A stretch of 63,945 nucleotides of DNA, filler included, from Stramenopiles sp. TOSAG23-2 (Eukaryota), in assembly GCA_900128395.1 (NCBI GenBank). It is 4 parts of 4 records of this genome, joined end to end, with 100 filler letters (N's around TTAATTAATTAA, not from the genome) between each part and the next. Parts side by side here need not be neighbours in the genome. Positions count along the whole stretch, not along the records: positions 1 to 16,885 come from LT649663.1; 3 more parts are not named here. The stretch is one strand, 5' to 3'. The notes under the pieces were generated by a model. It was given only the letters and a program-made list of their open reading frames with translations. It searched no databases and was not told the origin of the DNA. Made by a program: the position numbers and the translations under genes. Positions 1-63,945 of the stretch are shown in pieces; position 1 is the stretch's first letter, and every line of letters begins with the position of its first letter.

Positions 1-85
1 CTCATATTTTAAGGTATGGGCTGTAGCAGGGAAGAACGAAGGGAATCGAGTAGGAATAGAGAATAGAGGGAGTGTGATTGTGATA

Positions 86-500
86 TGATAGGGGCGTATC
101 TTCTACGGCTATGGTCATTTTAGTACAATTTAAAAAAAGAAGTGAAGTTGGTGTGATAGGGGCGTATCTTCTACGGAAAAGATCCATTTAAGTACAATTT
201 TAAAAAAGAAGTGAAGTTGGTATGATGGGAAATATCTTCTACGGAAAAGATCAATTTAAGTACAATTTAAAAAAAGAAGTGACGGTGGTATGATAGGGGA
301 ATACATTCTACGTAAAAGATCAATTTAAGTACAACTATAAAAAAGAAGTGAAAATGAGGTGATAGGGGGATACCATCTACGGCTAAGATCATTTTAAGTA
401 CAATTTAAAAAAAGAAGTGAAAATGAGGTGATAGGGGAATATATTCTACGGAAAAGCTCATTTTAAGTACAAGATAAAAAAAGAAGTCGAAGTGAGGTGA
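86..500. repeat. Tandem minisatellite, 6 diverged units of 68-69 bp
   Basis: Units start at 86, 154, 223, 291, 360 and 429, with the next TGA at 498. Consensus is roughly TGATAGGGG..TA..TTCTACGGAAAAGATCAATTTAAGTACAATTTAAAAAAAGAAGTGAA..TG.G. No unique spacers. Confidence 0.95.
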
Positions 501-883
501 ATCGATATTTTTTGACGATCAAAAAAAAGAGGAGGAAGAACTTAGATGATAAAATGATGGTAATAAAGTCCAATAATAATTAGCATGGAGATAGTATTGA
601 TTTTGCCTTGGATGGACTATATATTTAATCTAATAGACATATATATCAACGAACAAGACAACACAACAACAAGAACAACATCAACAATATAGTTAGTAGT
701 ATTATATTATTATCAGAGGAGAGAAACGATAGTTTGTGTCTGTCAGATAATAGTTATATATATATAGAGACGAACATAGCATATATATCGTGTGTTGTAA
801 TCAAGTTTTTTGTTTGTGTGTAATTGTGTATATTTAATTAATTAGATATATAATTATATAGTAGGTAGAAAGAAGCAAGTTTT

Positions 884-3800
884 ATGATGAAGTGTTTTAG
901 TAATATTTTATTCATTGCATTCCTTGCACTTGTTGCAACGTCCGTCAATGGATTTGATGGTTTTAAATTAGATGATATGGGAAATCCTGTACAATTGAAC
1001 AATGAAGCACCTAAAGCGAAGCCAGCAGTATCTGCTTCTTCGTTGCAAGGTCAAGGCATGGAACGCTTTCGCGAAACAAATGCTGCACCTGTTCATCCAG
1101 AAATAGCAAAATTAATTAACGAAAAAACAGAAATTGGAATCAAACTTGCACAGTTTGAACCAATGAAAGAGGCCAAACCAAAGAAAGGCATCTCTGCAGA
1201 GGAGCTAGAGCAATTGAACTCGTTCCGCGAGAAAGTCGGTGAGTTGCAACGCTTGCCAGAAGGTGCAAAATTGTTAGGTAAAATGGCGAAAAGGTTATCC
1301 CAGAATCCACATGAAAATGTTGACTCGTTTTTAAACCTTTTATTTAGTTTACGTAAAAGCTTAGCAAGTGCAAAAAAGGATTCCAAACAAATATGGAAAA
1401 AAGTTAAAGGTACTTGTGAAGAATCAGAGCAAGAATCGGATAAGAAAATCAACGAGTTGAAAGGTCGTAAAGAAAAAGCAACTCGTGATTTGCAAAGCAT
1501 TCGTACACGTTTAGCAGATGCAAATAGTAAATTAGCACAAGCACGTTCCAAAGCAACTCCTGCTAAAGGAGGACCAGCAAAAGCAATTGCTATGTTAGAA
1601 ATTTTAGAACATAACGTTGCAAATCACATCCCAAACCGCGGCGTTCCAATGATCAAACCACAATCGATCGATGCGTTGGCAAATGCCATCTCTGGAACTG
1701 CACCTGGTGTATTCAACGTAGCATCGAAGACTATCAGTTCACTCATTGAAATTACTGGTAGTGGTGACGACGATGAAGAAATTTATTGCCCTGAAAACTT
1801 TTGTCAACGTAGTAAAAAACGTGATGCAAACTTCCATGGACCACGCTCTGCATTCGTTGAATGCTTCAAGAAAGAGACCCAAGATATTCGTTTGCCAACC
1901 GTATGGACAGCAGCAAAAGGTGCAAAGAAACGTGTTGCATTGTTAAATAGTGGCATGCATAGACAAGTATGTACTGTTGAAGGCAAAGCAGGTAAATCAC
2001 CTAAACAAAAAGTATATGGCTTGTTAAAACGTTTACGCAATGCTTTATCTGGTTCCTCCCCAGTTGCAAGTGCAGATGTTGTTGTAAAGCAATTGGAAGA
2101 GCAACAAAAAGGCGCGAAGGAAGAAAGTAAAAAAGCGGCAGTTGCTGGAAAAGCAGATGATGCACATGCGGAATTAATTCGTTTAGAAGCAGTTGTCGAT
2201 GGTTTATTAAGTGATGAAGCAGCAACGGAAGCAGCAGAACAAAATTACCACGTATTGCTTGGACAAGAACGTAAATTTAAACTTGATTTGTTACGTGCAT
2301 GTGAGGAGAAAGGTAAGCGCCAATCAGATGAGCAAGGCGCTCGCAAAGCACAAGTGAATGCAGTCGATCTAGCAGTTGCATTGGTAAAACGCAATATGAT
2401 CTTGTTGAAACACTTTTTAAAAGGTGGAAACCCAATGACAAGTGCAGAACAAGCACGTTTAAATGATGAAGCTGAATTAATGCTTGATCCTGACATGGCA
2501 GCCGCTAAAGCATTAGCTGAAGCAAAGAAAAAACAACGTGATGCTTCCATCACTAAAGGCATTAAATCAATTGGTGCATTAGGTGTTGATCCATCATTAG
2601 TTAAATTGCAATTGTTATCAGTGAAAAGAGGTTGCGTACCAGGAAAAGAATTATGGTGCGGCACCAAACGTCAATGTATCGATACTTCCGAGGAATGCCC
2701 AAGCGCACCAACTATCATGAAGGATGAACAAGGTAACCAAGTTGTATCGCAAGGTCAACAGGCTGCATTTGTATTTGAAGATCCATTAGATAAAGAAAAA
2801 GAAGATGCAGAATTAGATGTGATTCGCGAGAAAGCATCAATGATCAAACAAAAAGTTGTAAAAAGAAAGAAGCAAGAAGAATTACGTAAAAAATACGAAG
2901 AGAAAATCAAACGTATTACTAAACGTAAGGAAGAATTGAAAAAAGGCGCAGAAGCCGATATGAAGAAAATGAAACGTATCAGTGCTAAAGCGAAAATTGC
3001 GGAGGCGAAAGCAAATAAATTGGCAATGGATGCAAAAAATATGAAATTGGATATCATGAGTTTGAAAGACGATTTGGAACATTATGAAAAAGAATGTTCG
3101 AAATACGAACGTCGTATGGACGAGATTGAAAACCAAACGTCTGCAATGGCAATCGAAGAGAAAGATGCAGTGAATCGTGCTAAAAAAAGTGCAATGGGAA
3201 ATGCAGAAGACTTAATACAAGAGGAAGATGACATCGTTACCTTGAGAAAAAAATCTAATGCAGCTACTGCTGCGGCAAGAGAAGCTGCAGCAAATGTAAC
3301 AAAAGCAACACAAGATGTAAAAGATGCTGAAGCAAGATATGGCGACAATGCAAGAACAGTAGCAGCCGCATCGAAAGTGTCTTTATTGCAAATTAATGAA
3401 CGCGCACATTTAAGAAGCCGCAGTAAACAACTGGCTGGCTACGGTGGTTATGGCGGTTATGGCGGCGGCGCAGCTGTTGGCGGCGGCGAAGCTGTACAAG
3501 CAAAAGCTGTTGCAAGTGCCGAGAAGACAAAGTCGTATTTACTTGAAGCTCGTTTGCGCGAAACTGAGGAAATGAAACGTTTAAAAATCGCAAGAGAAGA
3601 AGCAGTAAAAGCATCTAAGAAAGTATTGAATGCTATGAAAATGGCTTCAACGATGAAATCCAAAGAAGTTGCTGCTAAAAGTGCTGCAGAAAATGCAGAA
3701 AAAGGAGGCGAAAAAACGTTGAAGAAATTGGAAAGTGAGTTGAAAATCAAAACATCCCAATTCAAATCATGCAAACGTGATAAAAATGCTGCCACCGTAA

Positions 3801-6800
3801 AAATTGCTGACATGGAGTTGAAACAAGCAACACTTGATAGAGAAGCAGCCGAAGCACGTGTTGAAGCCGATAGTTACAAAACTGCTATGAACAAGATGAA
3901 AGTTGCTGAACAAGCTGATGAAATGGAAGCAGCAATTATGGCTGAACCATTGCCAGAGCAAAGCCCAATTATTTCCGTAGCATGTGGCCTATACCTTTCC
4001 GCCAACGAATGTATCTTGGATGTAAGTTGCGGTTGGATCCCTGGCGTTGGTTGCAAATCTGGATCGAAATCTGGCCCATATTTCTGGGATGAACCATTGC
4101 CAGGATGGCAATACAGGAAATTGGACAATGCTAAATGTGAATCTTACTCCGATTGTCGTCAATGCGTTGATGCTGGATGTGGTTGGTGTGGTGCTCGTTT
4201 ATCATGTACTGAAGGAGGTTTGTACGGACCAAGTAATTTGGAAAGTTGCCCACCAGAATACATGCCACAATGGGCACATAAATTAGGACGGGGCCGCAAT
4301 GCATGTCCTGTAAGACAAGTTGTACAGACTGAAAGTGCCATGGCACAACAATTTGCATTACGCGTAGCATTAGCTACCAGAAAAGACATGGCCAAGAAAG
4401 AAAACGAGATTGAAGTGAACGAGGAGCAATTGCAAAAAATGAGAACTGCAAATGCAAATAAAGAGGCAATTAAAACCATGGCACAAACTATCCGAAGCGA
4501 TCGCCGTTCATATGAAATGTTGAAAGCGCAATTAAAAGGCAACGTCGATGAATTAAGACATGCTGAGAAAGGCAAAGCACGCACGTACCAAGCTGGATAT
4601 GCTGAAGGTTTGAAACTGGCAGAACGGAAACATGCACAACAAGAGGGATATTTACAAGGGTTGAAAGAAGGTATTGAGAAAGCAAAAACAATGCGTGGCC
4701 CACAAGGTCCACCAGGATCAGCTGGCCCACAAGGTCCAGAAGGCCGTGGTGTCGATGCATCTGTTGTTGCTCAGACTATCGAACAAAAAATCAAAGCATT
4801 GCATGGTAATGAAATCGACAAAGCTAAACGATTAGCAGAGGAAGCAGTGAAAGCTGCAAAGAATCAAGGCAAACAGCTTGAAAAGATCTCTGGACAAGAA
4901 TTGGCAGCAACTGGTGTAGACGCCGCAACTGGCGCAGCGGAAACTGGTGGAGCTACTGGACTAGAAGCACAACGCGAAGATGCTGCTGCAAAATTAGATG
5001 CCGCTAAATTAGATGCAAAAGCAGCTGTGACAGTGGCCAAAGCAGAAGGCGCAACCGGAGCTGGTGCACCTGGTGCTGAAAATGTTGATTCTATCGATGG
5101 TGGCGATGCTAATAAACAAGTTGAGAAAAAATTGCAAGACTCCAAAGTACAAAAGGCAGTTCAAGCCGCATCTGGTGCAGCTGGTGCAGTAACAAACGGT
5201 AAAAATGCAGGGTCAGCACCAACTGAGAAAGGTATAACCATTGCTTCTGATAATGACGAGGCGGAAGATAGTGATATGGAAAACACAGCAAAAGCTGAGA
5301 AAGATGGTATCAAAACCGGTTTAAGCCCAACAGAAAAAGCTGCAATGGAGGCTTCAAGAGCATCCATGCAAGCCAAGTTAAAGGAATCCGAAGATAAATG
5401 GACTGTCCAAGTTAATAAATTCAAAATCGCGTTAGATGAAGAGAAGTCAACTTGCGGCGCAGCAAAAGCAGCAGCATTAGCAGCACAAGAATTGGAGAAG
5501 AAGAAGAAAGACCTTCAAGGCAAGATCTTAAATATGGAAAAATCAGGTGCAAAATCAAGAGAGAACCAAGCAAAAATGACGGAAGAATTCGTTGAACAAA
5601 CGAAGAAAGTTAATTTAGCAAAGGAGAAATTGGAAGATGCTAAATTGGTCTTATCAAAAGCACCACAACAAACGGATGATCCTCAATACAAAGCAGCAAA
5701 AGCAAAAGTCGATGCTGCCGACACTGAATTCAAAAGTTTAACTGTGACGAAAGATGCTTCAGCAGATGGTAAAAAAGCTGCTGTCCAAGAGGCTAAGAAA
5801 GCTGTCATTGAAATCGACACAGTCAAAAAGGAGCTTGATCGTGTTATCTCCGCATTTACTGAGAAATCAGAAGAAGCTGAATTGAAACAATCGAAGACAT
5901 GCCCAGCTGCTCGCAAGAGGCGCACAATCGAGGAGGCTGAAGCTGGTAAATTAAAAGCAAGTTATGATAAAGTAAAAGCAGCATTAGTTAAACATCAAGC
6001 TATGTTGGATTCTAAAGCAACTGCAGGTGTTAGAAATATGAGTTTTGCATTGTCAGTAAAAGGCGGTCCATACATCAGTGCAGGAAAGAAAGGCTACAAT
6101 GTAATCAAGAATAAAGCTAGCAAAACGGTGTCAGTAGAGGCATGGGTACGCTTACGTGCTTTTGCCCCTGAAGGCATTTTTATGACTGGTTTAGTTACAA
6201 GTACAGGTGGTAATAAAGGTGTAAATGGCCATGGTTGGGCTTTAGGTGCTGATCAAAATGGTTTTGCATTTGCATTTAGACGTGAAGATAAAGCTACCCC
6301 AACGACGGAAATGGATATTATCCGCTCATCCGCCCCAGGAGCGGCTGATGATAATGCTGCTGGCGTGAAAGTTGAATTGAATAAATTTTATCATGTAACT
6401 GCAACATTCACTGATAAACAAGCTAAATTATATATTAATGGAAAACTTGCAAATTTCAAAAGTTATTCCCCATCAACAATTAGTTACGACGTTAATGGTA
6501 AACCTGCTAGTGGAGGTGAATTCACCGTTGGTGCTATGAGAAAAAGTAGCCCATCCAATGCAGTAGTTGATGATATCACCGTTTGGTCTAGAGAATTGAG
6601 CACAGATGAAATCAAAAGCCATTCTTGCGACGCTGCAGCATCGAAGAAAGCAATGACTGCTTCAAAAGATGCAGCACTTGTATTATATTACAATTTTGGA
6701 CCTGGCGACGTTCCAGGATTAAATGTATTAGATAAATCTAAAAATAGTTTAGATGGAAAAATATATGCTCCAGAAAACTCTAGCGTTAAATGGCTTGCAG

Positions 6801-6883
6801 AAGATGTTAAACAATATAAATGTAGCGATTTGATTCGATTAGGTAGAAGTCAAACGACAAGTAACCTTCGTAGAAGAAGGTAA
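884..6883 (+). CDS. Giant secreted coiled-coil protein: trichocyst-matrix-like helical region, small Cys domains, 2 PSI repeats, short collagen-like stretch, C-terminal LamG/pentraxin-like domain
   Basis: Uninterrupted 1999-aa ORF with a signal peptide (ILFIAFLALVATSVNG). PSI motif CESYSDCRQCVDAGCGWC; GPQGPPGSAGPQGPEG; LamG motifs SVEAWVRL...FYHVTATF...KLYINGKL...VDDITVWSRELSTDEI. Confidence 0.9.
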   Translation: MMKCFSNILFIAFLALVATSVNGFDGFKLDDMGNPVQLNNEAPKAKPAVSASSLQGQGMERFRETNAAPVHPEIAKLINEKTEIGIKLAQFEPMKEAKPKKGISAEELEQLNSFREKVGELQRLPEGAKLLGKMAKRLSQNPHENVDSFLNLLFSLRKSLASAKKDSKQIWKKVKGTCEESEQESDKKINELKGRKEKATRDLQSIRTRLADANSKLAQARSKATPAKGGPAKAIAMLEILEHNVANHIPNRGVPMIKPQSIDALANAISGTAPGVFNVASKTISSLIEITGSGDDDEEIYCPENFCQRSKKRDANFHGPRSAFVECFKKETQDIRLPTVWTAAKGAKKRVALLNSGMHRQVCTVEGKAGKSPKQKVYGLLKRLRNALSGSSPVASADVVVKQLEEQQKGAKEESKKAAVAGKADDAHAELIRLEAVVDGLLSDEAATEAAEQNYHVLLGQERKFKLDLLRACEEKGKRQSDEQGARKAQVNAVDLAVALVKRNMILLKHFLKGGNPMTSAEQARLNDEAELMLDPDMAAAKALAEAKKKQRDASITKGIKSIGALGVDPSLVKLQLLSVKRGCVPGKELWCGTKRQCIDTSEECPSAPTIMKDEQGNQVVSQGQQAAFVFEDPLDKEKEDAELDVIREKASMIKQKVVKRKKQEELRKKYEEKIKRITKRKEELKKGAEADMKKMKRISAKAKIAEAKANKLAMDAKNMKLDIMSLKDDLEHYEKECSKYERRMDEIENQTSAMAIEEKDAVNRAKKSAMGNAEDLIQEEDDIVTLRKKSNAATAAAREAAANVTKATQDVKDAEARYGDNARTVAAASKVSLLQINERAHLRSRSKQLAGYGGYGGYGGGAAVGGGEAVQAKAVASAEKTKSYLLEARLRETEEMKRLKIAREEAVKASKKVLNAMKMASTMKSKEVAAKSAAENAEKGGEKTLKKLESELKIKTSQFKSCKRDKNAATVKIADMELKQATLDREAAEARVEADSYKTAMNKMKVAEQADEMEAAIMAEPLPEQSPIISVACGLYLSANECILDVSCGWIPGVGCKSGSKSGPYFWDEPLPGWQYRKLDNAKCESYSDCRQCVDAGCGWCGARLSCTEGGLYGPSNLESCPPEYMPQWAHKLGRGRNACPVRQVVQTESAMAQQFALRVALATRKDMAKKENEIEVNEEQLQKMRTANANKEAIKTMAQTIRSDRRSYEMLKAQLKGNVDELRHAEKGKARTYQAGYAEGLKLAERKHAQQEGYLQGLKEGIEKAKTMRGPQGPPGSAGPQGPEGRGVDASVVAQTIEQKIKALHGNEIDKAKRLAEEAVKAAKNQGKQLEKISGQELAATGVDAATGAAETGGATGLEAQREDAAAKLDAAKLDAKAAVTVAKAEGATGAGAPGAENVDSIDGGDANKQVEKKLQDSKVQKAVQAASGAAGAVTNGKNAGSAPTEKGITIASDNDEAEDSDMENTAKAEKDGIKTGLSPTEKAAMEASRASMQAKLKESEDKWTVQVNKFKIALDEEKSTCGAAKAAALAAQELEKKKKDLQGKILNMEKSGAKSRENQAKMTEEFVEQTKKVNLAKEKLEDAKLVLSKAPQQTDDPQYKAAKAKVDAADTEFKSLTVTKDASADGKKAAVQEAKKAVIEIDTVKKELDRVISAFTEKSEEAELKQSKTCPAARKRRTIEEAEAGKLKASYDKVKAALVKHQAMLDSKATAGVRNMSFALSVKGGPYISAGKKGYNVIKNKASKTVSVEAWVRLRAFAPEGIFMTGLVTSTGGNKGVNGHGWALGADQNGFAFAFRREDKATPTTEMDIIRSSAPGAADDNAAGVKVELNKFYHVTATFTDKQAKLYINGKLANFKSYSPSTISYDVNGKPASGGEFTVGAMRKSSPSNAVVDDITVWSRELSTDEIKSHSCDAAASKKAMTASKDAALVLYYNFGPGDVPGLNVLDKSKNSLDGKIYAPENSSVKWLAEDVKQYKCSDLIRLGRSQTTSNLRRRR

Positions 6884-7040
6884 ATAGTTTATAAGAGCGA
6901 CAGAAAAGCAAAAAGTAGTAAAAAAATAATATATTTTTTATAAAAATATATACTTGATTTTAATAATTTTAAACACACACACCCATTTATATTTTTTAAT
7001 ATAAAATTATGACACTATAAATTTAGAATATCTTTTTAGT

Positions 7041-8251
7041 TTAGGTGTCTTGCAGATGCGGTCGAATGACCATGTTGCCCTTATTGTCCGTAATTACATC
7101 TAAATTATTCTCAACAAGGACTGATTTATGTTGACCAAGATTGTTACCAGCTCCATTCGTCACAAGATTAAATATTAATTGGAACCCTACAATTTTATTT
7201 CGTATAATAAAACACCCAACAAAATTCACTATGTATATATATATGTACGTATTTTTGTTAGTAACTTACTTAGAATATTATCTGTAGCATTTGTGCACAT
7301 TCTTACTTACAAATAGCAACTAATGTTATGAAAATATTCACATTAGAATTGTAACGACGAGTATTTGCACGATTACTTAATTGTTGTCCAAAACTAATAC
7401 TTGATAAACCAACAAATATGAATAAACATGGATAAAATAAATATGAAAATATTAAATTTGCAGATAATGCTATACAATGCCCAGACAAAGCATACCCAGT
7501 TGTATATGCACACATAGACCATGAACTTGTTTCTCCTAATGCATAAAATCCTATTTTAAGTAAACATGTAAACCCTAGCCAACATGTAAACGATAGAAAA
7601 ATTGCAGTACTTAAAATCATTTGTTCAGCATAGTGCCTTGGCCAATCGCCTTGTAATTCTACACTCATCGTTAAAATTGCAGCCATTGTAAGTGTCAATA
7701 CGAATGGGCCATAAAGATCTGGTTTTGACGTATATCGCTTATGGATATTTTGGTTATTGCCGGTATTGTTGTTTTGGCGCGATGTTGGTATATTTGGAAA
7801 CAAACTATAGATCAATTTACGTATAAAATCACTTGTATCAACTGTAATATTTAGATAAACGTTAAATTGTTAGAAACATTTTGTGTTTTTTAATATATTT
7901 ACATGTTCATGTATAGTCAGACTTACCGTCAAACAATGGTCTTAACGTATCTATGATCCCGTAAAAATTTCCTGCTGTGACCATGTCTTGTACATCTTTT
8001 GCACGTCTACGAATATATCTTGCTAATAGCTCTTCACGCTCTTCATCCTGTTGTGTTCTATTATTCTCCATATGATTATCACTATTATTCGTTCCACCAC
8101 CTTCCACATCTACATTCATGCTGGTCATGGTTGGCGAGCCATCTTTATCATTTTCACTGGTTACTAAATTTGACGATGGCGTAGGATTACGCTTTCTAGC
8201 TTGATTTGGTTGCATCATCTTGTACACTAATAATAATTTCGTTCTTACCAT
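7041..8251 (-). CDS. YIPF3: Yip1-domain Golgi membrane protein, YIPF3-like; 3 exons (8251-7927, 7841-7311, 7228-7041)
   Basis: Introns 7842-7926 and 7229-7310 (GTAAGT...CTAAC...AG) join three ORFs in frame. The product reads IDTLRPLFDVDTSDFIRKLIYSLFP...DLYGPFVLTLT...TAIFLSFTCWLG...GYALSGHCIAL. The start could be 8218 instead. Confidence 0.8.
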
Positions 8252-8403
8252 CTATATGTATCTATATCCTTTATCTCCTATTTTGTATTTTCAAAAATTT
8301 TTTATTTTTTATATATTCTATAAAATAAATAAAATAACGTTTTGTATTTTGTCTTGTGTGTCTTGTGCTGCCTTTTGTGCTCTCCTGATGGTGGCACTTC
8401 ACT

Positions 8404-8422
8404 TAGACGACTATTAGACTAC
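8404..8422 (+). promoter_or_regulatory. TAGACGACTAT/TAGACTAC candidate promoter motif in a divergent intergenic region
   Basis: The motif recurs at 22174-22187, 49051-49064 (reverse) and 59520-59529, all in divergent intergenic regions. Confidence 0.4.
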
Positions 8423-8945
8423 TTGTATATAGGCTTCGTGTGGCAGAGTTGTTACAATAATTTAAATTGACGGCGATGCTGATGGCGCTGGAAAAAGGTA
8501 ATTTGCCTAAAAAATAGATAACATTTCCGGAATTTTTATCATCTCATAAAATAATCACACGTATACTAATACAGTAACTAAAAGTTGCAAAACGATACAT
8601 AACTCTAATGCGAGCGTTCCCACGAAAAAATGAATTTCAAAAAAGGAATTTGTGATTTCATTTTATTTTAAAATAAATAACTATGAAATATCACTTTACA
8701 AAATACAATCGGATATATGTATGTTTAAAATATCAATAATCGGCATATTTTGATCCAATTTTTGACCCTACTGACGTATTAAAACCAAAAAAACAGGGAT
8801 GATGGGATGATTCGCATGACGCATGAACACGTGTGAGCACGTGATCACCGTACGAATACAGGACACCACAAACCAAAAACAAGCAAGACGTAGAAGTGTA
8901 GTAAATCAGATATAAACGGATTTAAACATTACAAAAGCGATCGAT

Positions 8946-10481
8946 ATGCATGCATTGCAACTAGCATCTGCAAATTGTACTGATGAAACTTTTAAAAGTG
9001 GCTCGAAAAAGCGTAGTACAGCGTTTATATCTGCAACATCATTTACACCTACATTATCTAGTATTAGCAGTAGAAACAGTACTAATAAACGCCAAAAGAC
9101 TAATGATACATCGTCGTCGTCAAATACAATAATTGTCAATGGAAAACTTAATCCAAGTATCGAGAGATTAGCTAAGGTGATGACAACTAATCCTTATGCA
9201 AATCCAGAACATGAAGCGCTTAGCGGAGAAAATGGTGACGATTACGGATGTGATAACAACAATAATACGACAAATGATGACGATAAGGAACAGGTGAAAA
9301 GTAGTAATCAAAAAGCAGAATTAAAATCAAAAAATAAGGAAACAAGTAAGACAATTCAAGATGTCGAATCGCTTATTTACGACGATTCATTTTTACCAGT
9401 CGCGTATAATAGTACCACTAAGAAAGGAACGGAAAGAACAATCGAAGATATCAAAAGTAGCAAATGTTTTGAGTACTTTGGACGCCAATTGAAAGTTGGC
9501 TTGGACAATGTCCCAACCCTTTTCACTCAAGTAGAGCAAGTAGTATTATTGCCATGGGAGAAAACTGGCAATATTTGTAAGTACGATGCAAAAGAATTAT
9601 CAACGACTGCATGGCGGCATTTCCGATTATCATGGAAAAATTATATGAATCTTGTAATATTAATATCGCCATTACGAAGAGATAGATTGATCTTGGAAAA
9701 GATTAAACAATTAGGCCCACCACGGAGCATAAATTCACTTAGACGTACATTTAGCTTAGGCGATTCACGATCACGTAGAATATTTTTTCAAATTTATTAC
9801 ACACCACGTATAGCTGCAAAAAATCAAACTAGAAATATTGAATTACCAAAAACACTACAAATTGTACGTAGACGAGATGTAAAGGAACAACCACGAGGAT
9901 ATTTTCAACTTCCATATGCGAGAAACGCACCTCCTGTAATGATACCACCAAATTTAAATTCACTCCACGCATTGCACCAATTGCAAAATTATAATAATAG
10001 TAATGGATTTTTTTTAAACAAACATCCATTATATATGAACTTAAACAATGCCAACAACAGTAGCTTCGGCAGCAGCAGTAACAACATCAATAATATTTTT
10101 CATCAGCGTACTTTACTGCCACTACAGTTTATGCCACCACCAATGCATCCTTATAATACATTAAATGCACCGATGCAATTTCCACAATTTCAACCACGTC
10201 TGTTTAATAGTAATGCGACGATGTCGGTAAATCAAGCGATAAATCAAAATGATGTGATTGATTTATCAAATGCGCCAATAGGTATTGTTTCAAATCAACC
10301 TTCCTTATCACACGAATCCTCCAGTCAAAGCAATAATAATGCCGATAATAAACGAAAGGGCTTTACTAAACCGGATTCCCAACGAGGAAAAATTGTGTCT
10401 AGAAGTAATGTTGCAATCAATACTAACAATAGCAACGGTATTACCAAAAACTATACTAGAGGGCTGGAAAAAAAAAGTTGA
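8946..10481 (+). CDS. Hypothetical protein with a central globular region and Asn/Pro/Gln-rich low-complexity tail (possibly nuclear)
   Basis: 511-aa ORF in AT-rich DNA with basic patches (KKRS, NKRQK). No family recognised. Confidence 0.75.
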   Translation: MHALQLASANCTDETFKSGSKKRSTAFISATSFTPTLSSISSRNSTNKRQKTNDTSSSSNTIIVNGKLNPSIERLAKVMTTNPYANPEHEALSGENGDDYGCDNNNNTTNDDDKEQVKSSNQKAELKSKNKETSKTIQDVESLIYDDSFLPVAYNSTTKKGTERTIEDIKSSKCFEYFGRQLKVGLDNVPTLFTQVEQVVLLPWEKTGNICKYDAKELSTTAWRHFRLSWKNYMNLVILISPLRRDRLILEKIKQLGPPRSINSLRRTFSLGDSRSRRIFFQIYYTPRIAAKNQTRNIELPKTLQIVRRRDVKEQPRGYFQLPYARNAPPVMIPPNLNSLHALHQLQNYNNSNGFFLNKHPLYMNLNNANNSSFGSSSNNINNIFHQRTLLPLQFMPPPMHPYNTLNAPMQFPQFQPRLFNSNATMSVNQAINQNDVIDLSNAPIGIVSNQPSLSHESSSQSNNNADNKRKGFTKPDSQRGKIVSRSNVAINTNNSNGITKNYTRGLEKKS

Positions 10482-10774
10482 GAATATAAATATAAAAAGA
10501 AAAATATTATAAATAAAATTAAATAAAAAATTAACCATCTTTAAATGTCTAGACAACTCTCTATTTAATATTTTATTTTTTTATAAATTATCAAGATTTT
10601 CCCCAGTGCTAATCCAGCTATGTGTTCTTGCAAATGATCAGAAAAATTTTGGCTCCGACCACTCGACATTTTCCATAGGAGTATCCAGTAATATGTAATA
10701 AGAGTAAATATTTTAAATAGTATGATATGATTGATGATTGATAGATATAAACAAAAAGGTAACAAATTAAACTC

Positions 10775-10969
10775 GTTTAATTTAAGTACTAATTTAGTAT
10801 ACTAATTTATGTATATTTGATAGAGAGATATTGGATATTACCCAAAATCGGATATTCGTAGTTTATTCATCAATATAACTATTGGCTGTTTTTGGATTTT
10901 TTGTAATATCCCTGACCTCTCTATCAAATATGCATAAATTAGTATACTGTATTAGTACTTAAATTAAAC
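10775..10969. mobile_element. MITE-like foldback: 75-bp imperfect inverted repeats around a 45-bp loop
   Basis: Arm 10775-10849 matches the reverse complement of 10895-10969 at 66/75 positions by hand alignment, with 3 mismatches in the outer 53 nt. Non-coding; no clear target-site duplication. Confidence 0.6.
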
Positions 10970-11355
10970 ACGTGAACAAGACAACAAGAAAAAAAAAATT
11001 AATAAAAAGAAAGAAAGGGTTTGCCAGTTTGGTGGTGCTGGTTTTTGCACCGTTTATTATTGTTATTATTTATTTCAATTATTATATACGTAATAATACG
11101 TATTGGATATTTGAATTTGCCACAACAGGAGGATGGATGGACCGACACACGAGAGATTTGATATTTTATGTAAAAAGGGAAATCTTTGTATAATACTATA
11201 TTAATAAGTGAAATATTTATATATATTATTTTAATAATAATAATATATATATATATATATACATATTCAATTCCTAGTGAATAGAATTTAAAGGATAATA
11301 TATATATTTTTTTTATTTATTTTTTTTTATTTTTTTTAGATATAAAACTAATAAA

Positions 11356-14300
11356 ATGTCGTCAACAGACGCAGAAATAACAAATGCAAAGACGGGGGAC
11401 GATAATAACCAACCAACATCACCAACCGAGGTGAAGTTGAATGACTTTGACAACTTGCCACAACCAGATACATGGTTGTATCGTAATGACAGTCTATCTA
11501 AAGCAAAGCGAGAAGTGTCACGGAGGTCATTAGCTGATTTGATGAATCCAAATGCAGAACCGACGGAAGAAGTTTTATTAGCGAAAAAAAAAGCAGAAGA
11601 CATTGTTAAAAGTGGAGGTGTTGACACTTCAAGTGGAGGAAAATTAACTTGGTTTAATGGTGTTATGGTACCATGTTTATTGAATATATGGGGCGTGATC
11701 ATGTTTTTACGTTTGACATGGGTTGTTGGACAAGCTGGCATCATCTTAACAATTGCCATCATTACATTAAGTAATTTAGTAACTACAATTACTGCATTAT
11801 CATTATGTGCAATTGTAACAAACGGGGAAGTAAAAGGAGGTGGTGCATATTATTTAATATCAAGAGCTTTAGGTCCAACATATGGTGGTGTTATTGGTTT
11901 GTTGTTTTTTTGTGCACAAGCAGTTGCTACATCTATGTATGTTATTGGATTTTCTGATAGTATCATTGATATAAGCAAAAAAAGTGGTGCAGATCCATTT
12001 ACAGGTGATTTTGCAAACGATCAAAGGGTTATAAGTACGATTACCATGGTACTCTTATTAATCACTGCATATGCTGGTGGTGCAGATGCATATGCAAAAT
12101 GCATGAACTTCTTACTTGTTGTATTAGTATTAAGCATGATTACCTTGTTCGTCGGTGTATTTGCACCAGATGTCCCAGATCCACTTGTAAACACTGGATA
12201 TGGTTTTATTGGATTTGCACGTCAATTGCCACAAGCATTTCTAGCAAAGTTAACAAATACAACATCAAGTTTCGCAAAATCGTTTGATAATAATGACATC
12301 TGGTTGCCTAATTATACAACAGATCCAACTACGATGATGTCACATGGATTTTTCAGTGTATTCTCCGTATTCTTCCCTGCCGTAACTGGTATTATGGCTG
12401 GTGCTAATATGAGTGGCGATTTAAAAGATCCATCTGCTGCAATTCCAAAAGGTACGATGCGCGCCATTGTATTGACGTACTTTTCATACATTTTACTTGC
12501 CATATTGGCTGGATTAGTATCTATTCGTTGCTCAGATATTCCGGAAAATGTCGGTCGATGCCCAGACGTAGCAGATGCAGCATGGGCAAGTAAAGCAGTA
12601 GCTGATGGAAATATACCACAGGGTGGATTATTGTATTCTAAATTGATCATGGAAAGTATTAGTGTATGGGGACCACTAGTATATGCTGGCGTATTTGCAG
12701 CTACGTTATCATCTGCATTGGCATCTATTGTTGGCGCACCGAGAATTTTACAAAGTGTGGCTGCGGATGGAATCTTTCCATGGCCTCTTTTAAATTATTT
12801 CGCAAAAGGAAGTGGAAAAGGAAACGAGCCATTGCGTGGATATGTATTGTCATTTGCAGTTGGTTTGGGTTGTTGCTTAATTGGTCAATTGGATGTTGTT
12901 GCGCCAATTATCTCTAATTTCTTCATGATATCCTACGCAGTGACAAATTATGCCTGTTTCGCCGCATCGATGTCACAATCACCAGGTTGGAGACCATCAT
13001 TTCAATATTACAACAAATGGTTAAGTTTATTCGGTGCTGTTTTGTGCGTTGTTACAATGTTTTTAATGGATTGGGCAAATTCATTGTTATCCGGAGGCGT
13101 TGGTATTTGCATTTTCGTATATTTACAAAATTTAGACCCGGAAACGCATTGGGGTCCAGCGGGGGAGGCAAGGACATACGTTGGCGCATTGCGTGGTATG
13201 GAAAAGTTACAAGGTATACGAAAAGATCATGTGAAAACGTACAGGCCACAATTTTTAATTATGTGCGGTTCCCCAGCAGCTGCACGTATGTCCTTGGTAA
13301 AATTTGCTACAATGATGAAACATGGGCATGGCGTTAATGTATATGGAAGCGTTTTAGTCGATAAAGATGATAACAACGAATCGGATGCACGGGATAAACG
13401 AAGACAAAAGATGAGAAAGGTTGATGATGCAAGGACAGAGATGTACTCATTTTTCTATGAAAATCCAAAAATTTGGGGTAAAGATGCAAACAATCGTGCA
13501 TTCTGTGATGTTGTTGGAGCAAAAACATTGCATGAAGGCTTTATATCGTTACTGCAACTTGGTGGTTTAGGGCGTTTAAAGCCAAATATTGTTTTATTTG
13601 GATACAAAGAAGGTTGGAAAGATGCAAGCACGGAAAGCGTTGCTGAATATGAAGCGTTGATTGCTGATTCAATGTATCACAATCGTGGTGTGTTGATTTT
13701 ACGTGATCGTAAAAATTCCTTGAAAAATTATAGTTCAATTGATAAGAAACAACGTTCATTATCATTCACTGGCGCTAGTGATAGCAGCGAATATAAATCA
13801 GTTGAACTTGCACCAAATTCTCCAAAAAAGATTGATGACGATATTCAAGATAACAAAGGCGATGATGATGAATTGGATGAGCAAGATGATATTAAGATTG
13901 GTATCGATGGAGAAACAAGTACACATCGATCAGCGTTAAATATCAACAAAGCAAATGTGAAGAAAACGAAAAGAATTGATATATGGTATTTAGGTAGTGA
14001 TGGTGGTTTAACACTTTTAATACCATGGTTATTACAGAAAGACCCTCGTTGGAAGGATTCTTCTTTACGGGTAACTCAGTTAACACATACTGGTGTAGAT
14101 GGTGGCGATACCGTGCGTTTGAGTGCATCCATGTCGAAATTGATGCATTTATTGCGTAAAATTCGTATTGTAGCAGATACAAATATGATCGATGCATCAT
14201 TAGCAGAATGGCCAATGGAAAAGACAATTAAAGAATACAAACAATTGTGTGAAAAAGTAAATTTAGATCATGGTATCCCAGATCGTGCAGATTCTGGAAA

Positions 14301-14520
14301 AGCAGCTCCAGATTTGAAAACGATTCGTATCTTGCGTTTAACAGAACAATTACGAGAGCATTCTTTCGATGCTGATTTAATATATATACAATTACCAATC
14401 CCAGAAAATACATTGGATGAAAAGCGTTATATGTCATACTTGGAAATACTATCAAATAAATTGCCAATGGTTTGCTTTATTCGTGGTAACAATGAAAACG
14501 TAATGACTATCTATGCCTAA
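11356..14520 (+). CDS. SLC12: SLC12 cation-chloride cotransporter (NKCC/NCC-like)
   Basis: Motifs GVMVPCLLNIWGVIMFLRL, NGEVKGGGAYYLISRALG, FFPAVTGIMAGANMSGDLKDP, SPGWRPSF, DHVKTYRPQ, DGGLTLLIP and C-terminal RGNNENVMT. Confidence 0.95.
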   Translation: MSSTDAEITNAKTGDDNNQPTSPTEVKLNDFDNLPQPDTWLYRNDSLSKAKREVSRRSLADLMNPNAEPTEEVLLAKKKAEDIVKSGGVDTSSGGKLTWFNGVMVPCLLNIWGVIMFLRLTWVVGQAGIILTIAIITLSNLVTTITALSLCAIVTNGEVKGGGAYYLISRALGPTYGGVIGLLFFCAQAVATSMYVIGFSDSIIDISKKSGADPFTGDFANDQRVISTITMVLLLITAYAGGADAYAKCMNFLLVVLVLSMITLFVGVFAPDVPDPLVNTGYGFIGFARQLPQAFLAKLTNTTSSFAKSFDNNDIWLPNYTTDPTTMMSHGFFSVFSVFFPAVTGIMAGANMSGDLKDPSAAIPKGTMRAIVLTYFSYILLAILAGLVSIRCSDIPENVGRCPDVADAAWASKAVADGNIPQGGLLYSKLIMESISVWGPLVYAGVFAATLSSALASIVGAPRILQSVAADGIFPWPLLNYFAKGSGKGNEPLRGYVLSFAVGLGCCLIGQLDVVAPIISNFFMISYAVTNYACFAASMSQSPGWRPSFQYYNKWLSLFGAVLCVVTMFLMDWANSLLSGGVGICIFVYLQNLDPETHWGPAGEARTYVGALRGMEKLQGIRKDHVKTYRPQFLIMCGSPAAARMSLVKFATMMKHGHGVNVYGSVLVDKDDNNESDARDKRRQKMRKVDDARTEMYSFFYENPKIWGKDANNRAFCDVVGAKTLHEGFISLLQLGGLGRLKPNIVLFGYKEGWKDASTESVAEYEALIADSMYHNRGVLILRDRKNSLKNYSSIDKKQRSLSFTGASDSSEYKSVELAPNSPKKIDDDIQDNKGDDDELDEQDDIKIGIDGETSTHRSALNINKANVKKTKRIDIWYLGSDGGLTLLIPWLLQKDPRWKDSSLRVTQLTHTGVDGGDTVRLSASMSKLMHLLRKIRIVADTNMIDASLAEWPMEKTIKEYKQLCEKVNLDHGIPDRADSGKAAPDLKTIRILRLTEQLREHSFDADLIYIQLPIPENTLDEKRYMSYLEILSNKLPMVCFIRGNNENVMTIYA

Positions 14521-14947
14521 GATGTAATGATATATTAATGATATTTGTTAGAGATGAAAGAATCACACACAGTGTGTAGAATTATGGATAGAGAGAAAAA
14601 GTGGGGGTACTGATGTAGAAAAGAGAGGAGGATGAGTGCTAAAAACTTTTCATTACATATTAATATATATACTAAAACACGGAAAAAAAATGAAAAAACG
14701 CAATTTATCCTAGGCTTTTCAGACCACTGGTAATCTGGTAGACTACCAGGTAATCATCATCAGCAAAAAAAACACATCATCAATATTATTAATTTTATTA
14801 TATTGATATTCAATATAATATATATATATATAATATTGTGGATTATGAAATAAAAGAGAAACACATTTATAATCAACAAACATCGAAAAATTTATATACA
14901 TATATAGGGTATCCAAGTTAAAAAGAAAGAAAACAACAGGGAAAAAA

Positions 14948-16624
14948 ATGAATGAAATCAAAGTGTTGCTTATCGTGTGCTTAGTTGCACTATTATGCAG
15001 CGTGGGCAAGGCTAAATTAGTGAACACACCTACATTACATAAAAATTGGAAATCACTACATTTTGTGAATGACATTAGCTCGATGAAAATGTCAGTAACA
15101 CTTGTTTTGAAACATTCAAACTTAAACAAGTTGGACAAAGTGTTGTTGGATGTATCTACTCCAGGATTAAAAAGCTATGGCAAACATTTGACCATCGATG
15201 AAGTGAATGATTTAACTCGTCCGAGCACATTGACTTATAGTACGGTATATGATTGGTTGAAAATTAATAACTTGGCAAAGAAAACAACTGCAGTCCAAGG
15301 TGGAAGTGCATTAAAGATTACTGCAACTGTGAGCGATTTTGAAGATGCATTCAACACAACGTTTGAAATGGTCACTGATGGCAATAACGTTAAAACGCGA
15401 GCAGGGGATTATGTTTTACCAAAATGTTTTGAGGGTAATGTTGTTGCTGTGTTTGGTATGCACGGGTTACCACTACCGAAAAATAAATTTATCCAAACGA
15501 AAGCGGTAGCGAATGGTTTTCAAGTGACACCAATGCTTCTTAAAACGACTTACAATGTTTCAGGTGTAAAAGGAAGCGGTAGTAAAACGAACAGGCAGGC
15601 AGTTGGAGAATACGTGGGCGAAACATTTAAAGCTTCTGATAATACTGATTTTTTCAATCAATACGTAAGTGGTGCAAAACCAGAAGACTCAATATTGTAC
15701 AAAGTTGTTGGAGGCAAACTTGGCGCTAGCTCTTCCCTGGAACCGGCTTTAGATGTTGAATATATTATGGGAGTGTCACCAGGTGTATTAACTGAATATT
15801 GGGAGTATCAGCAACAAGATTTTTGTTACGATTTGCAACAATTTACTGCAAAAATTCTTGACACACAAGATTTACCAAATGTATTTTCAATTTCGTATGG
15901 CTGGCAGGGGGACTTATCTACGGTCGGGTGTAAACCAGCAGAAGTCGAGGCGGTGGAAATCAATTTCCAGAAAATTGGTGCACTTGGAGTTAGTATGATT
16001 GTTGCTAGCCAGGACTCTGGTGCTGCGTGTGATGGTACTACATGTTGGGCATCATGGCCAGGAACATCACCATATGTTACTTCTGTTGGAGCTACGAGTT
16101 TCGAAGGTGGTCAGAGTAGTAAGCCAGAGATGGCGTCGGTTCAGTTTGGGTCAGGCGGTGGATTTTCTACTCGTTTTGAACGTTCTAATGCGAAGTGGCA
16201 AGACCAGGTGGTAAATAATTACTTAGCAAGTGCGAAGGGACTCCCACCCAAATCTATGTATTCACAAAATGGCCGCGCATGCCCGGACATAAGTGCTTTG
16301 GGAGAGAATTACCAAGTTATTGCAAATGGCGAGTTGCAACCACCTGTAGGAGGCACATCTGCTTCAACGCCAGTTTTTGCTGCGATGGTATCTTTAATAA
16401 ACGAAGAGCGAGAAAAACAGGGGAAAGGTTCGATGGGATTTTTAAATCCATTCATATATGCCAATCCACAAGCGTTTACTGATATTACACAAGGAAGTAA
16501 CAAAATTAATCGTGGTGGGCAGCCAACAGAGTATGGTTACGATACGGCTGTTGGCTGGGATCCTGTAACTGGCCTTGGCACTCCATTGTTTGAACAATTG
16601 TTGTCTGCTGCACTAAAGAATTAA
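14948..16624 (+). CDS. Secreted/lysosomal sedolisin (peptidase S53, tripeptidyl-peptidase-I-like) with pro-domain
   Basis: Signal peptide; pro-domain SYGKHLT; catalytic EPALD, SQDSG and GGTSASTP; Ca-binding DITQGSN...GWDPVTGLG. Confidence 0.93.
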   Translation: MNEIKVLLIVCLVALLCSVGKAKLVNTPTLHKNWKSLHFVNDISSMKMSVTLVLKHSNLNKLDKVLLDVSTPGLKSYGKHLTIDEVNDLTRPSTLTYSTVYDWLKINNLAKKTTAVQGGSALKITATVSDFEDAFNTTFEMVTDGNNVKTRAGDYVLPKCFEGNVVAVFGMHGLPLPKNKFIQTKAVANGFQVTPMLLKTTYNVSGVKGSGSKTNRQAVGEYVGETFKASDNTDFFNQYVSGAKPEDSILYKVVGGKLGASSSLEPALDVEYIMGVSPGVLTEYWEYQQQDFCYDLQQFTAKILDTQDLPNVFSISYGWQGDLSTVGCKPAEVEAVEINFQKIGALGVSMIVASQDSGAACDGTTCWASWPGTSPYVTSVGATSFEGGQSSKPEMASVQFGSGGGFSTRFERSNAKWQDQVVNNYLASAKGLPPKSMYSQNGRACPDISALGENYQVIANGELQPPVGGTSASTPVFAAMVSLINEEREKQGKGSMGFLNPFIYANPQAFTDITQGSNKINRGGQPTEYGYDTAVGWDPVTGLGTPLFEQLLSAALKN

Positions 16625-16812
16625 TTTTTCCCGTGACGGGAAAGAGGTACGAACTTAAATTATATGTACGACTTTTGTGTATAATCTCTCTGAAGTCTAG
16701 AAAAGTATAATGGCGAGAAAACCACAACTACATTACATGAAAAAAAAATCATCTGGGAAATTTTTTAAAACGAAGATGTATAAAAAAAATAAAATTTATC
16801 CATGTAATATAA

Positions 16813-16885
16813 TATGATGGTTAAAATCTCTTAAGTTATAATATTTTTACACTTCTCGTGTTAAAGTAATATGCTCAATACTCAA
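16813..16885 (+). repeat. Dispersed 3'-intergenic repeat, copy A (cut by contig end)
   Basis: ATGATGGTTAAAATCT..TAAGTTATAAT...ACTTCTCGTGTTAAAGTAATATGCTCAATACTCAA matches the copies at 50662 and 56934. Confidence 0.9.
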
Positions 16886-16985
16886 NNNNNNNNNNNNNNN
16901 NNNNNNNNNNNNNNNNNNNNNNNNNNNNNTTAATTAATTAANNNNNNNNNNNNNNNNNNNNNNNNNNNNNNNNNNNNNNNNNNNN
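16886..16985. other. Artificial contig-joining spacer (N44-TTAATTAATTAA-N44)
   Basis: Identical 100-nt spacer occurs three times. TTAATTAATTAA puts stops in all six frames. Confidence 0.98.
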
Positions 16986-17239
16986 TTTCCTATTCCTATA
17001 TTTCTATTTAACAAAATATAATTCTTAGAATAAAAATGAGAATGAGAAATACATATAAAAAATAATAACCGAAATGTGCAAATGTGCATGCAAATATAAA
17101 AAAATACAAATAATACTGTACACAGGTATAATAGCATCATAAGCACCAACTAAACTAAAATAAATACGTATTATAGTATAATATCAGTATTGTGCTATTG
17201 CTGTTCCATTTAATAAATATTTTGATGGAAATGTGCATA

Positions 17240-17271
17240 TTTAAGTATACTATATCGATAGTATACTTAAA
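17240..17271. repeat. Perfect 14-bp inverted repeat with 4-nt loop
   Basis: TTTAAGTATACTAT-ATCG-ATAGTATACTTAAA. Confidence 0.85.
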
Positions 17272-17824
17272 CTGAGCTGAGCGTGGCCGTAGACTATAGA
17301 AGGTGTACAGTATTACGCCCTAGATGGGTTGTGGCTGTCCATAGGCTATAGGCTGTCCAGCAGCTGTCCAGCTGTCAATAAATAAAACACTAAAACAACA
17401 AATCACATCTACTACCGTTATTATTATTAAATAAAAAAAAATAGTAATAATAATATAATACTACGAATAATAATTTCAATAATAGACAATCAACAATCAA
17501 CAATCAAGGAGTTGCAGGTAGAGAGAGCAACCTAAATTTATATACAGTACGTACACAATTCAACAACGACATTGAATCAAATTAGTTACACACATATAAT
17601 ATAATATATATATAAGTTATAGTGTAGGAACACAGAACGGAAAGTCTATTTTGAAACAAAGGTAATTGTATACGTCCGTCGTTTGTCCATTTTTTGTGTT
17701 GCATTTTTGTGTTTAGTTTGATTTGGTGGATGAATATATACATATAGATATATACGCAGCTAGATAGATAGATTGATAGATAGATATAGTTAGTTTGAGA
17801 ATAATATAATTAAGAAACACTAAG

Positions 17825-20724
17825 ATGAGTGCAACAGCTAGTACTGATATTGTTAAAGTAGATGATGGTCAAACAACTGAAATTGCAATAGATGCACCTT
17901 CGTCCCCTGATCCAAATATGAAATTGGCATTACCACCATCTGGCTTTACAGAAGATGAAGCAAAAGTTTTAGAAATTAATGGTCCACACGTCATAACATT
18001 TGGTTGGGGTGACCATGGTCGAACTGGTATCACAAAAGAAACATATGAAATGACGCAGCTATCACCACGGCCAATATTTTTAACTATTCAGGAACAAATT
18101 AAAATTGCAGAAGAAGAAGCAAAATTGAAAAGGAAAGGAAAAAAGAAGGCAAAACATTCTGTTGACAAGAAAGCGCCATGCTGGAGTAGTATACCGTTGC
18201 CTTTAGTATCTTTATTGGGAAATAAAACAAAGGGTAAAGTATGTGAAGTTGCTTGTGGCGATAGACATACAATTGTTTTAACAAATAAAGGTCAATTATG
18301 GGCTTTAGGGGATAGCGCTTTAGGTGCTTTAGGTACAGGTGGGCATGATGATTGGTTTGATCCAGATGCAGAAGTCCAAATGCGTCCAAAAATGGCACGT
18401 AGATACATTTTTAAACCACCAAAATCAACCCGAACTATAAAACATACCAATGCAAAACCGTTAGAAGTTGATATAAAAAGTGCTGGATGTAAATTGGCTG
18501 TACATATATATTGTGGTGGATTTTCATCTTATGCGTTAAGTGGAGATGGGAAGGTATATTCTTGGGGAGAAAATACACATGGACAATTAGGTTTAATGAA
18601 TGATGAGGAAGAAAAGGCTTGGCTTGAAAAAGAAGAAGAAGAAAAAAAAAATGCTAGAAAAAAAAGTTGGAAGCAACCGAAGAAAAAGAAAAACGATGGG
18701 AGTGATGATGAGGAAGAAGATGGTAAAAAATCAAATAGCAAACAAGAAACGGAAAAAGAGGAGGAGAAAATTTATGATGAATTAGGAAATGAAGTAGAAG
18801 TTAAGCCATTAAAAATATTGACAACGCAACGAGTACCTCGATTAATACGGAAATTAAACAAACAAACCATTAAACAATTAGCAGTTGGGCATAGACATGT
18901 ATTAGCATTAACCAAAGGTGGTGGTGTTGTCTATTCTTGGGGTTTCAATAATTGTGGACAATTAGGGACGATGGATACTGAACATCAAAGATTACCAAAA
19001 CGCGTTACTTCATTGCGAGGTGCTGTTGTATTAGAAGTAGCTTGTGGGCGACATTTTTCAATCGCTGTCGCTACTACGGATCATTATAATTTTTTAGGCA
19101 ATCGTTTAGCCCGTAAGGTGAAAAAAGAAAAGATAAAATTACGCTTAGTCCTGACATGGGGTGAAAATAAAAATGGGCAATGTGCAGCTGGGCATTATAA
19201 ATCACCAGTTTTAAAGCCTCATACTGTCGTACCATGCGCTAGTTGGGGTGAAAAGGATGGTGGCGCTAAAAAACCTGTAAATATATTAGGCGCCGCTGCT
19301 GGATGTTTTCATAGTTTATTCCGCGATGAGCAAGGGCGTCTCATGAGTGCCGGTAACAATCGTTTTGGACAATTAGGAATGGGGGATTTATATGACCGAT
19401 GTCATCCCTTATTCATCGATACGATAGGTGCAGTTGCAAAAATGGCATGTGGATCTAGATGGTGCTTAGCTGCACAAGGGAATGGTATGTTACATACAAA
19501 GCAAAATACATTTTGTGTATCCATTATATAATTATATACATTTATCTTTGTTAAATGTTACTAACAATTACATCTTAATTACCATACTATAAAAAATATA
19601 TGCATATATTCTGCATCTTATACATTTATATAGGAACAATATGGGCATGGGGTAGTAATGTGTATGGGGAAATTGGTACAGGTAATAAATCATTATATTT
19701 ACAACCTGTAATATTGAAACATTTAAAAGAAGTTCGGCCTGTTCATTTAAGTGCAGGTAATAGGCATAGTGCTATAGTGGTAACAGACAATCCCGATGAT
19801 AGCAAACCTGCGTTTAGAGCTGCATATACGCATGAAACTATTACTATTAGTGAAGATAGGCGAACAATTACAAGGATCGGTGAGGAAGATAATTTTTTAG
19901 TTGGTAGCGTTGCGTTACCTGTTGTTTCTGATGGTAAATATCGATGGGATGTTAGTCTTGATGCCATGAATACGGACATGAACCCGGTAGTAATTGGTCT
20001 ATGTTTTGAATCTGTTGATTTATCTTGTGATCCAACATATATTTTAAATTCATGGAATTACATGTCTACTGGCGAGAAATATAATGTTGAGGAAGGTGCA
20101 GAGGATTACGGTGAGGCATATTTTGAAGGAGATATTATTGGTGTAGAAGTAGATCGTGACATTGGATATATTCGATTTTACCGTAACAATGTACAGCAAG
20201 GTATTGCATATTATGTAAATTTTGAGAGCGAGGATCGTGATGTGTATTTGTATGTTGGTTTGCCTGGGCAAAACGATAAAGCGACTGTCATGGTATCAGA
20301 TGATAACGAGGTAGATGAAGATGAGGACGAGGATGAAAATTTGATATGCTTAAATGAAGAAGATGATGAATCTAAGAGACATGCTCCGTTGCAAGTGTAT
20401 TTTTTTTGTGCAAGTTGTAAGGTGCATATATGTCGATCATGTGCGTATCAGTGTCATAATGGACATGCTGTTGGATTAAAAATACAACACGGTTTTCGGT
20501 TATGTCATTGTACAAAATCGAAGCCAGCCGATCACCGTTGTATTTCTTTACCAGAAGTTGATTCGGATGAAGAAGGTGGTGGTGGTGGCGGCAGACGTGT
20601 TCGTAGGCATAAAAAACCTGGAGAAAAGAAAGTGAAGAAATACAGCAGTTTAGTGCCACCTTCAAAACAAACGTTTTTAGAGTTATTAAATTCGCATCCT
20701 CCAGGGTATGAGGTGAAAAAGTGA
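17825..20724 (+). CDS. RCC1-repeat + SPRY + C-terminal UBR/B-box-like zinc finger protein; 2 exons (17825-19484, 19634-20724)
   Basis: RCC1 repeats (VACGDRHT, VYSWGENTHGQLG). Intron 19485-19633 (GTATGT...TACTAAC...TAG) gives AAQGNGTIWAWGSNVYGEIG in frame. SPRY motif GDIIGVEVDRDIGYIRFYRN; zinc finger CASC...ICRSCAYQCHNGH...CHC. Confidence 0.88.
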
Positions 20725-20890
20725 GAGAATCATCATATCTCTTGTTGTCGAGAAAGATTTAAAAAAATTTCTTTTTTTTACGCACGTGTATATATAAAAT
20801 ATAATTACACTCGAGTATATATTTTAGTATGATAATAATATATGCATATTATAATACGAGTAACTTTATTTTTTAATTTTTACACGCACA

Positions 20891-21000
20891 TGATAATTCC
20901 TACTCTCCAGAAAGAATATGATACAATAACTGAGACAATTAGTATGATATGATATGATATGATATGATATGATATGATATCTATGTCATATCTCACTAAA
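20891..21000 (+). repeat. Dispersed 3'-intergenic repeat, second module (copy F), interrupted by a (GATAT)n microsatellite
   Basis: TGATAATTCCTACTCT..AAAGAAT..ACAATAACTGA..TATCTCAC matches 44555-44612. About 7 GATAT units lie at 20946-20980. Confidence 0.8.
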
Positions 21001-21353
21001 CTGAAAGATGGACAATGAATCGTATCATTAACAGTGTATGTACTATGATATACATGGAAAAATAAAACTTAAAATTATGTAAACTTGTAACATACACACA
21101 CCTCTGTTTATGACATGACAATATGCATATATTTATACGAATATATCTATATTTTTACGAATTCGTACACGTATTTTATAAATACGAGTAATTTTATTTC
21201 ATATATATATATACATATATTGTGAATATAAGATTATGAGTAAATAAAATATCTTTATAAATTATAAATAAGAGGAATTATTTTATATATTTTTAAATAA
21301 AAAATATATACATTTTATCTACGTACGAAGCCGTATACTTTTAGAGAGAGCAT

Positions 21354-21863
21354 TTAACAAAGTTGAGACATGAATTTTGAAGCAACTATACGTGCACGTG
21401 TATTTACTGAAATTTTCATTTCACTTATCTCTTTATCAATTTCTTCCATAAAATGTATAACAAAATCAACTAACTTATGTTTCAACATTTTCTCTCCATG
21501 TGTATTTGTAATAAGGAAGCTCAAGTCGTATCCATCCACTGCTTTCCTTCTTAATACTGAAAACTGCTCTGCGCGTTGCATTAAGAATCTTGAAAACTTT
21601 TTACATAATATGGCTTCCATTTCGTCTGCTTGTTTAATACAAACACTAACACGCACAGAGTTAATAGATGGCTCAATTAAACATTTTTCCTCCGCATTCC
21701 TACTTATAACAACTGGGTTCAAAACCAATTCTTTACTAGATTTAATTTCTACTTCAGGCTTGTTGTGCCTTTCTACAGTTTGTGACGGAAAATCTCGTAA
21801 ACACAATGCAGCAGTAAGTGATGCCCTAATTGCATTTAAATATGGTCGTAATGTAGTTGACAT
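21354..21863 (-). CDS. ARPC4: Arp2/3 complex subunit 4 (p20)
   Basis: [36 protein letters not shown]...[21 protein letters not shown], near-canonical. Confidence 0.98.
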
Positions 21864-22173
21864 ATTTTATATTTATGGCAAATTAATCCAGATGTCGTAC
21901 TTTGACTCAATATATGTCTTTATCGTTTGCCTTTCAACAACTTTAATACATGTATATGTATATATACTATGTGTTCCAATTATCCTTTTTAGTTGTAATA
22001 TGTAATATTAATATCTTTTAATTTTCCGCCCATTCATTTTTTCATTCATTATTGGCACATTGTAGTATCAACACATTATTGTGCTATTCACACATGATGC
22101 CGCCTGCGTGCTAACCTGGCTAAGCTAAGGCCTGGCCTTAGCTGGCTTTTGTCTATTATCAGTATTCAGGGAC

Positions 22174-22187
22174 AATAGACGACTATA
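22174..22187 (+). promoter_or_regulatory. AATAGACGACTATA candidate promoter motif
   Basis: Exact reverse-complement copy at 49051-49064 on another contig. Both are in divergent intergenic regions. Confidence 0.45.
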
Positions 22188-22243
22188 AATCATACCTTAA
22201 TATTACAGTATTATATACTATATACTTTTTACTTTATCCTCTG

Positions 22244-22360
22244 CTGGCATTTTCTTCATGTGGCATTTTCCTGGCATTCTGGCATTCCAGCATTCCAGCA
22301 TTCCAGCATTCTGGCATTCCGGCATTCCCAGCATTCCAGGCATTCCATTCCAGCATTCTA
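22244..22360. repeat. Degenerate ~8-bp tandem repeat (GCATTCCA/GCATTCTG), 12 GCATT cores
   Basis: ctggcattct ggcattccag cattccagca ttccagcatt ctggcattcc ggcattccca gcattccagg, read directly from the sequence. Confidence 0.9.
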
Positions 22361-22765
22361 TAACATGCTGGGATGCCATAATCTATAGATCTGTGCATAT
22401 ACATTACTGTACGGTTTAGCTGGTAATAATAGCTTTAACCACACCACTGGCACAGATAGTATACTATAATACTACTATACTACTATAAAACCAGTTTATG
22501 GCTGGTTTGTTGGCAATAATAGTAGTATTAATACTATTATACTTACTAGCTTAATATATCTAGTACTATTATTATTAATATTGTTGTTGTGTGAGGAGAA
22601 TATATATATAATAACTTTTAAAACATACAGTCTTATATATATACATGCGTAACAATATTATTAATAAACAAAGATTATTACAACATTTTTTTTCCTCTAA
22701 GAAACAAATTCTGCTATTTTTTTTTAGAGTGAACTACGTTTGAGTCAATATTTAAGATATCAAAG

Positions 22766-24157
22766 ATGATATCAAATTTAATGGATCAAATGATGATAAG
22801 TAATAGTAATAGTCCGTCCATGATGATGCCTGGAACAAACAATCGGTTACTGATGTCTGGTGGTGGTGGTTCCTCCAATATAACACCATTGAAGCAAACA
22901 ACTTCACCTTATAATGTTTCGCCAATATCGCCCATGATGGCGCAATCATCACCACATATGTTTAAAAATATGATAGACAAAAATTTATTTGCAAGCATAC
23001 AAAAGGGGTTTGATGAGTATGAAGGCACGAAAGCACAACGTGCTGATGTACATGAACGGGTTAACAAGCAAGAAGAAAACGAACCATTGACAATAAGAGC
23101 ACGCCAAGCATATGTTGCAAATACTTTTGCTGTGAACGAGGACATAAGATTGAAACGATTAGCCCAACAAGATAAAGTGCACTGGGAGCGAATGCCATCC
23201 GGTTTATCTCCGGGGGAAGCAATAAATCGTGATAAACCACCATACAAATTATTAAACAATAGAAACCAATCTGCTAGAACAACACGTTTGTCTATGCGAG
23301 ATGAGCTATCGAAAGAAAGTAGAGAATTATCGAACTTTGTAAACAATATTTATGAGGAAACTGCTGTCGCTGCAATTTATGAAAATGATAAATATGGTGA
23401 TGGTATAAATGAATATAGGCCAAGCTATGTCGACTCAAATAAAATGAACACAAATTATAATCATCGAAATTTTAGCATCAATGATATTAGCAACATTAGT
23501 AATGTGACTCCATCTTCGTGGAATGATTTTGATGATAATATGATACAAAATTTAGAAGATAAATTGATAAAAGTTTTAATGCGTAAGCAAGCAACAATTG
23601 CAAAGGCAACTAGATCACTTGAAAAAATCGGTATTTTAAAGAAAAAGACACATAATAATAAAAAAATAACTGTGAAACGTCGTAAAATAAATAGGAAAAA
23701 AAATGTTATTGGAGGCAAAGGTAACAAAAAAAAGAAAAAATTTAGAAAAAAGAAGAAGAAGGTTTTAATGGATTTCACCGATTTACAATTTGATATTGAT
23801 GAAATTGACAATAATATAGATGAAAATACTGGAAGATTTAAAGGTATATCCACTTATGGAACTGGTATTAGTGATGGAACTAGTAGCAGCTCATCTCGTC
23901 GTAAGATAAAAACAATGAAGAAAAGTTTAAGAATCAAACCTGTCAAAAAGTCATTGAAAATTCCAAAAAGTAAATCCAAGCGTATTAAATTAGTATTGTC
24001 GCTTTTAACTGAAAAACCGGCTAAAATGTCAAAAGGAACTAAAAAACGTCTATACAATAAAAAGGCAGTGAAGGCAAAAAAGAAAGAAGCATTGGAAAGA
24101 AGGGCAGAAATGGCAAAACCAAAATTGCATCGAGATGCCTTTTCAAAATTGTTTTGA
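22766..24157 (+). CDS. Hypothetical protein with Lys-rich C-terminal half
   Basis: 463-aa ORF with a Met/Ser/Pro-rich N-terminus and long basic tracts. No family recognised. Confidence 0.7.
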   Translation: MISNLMDQMMISNSNSPSMMMPGTNNRLLMSGGGGSSNITPLKQTTSPYNVSPISPMMAQSSPHMFKNMIDKNLFASIQKGFDEYEGTKAQRADVHERVNKQEENEPLTIRARQAYVANTFAVNEDIRLKRLAQQDKVHWERMPSGLSPGEAINRDKPPYKLLNNRNQSARTTRLSMRDELSKESRELSNFVNNIYEETAVAAIYENDKYGDGINEYRPSYVDSNKMNTNYNHRNFSINDISNISNVTPSSWNDFDDNMIQNLEDKLIKVLMRKQATIAKATRSLEKIGILKKKTHNNKKITVKRRKINRKKNVIGGKGNKKKKKFRKKKKKVLMDFTDLQFDIDEIDNNIDENTGRFKGISTYGTGISDGTSSSSSRRKIKTMKKSLRIKPVKKSLKIPKSKSKRIKLVLSLLTEKPAKMSKGTKKRLYNKKAVKAKKKEALERRAEMAKPKLHRDAFSKLF

Positions 24158-24634
24158 TATTGCAAGAAAAAGTAATATAGAAGTGTGTGAGTTCTACTGT
24201 GTAAATATGTTCTGTTCGTAATTACTTTTGTAATTTTAAATCTATTATTATTAATTATTGGTATTCCTGCAACGTGGAAATAGTCCCCCATAGCGCTATA
24301 CCTGCCGGGCCTGGTACAGTATTCTCATATTATAAATTAGGATTAAGGTTTATTTATCATTAAAAAAAATGATGAAGAGAGCTTCTCAACATGATGAAAA
24401 TTATTATGATGAGCACATCATGAATAAATAAGAATAAGTTGTTGGAAAGGCACATGGATAAAAATCAAATAGATGAATTTATATATATATGTTTACATTG
24501 TCACGTTTATGATTATATTATCAACCAGTTGTACATTCTTCATACATTTATGTATATGATATCATTGTCCCTGTATTGATAGTCTGATTTGGTTTTCATT
24601 TTTATTAGATAAAGATACTGATCATTAACTCAAC

Positions 24635-27600
24635 ATGGCAACAGTATCTACTAAACCATCGACAGGTGAAAAATGTCAATTTTTATTAGCAAAGGAAAAT
24701 GATAAATTAAAGACTGTATTTTCTAATTACCTGTCGTTAGGGCAATTTGAATTGGCGCGTGGTGTCTTTCAACGGCTAAAGCATTACAATGGGTCGGAAG
24801 ATCTTCTAGATACTTTAATAATCTTAGGACCCCCAAAAGAATGGTTGTACTCAATATCAGTGCCATCTTCGTCTCATTTAGGATGGTTATGCAGTAGCTT
24901 GAGAGAAGAAGTATATGGAAATAAGAATATCGATATGTCGCAGCAACAACAAGCGACAAATGACGAGAGCAAGCAAAATATAGCGGGGCCAATACCACGG
25001 TGGATTATACAGCAACATGAATTGGATATATTGCTCACAACAGCATTATTAGATGGTGCAGCGTTAAAGTGGCAATCCTTAAGCCCAAATACAGTAAATA
25101 CATTACGACGATTTTTTTTTAAATCCTTGTCGAGGCACGTCGATGTTAATGAGCTAATACTAGGTGTTAATGATTTTAATAATAACAATAATGCAAATGT
25201 TGGAGACAATAGAAAAAATTTGTCGCGTACCACCAGTCATATATTTGAATGTTCAACGAATGTTGTAAACCGTTTACCACCATTGCATATCCTACCTGTA
25301 CCTGGTTTTCTTCCTCCAGTTGGCTCATATTTACCAGAGGAAAATATCAGGATAGATGCTAAAATAGAAAGTTTGTCTGCTACTGTGATTCATCAATTTA
25401 AAACATTCATGTTAAGTCAACCTTTAATTGGTTTGTTTGTATGGAAAGATTTAATCAACGTGTTAGGGGATAAATCGAAAGAAGAATATATAAAGTTACA
25501 AACTGCTGGTGTTCAATTGATAGCACAATGTTTATTTGATGAGAAAAACTACTTGGTATTATATTTTTTACAATGTTTACGCCCACCACATAAAAATGCA
25601 GCGGTTGATGAAGGTGTACGGGATATTTTAACAGCAATTATAGATTTAATATGGGCAAAAAAATCATACCGATTGCTTGCAAATAAGGATCTTCCTTATA
25701 AAATTGAAGCTCAACTATCTCAACGATTAAAGGTTTTGTCTGGAAAACCTGTATTGACTGGTATCAATAATAACAATTCGTCCAACAGTTCGGATAATTT
25801 GATCAGTAAAAAGAAAAATAATAATCTCTTGCCTCGAAAAAAAATCTATGAAGCCTTACTAATTTCGGAAGATACACAATTGTTATCATATTACTGTTCA
25901 ATAGAGGATGCAAATATACGTCTACGTCTTGAATCTGTCCAGCTTGCCCCGTGTTTTACTCATTTTCACCATAGATTGCGATTCAATCGTTTAAATGCAT
26001 TTAAACACTTTTGGGGTGATTACTTTACATTGATGTGGGTCACCAAAAGACATTGTTTAGAATACGTTATAGAACATGGTTTAAAATTTATACATGAACA
26101 AAATTTCAATGCCGCTTCCCAATTATTAGAACCCTTTCCACAACTCCAAGCATTAGTGTTGTTGTTGAGTGTTGATCACCCAAGTGTAGCTGATATTGAA
26201 GCCAAACAAAAGCTTATAGATGCGCTATGGGTACATCGATTAGTTAATCGTAATAATAAGCGAGCGCAGACAGTTACAGGCCACGGGGGAAACGTAGTGG
26301 AAGGTGATAACAATTGTAGCGAACCAAAAGTGGAACGATGGTGTGACCAACTATCTTTTATGGTAAGACTTGCTTGGTGGTATACAGATCAATATAATTC
26401 TATTCCTTTTGAGAAACGCGTGCCAGAGAATGTGACTGGTGTATGGCGTGCAAGCACTGGTGATAACGACAAGATGGATCAAAACAATCTGTACAATAAA
26501 CGAACAGTTCGTCAAATTGCAAATGCTGTTTTGATGGCATTAGAGACAAATTCGGTTGTACGCGTTGTTCGTGAATGTTTACCGTCTATACCGGGCTATG
26601 CAGAAGATACAGGAAATGTTAACAACAGTAAAGAAGATGTAGAATCAAAACGAGCAACACTAGGGTTATTGCAATTTTTATCGGAAAGACCTCATGGTAC
26701 AAAAGAGATTGAAAATGAGCATCAGCAAGACATGATGCTACTACGAGCATATTACGCCATGAAAATTGTATTTCGATGGTTTTATAATGCCGTTTTATTG
26801 GATCAAACCAGAACGAAAGAAATGAAGAAAAAGGCGAAATCAAAAAGAAGCTCTTTTACTGCTCCAGTGGGATCTACTGTGAAATTAAACGAAAGTTACA
26901 TTGAAAAATTACAGAAAGATTCGGGAAATATTGTTCGCTTACTGTCCGGAATTACATCGTTGCCTATTCGTTTAACTGCGCTGGAAAATGTTTTCTCGCT
27001 GTTGTTTTTAAATAAAAATCACATGATCGGTGATTTGAAAAATGAAGAATTGAAACGATCGACGGCAGCTGGAATGGCAGCAAAGATTGTCGAGGAGAAC
27101 ACGATGAAAAAGGAACAGAGCAATAGTGACGCAAATAGTGATTCAAAGAAAATAAGCAAAAGTAAAAGTGGAACCGGTTTGTCATCTCTCGTTTTCAAGT
27201 ATGATAATAATAACAATGATGGGGGAAATCCTTCATTTGTATCCTACATTGCGAGCTCTAGTTTATTAAAATTAGTACTCAATGCACTCAGGCAATGTTT
27301 AGAAACTGCAATGAAGGAGTGGGTAGAATCTGATATACCTGAAGATAAGGATAGAGAAAAGGAATATGAAACGACAGGTAGGCGTACAAAAACCTTGTTA
27401 CAATACGTAGAAGAAGGTGTTGAGAGGGTTAATGTATTAGAAATGAGTAAAAAACATTTTAAACGCTCGCGTAGTCAATTCATGCGAAGAATGTTTGCTT
27501 CACCGCAATCACTTTTAAACGTATGCTTAAAACGAAGTGACTATGGAAGTGCAAAACGTATGATTGAATTTTTCAAAATTCCAAATGTGCGTTCAAATGA

Positions 27601-30600
27601 AGTGATATTAGCAGAGGCTTTAGATCATATCTCCGCAGATTTGAGTACCACCGCGCCAAATGCAACACAGGTTAATCTTTCGTTTGTTAAACGCTTAATT
27701 GATATTCGTAAAGATAGCTATGACTCTGTGAAAGGTATGAGCCCGTTGAAGTCTTTACATTATAAATTACATGCATTTTACATGACAGTAGATTTAGCTA
27801 TAAGTGCTGCACCAACTATACAGCAATCTCATATATTATTACAACACGCTCAACATTTACTACATGATTGGCAAAAAGAATCATTAAATGATTCCCGCGA
27901 TGAAGTATTTTATGCTCAGCTGCATACCTATTTTTCTGTATTTGTTATTAACCGGTATGGGAAATTGATTGACAATGAAAAAAAGGTGATAAAAGCAAGT
28001 GGAAAAAACAATAACAGTCGTTTGCCACCATTATGGAAATTATTAAAACGTGTTGAAAACATGCCAATCGAACCAACCATATTAGAATCACATTTATCGC
28101 AAATGCAAAGTCGTGTACAAGCCCTTGATAACTTGCGTGGTGTATTTGACAATGTTCGTCTAGGGACGAGAGGCAAGCGTAGTGATTTCAAAATGGATAA
28201 GTTCTTACAATCTGTTCTTGAACAGTTTTCACAATCAGGAAGTGATGGAAATAGTAACAGCAATATATCACTGCCCGCACTGGCAACTTCTTCGGGTAAC
28301 TCTTTAGCAAACGATGATGTTGAAATGCAATATTTAGCAACTTTTTTAACATATATCATGGATATTAGCAATGCCATGAAATCAGCTAAATCACAATCGG
28401 AGGATCATTCGGTAGATTTCTTAAGCATCTTGAGCAACGCTCCAAGGCGTATCTTATCATCCTTGGTATTTGAATCCAATGGCTTTCAAGAGGCGAAGAA
28501 ATTAGCAAAATTGATGCGTATTGATTTGCTACGAATTTTACTTAGAAGCTGTTTTGATAATTCAATATTAAATGAACAACGTGCTGAGAATCCTGCTGCA
28601 ATTATCAATAAAAACGATATATCTTCCTTCACTAGATATCCATTAAATATGAAAGTTGTTGAATACGTTGCGATATTGGAAAAAGAACACTCTGTGTTAG
28701 GTGCGATGCCTTTCTTGGCTTCGCTGGCATGTATGAAACGTTGGACCAGCCCATTATTTGATGGTAATTTCTTAGCTTACGCATTGAACAATACCAATCA
28801 GCATCCATCATTAAATAGATGGGTATGTAGCCGGGCACAAGCATTTTATCATTTTATCACCATCTTTTTAAAACATGAAGAAAATATAGATTCTGAAAAA
28901 CCAAAAAGCCGTATTGCGAATATCGATAGTGGGCAAAATGGCTCAATAAAAGATTTTATATCATTTGATCCATCGAAATTTAAGAGTTTGAAAAACTTTC
29001 AATTTCAATATGATTTGGAATTTGTGTATAAAAAAGGTAGAAGAAGACCAGGCGACGATGCAAATACTAAGGATATGAATTCAAATAAACAAGATGTTTT
29101 AGAAATACCGAAAGATCTAAACATTCGAAAATGTTTGGCACATTTATTGAATGATGATGCAGAGAATGATATAGAATTTTATGAGCTTTGTGTAAATCGT
29201 TTGAAAGAAGATAAAGACTTCAAAAAAGCACTGGCATTGGCTGATGCTGGTATTTCGCACCACAAATTTGAGATTGTACAAGAAATACTTCGTGTCTTAA
29301 TAGAAAGTGATGTTGATAATTACTCTACGTCCCATTATATAAAACGCATGCATGATCGAGTACAAGCTGCCGAATATGCAATACAATATTTAGATCGTCT
29401 TGATGTTGATACTGGTATAGACCTTTTAAATATGTGTGCATCTCAATTAAGATACTGTAATAACCATGATGCAAATGAAATCGAAAACAGTAACAGCAGT
29501 ATAAATAAAGATGAAAAAATTAAAGAATTGCAGAAGCAAGTGTGTAGCTTATTGAAAGAGTTAAATATTTACAAACAAGTTCTGTCTGTTGCACCGCATA
29601 AATACAAAACATGGCAACAAATTGCAAAACTTTGCAGAACAAAACCAGAGCAAGTCATACGAACACTATTAGGTTTGAAACAGCATAAATTGGCCGGTCG
29701 CATCATAAATTCTACCACAACGAATGATATTGAAATGAAGATAGATTTTGAAACGTCTTATATTTTTGAATTGTTGACGGTGCAGCAACAAGCAAACAAT
29801 AAGTCCAAGGCATTTGAAAGATTAGAGGCATTAAATGCAATTGAAGCAGCACAAGTATATAAACGAATAATGAATCAAATTGATGACCATGGCACAAAGC
29901 TAATTTTAGTTAAATATATGATTTACGTTTGTTCCAATGCAACAGGGGGAGATGAAGTGGCAAAAATTGAAAGTATTGCTGGGACTCAAGTATCATTATC
30001 CGTAATTGAGCTTTCATTGAATATTCTAGTAAAGTTGCCGAACCATTTGCAAGATACAATGCGACATTTAATTGGTAAACCTTCAATTATTGTAGAAAGT
30101 CTGTTAATGGGGAGTCATATATCTATTGTAGCAAAACTGTTGAAAAGGTATCCAAAATTAATTAATGATGAAATGATCTTTGGTGCAGCGCGAAAAGCTG
30201 TTAGTATGGCTCCAAAGGAGAGGTATAGCCATGTAGGCATTTTGACAGGGGATATCGAAGCAGATACTGCCATACGCGCAAATCATTATTATGATAATAC
30301 TCCGAATATGTCCTTGGCAAAGTCCATTTTAGATATATCAGCAGCCAATAACCCAGCAAATGCTGGCAAAGCATGTTTTCGGCTGTGTGATCATTTAAGC
30401 GCAGCATTGAGTGCACCTGATGCACACATAACCATGCTACTATCTATGTTGCGACATTTATTGGTATATGCAAAAAGTCAATTTGAAATTCATCCTGAAA
30501 ATTTAATGAATGACACTGCGGCTACAACGGAGAATGATGTATATTTTGGTATAATGTTTTTAGGCCAAGGTAGCAGTGCTTTGTGGAAGCAATGTGATAA

Positions 30601-31855
30601 ATACATGAGTTGTTTCACACTTTTGCGTACGTTGCATATGTTGGAATTAGACGATGTAAAGGTAAATTTGACTGATATGTCACAGCCATTGAAAATGCGA
30701 AAAGTTAGAGACATGTTGCTTAATCCAAAAATCGATCGAATACGACTAGCATTGCAAGTTTGTAAAACATGTAGTATAGAGGAAGAGCCTGTTTATTCTG
30801 CGTGGGGTTTAGCATTAGTTCGAGTTGGTTTATATAATGAAGCGAGGGAAAAATTTTCATTTTCATTAAGTGGTAGTATTGATTCGACAATTCAAAGTAA
30901 TGAAAAGAAGACAACGACAGATAGTGAAAATGTAAAAATGATTGTTCGTCAAATTGTTGAAATGATTAAAGTTAATTCCAAAGGCATGGGTATTGCTGAA
31001 TTGAAGAAGCGTCACATGCAATTATCTATCGAAGTCATGGCGCGTAGCATTTGGAATTCCAGTATTGTTTCTAATGATGAAATACATTTAAGATCAATGG
31101 ATAAAGTTGCCGATTCATCGTTATTGCCACTGGAACTGCAAAAAGAATGTCTACATTATTTAGAGACTTATAGTGTGCCGAATGGTGATTCAAAAGAACT
31201 TGTGGCGTTTTTCGTCTCTCAAAATATGATTAAAGAGGCATGTAAAGTTGTAGTTTCTCAACATTTGCCTACAAATATTTTTGTTGACATAGTCGTCACT
31301 GCATGTGTCGAGCAGAACCAAGCTGATATATTACAAACTGTACTTGGTAATATTGATTCTTCGCTGGATTTAGTTCGACATTATTTAATTGGAATGTGTA
31401 ATTGGTTGAGTATACATGAGAAACATCAAATATTAAAAGAGTTTCAAGTATTTATGAAAGATCATGTTGGGGCAGCATTTACATGTGAAAAATTATTTGA
31501 AAAAGCGACTGGTTTCGATGAGCAAATGGGTAATTTACGCCAAGTGAAGGAACATTTCACGGCTGCGTTAAGCCAAGGGGAATCTCGTGTTAATTTACTA
31601 TCTCTAGATGGGATGAAAGCTTTTGCAAAAAATAATCTGGCTATTAGAGGTCGTATTGTAGTAATTGATTATCAAATGTCCGTGTTGAAATTATTTCCTA
31701 GTAAAAAGATGAATCCAATCTTTGCTGTTGGCATTGCTGTAGAAACTGAAAACGTAAAAGCGGTTTTAGATATTCAGCGAAAGGAAATTTTAGGGAAAAT
31801 ATTACCAATTGATTCAAGTTTACATAGTCAATTACTGAACATTTTTGGATTGTAG
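24635..31855 (+). CDS. ZFYVE26: Spastizin (ZFYVE26/SPG15)-like alpha-solenoid protein, no FYVE finger
   Basis: 2406 aa. Recognisable blocks: GQFELAR, LLEPFPQLQALVLLL, LENVFSLLFL, MFASPQSLLNVCL, KPSIIVESLLM, HYYDNTPNMSLAKSIL, AWGLALVRVGLYNEAREKF, QVFMKDHVGAAFTC. Confidence 0.85.
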   Translation: MATVSTKPSTGEKCQFLLAKENDKLKTVFSNYLSLGQFELARGVFQRLKHYNGSEDLLDTLIILGPPKEWLYSISVPSSSHLGWLCSSLREEVYGNKNIDMSQQQQATNDESKQNIAGPIPRWIIQQHELDILLTTALLDGAALKWQSLSPNTVNTLRRFFFKSLSRHVDVNELILGVNDFNNNNNANVGDNRKNLSRTTSHIFECSTNVVNRLPPLHILPVPGFLPPVGSYLPEENIRIDAKIESLSATVIHQFKTFMLSQPLIGLFVWKDLINVLGDKSKEEYIKLQTAGVQLIAQCLFDEKNYLVLYFLQCLRPPHKNAAVDEGVRDILTAIIDLIWAKKSYRLLANKDLPYKIEAQLSQRLKVLSGKPVLTGINNNNSSNSSDNLISKKKNNNLLPRKKIYEALLISEDTQLLSYYCSIEDANIRLRLESVQLAPCFTHFHHRLRFNRLNAFKHFWGDYFTLMWVTKRHCLEYVIEHGLKFIHEQNFNAASQLLEPFPQLQALVLLLSVDHPSVADIEAKQKLIDALWVHRLVNRNNKRAQTVTGHGGNVVEGDNNCSEPKVERWCDQLSFMVRLAWWYTDQYNSIPFEKRVPENVTGVWRASTGDNDKMDQNNLYNKRTVRQIANAVLMALETNSVVRVVRECLPSIPGYAEDTGNVNNSKEDVESKRATLGLLQFLSERPHGTKEIENEHQQDMMLLRAYYAMKIVFRWFYNAVLLDQTRTKEMKKKAKSKRSSFTAPVGSTVKLNESYIEKLQKDSGNIVRLLSGITSLPIRLTALENVFSLLFLNKNHMIGDLKNEELKRSTAAGMAAKIVEENTMKKEQSNSDANSDSKKISKSKSGTGLSSLVFKYDNNNNDGGNPSFVSYIASSSLLKLVLNALRQCLETAMKEWVESDIPEDKDREKEYETTGRRTKTLLQYVEEGVERVNVLEMSKKHFKRSRSQFMRRMFASPQSLLNVCLKRSDYGSAKRMIEFFKIPNVRSNEVILAEALDHISADLSTTAPNATQVNLSFVKRLIDIRKDSYDSVKGMSPLKSLHYKLHAFYMTVDLAISAAPTIQQSHILLQHAQHLLHDWQKESLNDSRDEVFYAQLHTYFSVFVINRYGKLIDNEKKVIKASGKNNNSRLPPLWKLLKRVENMPIEPTILESHLSQMQSRVQALDNLRGVFDNVRLGTRGKRSDFKMDKFLQSVLEQFSQSGSDGNSNSNISLPALATSSGNSLANDDVEMQYLATFLTYIMDISNAMKSAKSQSEDHSVDFLSILSNAPRRILSSLVFESNGFQEAKKLAKLMRIDLLRILLRSCFDNSILNEQRAENPAAIINKNDISSFTRYPLNMKVVEYVAILEKEHSVLGAMPFLASLACMKRWTSPLFDGNFLAYALNNTNQHPSLNRWVCSRAQAFYHFITIFLKHEENIDSEKPKSRIANIDSGQNGSIKDFISFDPSKFKSLKNFQFQYDLEFVYKKGRRRPGDDANTKDMNSNKQDVLEIPKDLNIRKCLAHLLNDDAENDIEFYELCVNRLKEDKDFKKALALADAGISHHKFEIVQEILRVLIESDVDNYSTSHYIKRMHDRVQAAEYAIQYLDRLDVDTGIDLLNMCASQLRYCNNHDANEIENSNSSINKDEKIKELQKQVCSLLKELNIYKQVLSVAPHKYKTWQQIAKLCRTKPEQVIRTLLGLKQHKLAGRIINSTTTNDIEMKIDFETSYIFELLTVQQQANNKSKAFERLEALNAIEAAQVYKRIMNQIDDHGTKLILVKYMIYVCSNATGGDEVAKIESIAGTQVSLSVIELSLNILVKLPNHLQDTMRHLIGKPSIIVESLLMGSHISIVAKLLKRYPKLINDEMIFGAARKAVSMAPKERYSHVGILTGDIEADTAIRANHYYDNTPNMSLAKSILDISAANNPANAGKACFRLCDHLSAALSAPDAHITMLLSMLRHLLVYAKSQFEIHPENLMNDTAATTENDVYFGIMFLGQGSSALWKQCDKYMSCFTLLRTLHMLELDDVKVNLTDMSQPLKMRKVRDMLLNPKIDRIRLALQVCKTCSIEEEPVYSAWGLALVRVGLYNEAREKFSFSLSGSIDSTIQSNEKKTTTDSENVKMIVRQIVEMIKVNSKGMGIAELKKRHMQLSIEVMARSIWNSSIVSNDEIHLRSMDKVADSSLLPLELQKECLHYLETYSVPNGDSKELVAFFVSQNMIKEACKVVVSQHLPTNIFVDIVVTACVEQNQADILQTVLGNIDSSLDLVRHYLIGMCNWLSIHEKHQILKEFQVFMKDHVGAAFTCEKLFEKATGFDEQMGNLRQVKEHFTAALSQGESRVNLLSLDGMKAFAKNNLAIRGRIVVIDYQMSVLKLFPSKKMNPIFAVGIAVETENVKAVLDIQRKEILGKILPIDSSLHSQLLNIFGL

Positions 31856-31996
31856 TGTTTAAAATTAGAGAGAGGGTATGTGTGTATTTTATACGCTCGT
31901 ACGAGAATATACGACGAAATATATATTAGGGTTTTTACTATTAAATCTTTTATACGGTGTACGTATATATATATATAATATTATATATATATATAA

Positions 31997-32031
31997 TATA
32001 TAATATATGAGTAAGAGAACATTTTATATAT
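31997..32031 (+). repeat. 35-bp element identical to 44832-44866
   Basis: TATATAATATATGAGTAAGAGAACATTTTATATAT occurs on two different contigs. Confidence 0.85.
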
Positions 32032-32117
32032 TCGTATATAATTGTGTACCTTTGTCACATATTCTTCTGCCTTCTCCTTTCTTTTATACACACCTCAAAA
32101 TAGAGATTTATTATAAA

Positions 32118-32678
32118 CTAATCTGATAAGAATATACGGCTAGAGATATCATCAACAATCCAGTCCATACCTTCTACTAAACCTTTACCTGTAACAGCAC
32201 TACATGGATGAATTTGCCAATGATGTTTATTGAACAATTCACCACCTAACTCTAATGCATCTGCAATATCTTTATCGCTTAAAGCGCCCTTTAAATCTTG
32301 CTTGTTAGCAAATACTAATAAAGAAGCACCAGCTAGTTTCTCTTGTCCCATAATTTTAGACAATTCATCTTTGCATTGTTGTAAACGACGTTTATCTGCA
32401 CTATCAACTACCCATACAATACCATCAGTTTGCTCAAAATAATTTCTCCAATATGATCTAATAGTCTTTTGGCCACCAACGTCCCATACATTCAGTTTAT
32501 AACCACGGAAGTCAAATGTTTGTATGTCAAATCCTAGTGTCGGCGATATCGTTTCAATATCCTCCCCTTTAAATTTTTTCAACATGGTAGTTTTACCAGC
32601 ATTATCCAAACCTAAAACCAATAATCGTACTTCTTTCTCTTTTTCTTTCAATTTTTTTAAAATTGTTAACAATCCCAT
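32118..32678 (-). CDS. ARL2: ADP-ribosylation factor-like GTPase 2
   Basis: [70 protein letters not shown]. Confidence 0.97.
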
Positions 32679-33151
32679 GGTACAATACGTATTGATATAT
32701 ATGTCTATTTATATATATATGTATATACATATATATGGTAATGTAAATTATATTTGTGCATGAATAATTTCAGTAATGTAGTTATTATTAAATATTACTT
32801 ACTACTTTTTGAAAAAAATTTAACCTAACGTGGCTATTTTCAAATTTTTTTTTTTTCAGGCTGCTCCGCAGCAGTTTTTTTAATTTTTTTTTTGCTTCTT
32901 CTTTTACTTTCTACATGTATTTGTTTTCAAATGTATTTTTAAGGTTATTATACTAGTACTATATTATTCTTCGAACGCGTGTTAATGTATAATGAAAGAA
33001 GAATGAAAGAATGAGAAGTTATCTTATAAGACGTTATACATAAACTAAAACATGAATGTATAAACATATAATTACTATTTAACAACATACAAGAGGAGAG
33101 AAAATATATTTTTTTCTATATTACCATACAACTGTATATATTTTTTGAAAT

Positions 33152-33526
33152 ATGGGGAGTGAATCAACTGGTACAATAACGTGGCTTGAACCTGAATATA
33201 AATACCATGGTACATACACAGGTAGCCTTAAAAATGGCTTACCCCATGGAAAAGGTGATTTCTCACAACAAAATGGTAGAAAACATCTTGTCGGTGAATG
33301 GGTAGATGGCATCAAGCAAGGTCCATTTATACGGATGTACGGTAACGGTTTCCACTGGAAAGGTAACTATGTGAATAACTTGCGGGAGGGCGTATGGCAG
33401 TATGTTTATGCTGGTGCTAACCCAATCATAAATAAATATAATTATTCTCAAGGTCATAGAATAGGCAGGTCCAACGTGACTCATAAAGATGGATTGAAGA
33501 TGGGTTCATTGAGCCCCATCATGTAA
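33152..33526 (+). CDS. Small MORN-repeat protein
   Basis: YTGSLKNGLPHGKG, VGEWVDGIKQG and WKGNYVNNLREG repeats. Confidence 0.75.
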   Translation: MGSESTGTITWLEPEYKYHGTYTGSLKNGLPHGKGDFSQQNGRKHLVGEWVDGIKQGPFIRMYGNGFHWKGNYVNNLREGVWQYVYAGANPIINKYNYSQGHRIGRSNVTHKDGLKMGSLSPIM

Positions 33527-33853
33527 ATTAAAAAGATGTTATTGTTTTGTTACTTGTTATTTGTCCTTGTGAAAATTGATAAAATTGCATGTGAAAGTGA
33601 GAGAGAGTAGATTTTATATGAAGAAGAGGTTACAACATCTTCAAAAATGTAAATTAATTATGTAGTAATTATAATTTGAGAGAAGAACCCAGAGACTGTT
33701 AAATTTTGACGACGGCCTATGAATAAGTACTAGCCAAATTGTATATAGTTTAAATGCTCTTCCTATCAAGCGCATTTCCCGTCGTCATCTGTCGTCAACA
33801 GGGTTGGCACCGACATGTCGGGAACTTTTTTAAGGTTTTCCTAATGATTTGGA

Positions 33854-33953
33854 NNNNNNNNNNNNNNNNNNNNNNNNNNNNNNNNNNNNNNNNNNNNTTA
33901 ATTAATTAANNNNNNNNNNNNNNNNNNNNNNNNNNNNNNNNNNNNNNNNNNNN
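33854..33953. other. Artificial contig-joining spacer
   Basis: N44-TTAATTAATTAA-N44. Confidence 0.98.
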
Positions 33954-36488
33954 AATGATAATAATAATAACAGGGAAGAGTTTTTCCTTGCCAACTCATT
34001 AGTACCGGCATCTATGGATGGATCCCCTAGAAATTTCATGCCGGATAGCGAGGTAAAAGCAATGTCAGGCCGTGGCAGACGTAAGAAGAAAAAAAACCCT
34101 GCTGAAGAAGAAGGAAACATAGCATTGGATAATGTACCAAAAAAGAATTGGATTGGGAAACAAATCGTTTTTGCAGCTGGAAGGTATGAAGGTGAAAATG
34201 CTTGGATTTTAGGACATGGAAGTGGTCTTGTCCATCTTATAATGGGGGATGATGAACCAAATGCAGCGCCAATCATTGTATCTAGAATGTCAAAGCAATT
34301 AGTAGTTGTTCCAGAGGAAAACGAAGAGATAGAGCCGTTCGAACCGGAAGAATATGTTGGGAAGGAAGGCATTGTTAACGATGGTTATGGTTTGGATGAC
34401 CGAGCATATGTTGCAAATCATGGCAATGGATATTTATTAGTACAATTGAAAGGGGAACGTCCATACACCGTTTTAAAAGTGAAAAATCAATTTACGATAG
34501 ATAGTGGTAATGATAGTATCGATGGGGCGAAAAGTGCAGGGTCTAAAAAAAATAAAAATGGGAATGACGATGATGGAGCAGAGCCCAAATCAAAACGACG
34601 AAAAACGTCTAATGACGAAGAAAGCAACGAGGAAATAGCTATGGATGTAGATAACAAATCAGCAAATAATAATAATAGCAATAATAACAACAATGGTGGT
34701 AAAAAGCTTTCTTTAACTATACGTAAACCAAAAGATAAGAAAAAATATAAGAAGAAAGACAATGTCCATCGCGTAAAACAAGGTAGTGCCACTGGAAGCG
34801 AATCTCCTATAACTTCCGCTAGAAATGCAGAGCGGGAAAGAATTGCAAAGCGTGAACGAGACAAAATGAAAGCAAAGGAAAAAGTTTTAAAAGAACAATC
34901 GATTAAACGTAGTTCACGTACTACTAAAGGCCAACGTTACAATCAATCGACTTATAATAATAAAAAATCACATGTGCAAATGAGTGAACGTGATCGAGAA
35001 GATGCAGAAGCAGCTGCACAATTTGCCGCACATGTTTCATTGTACCATGAACGCGTACGTAAATACATGGAAAGAGAAATTGAGAGACAAAAGCAATGTG
35101 GGAGAACGGATATCACCGATGCCCTCGTACGCATCGAGCGTCAATTTGGATGGGATGATGGTGATAGTGAAGATGACAATGGACCGACATATGAATGGGA
35201 GAATGAGCGAGAATCCGATGTATACGATATTATAACTGAATATAAATGCGGAATGTGCGGAGGTCCATTAGCAAGTCTAGGCGGAGCTTGTTGGAACATA
35301 GCGTGCGTTCGATGTGTATTGAATCCTGGGAATAAAAAATATGTAGCCGCTATGGCCGAAGCTGCAAAAAATGGCGCTTCTGCTCCTCCTCCCAAAGCTG
35401 GAAGGAAGAAAAAGAAACGTGGGAGGAAAGCTTCGCCACCTCCACCAGCATCCAAAGAGCCAGCCGGTGCAAAGTTGACGCCATCAGAAATAGAACAGTC
35501 ACTTGACTCTGCAAATAAAGTGAGTGACTTTCAATTGTTGGCCCCTGTATATTTCCTTGGTGTACCAAAACCACATCCAACATTTCCAAAGAAGAAAAAA
35601 CCTTCTGATGCTTATACTAATAGGAATAATGTTGATGAAGAGGATTCCTATGTTAAAATGGACGAAAAAGACGCGAAGCCAAAAGAAATAAATACTGGAC
35701 CATTTACGATTCCAGATTTAAGAAAAATGGAAGAGGAAGTAAAAGAAGGTGAGGAAGGGAGTAAGGAGACCACAGATGACGCCTTAAGCAGACGCAGTTC
35801 TCGAAGCACAACTGCTGCGATACAGAAAGAAATCGAGAAGGCAAACAAACCAAAAGAAAAGTTATCATTGAGGCAAAAGATTGACTACATGGCAAATGTA
35901 GAAAAGTTATACGCACCGTTGGATACGCGGCATGATTTATTTAATAAGTATGAAGATGCTGCTGGTGTACCAAGGTTATATTGCAAAGACTCCGATTGGC
36001 AAGTAACTCGTGATGCTGATTTCATGACAGCAAATGACTACATCAGACGCCAAAATATGTTAGAATCAGAAAGACAAATTATGTATGCATCCAATTTTGG
36101 AAATATAGCGCCATTACCATCTGGAAAGAAATATGAAAAATATATTGGAACACTAGTAAGCGGCACGATCGTTCAAACAAATATCGAGAAACATACGTTA
36201 GGACCACCACTTCACCCGTTAGATATTCTCCGTTCTCGTGTTGCGCAAGAGAAACAAACAGAACGAGGGAACCAATATGAAGAACTTTCTCGTCGACATG
36301 CAGCCCTTCAACTTCTAGAGAAAGGAAGAATTGAAATGCAAGCTAAAGCTATGGCAAACGACGAGCCGATTCCAGGCATGGAAACTAATACTAGTGGTGA
36401 ACAAGGTGCTATTGCTGCTGCTGCCGTTGTTGGTAATCAACAAGTGAATCCTAATGCCATGGAAGTAGTTATAGATAACAAGTCGTAA
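33954..36488 (+). CDS. 5'-truncated nuclear protein with KOW/SH3-like repeats and a Cys-rich zinc finger
   Basis: The frame is open from the contig start at 33954 to ATG 34014. KOW-like WIGKQIVFAAGRYEG...GHGSG and YVGKEGIV...NHGNGYLLVQL; CGMC...CWNIACVRC; several NLS-like tracts. Confidence 0.75.
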   Translation, partial: NDNNNNREEFFLANSLVPASMDGSPRNFMPDSEVKAMSGRGRRKKKKNPAEEEGNIALDNVPKKNWIGKQIVFAAGRYEGENAWILGHGSGLVHLIMGDDEPNAAPIIVSRMSKQLVVVPEENEEIEPFEPEEYVGKEGIVNDGYGLDDRAYVANHGNGYLLVQLKGERPYTVLKVKNQFTIDSGNDSIDGAKSAGSKKNKNGNDDDGAEPKSKRRKTSNDEESNEEIAMDVDNKSANNNNSNNNNNGGKKLSLTIRKPKDKKKYKKKDNVHRVKQGSATGSESPITSARNAERERIAKRERDKMKAKEKVLKEQSIKRSSRTTKGQRYNQSTYNNKKSHVQMSERDREDAEAAAQFAAHVSLYHERVRKYMEREIERQKQCGRTDITDALVRIERQFGWDDGDSEDDNGPTYEWENERESDVYDIITEYKCGMCGGPLASLGGACWNIACVRCVLNPGNKKYVAAMAEAAKNGASAPPPKAGRKKKKRGRKASPPPPASKEPAGAKLTPSEIEQSLDSANKVSDFQLLAPVYFLGVPKPHPTFPKKKKPSDAYTNRNNVDEEDSYVKMDEKDAKPKEINTGPFTIPDLRKMEEEVKEGEEGSKETTDDALSRRSSRSTTAAIQKEIEKANKPKEKLSLRQKIDYMANVEKLYAPLDTRHDLFNKYEDAAGVPRLYCKDSDWQVTRDADFMTANDYIRRQNMLESERQIMYASNFGNIAPLPSGKKYEKYIGTLVSGTIVQTNIEKHTLGPPLHPLDILRSRVAQEKQTERGNQYEELSRRHAALQLLEKGRIEMQAKAMANDEPIPGMETNTSGEQGAIAAAAVVGNQQVNPNAMEVVIDNKS

Positions 36489-36581
36489 TTTTTTTTAAAG
36501 AAATGCGGTTCGTAGTCACACGTATTATACACACACCCATATATATATAATATAAAATATTACGAGTAATAATATATTATA

Positions 36582-36728
36582 ATGATGGTTCAAATCTAAG
36601 TATAATTTTGAAAGTATAGGAATTATAACGAGTAGAAATATAAAAAAAATATGATATAATATATATATATATGTGTGCATATAATTATTTAATTTACGCA
36701 TTTAATTTATATTGTTTTAATTTACTCA
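36582..36728 (+). repeat. Dispersed 3'-intergenic repeat, partial modules (copy E)
   Basis: ATGATGGTTCAAATCTAAGTAT at 36582. AATTTACGCAT and ATTGTTTTAATTTACTCA (36691-36728) are shared with 44489-44552. Confidence 0.75.
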
Positions 36729-36741
36729 TTATATGATATTT

Positions 36742-38900
36742 TTATGGAATATCTTTTCTAGTAGAGAAAAACGAAGTCAACTTCCTCATTTTTTTATCAT
36801 TTTCGACAATATTCTTCTTCTTCTTCCTCTTTTTCCTTGTTCTTGTCGTCTTTACGTTACTTTTTACATTATTGCTAACTTTTTTGGTAACAGTTGCACT
36901 CTTCCTGCTGCTTCTTGGATTTCGTTTTACAGAAGCTTCCCTTGCAAGTAATGGGTTACTTTCAACTTTTAGGAAGAAATTATTCATAGTCTTTTGATCA
37001 TTGTTTTTTTTATAAAAAGAGTTTGTATATCCATTGTCTGTATTTTTAACAAGCGTTGTAGTAACTCCGAGAACTTTTTCGGTTTTTGCAGTAACTGTTG
37101 TAGTTGGCATTTTTGACAATATCGAATGCTTGCCAGGCGTTGCTAAATCAGATACACTAGTCGCTCCTTCGATTTGATTCTCTATCTCATTGTCTTCAAT
37201 ATCTTTAGAACGAATTGTATCATTCAAGTTGCTCAAATTTTGTAAAATGGCAGAGACAGTTGAAGTCTTATTAGTATTATTTTTCATGGCATTATGTCTA
37301 TCGTTAACATTATTTGTACTAATTTGGAAACTTTGTGATGGTGAATCCACTAATTTTACAACAGCTATCGCAGGCTTGCGTTGAATAATCTTTGAGGCCT
37401 TTGGCATGTTAAAGGAAGATACTGAGGAAGAATATTCATTAACATCTGTTGAGATTCTGCTACTCATCCATCCGCTATTGTTATTATTGTTGTTGTACTG
37501 GTTATAGCTGCTGCTGTTACTACTGCTGACGCCGCTGCTGCTGCTCCAATTATATCGTTTCCGATTCTTGCTGCTATATGTACCAACCCGTCGCTTTACG
37601 CTACTGTTCGTTGATGACGGTGTTGACGCTAAAAATTCCTTATATTTCTTCTTTGTTCGTGGATGTATAATTCCTTTCACAATTTTTCTCAGAACATCAC
37701 TATTATACTTTTCACCAATTGCTTCTGATAAATATTTCGTATCCACAACATCTTGTGGCAATTCATTTAAGTTTACCATTCGAATTGCACCTAACCGTGT
37801 ATCACATACCCAATGGTGCATAAATGTCAGCATCGCATTTCTTACATTTGTTTCATAGTTTAATGGTATAAATTTTTTCTTATCAGTCTTTTCAACATGA
37901 TTGATGATTTTCAAAATCCGCTCTTCATCTGGTACTTTTGCAAATTTAACAACTAAAACTTGTGCTTTTTTTATCCCTATGCCTTTTATACTATCACAAT
38001 AATCACAGCCAGCAAGTACCGCCGTTTGAACAAACATCTTTGGGGTCAGTTTATGTAAGTTTTCAATGAAAACATCTCTTCTCTTTTTTCCTTTTCCTTT
38101 CTTTTTTTTTGGAGAATTACTTGTTTTGCTAACTTGCTTTTCACTAAATTTTTTTAAATCAACGAGAGTACCAATACCATTACGATCCATTTTGAATATT
38201 ACCTTTGCATTAGTTGCACCAGCTGCTAGACAGTAAACCATTACATCACTGTCCTCTGTTATAATTACATCGCATCCACTACGTATTTTCATTTCATATG
38301 CCAATTGTGCATCAGCTTCATAAGGCGCTATTATGAAATCAAATTTATGCTTTTTTAAGGCTTCAATCGTGATTGCCATAACTGCTGGTGAAATAGAAAC
38401 AGCTTGTTGAAAATAGGACGTCGCTTCGTTTCGTAATCTTTCTGCCTCACGTGAGCCTTTGGGTAAAGCATTTGCTTTCTTAAGTAAGTGGATGCCAGCT
38501 TCACTTGCTTTTTTACGTTTATCATCACGTTTTCCCTCGGTGGTATCTTTCGCCATTAATTTTCCACCATCAAAAATCATAATTGGCTTGACATTGTAGT
38601 GTCGCCTGTATTTGTATAATATAAGTGTTTGTTAGAAATAGCTAAGATTGAATTTAGAACCAAGGGTTTTACTTACATTAGTTTCAAACGATGTAAACAA
38701 TATTCAACGAAAGGTGGATACCGACCATTTTTCTCTTGACGATTAAATGTCGATAATACAATATCTTGTGAACAAGAATATGACGCTTTGTGCAACCAAG
38801 TATAACCATCTATTACCACTTGTTTCCCAGCAAATCGTTTCACATGTACTTGTTGTTCCGATATTGGTCTCAGCGCTTTTAACAATCCATCTACACCCAT
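36742..38900 (-). CDS. EXO1: Exonuclease 1 (XPG/Rad2 family); 2 exons (38900-38677, 38605-36742)
   Basis: MGVDGLL...VIDGYTWLHKASYSC. Intron 38606-38676 (GTAAGT...CTAAC...CAG) gives LKLMRHYNVKPIMIFDGG. Further motifs APYEADAQLAY, ITEDSD, LAGCDY. Confidence 0.95.
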
Positions 38901-39488
38901 TTTCTTTTATTATTATCACTATCTCAAGGGTCAAAATATTTTCTTTTTCTAGGAGTGCAAATAAATAATTATATTAAATTATTTAGAGATTGTGAACCGG
39001 TATTTCTGTCTCTCTATGACACGTATTACATCTCTATTAGCGCAACACTCTGTTACATTTTCTATTAGTAGTTCAAAATCGTATTAGCAAACATGTGATG
39101 GTATATATATTATAGATTTGAAATAATAAGAAGAAAGAAGAAAGAAGATGAAGGTTTTATTAAGTTTAGCGCCAGCCGGGCCAGCTTTATTTCAGGCTCC
39201 TGTTGTGTCCATTGTAATTTAATATAATATGGAAATAGCATAGCAAGCATCATAATAATAGTACAGCACCACCAGTTAGTGGTATTGTGCTATTGTCATT
39301 TTATAATTATGTTCTACGAATAGTTTTTTGTTTCCTCCATTCCCATCCACATCAATCAATATTATCAATATCGTTGTTACATATATATAGTCTTATAATC
39401 AATTGGATATGTGTAAAATATATTTAGCATAATTAGATATACAGAAAGATAAAAAACAGATGGTCATACAAATATAAGAAAAAGCAAT

Positions 39489-42400
39489 ATGTTTGTGTCA
39501 AAAATGATACATCCATCTATGCGACGGTATATACTCATGTCGAAAATTATGTCTCGTAATAGGATGTTGCCTCATACGTCAACTGTAAAATATTCAATCC
39601 AAAATAATGTAAATGGACCACTGGTAAATAAGACCAATAATAAAAGCCGAAAGAAAAAAAATTATAACAAGGAGGGGGAGTTTCAGAATCAAGTTTCTGG
39701 TAAATTAAACCAAAGGAAAGGGGATAATAGAAAAATATATAGTCATGGTCATAATCGAAAGAAGAAAATTGGCTCAGAAGAACCACATGTAAATAGAAAA
39801 GATGCAAACCAGCAGCGGAGTGGTATTAGGTATGAAAAAATTATGGCTGAATATCAAAAAGATAAGGATATGCCAGAGACCGTACCGAAGGCAGTAAAAA
39901 TGCTACTTAAACTGCGGGATTTGCGTGTAAAAAATAGTAGGAATGGGGTATCTGTTTCTAAGAAAAAATTATACCCAATTATATCTATAATCGAAAAGCA
40001 AAAGAATGAGATCTTTAAACAACCTTCAATAATACCACCAATAGATATATACAATGAAATAATAGCACTAGCTTGTGGAACGGGCGATATTCATATGGCT
40101 AAAAATTTACTTTATGAAGTTGGAGACAAATGTGTTTTATCTCATAAAACATTAGCGCCATACTTCACTCTTTGTACTGAAATACGCGGTCCCAAAGAGT
40201 TCAAAAGTGCAAAGAAATGGAAAAGAATATTGGACGAGATTCAACGTGGAAGATTCAGGATGGACAAAACCATTGATAATGATTTATTCCTTCCATTACT
40301 GTTTGGCTTAGCGAAAAAAGGTTCCATCGAAAATCTTAATTATGTCATTAGGCATTATATGCAATCGAAATTTTTCATTGACCCAAACATTGATGCATAC
40401 AATGCCATTATATCAGGGTGGGTATTTAGGAAAGATATGTACAGAGCGAACAAAGTTTTAGAAGACATTTTTGGAAATAATTTAATGCCTACAGAATTAA
40501 CATATGAACGGATGATACAAGGTTACACTTTTCAAAACGATGTTGACACTGCATATAGATACCTTGATGCGTTGCTAGAATTGCAAGATGGGAATGTAAG
40601 AACAATCGACCAAGATGGAAATTCTGAATCCATAACTCGTTTTTATAACAAACCAACCGTACATGCTTCATCCCAACGGACGTTGCACCCCAGAATTATG
40701 AATTATTTTTTCAACATGCATCTTAGAAAAAATGATATTGAACGATTAAAGGAAGCCATTATTCGTTTTAAAACGTTAAATGTTGATTTTAAAAATATAA
40801 AATCATTAACCAATCTTGCGAAAGTATATGGAATAATTGGTGACAAAGAATCTATGCTTCGTGCAATAATGAAACTGGACGAGATGAAGGAGATCAGAGG
40901 AGACCATGCATTTCTTGACATTGCCATGTCAGCTTTTAAAAATGGTAGTAATATAGACGATGGCAATATATATTTTCATGCTGTCAAAGATATATTGAAA
41001 GAGTTACATTATTATGGTTTTCAAGTCACGCCCACAGTCGTAGTTACATTAGTCCGGGAATTAACCTCCCGTAAACAAGTGGGCGCTGCATTAAAACTGA
41101 CCGACTTTGTGATGAATAGCGATGCAAATATTACAAAATCCTTTAATATTCATTCAATAGCGCATTCAAAAAAGAAAGCTGATTTGTTTCGTATTCTCTA
41201 TTCACAAATGATCATAGAATTAAATAAATCGACACGCAATGATATACACTCAGACAAATTACTGGAAATTAACAATTATTTTCTTCATCCTAGTAATAAA
41301 GATTGGTTGAAACTGGATAATGCATCGTACAAACTAGTAATGACGTCTCTTTTTGCTGCATATAAACGAGAGGGCATGGACTTACGACGTTGGGCGCTAT
41401 TAAATATAGGGTATGATTTTTTCCTTGATGCAAGTACAAATGTAAAGTTCAAGCCGAGTCACTACAATTTTGTTATGACGTTGCGATTTGTTGAAGAAAT
41501 GGGGGATGTTGACAAGTTTTTTAAAGTGATCAAAATTATGAATGAAAAGTTAACAGTGCAGGAATCAGAGGAATTAGATTTTGTGTTGAAAAGAATAGAT
41601 CAATTAAAATCACCGGAAGAAAACGACACGGTTAGAATGGAGAAGCTGATGTCAAAGGCTGGCGAAAAGGGGGAATTTAAGTTTGATCCAAGAAGGTTTA
41701 AGCCGACATCGAAGAAACTATCTGAAGCTGAATTGAAATATAAGAAGATGAAATATCCACATATCTTCCAGAACCAAGAATACTTGTTAAAGCAAGCAAT
41801 GCGTACTTTTAAAAGACGCGAAAGTCATTTAGCAAGGCAATCTGAAATTATGAATCAAGAAATACGTTACCGTAAACAGATGAATCCGGAAAATAATGCC
41901 GTAAATAGCGATGAAAGTCTTTATAATAGTATTTTTCAACCCCTGCAAAATGTAGCTGTTAGCAATGGAATTGTATTAAAAACAGGTGATGATTACTATT
42001 CATTTCGAAAGTTTTTAGAAAATGCGAAAGAGCTTTTGCAATTAGATATTTCACATGTATATTATATCATAAATCAGTATGCTGGTCATATTGGTACTAC
42101 GAGAGATAAAAGAAACAAAAAACTAAAATCAGAACAATTATTAATCGAGGTAGATGAAATACTTCATGCATTGAAACAAACCGTTACAGAAGAAATAAAT
42201 ACCGAAACCGATCAAAGAATTGATTTGCTTAATAAAATCTTGCAGAAACAACTTCAATCTCATGTCATATTACTGAAGATTGTGGCTGAATTAAACATGA
42301 AACGTGCAGCAGACGAAGGAATTGCCCCTGGCCTTATTCGAGATATTCAGGAGAACATGATACATATGACGAAGGAAATTGATGAACTCAAACATACTGC

Positions 42401-44366
42401 TTTAAGTCATAACAATGAGTACTTGCGAAGATCAGACTATTTTGAGGATGGTATATACATGGAAGGGGAAAGGCCGCAGTGGCTTTTGAAAGATAAGGAC
42501 GGTGACTTTAAATATGGAGAGGCAGTAGTTGGCAGCATATCAGGAACTAAAACAACCTGTGCAAAATATGTTCATACACCGGAGAATTCATTGACATTTA
42601 ATCTAATTCCATGTTATGACGATGTCAGTGATAATGGTGAAAACATTGTAGTAAATAATTATCTAGATAACAATGCATTTCCTATCGAGAATGAAGAATT
42701 TGGAGACGCATTGTTTCACAAAAGCGAGTTACAAAACGGAATAGAGACGGATAGTTTAGACTTATTTTTGAAAGAAAATGATAGTTACAGTGACATTCTC
42801 AATTCATACGACGATTTTAACGATGGGAGTACTGATGAAGCTTCTAATACTATGAATAAGGAAGCGTTCAAAATTGAAGAAATCAATATGAAAGAAATGT
42901 CTATGAAGAATGGGTTTGTCGATAATTTAACAACTAGTGACGAAACTATTAGTGATAGCATGGATGTTGTAGATGAAATACAAGAAAATCATGACGATGT
43001 GGGGGAACCGTCGAGTTTTGATATCCCTTTCTTTATACCAAAGGAAAGAATTACAGGTAAAATATCAGGTGCAACTGCTGTTTTGGAAAGGCGGGTCACG
43101 CATCGCCTATTACAGACCATGTTTCCACTTAGTGTATGCATAGCTTATGCAAAGGAATATACATGGCAAGAGTTGGTCGAATATATGATAGAATGTGGTT
43201 ACAGAAGGGAAGATTTTACCTTGAATATATATAATAAATTACTTACGGCGTACACTGCGGCAGATAAAGACGATGAGTGTGTTGAAATTTTAGATGAAAT
43301 GCGGCGTCTTTTTGTCAAACGAAATTATGACTCTTACGCAGCACTGATATATAAACATGCGCAGTCAGGCAATTTGGAGAAGTGGAATGAAGTGAGAAGG
43401 CGTCAAAAAAAGGATCCAATTGCACTTTCAAAAGAATTCTCAGATATGGTTGAAATGCATAATCGACATAAAACATTTGGAGAGATGTGGAAAAATTTGA
43501 AAATCGGATCGACGAATGGAGATGTTGACGAAGTACTTCGAATTTTCAATGAAATGGAACAGGTAGGGTATCCGATAGATGCCGAAGTATATATTCGGAT
43601 AGCATATGCATATGCAATGAATGGTGATCATGAATCTGTAAATGATGTCATTAATGAGTCAAAAGCGAAAGGTTTTGAACCAAATTTTGATACGTTTTTC
43701 TGGCCATTTGTTGCATATATAAAGCATGAAGGTATTAAAACTGCTAAATATAAGGGGCGTCATGATGAAGTAATAGCAAGAAACCATATTGGGGTGAAAT
43801 TGAAGTATGACGATAATGATGTTGACGACGACGAGGAGGAGGATGAGGATGATTATGATTTGGAAGATGATTTGACAGGTGGTACGTACGATAATGAGGT
43901 TGATGGTAAAAATTGGGATACGTATAGCAAGCAAGTAGAGCATGAATATTCACAGAATACCAATAAAATCTTTGATGCCGACGGCAAAGTTATTGGTGCC
44001 GAAGAGAAAGAATATGGACCATATGAAAAAGAAATTTTCGAAAAGGAGGACATACATCATATAATAGATCATATTATATTGATGGACCGTCATAGGGTTG
44101 ACAAAAAATTAGGATGGATGACAAAGATATTAAAGATAAGTGATTTAACGTACACTAACAGAGATAAAATTATACATGCTTTGTACACTAGAACTAGGAT
44201 AAGGCATTGGGAAGAAAAGGTTGGAACGGAAGGTAACAGACGAGACTTATATTACCTAAATTACAAAGAGGAAATGATGAAGGAAAATAAGATGAAAGAT
44301 GAAATTGTAATTGAAGTCCAACAAGATGTAGTTGATGAGTCTGGTAGTGCAATGAAGCCTATGTAA
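39489..44366 (+). CDS. Large pentatricopeptide-repeat (PPR) protein, probably mitochondrial
   Basis: Arg/Ser-rich N-terminal presequence. PPR motifs PNIDAYNAIISGW, PTELTYERMIQGY, IYNKLLTAY...ILDEMRR, EVLRIFNEMEQVGYPID fall in two clusters. Confidence 0.85.
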   Translation: MFVSKMIHPSMRRYILMSKIMSRNRMLPHTSTVKYSIQNNVNGPLVNKTNNKSRKKKNYNKEGEFQNQVSGKLNQRKGDNRKIYSHGHNRKKKIGSEEPHVNRKDANQQRSGIRYEKIMAEYQKDKDMPETVPKAVKMLLKLRDLRVKNSRNGVSVSKKKLYPIISIIEKQKNEIFKQPSIIPPIDIYNEIIALACGTGDIHMAKNLLYEVGDKCVLSHKTLAPYFTLCTEIRGPKEFKSAKKWKRILDEIQRGRFRMDKTIDNDLFLPLLFGLAKKGSIENLNYVIRHYMQSKFFIDPNIDAYNAIISGWVFRKDMYRANKVLEDIFGNNLMPTELTYERMIQGYTFQNDVDTAYRYLDALLELQDGNVRTIDQDGNSESITRFYNKPTVHASSQRTLHPRIMNYFFNMHLRKNDIERLKEAIIRFKTLNVDFKNIKSLTNLAKVYGIIGDKESMLRAIMKLDEMKEIRGDHAFLDIAMSAFKNGSNIDDGNIYFHAVKDILKELHYYGFQVTPTVVVTLVRELTSRKQVGAALKLTDFVMNSDANITKSFNIHSIAHSKKKADLFRILYSQMIIELNKSTRNDIHSDKLLEINNYFLHPSNKDWLKLDNASYKLVMTSLFAAYKREGMDLRRWALLNIGYDFFLDASTNVKFKPSHYNFVMTLRFVEEMGDVDKFFKVIKIMNEKLTVQESEELDFVLKRIDQLKSPEENDTVRMEKLMSKAGEKGEFKFDPRRFKPTSKKLSEAELKYKKMKYPHIFQNQEYLLKQAMRTFKRRESHLARQSEIMNQEIRYRKQMNPENNAVNSDESLYNSIFQPLQNVAVSNGIVLKTGDDYYSFRKFLENAKELLQLDISHVYYIINQYAGHIGTTRDKRNKKLKSEQLLIEVDEILHALKQTVTEEINTETDQRIDLLNKILQKQLQSHVILLKIVAELNMKRAADEGIAPGLIRDIQENMIHMTKEIDELKHTALSHNNEYLRRSDYFEDGIYMEGERPQWLLKDKDGDFKYGEAVVGSISGTKTTCAKYVHTPENSLTFNLIPCYDDVSDNGENIVVNNYLDNNAFPIENEEFGDALFHKSELQNGIETDSLDLFLKENDSYSDILNSYDDFNDGSTDEASNTMNKEAFKIEEINMKEMSMKNGFVDNLTTSDETISDSMDVVDEIQENHDDVGEPSSFDIPFFIPKERITGKISGATAVLERRVTHRLLQTMFPLSVCIAYAKEYTWQELVEYMIECGYRREDFTLNIYNKLLTAYTAADKDDECVEILDEMRRLFVKRNYDSYAALIYKHAQSGNLEKWNEVRRRQKKDPIALSKEFSDMVEMHNRHKTFGEMWKNLKIGSTNGDVDEVLRIFNEMEQVGYPIDAEVYIRIAYAYAMNGDHESVNDVINESKAKGFEPNFDTFFWPFVAYIKHEGIKTAKYKGRHDEVIARNHIGVKLKYDDNDVDDDEEEDEDDYDLEDDLTGGTYDNEVDGKNWDTYSKQVEHEYSQNTNKIFDADGKVIGAEEKEYGPYEKEIFEKEDIHHIIDHIILMDRHRVDKKLGWMTKILKISDLTYTNRDKIIHALYTRTRIRHWEEKVGTEGNRRDLYYLNYKEEMMKENKMKDEIVIEVQQDVVDESGSAMKPM

Positions 44367-44487
44367 TAAAATAATGAAAAATATATTATACCCAGTCCCA
44401 GTAAAATAGTATGATACATGATAAAATATATATAATTTAATTAAATGCATTATCATAACTTAATTATATATGATGTCTATATTAATT

Positions 44488-44612
44488 TAATTTACGCATA
44501 ATTATGATGGTTAAAATCTAAGTTATCATAATTTATTGTTTTAATTTACTCAAATGATAATTCCTACTCTTCAAAAGAATACAATAACTGAAATAATCTA
44601 TCTCACACTAAT
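44488..44612 (+). repeat. Dispersed 3'-intergenic repeat, mosaic copy D
   Basis: ATGATGGTTAAAATCTAAGTTAT (module 1 start) is followed by TGATAATTCCTACTCT...ACAATAACTGA (module 2, as at 20891). Confidence 0.85.
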
Positions 44613-44831
44613 GTGTTGATATTCCCATAACATCTCCTGAAGAATATATATCAATATGATATATATTAGATTGATTAAACCATGTGATTTACAACTTTAT
44701 GAAGGAGTATCTCTTTCGTCTAACTCTGAATCACAGACAGAGGAACAATCTTTTGAATACTAAATAATTTTTACTAAACTTTATAAATCATTTTTGATTT
44801 AAGATGTTAATGAACGGGAGTGAAAGAAATT

Positions 44832-44889
44832 TATATAATATATGAGTAAGAGAACATTTTATATATGAGTAAGAGAACATTTTATATAT
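44832..44889 (+). repeat. Tandem duplication of the 23-bp unit ATATATGAGTAAGAGAACATTTT
   Basis: Two adjacent copies here and a single copy within 31997-32031. Confidence 0.85.
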
Positions 44890-45022
44890 ATATATATGAT
44901 ATATATGATTATATATTGAACCATATATATATATATAAATTATCATATACTTGTAAATGGTACTCTCTTAAATAAAATTAATATAAATATATATCAAATA
45001 CGTGTTCGTACCTACAAAACAT

Positions 45023-46909
45023 TTAACCATCATCATTTGATACCAACAACTGTAAATATATCTTCAAATATTTATCTACCATTTGATCCATGCGAAAATG
45101 AGTTTTTACAAGTTTTAAACCATTTGAACTTATAGCCTCGTATAACGTTATATTGGTCAACATTGTATACATCCCATCTGCAAGCGCTTCAATAATCGAT
45201 GCAATACCCGATTCATCTCCTTCGTTTACTACATCTACTACATATCCTGTCAACATGTGTTCTGTGTATTCCAACGAACCACCGTATCCAAAATGAACAA
45301 TTGGTACGCCTCTTCCCATCGCCTCAATATTAGAAATGCCAAAAGTTTCGGCATCTCGCAATGATGTTTGTACAACAATATCAAGCTTATCTAAAACCTT
45401 TGTCATCTCTTCTCGTTTGACCCATCCGTAAAATTCAATATCATCCCCATCTGATAAATTTATTTCGTCAAATGCTACTTTTTTCAACTCTTGCAATAAA
45501 GCACCATCACCAATCATGATGACTTTGACTCTACCATATCCTAAATTTTTTAATTTATGATTCAAGTATCGTATGGCATACAAAAAAAGTCCAACTGACT
45601 TTTCACTTTCCATACGCCCTATAAATCCAATAGTAGCAGATATCATACCTGTTTTGGAATCAACCTTTCTAAGCCGTCCATTTTCCACAAAATTGGATAC
45701 TCCAGGATTAATCACAAAAAATGGACAATTTAAATCGTTTACAGAAAAATGTTCTTTTACAAAATTAGATGGACCAACACATGCATCCAATTCAAAATGT
45801 TTTTCAATATTTGGATATAGATTTGGTAAATCCATTACTATTTTTTTCACGTTCGCCATTTTTGCAGCCGTTATCAATATATTATCATTTGAATCTCTAG
45901 AGTTAGCAAAAATCAATATATCTTTTTTAATTAAATTTTTCACAAACAGATTATAAAATAATTGTACAGTTGAATCAAGTGAATATTGCATACCATCGAT
46001 CGAATTGTATTTTTCCAATGCTACATCATATTCATTTTTCAATAATGTATCAAGACTTTTTGGAAAATCTTTTGTATAATAAAGTTCAGTTGGTATTGAA
46101 AAGACCCCGGTGCGGAAATATGGTATTTTCAATGCTGTTAGGTACGGTAATAACGGACCAGTAGCATTTTTACTGCAAGCAAAACAATAATATGTAACAT
46201 CAAATACATCTTTGTACGTTGAAGATTGCATACGTTTAAATTGTTCTATCCATATAGTTTTTTGTCCATCTAAGGTTAGTGTTCCAACAACAGCAATTTT
46301 GATTTTCTTATTGGCTCCATATTTATTTTTATAGGCCATTACTAATTTTTTCAATTCAACTCCAGTTGAATCTATTGATAACGAGGGTGGAGGCAATATT
46401 TTCAATTTTTCTGCAATAGTAAGCGATGAAGACGATTCGTGTAGATAGAATCTTTTTATTTCAGATGGCACGATTTCAAAAATAACATTTGTACGATAAA
46501 CTTCATTGCCAAAATCTTTCCTTTCACCTTCGTATTTTATCAATTGAAAATGAATAAGATGAGTTCCAGCTTGTACATTATGTAATGTCAAAATACCATT
46601 TTTTACCTCTTCGTATTTGGTCAAAAACATACCAGCTTGTGATAGTGAATTAGATGACACCTTCAAAACGCCATCACTTGGAATATCAAAATTATTTAGT
46701 TTATATTTTACACCCATCGATATTCCTTTATTACCATCGGTATTTGCTATTCCCAATCCAATTATTTCATGTCGAAATGGAGAAATAATTTCAACACTAG
46801 GGGATGCTGTAATAGTTGGGGATGCAAAAATTACTATAATTAGCAATAATATCAAAAATAAGTATACCACTATACATACATTCTTGTTATTGTTGTTGTC
46901 CTTCCTCAT
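45023..46909 (-). CDS. Membrane-anchored GT-B glycosyltransferase (GT4/group 1)
   Basis: N-terminal TM anchor; IGFIGRMESEKSVGLF, MIGDGAL, ETFGISNIEAMGRGVPIV (E-x7-E motif). Confidence 0.9.
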   Translation of the reverse strand: MRKDNNNNKNVCIVVYLFLILLLIIVIFASPTITASPSVEIISPFRHEIIGLGIANTDGNKGISMGVKYKLNNFDIPSDGVLKVSSNSLSQAGMFLTKYEEVKNGILTLHNVQAGTHLIHFQLIKYEGERKDFGNEVYRTNVIFEIVPSEIKRFYLHESSSSLTIAEKLKILPPPSLSIDSTGVELKKLVMAYKNKYGANKKIKIAVVGTLTLDGQKTIWIEQFKRMQSSTYKDVFDVTYYCFACSKNATGPLLPYLTALKIPYFRTGVFSIPTELYYTKDFPKSLDTLLKNEYDVALEKYNSIDGMQYSLDSTVQLFYNLFVKNLIKKDILIFANSRDSNDNILITAAKMANVKKIVMDLPNLYPNIEKHFELDACVGPSNFVKEHFSVNDLNCPFFVINPGVSNFVENGRLRKVDSKTGMISATIGFIGRMESEKSVGLFLYAIRYLNHKLKNLGYGRVKVIMIGDGALLQELKKVAFDEINLSDGDDIEFYGWVKREEMTKVLDKLDIVVQTSLRDAETFGISNIEAMGRGVPIVHFGYGGSLEYTEHMLTGYVVDVVNEGDESGIASIIEALADGMYTMLTNITLYEAISSNGLKLVKTHFRMDQMVDKYLKIYLQLLVSNDDG

Positions 46910-47031
46910 GATATGATACAAGAACAATGATTTCCATTCTTTCGTATAGGATTAGGATGATATATATATGTTTTTAATATATTTATTTTGTGAATTAATA
47001 GAATATGTGCATATCATTTCCAGATTTGCAC

Positions 47032-47063
47032 ATTTCAATGATGATATATATCATCATTGAAAT
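47032..47063. repeat. Perfect 32-bp palindrome upstream of the glycosyltransferase
   Basis: ATTTCAATGATGATATATATCATCATTGAAAT is its own reverse complement. Confidence 0.92.
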
Positions 47064-47589
47064 CATGATGATGTTAATGTAATTGGATACTAATATTAAT
47101 ACTACTATAATAGCTCGCTAGTGTACTCTTAAGGTTAAAGTAACACAGGCACATCATGCATAATTAGCTAGCTCTAGCCATCAGCCATCAGAGGCCCAAA
47201 ATTTTTTTCCAAATAATAATTTCGAAATAATTTCAATAATAGTAGAGCATGCCCAGCATGCTAGAGGTTAATTTCATTAATATATAATATAATATTATAT
47301 GACGAGGACATCTATTTTAATATTATAATATTTTATATATATATATTAATTTTTTATTATTTTTTTTTTCAAAATTTCAATATATATATATATATTTAAT
47401 ATCACATATTATTAATATATGTAAAAATATATATATATAATATTATTTATTGGCCAGCCAGCTGGAGGATGATTTCGCCAAACCGGTTTACAAGGTTTCT
47501 TTATAGAGTTCTAGTTCACATGATCATCCGATATGCATGCTTAAGGATATAGTATGTATGTAAAAATGATGCTCTCTTTTAATATGGTA

Positions 47590-48855
47590 TTACAAGTTTG
47601 GAGAGACAAATTCGTTTATTTGATCTTTACCAAATGTTACAACTTTTCTTTTTTTGTTATTAGTATTATTATTATCATTTGTCGATTTTTTTTTCATCAT
47701 CATGTTTGTATTGTTATTATTATTGGATTTTCGTTTATTTTTATTAATTAAAATACCTTTTTTGTTGTTAGTATTAATGATTTTTTTAATTTTGCCATTG
47801 CCATCTTTTGATATTTTTTTCTTTCCTTTTCCTGCAAACATTTTACGACGTTTTTTCTTCTCTGTTGCTGGAGTTGAATCACGATTGAGATTATTATTCA
47901 TACCACTATAAACACTGATGTTTGAAGACGAAAATCCTTTTTTGTTGTTGTTTCTGCTACTATTATTACGACTGCTAGAAGATAAACTAGAAAAGTGTTG
48001 TGAATTATTATCATTTTTTTGAACTTCAGATGATTTACGATTGTTATTACTAACATTGCCAATAGATATTGATTTGAAATTATACATATCATCTTCACCA
48101 TAATGTCCAGAGGAAGGTAACATTAATGTTGTCGATGCGGCTGGTATTCTTGATCTATCATCATTAAAATTTGCAATTTTTCCAGAAGATTTACGAAGTT
48201 TAATACTTAATTTCATATTTTTCACTTTTTCATTTTGGTATTTTTCTTTCCACAAATCACGTTCACGTTTCATATTTTTTGTCGAAATATTACTTCCATT
48301 TGATTCATGTTGCAATTGGTTTTTATAAAAATCTCTTTCTTTCTCCGTAACAATATTTTTTTTTTGATAATTTTGGATTACAGTATTTTTCAAATAATTG
48401 TTTTCATCGTCTTTCTTCTTGTTTGAATCGCGTAATTGTTGCTTTTCTTTTTCAAGTTTCTTTATTTGATCCATTAAATTTTTCTGTTCAACTTTATGTT
48501 TTCCCTCTTTTTCAGAACGCATACGTTTCAACTCTTTGTTTTCTTTCAATGCTTTTACATGCTCTTCTTCTTTCCATATTTTGTTGTCTATTTCAGATTT
48601 TAACGCTGCCATAGATATTGAACTGTAATTTTCATCGAATTTATCAATTCCACTAAATGGTTCATTATTATACGACATAAAGGTTGTACTACTATTTTGT
48701 TCATTTCTTTGAAATAATGCTTGCTTCAAGGATTTTTCACATACGGATACCATGTTGTAAAGAGACTTCAAGTATTTCTCATTTCTTTCCCTCGTATTTT
48801 CATTATTGTTTGTTGTAAAATCTAAATTCATGATTTGATTTGTTTTTGTTTTCAT
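47590..48855 (-). CDS. Hypothetical coiled-coil protein with Asn/Lys-rich tail
   Basis: 421-aa ORF with a heptad-rich middle. It ends in RKVVTF, an RVxF-like motif. Confidence 0.7.
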   Translation of the reverse strand: MKTKTNQIMNLDFTTNNNENTRERNEKYLKSLYNMVSVCEKSLKQALFQRNEQNSSTTFMSYNNEPFSGIDKFDENYSSISMAALKSEIDNKIWKEEEHVKALKENKELKRMRSEKEGKHKVEQKNLMDQIKKLEKEKQQLRDSNKKKDDENNYLKNTVIQNYQKKNIVTEKERDFYKNQLQHESNGSNISTKNMKRERDLWKEKYQNEKVKNMKLSIKLRKSSGKIANFNDDRSRIPAASTTLMLPSSGHYGEDDMYNFKSISIGNVSNNNRKSSEVQKNDNNSQHFSSLSSSSRNNSSRNNNKKGFSSSNISVYSGMNNNLNRDSTPATEKKKRRKMFAGKGKKKISKDGNGKIKKIINTNNKKGILINKNKRKSNNNNNTNMMMKKKSTNDNNNTNNKKRKVVTFGKDQINEFVSPNL

Positions 48856-49321
48856 TTCGTTTCAGTTCTTTTTCTTTCTTCTGTACATATGTATATATAG
48901 GTCGTGTAGTGTGTGTATTTCTCTCTATATATATTAGTAGAATTATTATGTATGTTTTTGATTTTGTGCACGCCTGCTGGCACGACGATTTGCACATTTA
49001 GCCATTTAGATTCACACCATCATCCACACAGCAGGGAGAATAATAGAGACTATAGTCGTCTATTAGTACTGTGTATTGGTTTAATTAAATCAGCCAGCCT
49101 TACCGGTGGTAAGCCAGTAAGCCAGCTGGGCCAGCCAGCCAGCCCATAATCAGGAATACTGGAAACGAACCCCAGACATTTTCCTTGCTGGCTTTCCAGC
49201 TTTTGCCCAGCTTGCCAGTATAATACCACAGTATAATATTAAACGGCCTAATATAAATATAACTATTTATACAAGATACAGTAAGTTTTCCTTTTGTCAG
49301 GATAATATTAACTGTACCTGG

Positions 49322-49435
49322 ACTGGCAAGGAAAATCTAGACTGTTTTCCCAGGAAAGCCAAAGCAACAAACCCTAACCCTGACAAGGAAAACAGTCCAG
49401 AGTACTGGAGTACACCAGAGATTTTCCTTGCCAGT
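49322..49435. repeat. Nested inverted repeats (17-bp outer and 11-bp inner stems) enclosing AAACCCTAACCCT
   Basis: ACTGGCAAGGAAAATCT/AGATTTTCCTTGCCAGT and GACTGTTTTCC/GGAAAACAGTC; telomere-like sequence at 49369-49381. Confidence 0.85.
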
Positions 49436-49619
49436 AGCTATGTTATAGTGTGTTACGATATAATTTTAATAGTTTTAATTACGACTATGATACAATATAT
49501 ATATATATATATCACATAAGATAATCTAAATATAAATTACAAAAGATATTATTATTGTTGTTTATTTGATTGTCCGTCGAAGTTTTTCAATTGTAAAAGT
49601 CTGCTTATACATCATTGTC

Positions 49620-50615
49620 ATGAATATTTTGCACTATTCATTTTTCCTTCTGGTATCTTTTACTTTTATATTCTATTTTATACACACAACAGTAAGGATC
49701 CGTAAAAAACATTATCGAAAAAACATAATGACTGACTCAGCCTCAATCCAAAGTTCGCCTGATGTTAAAGCTGCACATGCTCGGTTGAGAAGCATGGCGA
49801 AAATGCCATCTGAAACAGTTCAGACCTCTAATGGAAAATCGTTAAAATGCTCAAAGATTTTTATTGATATTGGTGCCAATATTGGTTTGCATTCCCGATT
49901 TATCTTTGAATCTGAACATTATCCAGCGAAGAGAATTATGGATTATTCACGTGCTAGTAAAAATAGATGGTATTATCGAATGGGGGTCAATTTACGTCAA
50001 CTTTACCAAGTATTTAATCAGACCTTAGGTCCTCCGTCTTCGCGTCGCAATCGGGATTCTGGTATTTGTGTGTTTGGATTGGAAGCAAATCCACAACGAT
50101 GTGAACGGTTAAAGAAATTACAAAAGACGTATCGAAATATGGGATGGTACTTGAATTATAGCTGTCCCATTGCAGCCTATAAAAATGCAAATGGTGTCAA
50201 CATATACGTCGACAAGACAAGTGATAGAGACAATAATGATTGGGGTGCCTCTATTCATGATTGGAATAAGAAGGACAAAAGGAAGTCCATTAAAGTTCCA
50301 AGTGTTGACTTAGCACAATATGTTAAATTTATATTAAACGACCATTCCCCCGACTTTACAATGATGAAACTGGATATTGAAGGAGCGGAATATGATGTAT
50401 TACCTGGATTAGATAAAAGCGGATCCCTTTGCTCTTCAAATATTAATGGTTTGGATTATATGACTATTGAATATCATCCCTGGGTCACTGCAGATCGTAA
50501 CTGGCGATCTCGACACTATGAAATAAAATCTAAGAAATGTGATATACCAACAAAAATATTAGAATTAGACAGTGAAGCATATTATAGAGATGGAGTAGCT
50601 TTCCCTAAACCATAA
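49620..50615 (+). CDS. FkbM-family SAM-dependent methyltransferase-like protein with N-terminal membrane anchor
   Basis: IFIDIGANIG, VFGLEANP, MKLDIEGAEYDVL, IEYH. Confidence 0.85.
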   Translation: MNILHYSFFLLVSFTFIFYFIHTTVRIRKKHYRKNIMTDSASIQSSPDVKAAHARLRSMAKMPSETVQTSNGKSLKCSKIFIDIGANIGLHSRFIFESEHYPAKRIMDYSRASKNRWYYRMGVNLRQLYQVFNQTLGPPSSRRNRDSGICVFGLEANPQRCERLKKLQKTYRNMGWYLNYSCPIAAYKNANGVNIYVDKTSDRDNNDWGASIHDWNKKDKRKSIKVPSVDLAQYVKFILNDHSPDFTMMKLDIEGAEYDVLPGLDKSGSLCSSNINGLDYMTIEYHPWVTADRNWRSRHYEIKSKKCDIPTKILELDSEAYYRDGVAFPKP

Positions 50616-50661
50616 TTTTAACAAGAGGAATATATATATATATATTATATTATATAAATAT

Positions 50662-50775
50662 TGGTTAAAATCTAAGTTATAATAGTTTTACTTCTCATGT
50701 GGTAAATAATATGCTCAATACTCAATCTCGAGAATTAAATATTCTATCCTACTATCTATAGTGAAGCTCTAATGC
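50662..50775 (+). repeat. Dispersed 3'-intergenic repeat, copy B (near contig end)
   Basis: TGGTTAAAATCTAAGTTATAAT...ATGCTCAATACTCAATC...TATCCTACTAT...AAGCTCT.ATGC is colinear with 56934-57045. Confidence 0.9.
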
Positions 50776-50810
50776 ACGTCTGCAAACTAATACTCCACAA
50801 GCACGAGTAG

Positions 50811-50910
50811 NNNNNNNNNNNNNNNNNNNNNNNNNNNNNNNNNNNNNNNNNNNNTTAATTAATTAANNNNNNNNNNNNNNNNNNNNNNNNNNNNNNNNNN
50901 NNNNNNNNNN
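50811..50910. other. Artificial contig-joining spacer
   Basis: N44-TTAATTAATTAA-N44. Confidence 0.98.
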
Positions 50911-50911
50911 G

Positions 50912-51346
50912 AATGGCTACAGAGATGATATGACATTGAAAGAAATGGTGAGTCAAGTCGGTAGAGATAGGTATGGTAATGAATGTACACCTTTAATGGC
51001 AGCTGCAGGGAACGAACATGTACAACTAGCTGAACATTTAATTGAACAAGGTGAAGCTGATCCTAATATTGCAGATAGTTATGGATGTAATGCATTACAT
51101 GTAGCAGCACGTTATAACAGAACGACTACTGAGTTGATTCAATTGTTGTTAACGCATATGCCTCTTGATAGTATTAATAAGAAGAACGGGTGGGGACGCA
51201 CTCCCCTGGACAATGCATATCGTAATAATCGTAGTCCAATTCGCCAAGAGATCATTGCACTTTTACGTTCAAAAGGTGGAAAAGCAAATTATCATGATGC
51301 AAATGGTAGATATGTAAGAGAAGGTAATGGTGATTTAAATCATTAA
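50912..51346 (+). CDS. Ankyrin-repeat protein, probably 5'-truncated at the contig start
   Basis: The frame is open from 50912. TPLMAAA, GEADPN, NALHVAA, GRTPLDNA. Confidence 0.85.
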   Translation, partial: NGYRDDMTLKEMVSQVGRDRYGNECTPLMAAAGNEHVQLAEHLIEQGEADPNIADSYGCNALHVAARYNRTTTELIQLLLTHMPLDSINKKNGWGRTPLDNAYRNNRSPIRQEIIALLRSKGGKANYHDANGRYVREGNGDLNH

Positions 51347-51714
51347 AAAATGGGTTTTACTCACACACACACATAAAATTTTTGTGTACCCATTTTTGAT
51401 TTATAATGTGTTATATGTGTAATTTATGCCCTGTATCCAATATTACATGTATATATATATTAATATTAAATATTTTTAAAAAACATTTCCGAGTACGTAA
51501 CACACTCTCCCCACACCTCTCTCGTCCCCCTTCTTGCTTTTCAACAATTTCTCTTTCTTTAAAGCTTTTGCCTTTGTGATATTTCTAAATTTTTATATGA
51601 TATACGTATATAAAATTCACACCACTCACTTCCTGATAATATATATATATTATATATACATGTAACACCACTATCTTGACTCTTAAACCAGGTATATCCA
51701 TATATATATATATA

Positions 51715-53112
51715 TTAATCAAAACGTGGTGCACGATCAACACCTAAACCATATAAAATGGATTCATAATCTTTGCGCAATGTACCACCAAAGATAACAT
51801 CACGTAATTTGAAAAATACTTGTCCAGTCAACAAACTATCACTACCTGCTTGATGCATTTGTCCAATTCTTTCTACTTGTAAATCTTCACCTAAACGATT
51901 TAAACCACCTTCGAAACCATTTCCCATTTTCGCCATGTATTTTTCATCATAAATAGATGGAAAATACGTACGCATTAATGCGAAAAAACCATCTTCCGTC
52001 TCTGGCAACGGTTTACACGTTAAAACTTTTAATAAATATCCAAAATCATAACCACCATGAAATGTAATCCATGTCACACCTGGCATCAATACTAAGCCTG
52101 AACTAATCAAAAGTTCCCCAAAATCATGTACATCAATGCCCCTCGCATTATGTTGCTTAAAATCTATGCCGGAATGTTGTAAAAGTTCAATGGAATCTTG
52201 TGCAAACATATCATCGTCTAAACTAAATCGAAAATTAAATTGCCAACATGGACAATCTGGTGCCAATTCTCCATTTTCATCGAAAAATGCAACACCTAGT
52301 TGTATGATTTTTAATAAATCTACATTACATCTTAAAGTTTGATATTGTTGATCTGTTGTGACAGAATCTGCAATTGGACGTGCTACTACACCTGGAAACT
52401 CCGTATCCATCGCTATATATTTATATTTTGATATTAATTTACGTATGTATCCTATTTCTTGTATCAACTTATCGTTGTAAACATCTCTGATTTCTAAATG
52501 TTTCCCTTTATATTGAAAAACAGTTGCCTTTGATTTGATTGGAATTTTACGAATATTATTATTACTACTACTATTCATTGATGTTGTTGTTACTGCTGCT
52601 GTTGTTTCTGTTGTTGTTGCTGCTGCTGCTGCTGCAGTTGTAGACGTGCCATTGTTTGCATTGTAATTCTCCCCATTTCCTTGTTCTTGTTGCTGCTGCT
52701 GCTGTTGTTGTTGGCGTTGCTGCTGTATAAATTGTTGTTGTTGTAAAGCAGATAGTGCAACACCACCAGCACCACTTGTTGATGGTGCTACTGGGTTGAT
52801 ATTATTTGTACTATTACCACCTCTAACACCACCATTTCCAATAAAACTATTAAAACCACCTTTATTTTGTTGATTGAAACTTCCCATGTTAAAACCATTG
52901 TTACCTGGGTCTTTGTTGCCATTGTTACCACGTAAAGAGTTTAACAATTCTACACCACTATTATTACTATTATTGTTACTACTATTGTTACTATTATTAT
53001 TATTATTATTAGTTACCATAGGTGATACCGCAACTTGTCCTGGATTTGAATATACTGAATTTTTAAAATTACCTGATATTGCTGATCCAACATTTCCATT
53101 GTTATAATTCAT
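51715..53112 (-). CDS. CAF1: CCR4-NOT deadenylase CAF1/POP2 (CNOT7/8) with long N/Q/G-rich N-terminal extension
   Basis: Intact DEDDh motifs AMDTEFPGVVARP, FHGGYDFGY, HQAGSDSLLT; also YQTLRCNVDLLKIIQLG. Confidence 0.96.
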   Translation of the reverse strand: MNYNNGNVGSAISGNFKNSVYSNPGQVAVSPMVTNNNNNNSNNSSNNNSNNSGVELLNSLRGNNGNKDPGNNGFNMGSFNQQNKGGFNSFIGNGGVRGGNSTNNINPVAPSTSGAGGVALSALQQQQFIQQQRQQQQQQQQQEQGNGENYNANNGTSTTAAAAAATTTETTAAVTTTSMNSSSNNNIRKIPIKSKATVFQYKGKHLEIRDVYNDKLIQEIGYIRKLISKYKYIAMDTEFPGVVARPIADSVTTDQQYQTLRCNVDLLKIIQLGVAFFDENGELAPDCPCWQFNFRFSLDDDMFAQDSIELLQHSGIDFKQHNARGIDVHDFGELLISSGLVLMPGVTWITFHGGYDFGYLLKVLTCKPLPETEDGFFALMRTYFPSIYDEKYMAKMGNGFEGGLNRLGEDLQVERIGQMHQAGSDSLLTGQVFFKLRDVIFGGTLRKDYESILYGLGVDRAPRFD

Positions 53113-53828
53113 AGTTGTGTATATGTATATATATATATATATTGAGTTGCACTTTTAAATCGTCTCGATATATATATATATATATATAAAAGTGTTCTAT
53201 CACTAATATATCTCTCGTACAACTTTGTCTGTTCTTCTCTCTCTCTCTGGTGATTATTATTGTGTTTGTACTAAAAGTGTTTATTCAATATTTATAATTT
53301 GATCGTCGAGTAGATTGTGTGAAAATATTGGGAATAAATAGTGTTGTGTATCAGGGTTTTATGTGCTAGAATAGGTAATAGATAATATTAATATTAGGTA
53401 TGTATACCCTATTATATATCACTGCTTTTGGAGTTTTAACGAGCACTTTTCGTATGCTGTGTGTATATTGTAATTTTGACCTATTTTTTTAAAAAAATAT
53501 TCACCATTTTTTTTTTTCTTTTATTAGATTTATAGCAACTGTGATATTTCCTTCTTAAATAAAATGGGGATTCCAATTGAGAAAATATAGATCAATTTCG
53601 AAAAATCTGGTGTTTTTGTCTAAATTCCTATCTATATTTAGTAGTGTTTACGTTACCATTAACAGTATTTTGCGAAAAGAGGCATCCGCAACACTTGCCT
53701 TCCAAATACCTTATCATGTTTCTTTTTTCCTACGCCCCTACCACGAGAGGTGTATTAGTATTAGTATGTGCACTAATATACCTGTATCCCAGGTTAAGGT
53801 GAATACGATGGTAATGGTCGAATAATAT

Positions 53829-53850
53829 TTTAGCACTTTTTTTTTGTTGA

Positions 53851-53886
<36 letters not shown>

Positions 53887-53894
53887 AATTTTAA

Positions 53895-53968
<74 letters not shown>

Positions 53969-54008
53969 AGCACTTTTTTTTTGTTGACAAAAAAAAAAAA
54001 AAAAAAAA
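53829..54008. repeat. Duplicated TTTAGCAC-T9-GTTGAC-(A)n unit with very long poly(A) tracts
   Basis: Unit at 53829 and 53966, with A-runs of about 32, 69 and 20 nt. Confidence 0.8.
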
Positions 54009-54200
54009 TAAAAATAAAAATTGAATTTGAATGAATAAAAAAAGACATTCAATATAAATTTAAAACACGTCTACATCTTACTCGTCGCCGTCGTCGTCGT
54101 CGTAAACTCAAAACAGAAACAAAATACATTTATATATATATATATATATATTTATATTTATAATAACAACAGAAGAAAAACATTGCATACACACGCAACA

Positions 54201-55667
54201 ATGTCGACACCAATGGAAGTGGAACCTATTGCTATGGAAGTGGAAAAAGATGATGAAAGTAAAAAAAATAATAATGACGAAAAGAAAAAACCACGTAAAA
54301 AACGTGAAATTAACGCTTGGGACGTGAAAGTAACGAAAAAAGATTTTAATCCTGAAATTGATGCTGCATTGGCAAAAGCAAATGAATTTGCAAAAGATGG
54401 AAATTTAAAAGATGCCGTAGCAGCATTGTTACCATTGGAAAAAGCAACTAGAGTTGCACAAGATGCACCAGCATGTACGAAAGTAGTATTAGGTATTACT
54501 ACAATATGTTTTGACGATCCAACTGATGGCTTTCAAACTGCAATTTCTACTGTCACCATGTTAGCAAAAAGACGTTCAGCATTGCAAACGCCAATTTTAA
54601 AAATGGTACAAAAAGCAATGGATTATATTGAAAAATCACCATCCGAGGAACGAAAAGTTGCGTTGATTGAAGCATTGCGTGCAGTGACGGAAGGTAAAAT
54701 ATTTTTGGAACTTGAAAGTGCACGTTTAACAAGACAATTAGCAGCTATTAAAGAAAAAAATGGTGACATAGCAGAAGCAGCAACGATTATGCAAGAAACT
54801 GCGGTGGAAACGATTGGTTCCATGGAAGGAAGGGAAAAAACAGATTTCATCTTGGAACAAATACGATTATGTTTAGCAAAGAAAGATTATGTACGTGCTG
54901 ATATTATTGGTAAAAAAATTAAACGTGATCGTTTAATTAAACAAGGATTTCATGATTTGAAATTACGTCATTGTGATTTAATGACTGAATTTAATACACA
55001 TAAAAAAAATATGTTAGCATTAGCAAATGATTTTTTATCACGTTTCAATACACCTTCAGTACAAGAAGATCCAAATTTGTGGAAGCCAGCATTGGAGCGC
55101 GTAGTATTATACATAGCACTTGCTCCATACGGTAAAGATCAACAACAACTTTTAAATCGTGTATTTAAAGAACCAAAATTGGTTGAAATAGTAGATTTTA
55201 AATGGTTATTGAAAACAATGCTTACACCAGAAATTTCATTGGAAATTTTGAAAAAAGATTCATTAACGAAACATGATATTTTTTCCGGAAAAGAATGGAA
55301 CTCCACTGAAACTGGTGTGGAGCGTGGTACGGACTATTTTAAAATTTTACGTCGACGTGTGATGGAAATGAATGCACGCGTTGTATCTCAATATTATAAA
55401 CGTATACGATTAGAACGCATGTCAACTTTACTTGCTGTGGAACAAGGTGAATTGGAAAATATTTTATCTGATATGGTTAGTGATAATGCATTATATTGTA
55501 AAATTGATCGACCAATGGGTATTGTAAGTTTTGTGAAAAATCAAAGCCCAGAAGCTGTACTGGATCAATGGTCAAATGATGTATCTACAATGTTAACTTT
55601 GATTGATCAAACGTGTCATTTAATAGCAAAAGAAAACATGGTAAATCAAGCTTCCGGTGGAAAGTAA
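54201..55667 (+). CDS. RPN5: 26S proteasome lid subunit RPN5 (PSMD12)
   Basis: LLPLEKATR, LRAVTEGKIFLELESARLT, VETIGSM..REKTDFILEQIRLCL, PCI domain YYKRIRLERMSTLL...KIDRP, TCHLIAKE. Confidence 0.96.
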   Translation: MSTPMEVEPIAMEVEKDDESKKNNNDEKKKPRKKREINAWDVKVTKKDFNPEIDAALAKANEFAKDGNLKDAVAALLPLEKATRVAQDAPACTKVVLGITTICFDDPTDGFQTAISTVTMLAKRRSALQTPILKMVQKAMDYIEKSPSEERKVALIEALRAVTEGKIFLELESARLTRQLAAIKEKNGDIAEAATIMQETAVETIGSMEGREKTDFILEQIRLCLAKKDYVRADIIGKKIKRDRLIKQGFHDLKLRHCDLMTEFNTHKKNMLALANDFLSRFNTPSVQEDPNLWKPALERVVLYIALAPYGKDQQQLLNRVFKEPKLVEIVDFKWLLKTMLTPEISLEILKKDSLTKHDIFSGKEWNSTETGVERGTDYFKILRRRVMEMNARVVSQYYKRIRLERMSTLLAVEQGELENILSDMVSDNALYCKIDRPMGIVSFVKNQSPEAVLDQWSNDVSTMLTLIDQTCHLIAKENMVNQASGGK

Positions 55668-56080
55668 AATGGGATCATACAAAATATGTTTTCGTTTTGT
55701 GTGGTTTTGATGTGATGGAATGATTGATTATACAGAAATGACTTTCATATTATGACTATATATATATATATATCTGATATCAGCAAGTGTTTTTTGTTGG
55801 TACATAGACACAATGGATGTTGTGTATTCGAGGAGAGAGAGCGAGAGATTCGAGAGAGAATAGTGTGTGTGTGTGTATTTATTTAAAAAATGATGCGTGA
55901 TAATAATATTATACAATATTTTTTCAACAATCTTTTCTGTCAGTACGACACTGTCATAAATGTTAGGTGGGCGTGCATTTACACACACTGGGTATATCTC
56001 CTCTCACCGGTTTAAATGACACTCTGAATGTGTAATCAGAGTCGCTAAAACTAATATTATTTTTTACAAAAACTCACTTT

Positions 56081-56656
56081 TTATTTATCATTTAATTTAT
56101 CATACGTATCTTTTCCATATGGCCATAATCCTAATGTTACAATTTCATCCCCTTCGACTGTATTTACATTGTCCGATAATGCATGGTATTTTAATAATAA
56201 ATTCACAACATCTTTATCCATTGCATATCTTTCAGATAAATTATTTATATCTGGTAATTGATAATTATTTTCAGTATAATATTTATGACTATATTCTAAC
56301 ATTTCTTGTACAATTTTTGTTTTCACTTTTTTATCTGATATGGTATCTAAGAGCTTCCCTTTCCCATCGTTTTTTTCTTTTATTACATGATCTTGTTTTG
56401 ATTGTATTGCACCGTGCAATGCTTCCATATTTTTCACTAATGTATCATTATATTCTTGATCTTTCATTGCTTGTATTTGATATGTTTCATCGTCTTTTAA
56501 TTCTTCTGTTGCACGTATTGTGTTCGATGTTGGTAAACGTTCAATTTGATCTTTTGTTAATGTTGTTGGTCTACGACTTGCTACTGCACGTTCAACATTG
56601 GCTAATGTTTGTTTAGTCGATGCTTTTAATGCTGATTTTGCTACTTTTTGTCCCAT
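56081..56656 (-). CDS. NDUFAF4-like mitochondrial complex I assembly factor (tentative)
   Basis: MG start, basic N-terminal helix with RRPTT, and C-terminal INNLSERYAMDKDVVNLLLKY resembling the NDUFAF4 end. Similarity judged by eye. Confidence 0.5.
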   Translation of the reverse strand: MGQKVAKSALKASTKQTLANVERAVASRRPTTLTKDQIERLPTSNTIRATEELKDDETYQIQAMKDQEYNDTLVKNMEALHGAIQSKQDHVIKEKNDGKGKLLDTISDKKVKTKIVQEMLEYSHKYYTENNYQLPDINNLSERYAMDKDVVNLLLKYHALSDNVNTVEGDEIVTLGLWPYGKDTYDKLNDK

Positions 56657-56933
56657 GATTGATTAGTAGTCATTTGGTTCTGTTACACTTTTTGTTCCTT
56701 TGGTTTCTATCTTTCTTGTCGATTTGGTATTTGTATTTTTTTATATATAAATCTATATATATTTTTATTTTGATGTTGTTGTTCGATGAAGAAGGTTTAT
56801 GATTTGTTGGGAATCAATCAATAATATAATATATTAATAACACTGTACAGTATGGGAAATTAAAATAAATATAATAGTATCATATACTGGCAACATATGC
56901 ACTGTAGAATTAAAGCTCATCCCCAATTATAAT

Positions 56934-57045
56934 ATGGTTAAAATCTAAAGTTATATAATAATTTTACTTCTCATGTTAAGTAATATGCTCAATACTCAAT
57001 CGCAAGAATAATATATGCTATCCTACTATAATAAAGCTCTCATGC
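56934..57045 (+). repeat. Dispersed 3'-intergenic repeat, copy C, followed by a 20-bp direct duplication (AAGCTCTCATGC..C.CC.C)
   Basis: Colinear with copies A (16813) and B (50662). Confidence 0.9.
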
Positions 57046-57247
57046 TCCGCCGCAAGCTCTCATGCGCCACCACCAATTATATATAACATTTTGCAATACA
57101 CTCTGTATATATATATACCATCGTTATATGTATATATAAGTTAATTCAGTATTTTCATATCCATTGCTGTACATATATTATTAAAAAAAATACAAATATC
57201 TCTTAGTAAATATATATACAATAAAAATTTATATACTTCGTATTTTT

Positions 57248-59140
57248 TTATAATAACACATCAAAATCGCTAATGAAAAATTCAGTATCATGTGTGCTAG
57301 TGCCTAATCCAGTTTCTGGCCCTATATTTAACGTGATAATTTCAATAGGTTCTTTAGCCATACATGGAAACCAAATTTGTTGCCACAATTTTCCGACATG
57401 TAACTCATGCATTTTTGCATCCCCAATAAAACCATCACTTGAATTTATTGGAAAACCATAAGCATTCCAAATTGGATGGGGGGATATTTTATAAATAGAT
57501 TGACCATTTGAATTTGACATTGGATCACAGCACGGCACATTGATACATTCTGAACAGCTAGTGCATGGGCAACAATATTGTTTGTATGCATTATATGGAA
57601 AATGCTGTTTATTTTCACGAGAGACTTTTGTTCCATTTCGTAAGATATGAAACAACGGGCATCCGTTGATTGAATCCTTGGAACAACTTCCACCACCAAT
57701 ACCATAATCTAACAAAACTTGTTGGTGCACATTTCTATTTGTATTACTATATGGCCTGCAATTTTTCCCAGTGATTTGGTCCCAGCAAGCCTCCATATTT
57801 AATAAATACCAAGATCCAATGCCACCACTCCCAACATTGTTTTTTGTAATATTAAGGAAAAAACGAACAATAAAATCTTGACCAACATGTACTTTTTCAG
57901 CAATCATTCCTCTTCCATCATATGCTTGATTTCCTTTCACGCCTTGGGATATATCTACACCGAAGTATGTGCAAATCCATGGGTACAATGTCGATACGCG
58001 TTGATATACGCGAACAATAGCTTTATTTAATGTAGGAGACCATTCCCAACTCCATATTCCAAGCGACTGATTTTTTGGAAAGTCTTCTTCCTTCACTTTT
58101 AAATTGGCATCTAATTCAAACGTCCAGTTGAAACTACCAAATAAATTGGATGAATTCGGATCTGTAAATTGAGTCATGACCTTTGCTTGATTCATTGGCA
58201 AATTATTAAATTTTAACATACTTGGTTTTGTCGTAGCAAAAATACTCCCTTTTGGTGGTTTGTTGTCGCTGTGCTCGTTTTTTGGACATCTTTTGGTCGA
58301 TGCATTAACTGCTGGTGGATATGGATAGGTTTTATTGAAATTTATGTAACAATATGGTAAGCAATCGTCTACCGTGCCTAAGGTTGATTGTGCATTGCCA
58401 TTTTGCGACATCAGTGTCCAAAAATAGGAAAATTCAAGAGCTGTCTCTTCACGATTCCTACGGATTTTTGTATATTTTTTTTTACACTTCTCTGCAAGAT
58501 AATGTTCCTTACTCACTGCTAGCCATTCATCATCAAGAAGATTTTTATTTTCAACAGCACCAGCATATTTCGTATTATCTTTCTCTGCTATAGTTTGTTT
58601 TCCATTGACAATACAATTGGCATAACGAGGGGATGGAAGCGTTTGCTTAGGGTGGTACAAACGAGTAGCAGAGCCATATAGCAGTGAAAGATACTTTGGG
58701 CCATTTTTATTCTTTTGTGGTACTGTATTATCTTTTAAATCACACATTACTAAAGTATTGTTTGTTGAGGACGCTTGTCGACGTGTATATGCTAGACACC
58801 AAGGGCGTTTTAAGCATTGGCTACAACACGTTTCATCTTTCGTTTCAGGTACTTTTTCAACAGAACCGAATCCAATGATTGTATTAGGCACAACAGGAGA
58901 ACACGTGTCTGTAGTAGCTGGCACTACAGACATATTACTATAACCAGCCTTTGAGCACAAGTTGTAAAAAAATAATTGCATTCGTGGACCATTCCCTTTT
59001 TTCTTCCACTCCATGCCAGGGTCTCCTATAATTGAATGGTACTGACGTTTTGTCAAGATGTTTGCACTAATTACAACCGTCACGAGACACAATAAAATGC
59101 ATATTGACTGAAACGTGCCATACACCATGGTTATTTTCAT
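57248..59140 (-). CDS. Secreted Cys-rich protein of a plant-known uncharacterised family (DUF7705-like), with an inserted PAN/apple domain
   Basis: Signal peptide; GDPGM, SPRYANC, FWTLMSQNGN, YPWI..Y, YDGRGM, YLLNMEACW, CPLFH, FPYNAY, CDPMSN, PHPIWNAYGFP, GFIGD. PAN-like CCSQCLKRPWCLAYT...CDLK. Confidence 0.75.
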   Translation of the reverse strand: MKITMVYGTFQSICILLCLVTVVISANILTKRQYHSIIGDPGMEWKKKGNGPRMQLFFYNLCSKAGYSNMSVVPATTDTCSPVVPNTIIGFGSVEKVPETKDETCCSQCLKRPWCLAYTRRQASSTNNTLVMCDLKDNTVPQKNKNGPKYLSLLYGSATRLYHPKQTLPSPRYANCIVNGKQTIAEKDNTKYAGAVENKNLLDDEWLAVSKEHYLAEKCKKKYTKIRRNREETALEFSYFWTLMSQNGNAQSTLGTVDDCLPYCYINFNKTYPYPPAVNASTKRCPKNEHSDNKPPKGSIFATTKPSMLKFNNLPMNQAKVMTQFTDPNSSNLFGSFNWTFELDANLKVKEEDFPKNQSLGIWSWEWSPTLNKAIVRVYQRVSTLYPWICTYFGVDISQGVKGNQAYDGRGMIAEKVHVGQDFIVRFFLNITKNNVGSGGIGSWYLLNMEACWDQITGKNCRPYSNTNRNVHQQVLLDYGIGGGSCSKDSINGCPLFHILRNGTKVSRENKQHFPYNAYKQYCCPCTSCSECINVPCCDPMSNSNGQSIYKISPHPIWNAYGFPINSSDGFIGDAKMHELHVGKLWQQIWFPCMAKEPIEIITLNIGPETGLGTSTHDTEFFISDFDVLL

Positions 59141-60321
59141 TTGAATATATATATATGTGATAGACAAAACGTTGCTGTGGCTGAGACTATTGAATTGTGA
59201 ATGAAGCCAATTCAACTTGTAGTTGTGGCCAAGGTGTATTGTTAGTGTATACTACTTTTATTTTATTATTTATTCTATTCTTCATTAATATTGTTTTTAC
59301 CCCCGGGTCGTTATTATATTAAACGTGGCGTGGTGTATTTTTCATATATATTATTTAAAAAAAAAAAAAAACAGAAAAGTATAAAAAACTAATTTTGCTT
59401 CTTCCCTGCACAATTTGATTGTATTGGATTTATATATTGTATTAGATTTATATTGGTGGTTGTTTTGCACTTGCATGCACTGTAATAAATATTAAATATT
59501 ATACTACTATTATACTACTATAGACGACTCTACACTCTTTCTGGCTTTCCTTTCCAGCAAGCTTAACCTGGCTGGCAAAGCCTTTTGGTTTGGGCAAGAT
59601 AAAGCCACAGCAAAAGGGCTCATATTTTGAATATCAGGCTGGCGGAAAAGAGGAAGAGAAGAAAAAAAAAGAAAGGGAGAAAAAAGAAGGAAAAGAAGGG
59701 AAAGAAAGAAGAGAATTATAAACTTGTTAGAAATGACTTTTAACAAACCAATATTCGGATATTTTAAATTATGATATCAAAGTAGATTAAATCAGATATT
59801 AGATATAGGATATATATTACTCTACGACTACTTGTTTCAGGCTTTGGTACAAACGCATATAGGTCAGCCTGATCGTATTGTAAGAAAATGTACTTAAATC
59901 GTCGAAATTAACCCTAATGATTATCCTATTTATGCAAAAATGGAAAATTCGGACATTTTAATTATTGGCATTTTAATTATAATATAACAAAAAAAAAAAA
60001 CTGGGGCACTACAGCACTGCCAGACTGGCAGACTGGACTGGGGGGGTGGCAAAAAAAAAAAATAATAATAATAATACAAAACTAATAATCTAATAATACA
60101 AAATACAACTACACTACAAGTTACAAGTCTTAGTTTTATAAAGTGTGCACAAAACAACAACAAACAACACTGATCGATAATAATAATACTAATAAATAAA
60201 TCCACTTTAATACATCCCTTCCATCTTCTTCTACAAAAAAATAACAACACACACACATCCAATTACCATCCATCATTGATAAAAATAATTACTACAAATA
60301 TTAACAATTATAATTTTAAAC

Positions 60322-62301
60322 ATGGAAAAAACCTCTATTACCACGATCAAAGACATCGAATTGAATAATAATAAAACCAATAAAAACGACGATGATAATA
60401 ATAAAACCAATAAAAAGGACGATGCACAAGATTTAAAAGTGAAAATTTCATTTTACACCCACGTTGGCTGGGATGGAACATTATTATTACTGAGTATGCT
60501 TATCATATCCGCTCTATTTGGATATATGACATACATATACACATCGTGGTTTGTTAAGTTCAATAGAGAATTTGTATGGGCATTTATAATAATGGGTTGT
60601 CTCTTTCTATTTTTAATTCTCTATTATTTAATACGTTGGAGAAAAATTGTTAAAAAGTTTATGGAAGAGGAAAATGTGGCAAGTAAAGAAAAGGAAGAAG
60701 AAGAACGCAAAGATGGTGTTGCTATTTCTTGCTATGATACAGCAAAAGCTAGATACAATGACTTTCAAATTTTTGGAAAATATTATTTATTGCAATTGTA
60801 TATGTTGGAGATTATTGAATCTATAAATCAAATTATTAACGTCATCACGGTCTATACTTGTTCTTTACCTGTAGAAATTACATCTATTCTATGCATTTTT
60901 TTAGGTATCGATTGTTTTCATACTACAAATTTTATGATCCAAGATAATAACCCAGGAAGAAGAGATCGACAAGTAATTATAGACACATGTATGGATTTTT
61001 TATGTGTCATTGTACCAATATTTATTATGTGGTTTGGATATCGTGTTCCTATTTCAGTCCAAGATATGTTACAAATTACATTTATTCAAACATTTACGAT
61101 GTTGATGAAATTAGATACAATTTTAGATGAAATTATTCGGTCTCGTACAGCAAAAGCAACTTTACAAGCACAAGAAAAAACTGCTGCAAAAGCTGATAGA
61201 CATCGAAAAAGTTTGTTTCGTGGTTTAAGTCATTATGAAATAGGAGAACAACAACAAGTAGCTATTCCAAAGGTTGTACATATGGGAGCTGGATTTTGTA
61301 AATTTATATTTGGTATTTTATTTATGTGTATAGGAATTGCCCATTTAGCAGTACAAAACGATATACGATGTGAACCGGAGTTATTATGGAAAAGTTGTGC
61401 GGTAAAAGTACCATTTTGTAATGATATTTTTAAACCAAAATGCAATTGTGTTATGTTAGACGTTTCACCGAGTAAAGACGAGCCAAGACGACACAATTGG
61501 ACAGAATTGCCGTCGCAAATGTATAAGATGACAGCATTGAAAGTTATGAAAGTTAATCATGGACCTTTGAAAAAACTCCCAGAAACATTTAAGACAAAAT
61601 TTAGTAAAGTAGTATTTTTAGATTTAAGCTACAATGCGTTGTCCAATATACCTAAATCCATAGGTGATATGAAAATAAATATATTAAAATTGGCGAATAA
61701 CAAATTGATTGAAATACCAGATTCAATTTGGGGCAATGCATATACAGTGCATTTGGAATTTGATAATAATAATATTTCAAGCATTTCTGATAGTGTACAA
61801 AAAGCTGTGGCATTGAATCGTTTGTATATCAGTAATAATAGTTTGGTCAATCTACAGGACGGTATTTTCGATACATTGGCGTTTTCTTCATTATTTTTGG
61901 ATGGTAATAATCTCATAACAATTCCTGAAAGTATATTCTCTATGAAAACGTTACGAAATTTTAAAATATCAAATAATTATATTTCAAATGTACCAAAGAC
62001 CATTATGAATTTAGCAAAGGTTCATGATATAGATTTGCGAAATAATACGATTACATCACTACCGATAGAGATAAAACATTTAAAGGATACATTGAAATTC
62101 ATTTACTTACACAATAATCCAATATGTACAAATGGTTGGGTAGAGGAAAACAAGGATATCCAAGAGATAATCCCTCTGAATTGCATTGCCCAATGTTCTA
62201 TCTATTGCCAGGATAGATACTTGGATTTAAAAGGTCAAGGTTGTGCTAGGGATTGCAATTCTAAAGCTTGTAAATATTATGGGGGTAAATGTGAAGTATA
62301 G
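60322..62301 (+). CDS. Multi-pass (~7 TM) membrane protein with C-terminal Cys-capped LRRs and an LNR/Notch-like repeat
   Basis: No signal peptide, about 7 hydrophobic segments, Cys cap CEPELLWKSCAVKVPFC..CNC, ~8 LRRs (LDLSYNALSNIP, IDLRNNTITSLP), LHNNPIC and CSIYC...CARDCNSKACKYYGGKC. Confidence 0.85.
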   Translation: MEKTSITTIKDIELNNNKTNKNDDDNNKTNKKDDAQDLKVKISFYTHVGWDGTLLLLSMLIISALFGYMTYIYTSWFVKFNREFVWAFIIMGCLFLFLILYYLIRWRKIVKKFMEEENVASKEKEEEERKDGVAISCYDTAKARYNDFQIFGKYYLLQLYMLEIIESINQIINVITVYTCSLPVEITSILCIFLGIDCFHTTNFMIQDNNPGRRDRQVIIDTCMDFLCVIVPIFIMWFGYRVPISVQDMLQITFIQTFTMLMKLDTILDEIIRSRTAKATLQAQEKTAAKADRHRKSLFRGLSHYEIGEQQQVAIPKVVHMGAGFCKFIFGILFMCIGIAHLAVQNDIRCEPELLWKSCAVKVPFCNDIFKPKCNCVMLDVSPSKDEPRRHNWTELPSQMYKMTALKVMKVNHGPLKKLPETFKTKFSKVVFLDLSYNALSNIPKSIGDMKINILKLANNKLIEIPDSIWGNAYTVHLEFDNNNISSISDSVQKAVALNRLYISNNSLVNLQDGIFDTLAFSSLFLDGNNLITIPESIFSMKTLRNFKISNNYISNVPKTIMNLAKVHDIDLRNNTITSLPIEIKHLKDTLKFIYLHNNPICTNGWVEENKDIQEIIPLNCIAQCSIYCQDRYLDLKGQGCARDCNSKACKYYGGKCEV

Positions 62302-62428
62302 TTATATTATATGGAGTGTTAAATCATAAAAATACGGTAACTTTTTACTTTTATTCAAAATCAATTAATTTTTAAAAACTTTCCACACATCTCATTTACG
62401 ACTTCGTACAAAGTACGCAAGAGAAATT

Positions 62429-63697
62429 CTAACTCTCCCCACCACTACCACCACTCTGCAATAATTTCCTTCTATTACCACCACTGCTAGATGTAAAGGT
62501 ATATTTAACACCACCAATCACGACATGTCTTCTTAGACAACTCTTGACTCGTTTTTTTTCCCAGTAACAATTTCTACTAAGAGAATTACACTCATCATGG
62601 TCTTTAATTTTAAGACATTTCATCTTATTTGATTTATCCTTTTCTCTATAAATTGTTAATCTTGAACCATTCTTTGATTCAAATATCATTTTTCCTTCAT
62701 TATTAGTGCCTACTAACATAATTGCCATGCATAGTTCTGGTTGATTTTTACAATTAAATGTAATTTTTAAATCTTTATTGAAAGACATTGATTTAAACAT
62801 GTTTTTCAATATGTCTTTTATTAGTTTATTATTCCCACAGGTTGTTAGATCATGCGAATCAATGTTATCTATATTATTTTTAAATTCATCCCATATTTTT
62901 ACGATATCGTCGTTGTTTTTACATGGTTTATAACACTTTGGTGCATCTTCACCATATTTTTCAACACAATCATTGTATTGTTTTTCTGTGACTTTACATG
63001 GACTTTTAACATTTACATCAGGATTTAAATTAGAATCTTTACTTTGATAATCTAAAAAATTCGTTTCTGCTGTATACGTACTAAATGTACCAGGAAGATT
63101 TTTTCCATACCAATTTTTAACTTCTTCGTGTTTGCAATTTCTATAGTGGTATACAGCATCTGTTGCGGTTTTTTCATTTTGTTTTTTGTACAAAGCTTTG
63201 CAAGCTCTACTGAATTGCGTTGCCATCTTTTTTGGTTTAAGACTCTCTTTTACCTCTTCAACACATTTAATTAGTTGCTTCTTTATTGATCTTTTCATTC
63301 CTTTTTTTGCTCTGAGTTTTTTGATCAATGCTTTGAAAAACTTGGAACGTTTAAATTTTGCTTCTTGTGTGTGTCTACTACGGTCGGATGTTCCCACAGA
63401 GCAATAGGTATTAAGCTTTGTATCAGATTGTTGTAGGATATTCCTGCAAGCTGTAACTGCTGTAGATAGAATACCCGCGGCTCCAATTTTCCTGTGTAAT
63501 TCATCCCAAAATCTCCCCATGCTATTACGATTAATTCTGTGCGTATCATGATCCATATGTTCTCCTCTAAGAATCTGTTTACGAACTTCTTCATTTTTTA
63601 TTTTCTTGCTTCTGCTTATCCCATCCAATTTATCGCCAAATGATACAACAAACAAAGCAGCAACTAATACACACAGAGTTAGAAATTTCAATTTCAT
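62429..63697 (-). CDS. Secreted basic, Cys-containing hypothetical protein ending in RRKLLQ-GlySer tail
   Basis: Signal peptide MKLKFLTLCVLVAALFVVSFG, scattered Cys, C-terminus GGNRRKLLQSGGSGGES. Confidence 0.8.
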   Translation of the reverse strand: MKLKFLTLCVLVAALFVVSFGDKLDGISRSKKIKNEEVRKQILRGEHMDHDTHRINRNSMGRFWDELHRKIGAAGILSTAVTACRNILQQSDTKLNTYCSVGTSDRSRHTQEAKFKRSKFFKALIKKLRAKKGMKRSIKKQLIKCVEEVKESLKPKKMATQFSRACKALYKKQNEKTATDAVYHYRNCKHEEVKNWYGKNLPGTFSTYTAETNFLDYQSKDSNLNPDVNVKSPCKVTEKQYNDCVEKYGEDAPKCYKPCKNNDDIVKIWDEFKNNIDNIDSHDLTTCGNNKLIKDILKNMFKSMSFNKDLKITFNCKNQPELCMAIMLVGTNNEGKMIFESKNGSRLTIYREKDKSNKMKCLKIKDHDECNSLSRNCYWEKKRVKSCLRRHVVIGGVKYTFTSSSGGNRRKLLQSGGSGGES

Positions 63698-63945
63698 CTT
63701 TTTTAATATATATATATGTATTGATATACAATTATCTGGTTTGGTTATTCTGCAGTAAGATGTTTTGGAAATAATTATGCTTTAATATAAAAATTACATA
63801 TATGTATATATTGTATTATGTCTTAGGTCTAAGGTCAGTAATATTTTAGTTTCTAGCCCCTCCTTGAAAAGTCTAGTACCTAGTTTGCCCCTCCTCCCTT
63901 TTTTTTTATGCTTAAATTTTTTTTATCTGTGCCAGTGGTGTGCTG

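Follow-up and report, generated by a model that had tools for sequence, protein, structure and literature searches.

A long modular protein of Stramenopiles sp. TOSAG23-2 with helical rods, a PSI region, a collagen-like run and a LamG domain is a candidate lectin-headed adhesive fibre

The window, that is, the whole stretch of 63,945 nucleotides analysed from Stramenopiles sp. TOSAG23-2, contains at 884..6883 (+) one unspliced ORF of 1,999 codons plus stop, which starts at the first ATG downstream of a stop. RNA-library contigs from four ocean studies delimit an unspliced mRNA of about 6.15 kb (766..6917, +), with contig starts at 766-771 and ends at 6887-6917, neither joints nor splices, and untranslated flanks of about 115 nt (5' UTR) and about 30 nt (3' UTR). 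The whole transcript lies in one contig each in X2 (769-6915) and X5 (771-6887), while X6 and X18 cover it by overlapping contigs, the last X6 piece stopping at 6833. The contig strand is absent from the RNA data and the + strand was taken from the ORF. At least 90% of the sampled words were present in 13 runs recorded as RNA, poly-A libraries included. The gene is real and actively transcribed. All large ORFs in the window are open under standard stop codons, which rules out a ciliate with reassigned TAA/TAG and supports the standard-code, apparently non-ciliate origin proposed in the initial annotation of this DNA.

The predicted product is one chain of about 214 kDa with a computed pI of 9.18 for the mature protein and 9.20 for its N-terminal region, and 28 cysteines follow the signal peptide. 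The initial annotation had described coiled coils fused to PSI, collagen and LamG modules after a signal peptide. Domain scans, shuffling of the Gly-X-Y run and hydropathy support a modular, presumably secreted chain in which helical rods are combined with PSI, a brief collagen-like stretch and LamG at the C-terminus. Every string and motif that it quoted was found in its place in the ORF 884..6883, including VDSFLNLLFSLRKSL (aa 146-160, nt 1319-1363), WKKVKG...INEL (aa 171-192), KVYGLLKRLRNAL (aa 376-388) and RACEEK...VALV (aa 471-501). The signal peptide that it named is predicted from hydropathy at aa 1-23 (884..952, +), and the mature end begins with FDGFKLDDMG, which is invariant in 6/6 orthologues. 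In the Kyte-Doolittle profile, the N-terminal hydrophobic segment is the only 19-residue window with a mean above 1.6; no further window above this value was found that would indicate a membrane segment, and the C-terminus is hydrophilic. Such a profile is consistent with removal of the signal peptide and release of a soluble product that has no membrane anchor.

Four orthologue clusters match the protein over its full length at 98, 81, 55 and 52% identity, and a distant clade (P0140 and P0141) keeps the same module order at about 28% identity. The gene models of the distant clade stop ahead of any LamG domain, and the LamG head may not be universal across the family. No paralogue was found in the 64-kb window or among the database matches. 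A PDB sequence search at E up to 1 matched a sialidase lectin domain as the sole solved chain, and a whole-protein Pfam scan at E up to 1 returned Laminin_G_3 and PSI only. As had been claimed, no characterised protein with such an architecture was found in the PDB sequence searches or in a literature search for the module combination.

The conserved N-terminal region (aa 24-634; 953..2785, +) is the family signature in orthologue alignments. It includes two helical blocks, A (aa 140-230, with C178) and B (aa 400-520, with C473), on either side of a 4-Cys module, together with a knot of the form CxxWC...C and a strand motif, VVxQG..A.VF.D; each block has one invariant cysteine in the orthologue alignments. 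The layout is identical in the distant clade at 26-29% identity. The AlphaFold model of this region is poor (pLDDT 43.6), and a duplication of its two helical halves was not convincing (hhalign probability 5.8%). An HMMER profile of aa 24-634 was searched against 1.84 billion representative proteins at E up to 0.001 and gave 81 matches, 20 of them from the protein's own family and 61 covering the 4-Cys module stretch only. This alpha/beta module (aa 293-368; 1760..1987, +) contains C302, C307, C327 and C363, and its structure model has a pLDDT of 82.4. The search for a resembling solved fold gave no match, and no Pfam family was found over the module on the carriers scanned; judged by these searches, the module is widespread and absent from Pfam. 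Directly ahead of it lies a SLIE motif (aa 286-289; 1739..1750, +), in which L287 and E289, together with the following I290, are invariant among orthologues and S286 is variable; a motif resembling S-L-[IV]-E-[IV] also occurs in more distant relatives, P0141 and P0140 among them.

Proteins that begin with this 4-Cys module include one carrying GH99 (P0095) and one carrying JTB, a membrane-protein domain (P0098). The Golgi is where GH99 endo-mannosidases act, and this occurrence speaks for a luminal endomembrane or digestive protein, for example a food-vacuole agglutinin or a Golgi cargo scaffold; the basic charge would bind bacteria within a vacuole as well as outside. However, neither a retention signal nor a membrane segment was seen, and modules of the PSI, collagen-like and LamG kinds typically belong to proteins outside the cell. 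We regard a luminal role as highly improbable.

Beyond the N-terminal region, the chain is dominated by helices. Rod 1 (aa 635-832; 2786..3379, +) is very rich in K/E/R with 0 Pro and 3 Gly, and is followed by a hinge (aa 833-864; 3380..3475, +) composed of SLLQ (nt 3380-3391), a basic stretch and GYGGYGGYGGG. The hinge is among the least conserved stretches, with 31-34% identity to the orthologues of 52-55% overall identity. Rod 2 (aa 865-1024; 3476..3955, +) also has 0 Pro and carries C963, which is invariant with the distant clade included. Rod 3 (aa 1148-1229; 4325..4570, +) lies in a stretch with 0 Pro (aa 1146-1270), and rod 4 (aa 1481-1672; 5324..5899, +) contains C1524. Compared with shuffled sequences, helical periodicity was significant for aa 140-230 (z 5.2), aa 640-832 (3.5-residue periodicity, z 4.8) and aa 1481-1714 (z 2.8-3.0), but heptad periodicity was not significant for aa 400-520, 865-1020 (z 1.3 for rod 2) and 1148-1270. 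Coiled coil is therefore shown for part of the helical length only, and some helical parts may be single charged helices.

Between rods 2 and 3 lies a Cys-rich PSI region (aa 1025-1147; 3956..4324, +), the most conserved module at 80-81% identity. When the full chain is scanned, Pfam PSI (PF01437) does not reach its cut-off (E 0.0079); with aa 1025-1147 scanned alone, it matched two stretches at E 2.6e-6 and 28.1 bits (cut-off 23.1), and the isolated region was above cut-off in 4/4 orthologues. In a profile search of solved structures, the region matched Plexin-C1 (6vxk_B, E 1.2e-4) with CGWC conserved. Two PSI domains had been proposed at about 3980-4310; the region and its two Pfam stretches are there, but it comprises one full PSI domain (about aa 1084-1122) preceded by a shorter PSI-like half (aa 1034-1057).

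Rod 3 leads into a glycine-motif helix (aa 1230-1271; 4571..4696, +) with the pattern TYxxGYxEGL...GYLxGLxEG...KA, which has 74-81% identity in far orthologues and is kept in the distant clade; a Yae1_N-like match was below threshold (E 0.0011, 19 bits against 27.5). Directly after it begins a collagen-like Gly-X-Y run with six Gly at spacing 3 (G1272 to G1287; 4697..4747, +). The GPxGPP motif expected near 4696 is present as GPQGPPG (nt 4697-4717) within this run. A run of 6 was reached in 0/5,000 shuffles, and all six Gly are invariant both across 6 aligned orthologues and across a further alignment of 5 sequences, two of them from distant relatives. Pfam Collagen (PF01391) is below cut-off (15.5 bits against 27.2) because the run is short. 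A short helix (aa 1289-1338; 4748..4897, +; periodicity 3.6 residues, z 3.9) follows, and then a variable acidic spacer rich in Ala/Gly/Thr (aa 1339-1480; 4898..5323, +) with 27-38% identity and a pI of 4.47 for aa 1341-1480. One RNA contig carries an in-frame 9-nt insertion variant in this spacer, after nt 5171.

After rod 4, a basic site RKRR (aa 1677-1680; 5912..5923, +) adjoins the invariant C1673-P1674. It is one of only two R-x-[KR]-R sites in the protein, its counterparts in other copies are RKKR, RKVR or RKRR, and RK[RKV]R is a candidate proprotein-convertase cut about 40 residues ahead of the LamG domain. The LamG domain proposed at about 6040-6800 was confirmed as a Laminin_G_3 (PF13385) match, a concanavalin-A-like beta-sandwich, at aa 1745-1911 in Pfam (6032..6628, +; E 1.6e-16, 61.2 bits against 27.6), and the isolated end scored 65 bits (E 1.1e-17). 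Its nearest solved sequences, all weak at E 0.0056-0.8, are an S-layer protein domain, sialidase lectin domains and a pentraxin. Sugar binding is not universal among LamG_3 domains. The chain ends with a conserved tail (6629..6880, +) marked by LVLYYNFGPG..VPGLNV.D..K..LDGKI, C1980 and a basic LRR(RR) end, in which no Pfam family was found when it was scanned alone.

We read this protein, with a probability of about one half, as a secreted, lectin-headed and probably trimeric fibre for multivalent adhesion or recognition, built like collectins or EMILINs. The product would be a soluble, secreted, disulfide-rich and basic glycoprotein of about 214 kDa with the shape of a long segmented rod. The trimer register would probably be held by the invariant Gly-X-Y run and its flanking helices, and the isolated conserved rod cysteines may form inter-chain disulfide bonds. 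Clustered LamG lectin-type heads would then stand at one end and the conserved N-terminal region, for self-association or anchoring, at the opposite end, with reach and flexibility provided by the rods and by hinges such as GYGG, the PSI knot and the acidic spacer. The net positive charge would favour anionic surfaces, for example bacterial envelopes or polysaccharide, and the likeliest job in a bacterivorous marine flagellate would be binding of prey or particles, or a sticky surface coat. From secretion and trimer formation to disulfide cross-links and ligand binding, we infer these properties. The adhesive fibre is supported by a Gly-X-Y run that exceeds chance and stays invariant down to about 28% identity, by the high conservation of the PSI region and the pre-collagen motif (74-81%), and by helical rods free of proline, together with a 3.5-residue periodicity that reaches significance in three helical segments. 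Further support comes from the secretory design, from PSI and Laminin_G_3, both binding-type domains of the extracellular kind that score above their Pfam cut-offs, from the basic pI, from the expression of the whole gene and from the module order shared with the distant clade. On the other hand, 5-6 Gly-X-Y triplets are a small number to keep a triple helix stable unaided, which counts against a fibre, as do the helical segments lacking significant heptad periodicity, the LamG_3 domains that bind no sugar, the trichocyst-like features of the N-terminal region and the distant-clade gene models without a LamG domain.

Partly similar plans are seen in animal proteins. EMILINs and multimerins are homotrimeric, begin with a Cys-rich domain and end in a globular head, and EMILINs build large multimers, as described in PMC3342094. 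Like them, the protein has, in the same order, a signal peptide, a Cys-rich N-terminus, a helical stalk, a short collagenous run and a beta-sandwich head. The EMILIN stalk combines a coiled coil with a collagenous part. In contrast, the EMI and gC1q domains of that family were not found here in the Pfam scan, and the protein instead has a Laminin_G_3 head, inserted PSI modules and an N-terminal region unrelated to theirs; on this comparison, the likeness is one of design, an analogy and not homology. Collectins such as mannose-binding lectin and surfactant protein D are similarly laid out, with cysteine at the N-terminus, then a collagen helix, a helical neck and, at the C-terminus, lectin heads that bind microbes multivalently. 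Their collagen stalks are long and their heads are C-type lectins. However, they are about 10x shorter, and the protein described here is dominated by helix with a collagen run of 5-6 triplets. Nematogalectin, a protein of cnidarian nematocysts, also has a signal peptide, a conserved N-terminal region, GXY, a sugar-binding lectin and a basic tail, and resides in a fired organelle (PMC4195985). Its lectin binds galactose and is not LamG_3, and it is a far smaller protein with neither long helical rods nor PSI; since it comes from the animal lineage, any likeness is convergent. In laminin alpha chains, laminin-G-like domains sit at the C-terminus behind a long coiled-coil rod, as outlined in PMC10888245. 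Laminins are alpha-beta-gamma heterotrimers with LN, LE and five LG domains, none of which is found here, and LamG_3 is a Pfam family different from laminin LG.

The protein might also belong to a surface appendage or coat, as a fibre on flagellar hairs (mastigonemes) or in the glycocalyx with the N-terminal region docking. In favour are its build as a long, presumably secreted rod that lacks its own membrane anchor, and its steady occurrence in RNA libraries from the ocean. The Pfam scan showed no EGF-type mastigoneme modules, and no solved chain save the sialidase matched at E up to 1 in a PDB copy that may lack a mastigoneme entry. Tubular hairs range broadly among stramenopiles, whereas this family, with two clades, is much narrower. 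We consider an appendage component quite unlikely.

The initial annotation had favoured extrusome cargo. On this reading, the N-terminal 600 residues would be a true relative or functional twin of the lattice proteins of ciliate trichocysts and mucocysts (TMP/Grl; Pfam T1-F, PF27870). The protein would be stored in docked secretory vesicles, would mature by cleavage in its linkers, and would leave the cell as a sticky thread that expands, bears lectin tips and serves prey capture or defence. TMP/Grl proteins are likewise secreted and helical, and their clusters are the nearest to aa 24-640 in the ESM Atlas, where the top 3 of 30 matches were ciliate T1-F trichocyst-matrix clusters (0.86, 0.85 and 0.85) sharing 185, 184 and 172 of 256 features; scores below 0.9 are leads only. 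In calibration, at least 170 shared features were reached by 9/10 true members against 1-2/10 for chance or distant pairs, and the helical control aa 640-1030 gave no usable match; however, scores of at least 0.8 arise for a third of shuffled proteins. This likeness in language-model features points to granule storage over a surface fibre; the secreted helical blocks with one invariant Cys each also favour extrusome cargo. We judge extrusome cargo unlikely overall, and see only a slim chance that the N-terminal 600 residues are a true TMP/Grl homologue fused to PSI, collagen-like and lectin modules. If they were, extrusome matrix proteins of the TMP/Grl type would extend beyond the alveolates for the first time, lattice-type firing organelles would be older than the alveolate/stramenopile split, and very small, uncultured bacterivores of the ocean would fire sticky threads with lectin tips at their prey.

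Several results oppose extrusome cargo. The HMMER search with the N-terminal region yielded no relatives beyond the protein's own family and the proteins that carry the 4-Cys module, although the trichocyst family is reported to have a common fold despite different primary structures (Gautier et al. 1996), which makes this miss weak evidence. Precomputed Pfam assignments, from a version that may lack T1-F, gave PF13385 only for the orthologues and nothing for N-terminal fragments, and the two helical halves hardly resemble each other by hhalign. The protein is basic, whereas Grl1p is described as acidic and calcium-binding (PMC2133959), and it is one 214-kDa chain with extra PSI, collagen-like and LamG modules and no detected paralogue, whereas trichocyst proteins are described as a large multigene family (Madeddu et al. 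1995). Processing motifs give a mixed picture. TMP/Grl precursors are small and are cut into 15-20 kDa pieces. The maturation motifs of the form S-hydrophobic-x-E/Q proposed for this protein are not enriched, with S-[LIVFM]-x-[EQ] occurring 3 times against 3.7 +/- 1.9 in shuffles, a chance frequency, and SLLQ lies in the poorly conserved hinge and is lost in the distant clade. S-L-[IV]-E ahead of the 4-Cys module, in contrast, is kept in distant relatives too, and the RK[RKV]R site is conserved, both in favour of extrusome cargo.

The gene is a single open reading frame of 1,999 codons (window 884..6883, + strand), and all of the sequence strings that the initial annotation had cited for it were located at their positions. 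It is not a chance frame, because full-length orthologues, metagenome relatives, sequencing-run words and RNA contigs exist for it. Public metagenome and genome data contained four full-length orthologue clusters, with 98, 81, 55 and 52% identity across 99-100% of the length (145, 11, 32 and 13 members, respectively), and they were the sole matches among 7,995 candidates scored. A scan of metagenome contigs gave 226 pattern matches, nine of which encode a relative, at five loci (L001-L005). At least half of the sampled words of the gene were present in 20 of the 24 listed sequencing runs, 13 of these 20 being recorded as RNA, and the runs containing the words span 9 studies. RNA-library contigs from four studies (runs X2, X5, X6 and X18), which inform on presence and continuity but on neither expression level nor strand, start at 766-771, end at 6887-6917 and contain zero joints; X2 and X5 each hold the whole gene within one contig, and the final piece from X6 stops at 6833. 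Therefore, the mRNA is unspliced and about 6.15 kb long.

Mean Kyte-Doolittle hydropathy over 19 residues exceeds 1.6 only within the first 23 residues, and the C-terminus is hydrophilic with RRRR as the final residues. Judged by this hydropathy, the protein fits a cleaved signal peptide, with neither a membrane anchor nor a lipid anchor. In its mature form it has 28 cysteines, a computed mass of 214 kDa and a computed pI of 9.18, and its N-terminal FDGFKLDDMG is invariant in all six aligned orthologues. Alignments of the orthologues and of a distant clade, whose members keep the module order at ~28% identity, delimit a conserved N-terminal region (aa 24-634) in which an amphipathic helical block with C178 is followed by S-L-I-E and a module with four cysteines (4-Cys module, aa 293-368); another helical block, with C473, then precedes a CxxWC..C knot and a VVxQG..A.VF.D strand motif. 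A very K/E/R-rich first helical rod (aa 635-832) leads into a poorly conserved hinge of SLLQ and GYGGYGGYGGG. The next parts are a second rod and a Cys-rich PSI region; beyond a third rod lie a glycine-motif helix (TYxxGYxEGL...GYLxGLxEG), six glycines in a Gly-X-Y run and a short helix. An acidic Ala/Gly/Thr-rich spacer of pI 4.47, variable between species, then precedes the fourth rod, beyond which lie the conserved C-P-x-A-R-K-x-R site, the Laminin_G_3 domain and a conserved tail of 84 residues. In a single RNA-library contig, from run X5, 9 nt inserted in frame past nt 5171 add three residues to the Ala/Gly-rich spacer, which looks like natural length variation within the least conserved part.

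The non-helical modules proposed in the initial annotation were examined separately. The Laminin_G_3 (LamG) domain was confirmed with E 1.6e-16 in the whole protein and 1.1e-17 in the isolated end; the nearest solved sequences for this end were an S-layer protein domain, sialidase lectin domains and a pentraxin, every match being weak. A reading of the tail as displaced first LamG strands was rejected, as HMMER gave a negative-score fragment only and the tail alone had no Pfam match. Two PSI domains had been proposed, but only one is a full domain and the other is a shorter PSI-like half preceding it. PSI fell under the Pfam cut-off in the whole-protein scan, and the region alone scored 28.1 bits against 23.1, in two stretches and in all four orthologues; a profile of the region matches the PSI domains of Plexin-C1 (E 1.2e-4). 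The collagen-like Gly-X-Y run is beyond chance, since it was equalled by 0 of 5,000 shuffles, and no substitution of its six glycines occurs in either alignment, the ~28%-identity relatives included. The Pfam Collagen score lies under its cut-off because the run is short. A three-copy complex prediction of aa 1141-1321, run without controls, scored 0.22 against a mark of 0.32, which counts neither for nor against a trimer. The helix ahead of the run (aa 1230-1271, window 4571-4696; GYxEGL...GYLxGLxEG) gave a sub-threshold match to the glycine motif of Yae1_N (E 0.0011, 19 bits versus 27.5), and this helix might serve in helix packing or registration.

Helical periodicity, scored with simple custom scripts and not with a calibrated coiled-coil predictor, was clearly above shuffles for aa 140-230 (z 5.2), 640-832 (z 4.8) and 1481-1714 (z 2.8), and aa 1290-1340 displayed a 3.6-residue periodicity with z 3.9 against shuffles. 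Periodicity was not significant against shuffles for aa 400-520, 865-1020 and 1146-1270, and the rods may in part consist of single charged helices. Judged by identity to the 52-55% orthologues, constraint is strongest on the PSI region (80-81%), the pre-collagen helix (74-81%), the CxxWC knot (67-77%) and the 4-Cys module (61-70%), and weakest on the SLLQ/GYGG hinge (31-34%) and the acidic spacer (27-38%).

Collectins are built from a Cys-rich N-terminal end, a helical stalk, a collagen run and a C-terminal head. The protein shares this plan with them and with the EMILIN/multimerin family: its N-terminal end is Cys-rich, its helical stalk is long, its collagen run is short, and its C-terminal head is a beta-sandwich. 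Because its parts together match this design, the protein is probably a flexible, disulfide-stabilised, trimeric fibre, and we infer its secretion, oligomeric state, ligand, cleavage and location. In such a fibre, the short collagen run would set the register of the three chains, the lectin-type LamG heads would be displayed at one end, and the N-terminal region at the other end would self-associate or serve as an anchor. Being strongly positively charged, the protein would tend to bind anionic polysaccharides or the anionic surfaces of bacteria. The protein contains two R-x-[KR]-R sites, one of which is the conserved RK[RKV]R, and a putative cut there might free the head or activate it. Ocean bacteria are grazed mainly by small heterotrophic flagellates, and in a bacterivorous flagellate the fibre could capture prey or particles or form a sticky coat. 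To our knowledge, the molecular basis of prey capture by these small flagellates is almost unknown because most of them are uncultured. The gene occurs in RNA libraries from several independent ocean studies, and because the secreted fibre that it would encode is very long and has a lectin-type head, it is a concrete candidate for a molecule of prey capture or surface adhesion. Should the protein be stored and fired, nematogalectin of cnidarian nematocysts would be its closest parallel. PDB sequence searches and a narrow literature search on the module combination found no characterised protein with this architecture. EMILINs are described in PMC3342094 as homotrimers that assemble into large multimers. 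Two papers on ocean heterotrophic flagellates (PMC10268365 and PMC8237690) do not mention laminin, lectin, adhesion, collagen or extrusome.

A HMMER profile of aa 24-634 gave 81 matches at E <=0.001 in a search of 1.84 billion representative proteins. Orthologue fragments or members of the distant clade account for 20 of these, and the distant-clade matches P0062, P0064, P0068, P0073 and P0076 have the same N-terminal layout at 26-29% identity. The other 61 cover the 4-Cys stretch only; one of them, the repeat protein P0106, is probably spurious, and P0070, likewise among the 61, is probably a fragment of an orthologue. In a word-indexed search, the N-terminal alignment matched 8 fragments at E <=10, all from the protein's own family. 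The 4-Cys module (window 1760-1987) comprises ~75 residues with the consensus ALPPGY[DE][DE]ELYCPxxxCLRxK....G..GPRS.F.EC....(P)..WG......K..LL..G.H...C. Its usual carriers, dozens among P0078-P0136, are small protist proteins in which it directly follows the signal peptide, and it also opens proteins with GH99 (P0095, E 7e-97), JTB (P0098) or ubiquitin-like domains (P0082, P0132). No Pfam family covered the module in the 26 carriers scanned. A structural model predicted from 49 sequences (the window protein, 47 of the 61 HMMER matches and P0063, with 14 longer matches excluded) had a pLDDT of 82.4, with the core above 90, and Foldseek found no solved fold for it, with a best E of 2.6 and 0 matches at E <=0.001. 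The 4-Cys module defines a widespread family, and in many protist proteins it occupies the extracytoplasmic start.

The initial annotation proposed a trichocyst-like N-terminal part and a role as extrusome cargo, a reading that we consider unlikely and retain as a lead. In an ESM Atlas feature search with aa 24-640, the top three of 30 matches were ciliate clusters of 'trichocyst matrix protein T1-F' (Pfam PF27870), with scores of 0.86, 0.85 and 0.85 (185, 184 and 172 of 256 features in common), although a score of 0.8 is reached by a third of shuffled proteins and values <0.9 count as a lead only. The ten best family-bearing matches have a family or clan in common with the best one. A control search with a helical stretch further along the protein (aa 640-1030) gave no usable match, and the T1-F resemblance is therefore not produced by just any charged helix of the protein. 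However, the helical blocks had no outside relative in the HMMER search of 1.84 billion representatives, and the precomputed Pfam column listed PF13385 alone for the orthologues and nothing for the N-terminal fragments, in a Pfam version that may lack T1-F. An internal duplication of the N-terminal halves was unconvincing at an hhalign probability of 5.8% (P 0.0065, 77 columns, 12% identity); hhalign did pair the two V..LL..L helices that the initial annotation had pointed out, but not the cysteine motifs. The protein is basic, whereas Grl1p is described as acidic and calcium-binding (PMC2133959). It is also one 214-kDa chain for which no paralogues were found, HMMs of four modules giving self matches only among 596 six-frame pieces of the 64-kb window.

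The S-hydrophobic-x-E/Q motifs, suggested as maturation sites, are not enriched (3 S-[LIVFM]-x-[EQ] observed versus 3.7 expected), and SLLQ lies outside the conserved stretches and is not retained in the distant clade. The S-L-[IV]-E motif ahead of the 4-Cys module is better conserved than SLLQ (L287, E289 and I290 are invariant) and has counterparts in the distant relatives P0140, P0141 and P0064, but it may just as well be a beta-strand. Should the N-terminal region prove to be trichocyst-like, the gene would link ciliate extrusomes to stramenopile extrusomes.

The longer distant-clade members P0140 (1,435 aa) and P0141 (1,450 aa), obtained in a further search, have a signal peptide, then the N-terminal region, a rod, PSI, another rod, the glycine-motif helix and the Gly-X-Y run, in unchanged order. 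In the alignment, the two gene models stop together at a position equivalent to ~aa 1510 of the 884..6883 protein, ahead of any LamG, and their last residues are unrelated, which suggests an intron or a truncated gene call.

The neighbouring genes are ordinary housekeeping genes (SLC12, sedolisin, RCC1/SPRY, XPG, PPR, glycosyltransferase, CAF1, Rpn5, LRR and Yip1). Just downstream of the 884..6883 gene, a Yip1-domain ORF (7303-7815, - strand) has another small ORF close upstream of it (7907-8251, - strand), and the two may be exons of a single vesicle-traffic gene. RCC1 repeats occur in both of the adjacent ORFs 17825-19531 and 19600-20724 (+ strand), which are separated by 68 nt, the second with an added SPRY domain, and the two are probably one gene with a short intron. 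The protein encoded on the - strand at 57248-59215 is rich in Cys, carries a hydrophobic segment at its N-terminus and strongly matches DUF7705 (E 1.7e-58).
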